Shown: positions 1 to 5,453 of the stretch, in pieces
How the letters are laid out: the number at the start of each line of letters is the position of its first letter
How positions within the stretch are numbered: the first letter of the stretch is position 1
NCBI GenBank assembly: GCA_013416795.1
Contig: RQSC01000204.1
Coordinates: 1 to 5,453 of the forward strand
Direction of reading: 5' to 3'
From: Prasinococcaceae sp. CCMP 1430
Lineage: Eukaryota; Plantae; Prasinodermophyta
DNA: 5,453 nucleotides
The notes under the pieces: model-generated
What the model saw: only the letters and a program-made list of their open reading frames with translations
What the model was told of the DNA's origin: nothing
The model's database searches: none
Program-made: the position numbers and the translations under genes

Positions 1-21
1 CTCCTGCTTGCGGAGGGCCAT
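1..21 (-). CDS. Possible start of a divergently transcribed gene (MALRKQE..., runs off the window edge)
   Basis: Reverse complement of 1-21 is ATG GCC CTC CGC AAG CAG GAG, with all third positions G/C. Only 7 codons are visible. Confidence 0.3.
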
Positions 22-210
22 CGCGCGCTGCCCCTGCCCTGCCCTGCCCGCCCGCGCCCTCGCGCCCCCTTCCCTTCCGTCGAACGCTTGCTCGAAACGC
101 ATCCGCCGAACGCGCGCTCGCGCCCAGCGAAATTCGCGCGCTCCGCACGTTTCCCCTCCCCGCCTCGCGTCCCATCCGCGCCCTTGCGCCCCGGCTCCCC
201 TGCTCTCCCT

Positions 211-246
211 CGCGCGCGCGCGCGCGCGCGCGCGCGCGCGCGCGCG
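211..246. repeat. Perfect (CG)18 dinucleotide microsatellite, self-complementary and Z-DNA prone
   Basis: 36 uninterrupted alternating C/G bases, read directly. Confidence 0.95.
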
Positions 247-274
247 TGGCGCCGAAAGACCTCACCTCGGATCG

Positions 275-296
275 AATTGGCGGGGCGCCGCCAATT
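275..296. promoter_or_regulatory. Perfect 9-bp inverted repeat carrying CCAAT boxes in opposite orientations
   Basis: AATTGGCGG (275-283), GGCG spacer, CCGCCAATT (288-296); ATTGG and CCAAT lie in the two arms. The regulatory role is inferred from position between divergent starts. Confidence 0.4.
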
Positions 297-342
297 GCGG
301 CGCGGAGTGTGGATTTGGAAGGGCTGTGAGTGAACCCTAAAG

Positions 343-402
343 ATGGAAACCGAAATTGAAACCGATGCGGCGGCCATCCGGACGCGCGAACCCCGCCGGC
401 CG
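343..402 (+). CDS. Candidate first exon of the long ORF (METEIETDAAAIRTREPRRP)
   Basis: ATG at 343; donor-like CCG|GTGGGT at 403; acceptor-like TCTCAG| at 460. The phase-0 intron 403-460 joins in frame to GGA at 461. The intron contains an N, so the join is unverified. Confidence 0.35.
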
Positions 403-452
403 GTGGGTTGAGGGGAGGAGGGGCGCGTGCGGGCGCGGCGCCACTCGCGCGC

Positions 453-453
453 N
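453..453. other. Single N (ambiguous base or contig joint) at the left edge of the low-GC3 block
   Basis: n at 453, where composition changes from GC-rich low complexity to mixed coding sequence. Confidence 0.9.
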
Positions 454-460
454 GTCTCAG

Positions 461-2290
461 GGAGCCCTGTTGGCTGCCGTTCATGCAGCGCTCGCACACA
501 CATATGGTACCGGTCTGTCTGAGCTCGGTCATCACAGCAATGGCGTGCTCGCACAATGGCTAGCACACAACTTTCATGTTCAGGACGAGATCGTGGCCGC
601 TGACGACACTCGCCCCGACGAACTCGACGACCTGACGGGAGTGGGGAGCTTCTTCGTTACGTCATACTTCTGGAATGGTGATCTCACGCTCGGGTTGAAC
701 GACGTGCGTGAATGGCTAATTGCGTTCGGTGACGCTTACTTGAGGGGCGCTTCGAACAGCGCAGCGGGCACGTGGGAAGCGCTCAAGGCGACGCTCGTCA
801 GGGGGCGGCTGGAAGAGGGGGTCTGGGACGGTGACACGCAACAGCCTGTGCGTGAGAAAGCCCGTGCCGTCATCGCTGCAACCGTGCGCTTTAAGGATTG
901 TGTGCACACACCGAATGCATGCGTGGCCGGGATGTCGGCCGAGGAGCAAGAGGCATTCCGCATGAACGAGGCAAGACATCTGGCCTCTGCTGCGAGATGG
1001 GCGAGGAGAGAGCTGGTAGAGGCCATTGGACAGACCTATTATTCTCACCTGGACATTGCGCTCGCTTGTTGCGTCTTCGATGCAGTGAGCGCGCCTGTGA
1101 CCGCGTGGCACAAATCGCGGCTCGAGCAAGAACAAAAAGAGGCCCAGGCGCGCGCAGCGGAAGAGGCGAGAGCTCGCAAGGCTCAGGACGAGGAGCAAAA
1201 GCGAGTATTTGCTGAAGCGGCCGCCTCGGAGCTCTTGTCGGCCGAGGAGAAAAGGGCAGAGGCCAGAGCAGCCGCCACCGAGGACGACGGTGCCTCCGCC
1301 AAGGCTGGCAAGCGAAATAAGAGGAGGAAGAAGCGGCAGCACAAGCAGAGTGTGGCTCGTGTGGAAGGCACCTCTCAAGTGAGCGACGCGGAGCGCCAGG
1401 CGCAGGAGGCGGCCAAGCAGGAGGTGGCTAGGCGCGCCGCTGTCAGAGCTCGGATCGAGGAGCAGCGCGCGGCCGAGTACGAAGCGAGCCTAGCTCGGCG
1501 TCGCGCCGAGCTCGAGGCCGAGGAAAAACGAATGGAGGAAGAAGTCCAGGCGGTGTCTGCCAGGGAGGCCACGCGGCAGAAGGAGGAGCGTGCCATGGCT
1601 GCTGAGCTCGAGCTGCGACATTTGCGCGAGGCTGAGGAAGCTTCCATTGCTGCCATGCTGGACGCAGAGGAGGATGAAGAGTCGGCACCAGCTGCTGACG
1701 ACTGCCGCGCGGCGCGGCTCGCGGTCCCGCGCGCCGGGGCGGCGCCGGAGGGCGGTGACGCACCGGTGAGCGTTGCCGAGCCCGCGGAGGCAGAGGAGGC
1801 GGCGGCGGCGCCTAAGGACATTCTGGACCCCGCCGACGGCACCGTGCAGTACGCCGCCCCACAGGGCGATGCGGGCACTGAGCTCGTGTCCAACCTCTTC
1901 TCGCTCTTCAAGGACGGCAGGGCGAGCGAGACCATCAACGGACGGTGCGCGCAGATGGGGTTCACCGTGGCGGCCTACCTCGAGCTGACGACGGACAAGT
2001 CGGTGCGCGAGCAGCTCTTCATCACGCGTGAGATCAGCCGTGGCATTATTCAGAAGACCATTAACTACCCGCAGGCAGGCTTCTTCCTGGCCCTGGCGAC
2101 GGTGGTCCTCGTCACGGCCGGTTCCATCGCTCCGGCCTTCAATGGCAAGGAGAAGAACGGCCTCAACGAGACCCCCGAGGACTTCGGCCCCTTCCGCGCC
2201 GAGGCGGAGCTCACCAACTCGCGCGCCGCGATGGTCGGGCTCGCGGCGCTGTGGGCCATTGAGGGCTTCACCGGGTCGGCCCTGCTCTAG
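461..2290 (+). CDS. Stop-free ORF: unknown helical domain + charged coiled coil + basic NLS-like patch, fused in frame to an ELIP-like protein
   Basis: Open frame to TAG 2288-2290. E/A/R/K-rich heptad-like stretches at about 1110-1260 and 1385-1680; KRNKRRKKR at 1310-1336; style break after ...SAPAADDC (1705). The true start is uncertain (the track's TTG at 356 is unlikely). Confidence 0.6.
   Translation, partial: GALLAAVHAALAHTYGTGLSELGHHSNGVLAQWLAHNFHVQDEIVAADDTRPDELDDLTGVGSFFVTSYFWNGDLTLGLNDVREWLIAFGDAYLRGASNSAAGTWEALKATLVRGRLEEGVWDGDTQQPVREKARAVIAATVRFKDCVHTPNACVAGMSAEEQEAFRMNEARHLASAARWARRELVEAIGQTYYSHLDIALACCVFDAVSAPVTAWHKSRLEQEQKEAQARAAEEARARKAQDEEQKRVFAEAAASELLSAEEKRAEARAAATEDDGASAKAGKRNKRRKKRQHKQSVARVEGTSQVSDAERQAQEAAKQEVARRAAVRARIEEQRAAEYEASLARRRAELEAEEKRMEEEVQAVSAREATRQKEERAMAAELELRHLREAEEASIAAMLDAEEDEESAPAADDCRAARLAVPRAGAAPEGGDAPVSVAEPAEAEEAAAAPKDILDPADGTVQYAAPQGDAGTELVSNLFSLFKDGRASETINGRCAQMGFTVAAYLELTTDKSVREQLFITREISRGIIQKTINYPQAGFFLALATVVLVTAGSIAPAFNGKEKNGLNETPEDFGPFRAEAELTNSRAAMVGLAALWAIEGFTGSALL
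1706..2290 (+). CDS. ELIP: ELIP/Cbr-type three-helix LHC-like (chlorophyll a/b-binding superfamily) light-stress protein, lacking its own start codon
   Basis: LHC motif 1 ETINGRCAQMGF (1928-1963), middle helix FFLALATVVLVTAGSIAPAF, and LHC motif 2 AELTNSRAAMVG (2204-2239) followed by LAALWAIEGFTGSALL*. This matches ELIP architecture. It is preceded by a transit-peptide-like remnant RAARLAVPR and an acidic linker. Confidence 0.88.
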   Translation, partial: RAARLAVPRAGAAPEGGDAPVSVAEPAEAEEAAAAPKDILDPADGTVQYAAPQGDAGTELVSNLFSLFKDGRASETINGRCAQMGFTVAAYLELTTDKSVREQLFITREISRGIIQKTINYPQAGFFLALATVVLVTAGSIAPAFNGKEKNGLNETPEDFGPFRAEAELTNSRAAMVGLAALWAIEGFTGSALL

Positions 2291-2643
2291 ATGACGGCCG
2301 TAGTCGACCCATAACATAATTTTTTGTGGAGCACTTGCACAACAGCGCGCTCGGGGCAGCGACGGCGCCCTCCCCCCCCGCCACCCCGCCCCGCAAACCC
2401 ACCCCTCAATTCCGCGCAAGTGAGTCGAGAGCACGCCAGCTTGCGGGCGCTCATGGGGCGGGCAGAAGCTGTGGGGGGCCTCGCGGCGCGCGCGTCTCCA
2501 GCGCGGGCGCGCGCTACAGCTCGCGGACGCGGCGCTTGGAAGTGCAACCCCGCGTCGGCTTTTGCGCGGAAGCGCCTGTGGTGCGCCTGCGCGGGCGCCA
2601 GAGCAGGCCGCGCCCGCGCGTGACGGGCGCGGCGGAGGCACCC

Positions 2644-3315
2644 ATGGCGTCGCGTGTCGCGACCAGGCCACGCGCCCGCGCGCACTTCCCCGCGCGCCCC
2701 CGTGCGCGTCGTGTTCGCGCGCGTGTGGGCATGCAGGCGCCCGGGAAGACGAAGGCGAAGGCCGAGGCGAAGGCCGAGGGCGCGTTCAGCGACGGCGTTG
2801 CCAAGGCGATGCTTGCCACGTACGACCCCACGAAGAACAAGAAAATTGTCTATGGTGTGTTCCAGCAGGAGGTCGATCCCGCAGTGCTCGCCGATACTAG
2901 CGACGAGACGCTCGAGGCGCGCTCAGCAGCGCGCGCGGCGGCCGCCGACCAGCTCGTCAACATCGGTGCCGAAGAGCGCACGCGCCGCACGCGCGTCGGC
3001 GCCGTCATGAGCGTTGCCACCGTGGCACTCGGTGCAGCGCTCTTCGGCGCGGAGATGAGCCCTGTGGTGAAGGCGGGTGCCATGTACTTCCCCATCGCTC
3101 TCAGCCTAGGCTTCCTCGAAAGCGGGGCCAAGGGGCTCTGAAACATCGCGCAGGCGGGTGTCTGGGACGTGGACGGCACGGGCCTGCGCGAAATCGAGGA
3201 CAAGTCCGTGGCTGCCGCGCTGCGCGAAAAGGTGAACGCCTTCAATGTGCGGAGCGCTGTGACGAGCGCGGCGATCGCAGCAGCGTACGGCGCTGCTGCG
3301 GCGCTGGCCGCGTAG
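2644..3315 (+). CDS. Probable membrane selenoprotein (MSP-like), about 223 aa, with UGA 3139-3141 read as Sec in GLUNIAQAG
   Basis: After the TGA the frame continues NIAQAGVWDVDGTGLREIEDKSVAAALREKVNAFNVRSAVTSAAIAAAYGAAAALAA to TAG 3313-3315; 29 of the first 33 post-TGA codons end in G/C. There are two hydrophobic helices before the TGA and one at the C-terminus, and a SECIS lies downstream. Start at ATG 2644 is tentative (ATG 2731, or an acceptor at 2736, are alternatives). Confidence 0.82.
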
Positions 3316-3382
3316 GCGGTCGCCGCCCCCGCCTCGGTGCTCGCGCCGAGCAGGAGCGCTCCGAGGCTTTTGCGGGAAGCGC

Positions 3383-3462
3383 CGCGGGCTCGCATGACGG
3401 CCAGAGGCCAAAGCCCTCACCCAACCGAGGGCGCCTCGTTGGCCCGACACCCTCTGCCCGCG
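3383..3462 (+). promoter_or_regulatory. Eukaryotic SECIS element, form 2 (3'UTR RNA structure)
   Basis: Helix I CGCGGGC 3383-89 / GCCCGCG 3456-62; core A-UGAC 3394-98 / CGAC 3445-48 (tandem G.A/A.G); helix II GGCCAGAGGC 3399-3408 / GCCUC-gu-UGGCC 3433-44; unpaired AAA 3410-12; apical ministem GCCCUC 3413-18 / GAGGGC 3427-32 with an 8-nt loop. Confidence 0.88.
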
Positions 3463-3485
3463 TCCTCCCCGCGCGTTGTGTTTGC

Positions 3486-3490
3486 TGTAA
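3486..3490 (+). terminator. Candidate TGTAA polyadenylation signal for the selenoprotein mRNA
   Basis: TGTAA in an AT-rich patch 24 nt after the SECIS. UGUAA is the established poly(A) signal of many chlorophytes. This would place the SECIS inside the mRNA. Confidence 0.5.
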
Positions 3491-3672
3491 TATTGGTATT
3501 GGTGCACTGTGTGTATCCCACGCGCACGCTCTCGGCCGCCCAATGCGCTCGATCGGAATGCGCGCCACGAGCGTGCTCCGAAGCGTTGCTCGCACTCAGC
3601 ACGGCTCTGGCTCTTCTTACGTCGGTATGTGTACACTCAACCTGCCGCACGGGCGCGCGCGCACGCTCACTT

Positions 3673-4530
3673 CTACTCGTTGCCCCGGCGCGGCTGCAGG
3701 CCGGGCATGAGCTGCGGCAACGCGTCAGGCCTGCTGTCGGTGCCGGAGCCACCCTTGCCGTTGGAGATGAGGCACACGTCATACAGGTCGCCAGGCCGCT
3801 CGTAGATCTCGCACGAGATGTCCGGGCCGAAGAAGCGCTCGATCTTCTCGCGGCGGCCCTCCCAGCCGGCAATGTCCACCTGCGGGCAGCGGTGAGGCGC
3901 GGCCTCGATCGTCAGGTACCGGCCCGAGGGCGGCGCGCGCGGCGGCGCATGCGCGCGGGCGAGCGAGCGAGATGGCGCTTGCGCGCACCTTGGGCGACTC
4001 AAAGACGAGCACGAGCGCGTAGAAGCCGTTGATCACGCGCTCCTGCAGCCCCACGAGCTCCGGCGAGTCGCGGCGCGCAATGCCGCCCGCGGCGCGGCGG
4101 CCGAAGAGGAAGATGCGCTCGAGCGCCTCCTCGAGGTGCTGCTCGTCACCGTAGCGGTAGCGCGTGGTGTCCGACTTGACCTGCACCTGGATGTCAGTGG
4201 CCTGCGAGGCGCGCAGCTTGTCGGCGTCCTCGTACGTGCGGCAATCGAGCGGGTCCAGCTGTGCGTACTTGAGCGCGCTGCCCAGCAGCGAGATGATGAA
4301 GCCGTAGATGAGCAGCGGCGCCGAGCCGCTCTGTCCGGGCAGGTAGTTGAAGAAGGCGCCGAAGCCGTACAGGAGCATGGAGAGCCCGACGGTGACACCG
4401 ATGGTACCGAAGGACAGCTCGGAGATGTTGAGCCCATCCTCCTTCTCGACGACCCTCGTGCAATCGCTGTACGCCGGAGCGGTGCGCGGCGCGCCCGCCG
4501 GCGCCTCCGCGGCGCGCGCGGCCACGCGGC
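3673..4530 (-). CDS. APE1: APE1 (Acclimation of Photosynthesis to Environment 1) / DUF2854 / Slr0575-like thylakoid membrane protein; exons 4530-3989 (5' partial) and 3879-3673
   Basis: Family motifs YGFGAFF, LLIYGFIISLLGSALKYAQLDP, TTRYRYGDEQHLEEALERIF, YALVLVFE, and after splicing KIERFFGPDI...YDVCLIS; stop TAG at 3675-3673. The N-terminus is lost in the N gap. Confidence 0.92.
3880..3988 (-). other. 109-nt phase-0 GT-AG spliceosomal intron of APE1
   Basis: AAG|GTGCGC...CCTGAC...CCGCAG|GTG on the - strand; removal gives ...FESPK-VDIAGW..., restoring the APE1 C-terminal motif. Confidence 0.9.
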
Positions 4531-4733
4531 NNNNNNNNNNNNNNNNNNNNNNNNNNNNNNNNNNNNNNNNNNNNNNNNNNNNNNNNNNNNNNNNNNNNNN
4601 NNNNNNNNNNNNNNNNNNNNNNNNNNNNNNNNNNNNNNNNNNNNNNNNNNNNNNNNNNNNNNNNNNNNNNNNNNNNNNNNNNNNNNNNNNNNNNNNNNNN
4701 NNNNNNNNNNNNNNNNNNNNNNNNNNNNNNNNN
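4531..4733. other. Assembly gap (203 N)
   Basis: Run of N; covers the APE1 start and transit peptide. Confidence 1.
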
Positions 4734-4833
4734 AGCGCGGGCTCTCGGCGTGTGGACCGCGCGCACCCGACCCGGGGGGGGATCGCGCCGCAGGCGAACG
4801 CGCGGCTGGCGCGGCGCCGCGCGGGAGCGCCCA

Positions 4834-5453
4834 TCAAAACGCATCGGATATCGGCCATTGCGTGAGGTTTGATGGAGCGCGCCGCTCCCACCCTCGCCTC
4901 CCATCTGGCCGGCATATGCGTCGGTTGAACTCGGTTCCACATTCGCGCTCCCGTGGGTGAGTGTATCCATGGAGCGAGTGCATGACTATAGGACTATGAG
5001 AGCTGAGGCGCGCAAGCGCACGTACAGCACATTCACTCCGTTGTTGAACCCTCGACTGATGGCGAATTGGTGGTGCCGACCGATGCCCGCCGGGGCGCGC
5101 GCCGGCGCGCGCCCAGAAACGGATCGGGGGCGGGATCGCGGCGGCGGCTGCGTCGCGCGCAAAAGCGCGCGGGCGGCGGCGGGCGTCGCCCTCCGACGGG
5201 GTGAGCCGTTCCGGGATGATTGGGATGAAGCCAGGGATGAGGTCGATGGGCGCGGGCGGGTCGGCGGGCATGCAGTTGGCGCGGCACGAGCACCCCGAGG
5301 GCGCGAAGTCGTTGCAGAAGCCCATGCACGAGTCCGAGGGCGCCGTGGGCGAGGCGGAGGGCCGCGGCGTGGCGCGCGTGGGCGACTTGGTGGGCGCGAC
5401 GCTGGGGGACTTGGTGGGCGACGCGGGCGCGTCGGTGGGGCGCAGGGGCTTGA
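4834..5453 (-). CDS. 3' part of a Pro/Thr/Ser-rich (PTKSP-repeat) protein with a somatomedin-B-like Cys cluster, probably extracellular; 5' partial, true end uncertain
   Basis: From 5451: KPLRPTDAPASPTKSPSVAPTKSPTRATPRPSASPTAPSDSCMGFCNDFAPSGCSCRANCMPADPPAPIDLIPGFIPIIPER, with high GC3. The frame stays open to TGA 4836-4834, but coding character degrades below about 5200 (possible intron or UTR). Confidence 0.55.
   Translation of the reverse strand, partial: KPLRPTDAPASPTKSPSVAPTKSPTRATPRPSASPTAPSDSCMGFCNDFAPSGCSCRANCMPADPPAPIDLIPGFIPIIPERLTPSEGDARRRPRAFARDAAAAAIPPPIRFWARAGARPGGHRSAPPIRHQSRVQQRSECAVRALARLSSHSPIVMHSLHGYTHPRERECGTEFNRRICRPDGRRGWERRAPSNLTQWPISDAF

What the first reader, a model, noticed from the sequence alone, without database searches (positions are those of the whole stretch)
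2644..3315. Hidden selenoprotein: the TGA at 3139 is probably selenocysteine, not a stop
Seen: the ORF track ends at TGA 3139-3141, yet the frame continues for 57 sense codons with host-like codon usage (29/33 GC3 counted by hand) and a C-terminal hydrophobic helix, and a SECIS starts about 240 nt downstream. Known: eukaryotic Sec insertion needs an in-frame UGA plus a 3'UTR SECIS, and algae have large selenoproteomes. Inference: the layout (VNIGAEERTRR, two TM helices, GFLESGAKGL-U-NIAQAG, W-D-x-D-G) resembles my recollection of the poorly characterised membrane selenoprotein (MSP) family; that assignment is from memory. Standard pipelines would truncate this protein. It has no thioredoxin-fold CxxU motif, so its Sec chemistry is unexplained.
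Basis: partly seen in the sequence, partly recalled or inferred. Interest (0 to 1): 0.85.

Follow-up and report, generated by a model that had tools for sequence, protein, structure and literature searches.

The report
Real selenoprotein, but not MSP

Summary
ATG 2644 to TGA 3139-3141, then 57 sense codons to TAG 3313-3315, then a form-2 SECIS at 3383-3462.

An open frame alone is weak evidence: 24% of inter-stop stretches in this 68.5% GC window reach 57 codons. Homology decides it.
- An exhaustive HMMER search gave 142 cluster representatives.
- About 130 are gene calls that end exactly at the residue before the TGA.
- Six clusters run on about 57 residues with Cys at that column.
- Five show "W", which is TGA on the DNA.
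- In 80 of 80 metagenome loci (56 distinct proteins) found with a motif blind to that codon, the codon is TGA. The true terminators vary.
- SECIS elements with covarying helix II lie 3' of many homologues.

RNA contigs from four runs run collinear with the DNA across the TGA; the longest spans 2608-3509. They show no intron and no variant at the TGA.

The MSP label is wrong. MSP carries Sec in a VGSUCWP motif. This protein's motifs are those of "hypothetical protein 3", published for Ostreococcus in Lobanov 2007. One of my loci (L044) is identical to that sequence over the residues compared.

Function is unknown. New leads are plastid-type presequences in homologues and a predicted fold resembling bacterial DUF2892/YgaP-like and fungal RAX1_C membrane domains.

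The parts
2608..3509 (+). mRNA extent as seen in RNA-library contigs; unspliced
   Evidence: the X1 contig of 902 nt equals window 2608-3509 with 0 differences and 0 gaps. X4 covers 2608-3419, X3 2702-3506 and X2 2751-3502. Depth is zero at 2300-2581 (it first rises in the 2582-2628 bin) and at 3522-3568.
2644..3138 (+). CDS part 1, residues 1-165. It holds an Arg/Ala-rich presequence (about 1-45), a conserved soluble N-domain (KKIVYGVFQQEVDP ... LVNIGAEERTRR), membrane helix 1 (about 2995-3051) and membrane helix 2 (about 3061-3123), and ends in S-x-x-x-G-L.
   Evidence: Helix positions are inferred from the AlphaFold model of the Cys homologue P0131 and from alignment A2.
3139..3141 (+). UGA read as selenocysteine (residue 166)
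   Evidence: Cys stands at this column in 6 homologue clusters. TGA stands there in L008-L011 and in 80 of 80 metagenome loci. The codon is unchanged in 4 RNA runs.
3142..3312 (+). CDS part 2, residues 167-223. It holds NIAQAG, the hairpin VWDVDGTGLREIED, an amphipathic helix and a C-terminal membrane helix (about 3250-3312).
   Evidence: 47-85% identity to 80 metagenome loci.
3313..3315 (+). true stop codon TAG
   Evidence: Homologues end within a few residues of this point with TAA, TAG or TGA.
3383..3462 (+). form-2 SECIS. Helix I is 3383-3389 with 3456-3462, the AUGA core is 3394-3397, helix II is 3398-3408 with 3432-3445, the AAA is 3410-3412, the mini-stem is 3413-3418 with 3427-3432, and the 3' GA is 3446-3447.
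   Evidence: fold, z = -4.4. (Rfam SECIS_1 18.9 bits, below the gathering score of 35). (own covariance model, homologous elements in other loci, covariation).

Best explanation
The gene at 2644-3315 encodes a 223-residue membrane selenoprotein. It is an orthologue of the algal family first published as 'hypothetical protein 3' of Ostreococcus (Lobanov et al. 2007).

Shown:
- The mRNA (about 2608-3509) is unspliced. It carries an in-frame UGA at 3139 and a form-2 SECIS at 3383-3462 in its 3'UTR.
- The UGA column is TGA or Cys throughout the family, and the sequence on both sides is conserved as protein.

Inferred from the established eukaryotic Sec pathway: SBP2 bound to the SECIS recruits eEFSec with Sec-tRNA, so the ribosome inserts Sec at UGA and terminates at TAG 3313.

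Inferred for the protein, from an AlphaFold model of a Cys homologue and from the alignments:
- A soluble N-domain and two membrane helices come first.
- Sec lies at the membrane interface directly after helix 2, in S-x3-G-L-U-N-I-A-Q.
- A short helix, the WDVDGxG hairpin and a third membrane helix follow.

Most likely role, about 30-35% and not shown: a single-Sec redox or chalcogen-transfer site at the stromal face of a plastid membrane, working with an external thiol or across a homodimer. The protein has no Cys partner.
For: Homology:
- phmmer with residues 45-165 against 1.84 billion proteins gave 142 hits at E <= 1e-3. Nearly all end on query residue 121, the residue before the TGA.
- extended homologues carry Cys (P0008, P0025, P0105 from Bryopsis, P0117, P0127, P0131) or 'W'.
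- 'W' is TGA on the DNA in the four W-form loci whose DNA was fetched (L008-L011, from P0081, P0049 and P0112).
- the two window pieces flank exactly one alignment column, with no gap.
- a search seeded 3 residues after the Sec column returned 80 loci and 56 distinct proteins. All have TGA there, the upstream GF..S...GL motif is in frame in all but two, and the real terminators are TAA, TAG or TGA.
- the published O. lucimarinus sequence equals the L044 translation over the 86 residues compared.

SECIS:
- the SECIS model finds + strand elements just 3' of the ORF in non-seed loci (43.7, 40.4, 31.7 and 29.7 bits).
- 28 compensatory cells against 10.7 in shuffles; 0 to 5 when the partners are slid.

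RNA and code:
- RNA contigs are collinear across the TGA and the SECIS.
- TGA also serves as the ordinary terminator in several of these genes, so it is not reassigned genome-wide.
Against: - No direct protein evidence exists (no 75Se labelling or mass spectrometry).
- The Sec machinery of this genome was not examined. Only unchecked notes of other selenoprotein genes in the same genome exist.
- The Rfam SECIS_1 score (18.9 bits) is below the curated cut-off of 35.
- The window protein's N-terminus has no hydrophobic signal-peptide core, unlike many homologues, so its location is unsure.
- The function is inferred only from position and fold.
- The structure used is that of a Cys homologue, not of this protein.
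Confidence: 0.9

Rival explanations
1. UGA 3139 is an ordinary stop. The product is the 165-residue protein that pipelines call, and the open frame behind it is chance or a remnant.
For: Gene callers end about 130 of 142 homologue clusters at this point. Open stretches of 57 codons are common in this GC-rich DNA: 24% of inter-stop stretches.
Against: The downstream 57 residues are conserved as protein at 47-85% identity in 56 distinct versions. They are fused in one ORF through Cys in six clusters. The codon is always TGA, never TAA or TAG, in 80 of 80 loci, while the real terminators vary. A conserved SECIS follows. The codon-position GC of the extension equals that of the CDS.
Confidence: 0.03
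2. UGA is read through, but by a near-cognate or suppressor tRNA (Trp, Cys or Arg) or under a variant genetic code, not as Sec.
For: Some metagenome gene callers translated the codon as W. No direct Sec detection exists.
Against: TGA also serves as the true terminator of several family members (L017, L030, L043, L082 and others), so it is not reassigned. A SECIS with covarying helix II lies in the 3'UTRs. The sense alternative in homologues is Cys, the usual Sec counterpart. Ostreococcus members were published as selenoproteins.
Confidence: 0.04
3. It is a member of the MSP (membrane selenoprotein) family.
For: Both are small multi-helix membrane selenoproteins of algae without a thioredoxin fold.
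Against: The published MSP alignment has Sec in PALVGS-U-CWPLL in the first helix, a conserved CLS..GW block and a different order of elements. None of these is present here. The window protein has no Cys, and its Sec follows helix 2.
Confidence: 0.02

Closest known systems
'Hypothetical protein 3' selenoprotein of Ostreococcus tauri and O. lucimarinus (Lobanov et al. 2007, Genome Biol 8:R198, supplementary file 2). It may be counted within the 'Hypo' class of Jiang et al. 2020, but that link was not checked.
   Same: The same motifs occur in the same order: YGVFQ.DV, L.NID..ER.RR, two helices, GF..S...GL-U-NIAQAGVWDV[DE]G.G, KVN.FN and a C-terminal helix. There is a single Sec and a 3'UTR SECIS. 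The window's C-terminal piece is 69% identical to L044, which equals the published O. lucimarinus protein over the residues compared.
   Different: This copy comes from a different, very GC-rich alga. It has an AUGA-type SECIS core, whereas many of the related loci here have GUGA cores, the type reported for Ostreococcus. Its presequence is Arg-rich and different. The family was reported only for Ostreococcus in that paper. Here it appears as at least 142 clusters at 50% identity.
MSP, membrane selenoprotein (Ostreococcus, Chlamydomonas, Volvox, Dictyostelium)
   Same: A small algal membrane selenoprotein of unknown function with no thioredoxin fold.
   Different: MSP has a U-C pair in a VGSUCWP motif in its first helix, a different sequence, and a second Sec in Dictyostelium. 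None of these features is present here.
YgaP-like transmembrane domain / DUF2892 (PF11127) of bacteria
   Same: The predicted fold of residues about 82-203 of the Cys homologue superposes on bacterial DUF2892-named proteins: Foldseek E 1.9e-4, rmsd 1.9 A over 123 residues, TM by hit 0.81. hhalign places the Cys conserved in 12 enterobacterial YgaP orthologues (G-F-C-G-M-A-R, after helix 2) on the Sec/Cys column (G-L-U-N-I-A-Q).
   Different: There is no Pfam hit. The hhalign result is weak (E 0.0035, probability 9%, 19 columns). The algal family adds an N-terminal soluble domain and the WDVDG hairpin. No bacterial or archaeal relative carrying that motif was found.
RAX1_C (PF27892), the C-terminal membrane domain of fungal Rax1 / RGS-domain proteins
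   Same: The predicted three-helix membrane domain superposes at rmsd 1.7-2.1 A over about 120-124 residues.
   Different: Identity is 14-18%. Rax1 is a bud-site selection protein with an RGS domain and is not a selenoprotein. Homology is unproven.
SELENOK / SELENOS
   Same: Small membrane-anchored selenoproteins with a lone Sec and no thioredoxin fold.
   Different: They have a single helix, with Sec 2-3 residues from the C-terminus in a disordered tail, and they sit in the ER. No sequence similarity was detected.

Membership tests
Ostreococcus 'hypothetical protein 3' selenoprotein family | Sec (or Cys) in G-L-U-N-[IV]-[AG]-Q-x-G-x-W-D-V-[DE]-G-x-G directly after the second membrane helix | tested here: met
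   The window reads KGL-U-NIAQAGVWDVDGTG.
Ostreococcus 'hypothetical protein 3' selenoprotein family | [quoted passage not shown] | tested here: met
   The N-terminal piece hits P0084 at E 1.2e-6 against 1.84 billion proteins. P0084's N-terminus nearly equals the published O. lucimarinus sequence. The C-terminal piece is 69% identical to L044, E 2e-18, and L044 equals the published protein over the residues compared.
Ostreococcus 'hypothetical protein 3' selenoprotein family | SECIS element in the 3'UTR | tested here: met
MSP (membrane selenoprotein) | Sec-Cys pair in the P-A-L-V-G-S-U-C-W-P motif of the first membrane helix | tested here: not met
   The window protein has no Cys and no such motif.
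MSP (membrane selenoprotein) | Conserved C-L-S-x-x-G-W block and C-terminal helices | tested here: not met
   Absent from the translation and from the family consensus.
Eukaryotic SECIS (Rfam RF00031 SECIS_1) | AUGA / GA non-Watson-Crick quartet, helix II of about 10-12 bp, unpaired AA(A) in the apical part, helix I below an internal loop | tested here: met
   The positions are given under parts.
Eukaryotic SECIS (Rfam RF00031 SECIS_1) | Score at or above Rfam's gathering threshold (35 bits) | tested here: not met
   18.9 bits in the window and 25 bits in L025. My own model, built from six 3'UTR elements of this family, gives new hits of 29.7-43.7 bits in non-seed loci.
Eukaryotic SECIS (Rfam RF00031 SECIS_1) | Base pairs kept by compensatory change across homologues | tested here: met
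   90.6% of cells paired, 28 cells with a change on both sides against 10.7 in shuffles, and 0 to 5 when slid. Caveat: the alignment was fitted to the model.
Selenoprotein (Sec decoding) | Sec machinery present in the genome (tRNA-Sec, SPS, PSTK, SecS, eEFSec, SBP2) | not testable with these tools
   Only this window was readable. Unchecked first-reader notes list GPX, SelO, SelK, Grx, PDI and Trx-fold selenoprotein genes in the same genome.
Selenoprotein (Sec decoding) | Selenium found in the protein | not testable with these tools
   Needs 75Se labelling or mass spectrometry.
YgaP-like_TM / DUF2892 (PF11127) | Match to the Pfam model | tested here: not met
   No hit in 110 members at E <= 10. 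E. coli YgaP itself matches at 7e-8.
YgaP-like_TM / DUF2892 (PF11127) | Shared fold, and the conserved Cys after helix 2 aligned with Sec | tested here: inconclusive
   Foldseek probability 1.00, E 1e-5 to 2e-4, to bacterial proteins including DUF2892-named ones. hhalign gives E 0.0035, probability 9%, with the Cys on the Sec column.

The most novel reading that the evidence does not exclude
The algal 'hypothetical protein 3' selenoproteins are a Sec-using, plastid-targeted branch of the bacterial YgaP-like/DUF2892 membrane-domain superfamily, to which fungal RAX1_C would also belong. Their Sec would be the homologue of the Cys that follows helix 2 in YgaP (invariant in the 12 enterobacterial orthologues aligned). 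That would mark this membrane-interface chalcogen as the functional site of a widespread and so far functionless domain. It would link the algal protein to sulfur/selenium (persulfide, thiocyanate or selenide) handling at the plastid membrane.
Probability: 0.3. Interest if true: 0.55.

Novelty: new member of a known kind. Interest (0 to 1): 0.3.

Why it matters
For annotation: this gene and about 130 homologue clusters in public protein collections are truncated at the Sec codon. They lose a conserved 57-residue domain and a membrane helix, so the calls should be corrected.

For biology: the family is a nearly all-Sec, single-Sec, Cys-free membrane protein family of marine algae with no known function. 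Many homologues carry presequences that I read, from general knowledge, as plastid-targeting. It is therefore a candidate selenium-dependent plastid function in the organisms with the largest eukaryotic selenoproteomes.

It is not a discovery of a new selenoprotein kind. The family was published in 2007. This very gene may already be listed in the published selenoproteome surveys of its organism, which I could not read.

Tried and rejected
- Pfam and NCBIfam scans of both pieces and of 110 family members found no family.
- The word-indexed protein search found only near-identical truncated calls. With the family profile it found only 4 proteins.
- The first metagenome scan used a pattern that started on [CW], so it could not see TGA forms and found nothing. 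A 40-sequence N-terminal alignment had no stretch conserved enough to search with.
- Rfam on 20 related loci saw only one weak SECIS_1 hit. My first ATGA-only SECIS script missed the GUGA-type elements.
- MAFFT misaligned SECIS seeds twice before a six-seed alignment worked.
- Cluster look-ups gave no informative names apart from Bryopsis.
- Gobler et al. 2011 and 2013 (Aureococcus selenoproteome) are not held in the paper library. So I could not check whether this gene is already listed. The organism's name is also withheld.
- The supplement of the 2020 algal survey holds no sequences.
- Foldseek against the PDB gave nothing below E = 3.
- A scan of GTDB genomes for the WDVDG motif found no prokaryotic relative.
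- The YgaP search returned only close enterobacterial orthologues, so the DUF2892 profile was shallow.
- The joint 2779 to 3342 in the RNA table comes from unrelated contigs sharing a 21-nt low-complexity match and is not splicing.
- MSP membership was rejected on motifs.
- An EF-hand reading of DVDGTG...IED was considered and dropped. The model shows a beta-hairpin, and the hydrophobic position is out of register.

Full report
**1. Observation**

Frame 1 from ATG 2644 reads 165 sense codons, TGA at 3139-3141, 57 more sense codons and TAG at 3313-3315. The extension has the same codon-position GC profile as the upstream CDS: 0.72/0.54/0.82 against 0.71/0.55/0.82. The UTRs read in the same frame have GC2 of 0.64-0.73.

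The window is 68.5% GC. An open stretch of at least 57 codons follows 24% of all stops in this window, and composition alone gives P = 0.32. The continuing frame is therefore not evidence on its own.

The SECIS is real as a structure. Positions 3383-3462 fold into helix I (7 bp), an internal loop with AUGA (3394-3397) opposite GA (3446-3447), helix II, an unpaired AAA (3410-3412) and an apical mini-stem. The energy is -41.7 kcal/mol, z = -4.4, and 0 of 200 shuffles fold as well. Rfam's SECIS_1 model aligns end to end but scores only 18.9 bits against a gathering score of 35.

**2. Is the TGA real and transcribed?**

Metagenome contigs (Tara and Logan, L001-L007) carry the gene. The two that I aligned (L001 and L002) have the same TGA. 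The only coding difference after it in that alignment is a synonymous ACG/ACC.

Contigs of four RNA libraries lie collinear on the DNA.
- One 902-nt contig equals 2608-3509 with no difference and no gap.
- The others cover 2608-3419, 2702-3506 and 2751-3502.
- The intergenic stretches at 2300-2581 and 3522-3568 have zero depth.

So the mRNA runs from about 2608 to about 3509. It has no intron and contains the UGA, the extension and the SECIS. Strain variants in the metatranscriptomes are 3180 G>C (synonymous), 3228 A>C (Glu to Asp, the residue many homologues have) and 3425 C>T (in the SECIS apical loop). None touches 3139-3141. These are assembled contigs, not raw reads, so rare variants would not be seen.

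**3. Homologues**

The tools do not accept the read-through protein, so I searched the pieces separately. An exhaustive phmmer search of residues 45-165 against 1.84 billion cluster representatives gave 142 hits at E <= 1e-3. Nearly all of them end on the query's last residue, with ...S-x-x-x-G-L as their C-terminus (127 end in GL).

Eleven representatives run on for 57-69 residues.
- Six carry Cys at the next position: P0008, P0025, P0105 (Bryopsis sp., GMH44175.1), P0117, P0127 and P0131.
- Five carry 'W'.

In the four W-form loci whose DNA I could fetch (L008-L011, encoding P0081, P0049 and P0112), the 'W' codon is TGA, so the gene callers had used a TGA = Trp code. No DNA was available for P0037, and P0061 was not looked up. 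In a joint alignment the two window pieces flank exactly one column, the Cys/TGA column, without a gap. The residues after it are the best conserved of the whole protein (N-I-A-Q-x-G-x-W-D-V-D-G-x-G).

For an unbiased count I searched JGI metagenome contigs with an alignment of the C-terminal pieces only. The tool's pattern started three residues after the Sec column, so it was blind to that codon.
- 129 relatives were found and the best 80 kept.
- They hold 56 distinct protein versions, 47-85% identical to the window piece.
- The codon before N-I-[AG]-Q is TGA in 80 of 80.
- The upstream frame reads ...GF..S...GL in all but two loci (L080 and L091).
- The genuine terminators are a mix of TAA, TAG and TGA.

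A codon held as TGA across that divergence, inside a frame conserved as protein, with Cys as the only sense alternative, is the signature of Sec. Because TGA also ends several of these same genes, a reassigned genetic code is excluded.

**4. SECIS in the homologues**

A script found AUGA- or GUGA-core hairpins of the same form shortly after the stop in many loci. GUGA is the type reported for Ostreococcus.

A covariance model built from six of them found further + strand elements just 3' of the ORF in loci that were not seeds: L080 at 43.7 bits, L017 at 40.4, L076 at 31.7, L050 at 29.7 and L072 at 17.

On the resulting alignment, 90.6% of helix II cells pair. 28 cells show changes on both sides, against 10.7 +/- 2.2 in shuffles and 0 to 5 when the partners are slid. 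The alignment was fitted to the model, which favours it.

**5. Which family?**

The published MSP alignment (Lobanov et al. 2007, supplementary file 2) has Sec in P-A-L-V-G-S-U-C-W-P-L-L within the first helix and a C-L-S..G-W block. The window protein has no Cys and none of this.

The same supplementary file prints 'hypothetical protein 3' of O. tauri and O. lucimarinus. It contains ...YGVFQRD......L.NID.EER.R......PLFFALGFVGSAK.GL-U-NIAQAGVWDV.G.G... and ...KVNDFN..., which is this family. My locus L044 matches the printed O. lucimarinus protein at all 86 residues compared on the two sides of the Sec codon. P0084 carries its N-terminus.

[quoted passage not shown] The 2020 algal survey has a 'Hypo' class that is about 80% Sec forms; I could not check whether that class includes this family. 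I could not read the two papers on the selenoproteome of the pelagophyte that this window may come from. So I cannot say whether this very gene is already listed. The organism's name is also withheld.

**6. What the protein looks like**

An AlphaFold2 model of the Cys homologue P0131, built with a 110-row alignment, is confident: mean pLDDT 89.6, pTM 0.80. Its elements in order are:
- a small N-terminal beta-hairpin (the YGVF region) and a long helix ending in the invariant E-R-x-R-R;
- two membrane helices (91-117 and 122-145);
- Cys148, the Sec position, at the end of helix 2;
- a one-turn helix (N-L-A-Q-A) and a hairpin (W-D-V-D-G-x-G ... I-E-D);
- a long helix whose second half is the C-terminal membrane segment.

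By the positive-inside rule, the N-domain, the Sec and the hairpin lie on the same side of the membrane (inference).

No solved structure resembles the model. In AlphaFold DB clusters and the ESM Atlas, the membrane part superposes on small bacterial and archaeal proteins, some named DUF2892. The values are E 1e-5 to 2e-4, rmsd 1.2-1.9 A over 118-123 residues, 23-25% identity and TM by hit 0.77-0.85. It also superposes on the C-terminal domain of fungal Rax1/RGS proteins, RAX1_C.

E. coli YgaP, the founding member of PF11127, has G-I-S-G-F-C-G-M-A-R after its second helix. The algal family has x-x-K-G-L-U-N-I-A-Q. hhalign puts the YgaP Cys on the Sec column, but weakly: E 0.0035, probability 9%, 19 columns, against a shallow profile of enterobacterial orthologues. 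I treat this as a lead, not a result.

**7. Location**

Of 86 homologues with a full-looking N-terminus, 37 start with a hydrophobic signal peptide. A rough pattern count finds a small-x-small-Phe junction after it in 22 and Leu, Trp or Tyr in 7 more; a few of the Phe matches look spurious, so about 20 is the safer figure. From my own knowledge, this junction is the bipartite presequence (ASAFAP motif) that directs proteins to the complex plastids of diatoms, haptophytes and their relatives. The green-algal members have Arg/Ser/Thr/Ala-rich transit-like extensions.

The family therefore looks plastid-targeted (inference). The window's own N-terminus is Arg/Ala-rich and has no hydrophobic core. 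Two RNA contigs start at 2608, which argues against a missing upstream exon. Its targeting remains unexplained.

**8. Mechanism, stated with odds**

Sec insertion by the standard SECIS / SBP2 / eEFSec route: about 0.9.

Function is unknown in the literature. My best guess, about 0.3, is a lone, membrane-interface selenol acting in redox or sulfur/selenium transfer on the stromal side of a plastid membrane. It would be regenerated by a soluble thiol or paired across a dimer; YgaP's membrane domain is a homodimer. Nothing here tests this.

**9. Verdict**

The finding is a correct call of a selenoprotein that pipelines truncate, with the wrong family name. The kind has been known since 2007. The additions here are its breadth, its near-total use of Sec, the plastid-type presequences and the DUF2892/RAX1_C fold lead.

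Noticed in passing
window 356-2290 (+): A long ORF whose C-terminal 120 residues match the chlorophyll a/b-binding domain (PF00504, E 7e-10). A Glu/Ala/Arg/Lys-rich coiled-coil-like stretch precedes it. Another first-reader note (s1-371026) calls it a fusion. In metagenome contig L002 the gene caller gives a 215-residue LHC-like protein only, so the long ORF may be a GC-rich read-on rather than one protein.
   Followed up: partly
window 3673-4500 (-): A convergent neighbour encodes a DUF2854 protein. PF11016 profile positions 2-124 match in the frame of 3782-4498 (E 2e-32), and positions 117-145 match in another frame at 3676-4002. This implies a short intron at about 3900-3990. RNA contigs start at 3609, so the two genes' 3' ends lie about 100 nt apart.
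   Followed up: partly
window 4531-4733: A run of N (an assembly gap) lies inside or just upstream of the DUF2854 gene's 5' part. A single N stands at 453.
   Followed up: no
window 216-246: A (CG)n dinucleotide repeat of about 30 nt lies in a very GC-rich, C-rich upstream region.
   Followed up: no
protein collections (P0037, P0049, P0061, P0081, P0112; loci L008-L011): Some public metagenome gene calls translate the Sec-TGA as Trp because a TGA = Trp code was chosen for short eukaryotic contigs. The same sequences also exist as truncated calls within one cluster, for example 224-aa and 163-aa members in the cluster of P0081.
   Followed up: yes
L071, L083, L086, L087, L089, L090: One subgroup of homologues carries a further 25-35 residues after the usual end, with a fourth hydrophobic segment (...GKIPK..).
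   Followed up: no
window 887-953 (+): A weak Rfam hit to the archaeal C/D snoRNA sR53 (24.9 bits against a gathering score of 49, E 0.012) lies inside the upstream ORF. It is probably chance.
   Followed up: no

Follow-up and report, generated by a model that had tools for sequence, protein, structure and literature searches.

In characterised SECIS elements, the AUGA and GA strands of the core form a kink-turn to which SBP2 binds, and SBP2 recruits eEFSec carrying Sec-tRNA. The letters of the core have been summarised as UGAN on the 5' side and KGAW on the 3' side (the SECISearch3 paper, PMC3753652), and the rules of SECISearch place the AA motif 10-13 nt after the core and the GA of the 3' strand 15-39 nt after AA (PMC2375036). 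The described gene family closest to the one considered here is 'hypothetical protein 3' of Ostreococcus, which the supplement of Lobanov et al. (2007; PMC2375036) gives as a selenoprotein family with members in O. tauri and O. lucimarinus, the O. lucimarinus gene bearing a SECIS; in that genus GUGA is the typical form of the 5' core (PMC2375036). The genome paper of Prasinoderma coloniale reports many selenoproteins.

We analysed a 5,453-nt stretch of DNA from Prasinococcaceae sp. CCMP 1430 (contig RQSC01000204.1; hereafter the window). Taken together, the evidence below makes it highly probable, at roughly 93%, that plus-strand positions 3383-3462 encode a functional eukaryotic type 2 SECIS, situated in the ~190-nt 3'UTR of a ~900-nt mRNA for a predicted small membrane selenoprotein of the 'hypothetical protein 3' family. 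The hairpin is an ordinary SECIS of a known algal selenoprotein family, and it reveals no new mechanism.

The anatomy of the element can be followed from base to tip. Helix I consists of seven Watson-Crick pairs (3383-3389 with 3456-3462) evident in the sequence and in agreement with both the predicted fold and a covariance-model match described below; it is followed by a 5' internal loop of 4 nt (3390-3393) and by the 5' core AUGA at 3394-3397, which is identified by the sequence and by the alignments to Rfam SECIS_1 and to our own model, R2. Helix II comprises 10 bp (3399-3408 with 3433-3444) and carries a 2-nt bulge, G3438/U3439, on its 3' strand. Above it lie the unpaired C3409 and AAA (3410-3412), 12 nt past the core, and a 6-bp apical ministem, or helix III (3413-3418 with 3427-3432), closed by an 8-nt loop (3419-3426). 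The descending strand returns through the 3' core CGAC at 3445-3448, with GA at 3446-3447, and a 7-nt internal loop (3449-3455). AUGA and GA directly flank helix II, placed for tandem G.A/A.G pairs, and the spacings of 12 nt from core to AA and 33-34 nt from AA to GA both fall inside the SECISearch limits. An earlier note, made from the letters alone, had read all of the SECIS landmarks in this order, and each was found at the position it had given.

By minimum free energy (RNAfold), the segment folds at -41.7 kcal/mol (z = -4.43), a stability that none of 200 shuffled sequences equalled. The fold recovers helix I and the ministem, as well as the upper part of helix II including the bulge; at the SECIS core it adopts a slipped Watson-Crick register in place of the non-Watson-Crick core, as expected because the energy model is without sheared G.A pairs. 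In a fold of the entire 3'UTR (3316-3509), the hairpin stays a separate module. The structure thus shows a stable helix I, an internal loop, helix II and an additional apical helix, the features of a type 2 element, and it is the extra helix above the AA motif that assigns it to this type. Compared with the eukaryotic type 2 SECIS of Rfam (RF00031), the element is alike in helix I, internal loop, AUGA/GA core and a helix II of ~10 bp, as well as in the AAA 12 nt from the core, the extra apical helix, the location in a 3'UTR and an alignment over the full length of the model. It differs in having CGAC where KGAW is usual, in the one-sided 2-nt bulge of helix II, and in its Rfam score of 18.9 bits, which lies below the 35-bit gathering cut-off.

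The gene upstream of the hairpin is read on the plus strand. Its coding region 5' of the Sec codon extends over 2644-3138, where ATG 2644 is the first ATG inside the RNA-derived contig and ATG 2731 is an alternative start; the in-frame UGA at 3139-3141 is read as Sec from homologs and motif, and a further 57 codons, recognised by homologous C-termini, occupy 3142-3315 with a TAG stop at 3313-3315. Counted from ATG 2644, the predicted product has 223 residues, with Sec as residue 166. When the 136 residues ahead of the TGA were used in an exhaustive HMMER search, 142 relatives were found, most of which end exactly at that codon, while the few that read past it have either Cys or 'W' there, the latter apparently TGA translated as Trp by a gene caller. 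The window's 57 codons after TGA share 32-53% identity with the C-termini of these read-on homologs, whether Cys or W. Five public predicted proteins (P0037, P0049, P0069, P0085 and P0114) carry W at the Sec position, in the context G-L-W-N-[IV]-A-Q, and in these entries alternative-code gene calling apparently hides the selenocysteine.

A C-terminal family alignment (A2) was used to find related metagenomic loci. TGA occupies the same codon in 63 of 68 such loci, and TGC (Cys) is found there only in L047 and L048; in two others, L068 and L075, the TGA is displaced by one to five codons but keeps the same G-[LI]-stop context. Neither Pfam nor NCBIfam returned a match for the selenoprotein. Its motif GLUNIAQAGVWDVDGTG matches that printed for Ostreococcus 'hypothetical protein 3' (G-L-U-N-I-A-Q-A-G-V-W-D-V-[DE]-G), and the feature used to recognise the family is found in the window, where two hydrophobic segments precede the Sec-bearing G-L-U-N-I-A-Q-A-G-x-W-D-V-[DE]-G-[TA]-G. 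Further, the translation of one metagenomic locus, L027, is identical to the printed O. lucimarinus hypothetical protein 3 from FFALGF through the C-terminus. On these sequence grounds we assign the gene to the Ostreococcus 'hypothetical protein 3' family, already published in 2007.

In green algae, TGTAA serves as a polyadenylation signal. A candidate TGTAA lies at 3486-3490 (+), and three independent RNA-derived contigs end 12-19 nt beyond it, at 3502-3509, the approximate 3' end of the mRNA. These Logan contigs come from three studies and differ from the window at 0-6 positions: X1 covers 2608-3509 (902 nt, the entire contig), X2 covers 2751-3502, and X3, from a marine metatranscriptome, covers 2702-3506. 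Each spans UGA 3139, TAG 3313 and the hairpin, placing the hairpin in the 3'UTR of the same transcript as the in-frame UGA. Transcription was read from contigs whose ends and strand go beyond what such assemblies prove, the strand being taken from the ORF. In all four runs the 109-nt intron of the neighbouring gene (3877-3985) is spliced out, and the contigs therefore derive from RNA; the next contig, that of the convergent neighbour, begins at 3609. The hairpin had been placed in the earlier note between the true stop at 3315 and the TGTAA signal, which these positions confirm, and a transcript ending before 3462, named there as grounds for giving up the element, is not what the contigs show.

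Differences among strains were also located. Of the 3'UTR variants, those at 3325, 3340 and 3345 precede the hairpin and that at 3425 (C>T) falls in its apical loop, leaving the helices and core free of any; past the UGA, variants occur at 3180 and 3228, both third codon positions.

We then considered how readily such a hairpin arises in DNA of this composition. A scan of both window strands for all landmarks together required NTGA, AA and GA spacings per SECISearch, 4 or more pairs stacked at the helix II base, a helix I of at least 6 bp, and an upper stem no less stable than -20 kcal/mol. It returned exactly one candidate, and none of 300 dinucleotide shuffles yielded any. With loose thresholds, a SECISearch-like pattern gave 13 reverse-strand control matches against 23 forward matches, and the pattern was kept only for the strict shuffle test; the pattern scan also missed many orthologous elements whose AA motif is degenerate or lies 1 nt outside the permitted spacing. 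Against Rfam, the only match of SECIS_1 in the window is at 3383-3462, over the full model length, with E = 6.7 across 4227 families, or ~0.0016 for SECIS_1 alone; no other Rfam family matches this hairpin.

For a comparison closer to the gene itself, covariance models were built from orthologous elements. The first, R1, combined three near-identical orthologous elements with a hand-written structure and was used to gather 12 elements from different loci. As a test of the window hairpin R1 proved too narrow and was set aside, scoring it at 16.5 bits against 16.6 bits for a spurious GC-rich match; it gives 79 matches at E ≤ 10, GC-rich DNA producing many weak covariance-model matches. MAFFT alignments of orthologous SECIS (A3 and A4) misaligned the 3' halves, and no model was built from them. 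The second model, R2, was made from 12 SECIS elements of orthologous metagenomic loci with the window left out; in this training set 97% of cells are paired, and both partners have changed in 19 of the 23 pairs. R2 matches exactly 3383-3462 (+), at full length, with 32.0 bits (E 2.1e-6, a rough calibration with filters off), and the next-best match scores 15.6 bits. Infernal's default filters discard this true match, and filters were turned off, also for 50 kb of GC-rich algal DNA, in which the best spurious match reached 20.8 bits. Infernal with SECIS models had been suggested in the earlier note as a check; the gene-specific model scored the hairpin well above every spurious match, the general one below its cut-off.

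Beyond its training set, R2 detects elements downstream of the same gene in L010-12 (45.5 bits), L016-18 (23-29 bits), L053/54 (19.6 bits), L068/72 (18.5 bits) and L075 (21.9 bits), and it finds no SECIS in 12 other TGA-form loci. For 15 short contigs left unresolved by the pattern scan and R2 (save for a weak candidate in L057), Rfam reported no SECIS_1 at E ≤ 10. The two Cys-form loci, L047 and L048, served as a negative control: even unfiltered, R2 matches nothing there at E ≤ 0.3, as a replacement of Sec by Cys would lead one to expect.

Covariation in orthologous 3'UTRs, another check proposed earlier, bears the structure out. Pattern scans and folds place type 2 SECIS-like hairpins shortly past the stop in many related loci. 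With the window among its 10 rows, alignment A10 has 96.4% of cells paired and both partners changed in 22 of 23 pairs, figures that favour the model's structure to the extent that A10 was fitted to it. No shuffle among 500 paired as highly, and slid registers pair at 35-47%. The changes include all 8 pairs of helix I and all 5 modelled pairs of the ministem, and the window element keeps 21 of 23 model pairs at 34-60% sequence identity to its orthologs. The slid controls, together with this low sequence identity, argue that the pairing signal in A10 is real.

Ostreococcus 'hypothetical protein 3' and the metagenomic orthologs of that gene (L008-L036) share family and Sec codon with the window; their elements likewise have a long ministem and sit on the strand of the gene, ~15-450 nt past the stop. 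Alongside their 34-60% identity, they differ from the window element in that many have GUGA instead of AUGA and several have CAA or CA instead of AAA; the window's AUGA and clean AAA are in this respect nearer the general consensus than many orthologs. Its CGAC and 2-nt bulge had been described beforehand as slightly non-modal. Against UGAN/KGAW this holds, as CGAC departs from KGAW at both flanking letters, the consensus being a preference and no requirement. Within this gene it largely does not: the 5' UGAC (UGA plus C3398) is invariant in all 12 aligned SECIS, C precedes the 3' GA, at the K position, in 8 of the 11 orthologous elements, and 10 of these 11 have a 3'-strand helix II bulge of 1-3 nt, separated from the core by 3-5 bp, L027 being the one without it, unlike the window. 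In this alignment, the C.C juxtaposition beside the G.A pairs is the norm for this gene's SECIS. After the 3' GA, 6 of the 11 orthologs have U and 5 have A, C being confined to the window; U.C, where the others have U.U or U-A, is the sole oddity of core or bulge peculiar to the window element.

This last feature raises the possibility that the hairpin is a real SECIS in a weakened state, in which the U.C and C.C flanks of the core and the bulge cut binding and much translation stops at UGA 3139, yielding a 165-residue product. A core outside the KGAW consensus (PMC3753652), a C after GA that is unique among 12 aligned elements and an Rfam score of just 18.9 bits all point that way, but the C before GA and the bulge are what orthologs normally have, the published Ostreococcus-type element included, and the AAA and the spacings are canonical. 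Moreover, conservation extends over the 57 codons past the UGA, with both strain changes there at third positions, and efficiency is not readable from sequence; we regard such weakening as unlikely.

Two further readings separate the hairpin from the UGA altogether. In a region of 74% G+C, a hairpin could by accident contain TGA, AAA and GA and have no recoding role, and the many weak model matches under R1, one of them a spurious tie with the element itself, speak for this reading. Set against this are the empty shuffles of the full-landmark scan, the gap between 32.0 and 15.6 bits under R2, the lack of any match in Cys-form loci, and orthologs that share position, strand and architecture, with covariation; we consider coincidence very improbable. 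The stem-loop might instead be a 3'UTR structure with another function, in mRNA stability, 3'-end processing or as a small-RNA precursor, unrelated to the UGA: it lies 24 nt upstream of TGTAA, and Rfam scored the long hairpins of two related loci as miRNA-like. However, all 12 elements carry an invariant, identically placed UGAC...GA, a SECIS-specific arrangement, the element accompanies TGA-form genes and is absent from TGC-form genes, and Rfam offers no other family for it, leaving such a role barely any credence. A functional SECIS serving UGA 3139 remains our preferred reading. The hairpin had been put forward as independent evidence for the Sec call, and since the 3'UTR that holds it is transcribed and the UGA of the gene falls at the Sec/Cys position of a published family, that support is valid.

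By analogy with characterised elements, we infer kink-turn geometry, protein binding and actual recoding at UGA 3139. AUGA (3394-3397) and GA (3446-3447) would come together in a tandem sheared G.A/A.G core, a kink-turn flanked by C.C and U.C. SBP2 would bind this kink-turn and recruit eEFSec with Sec-tRNA to the ribosome at UGA 3139-3141, 255 nt upstream of the core; Sec would then be inserted, and translation would run through 57 further codons to the TAG at 3313-3315.

The element supports annotating UGA 3139 as Sec, with a gene model that reaches TAG 3315 and is not cut at the UGA, as most database relatives are cut at the Sec codon. A third green-plant phylum thereby contributes a documented SECIS, one whose 3' core departs from the usual consensus, and the element and its ortholog alignment (A10, model R2) can help to tune SECIS searches in GC-rich algae. 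More tentatively, at somewhat less than even odds, the SECIS of this gene may descend as a true ortholog from before the split of Prasinodermophyta and Chlorophyta, having retained, beyond the generic landmarks, the C.C and the 3'-strand bulge of 1-3 nt as gene-specific traits; CGAC would then be a natural working core outside UGAN/KGAW, and pattern filters tuned to that consensus would under-call algal selenoproteomes.

At least three related loci carry hairpins of a different build, which by eye have a UGAC...UGA[UG] core. L059 (915-1015) and L044 (990-1090) are more distant relatives, with different sequence flanking Sec and a longer C-terminal tail; right after the stop each has a long hairpin with an AUGAC...CUGAG core and a helix II of ~17 bp, with no unpaired AA 10-13 nt from the core, which Rfam scores as miRNA-like only. 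These may be SECIS variants outside the usual spacing rules. L009, a TGA-form ortholog, has a 3'UTR hairpin at 2745-2815 with a GUGAC...CUGAU core, no AA motif and the apical region CUCACGCAG; both the pattern scan and R2 missed it.

Elsewhere in the window, a weak Rfam match to the archaeal C/D-box snoRNA sR53 at 887-953 (+; 24.9 bits against a cut-off of 49, E 0.012) lies inside the upstream coding region and is probably due to chance. In that upstream ORF (356-2290, +), a long coiled-coil-like stretch rich in Glu, Ala and Arg leads up to a terminal ELIP-like, chlorophyll a/b-binding domain (Pfam, 5.1e-11); in the corresponding region of Tara contig L002, the gene caller gave only a 215-residue Chloroa_b-bind protein. 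The 5' intergenic region contains a (CG)n microsatellite of ~18 repeats at 211-247. On the minus strand, the convergent neighbour at 3673-4528 is a gene for a DUF2854 protein (Pfam, 5.7e-32); the spliced RNA contigs confirm its 109-nt intron, and an assembly gap of Ns at 4531-4733 breaks the 5' part of this gene.
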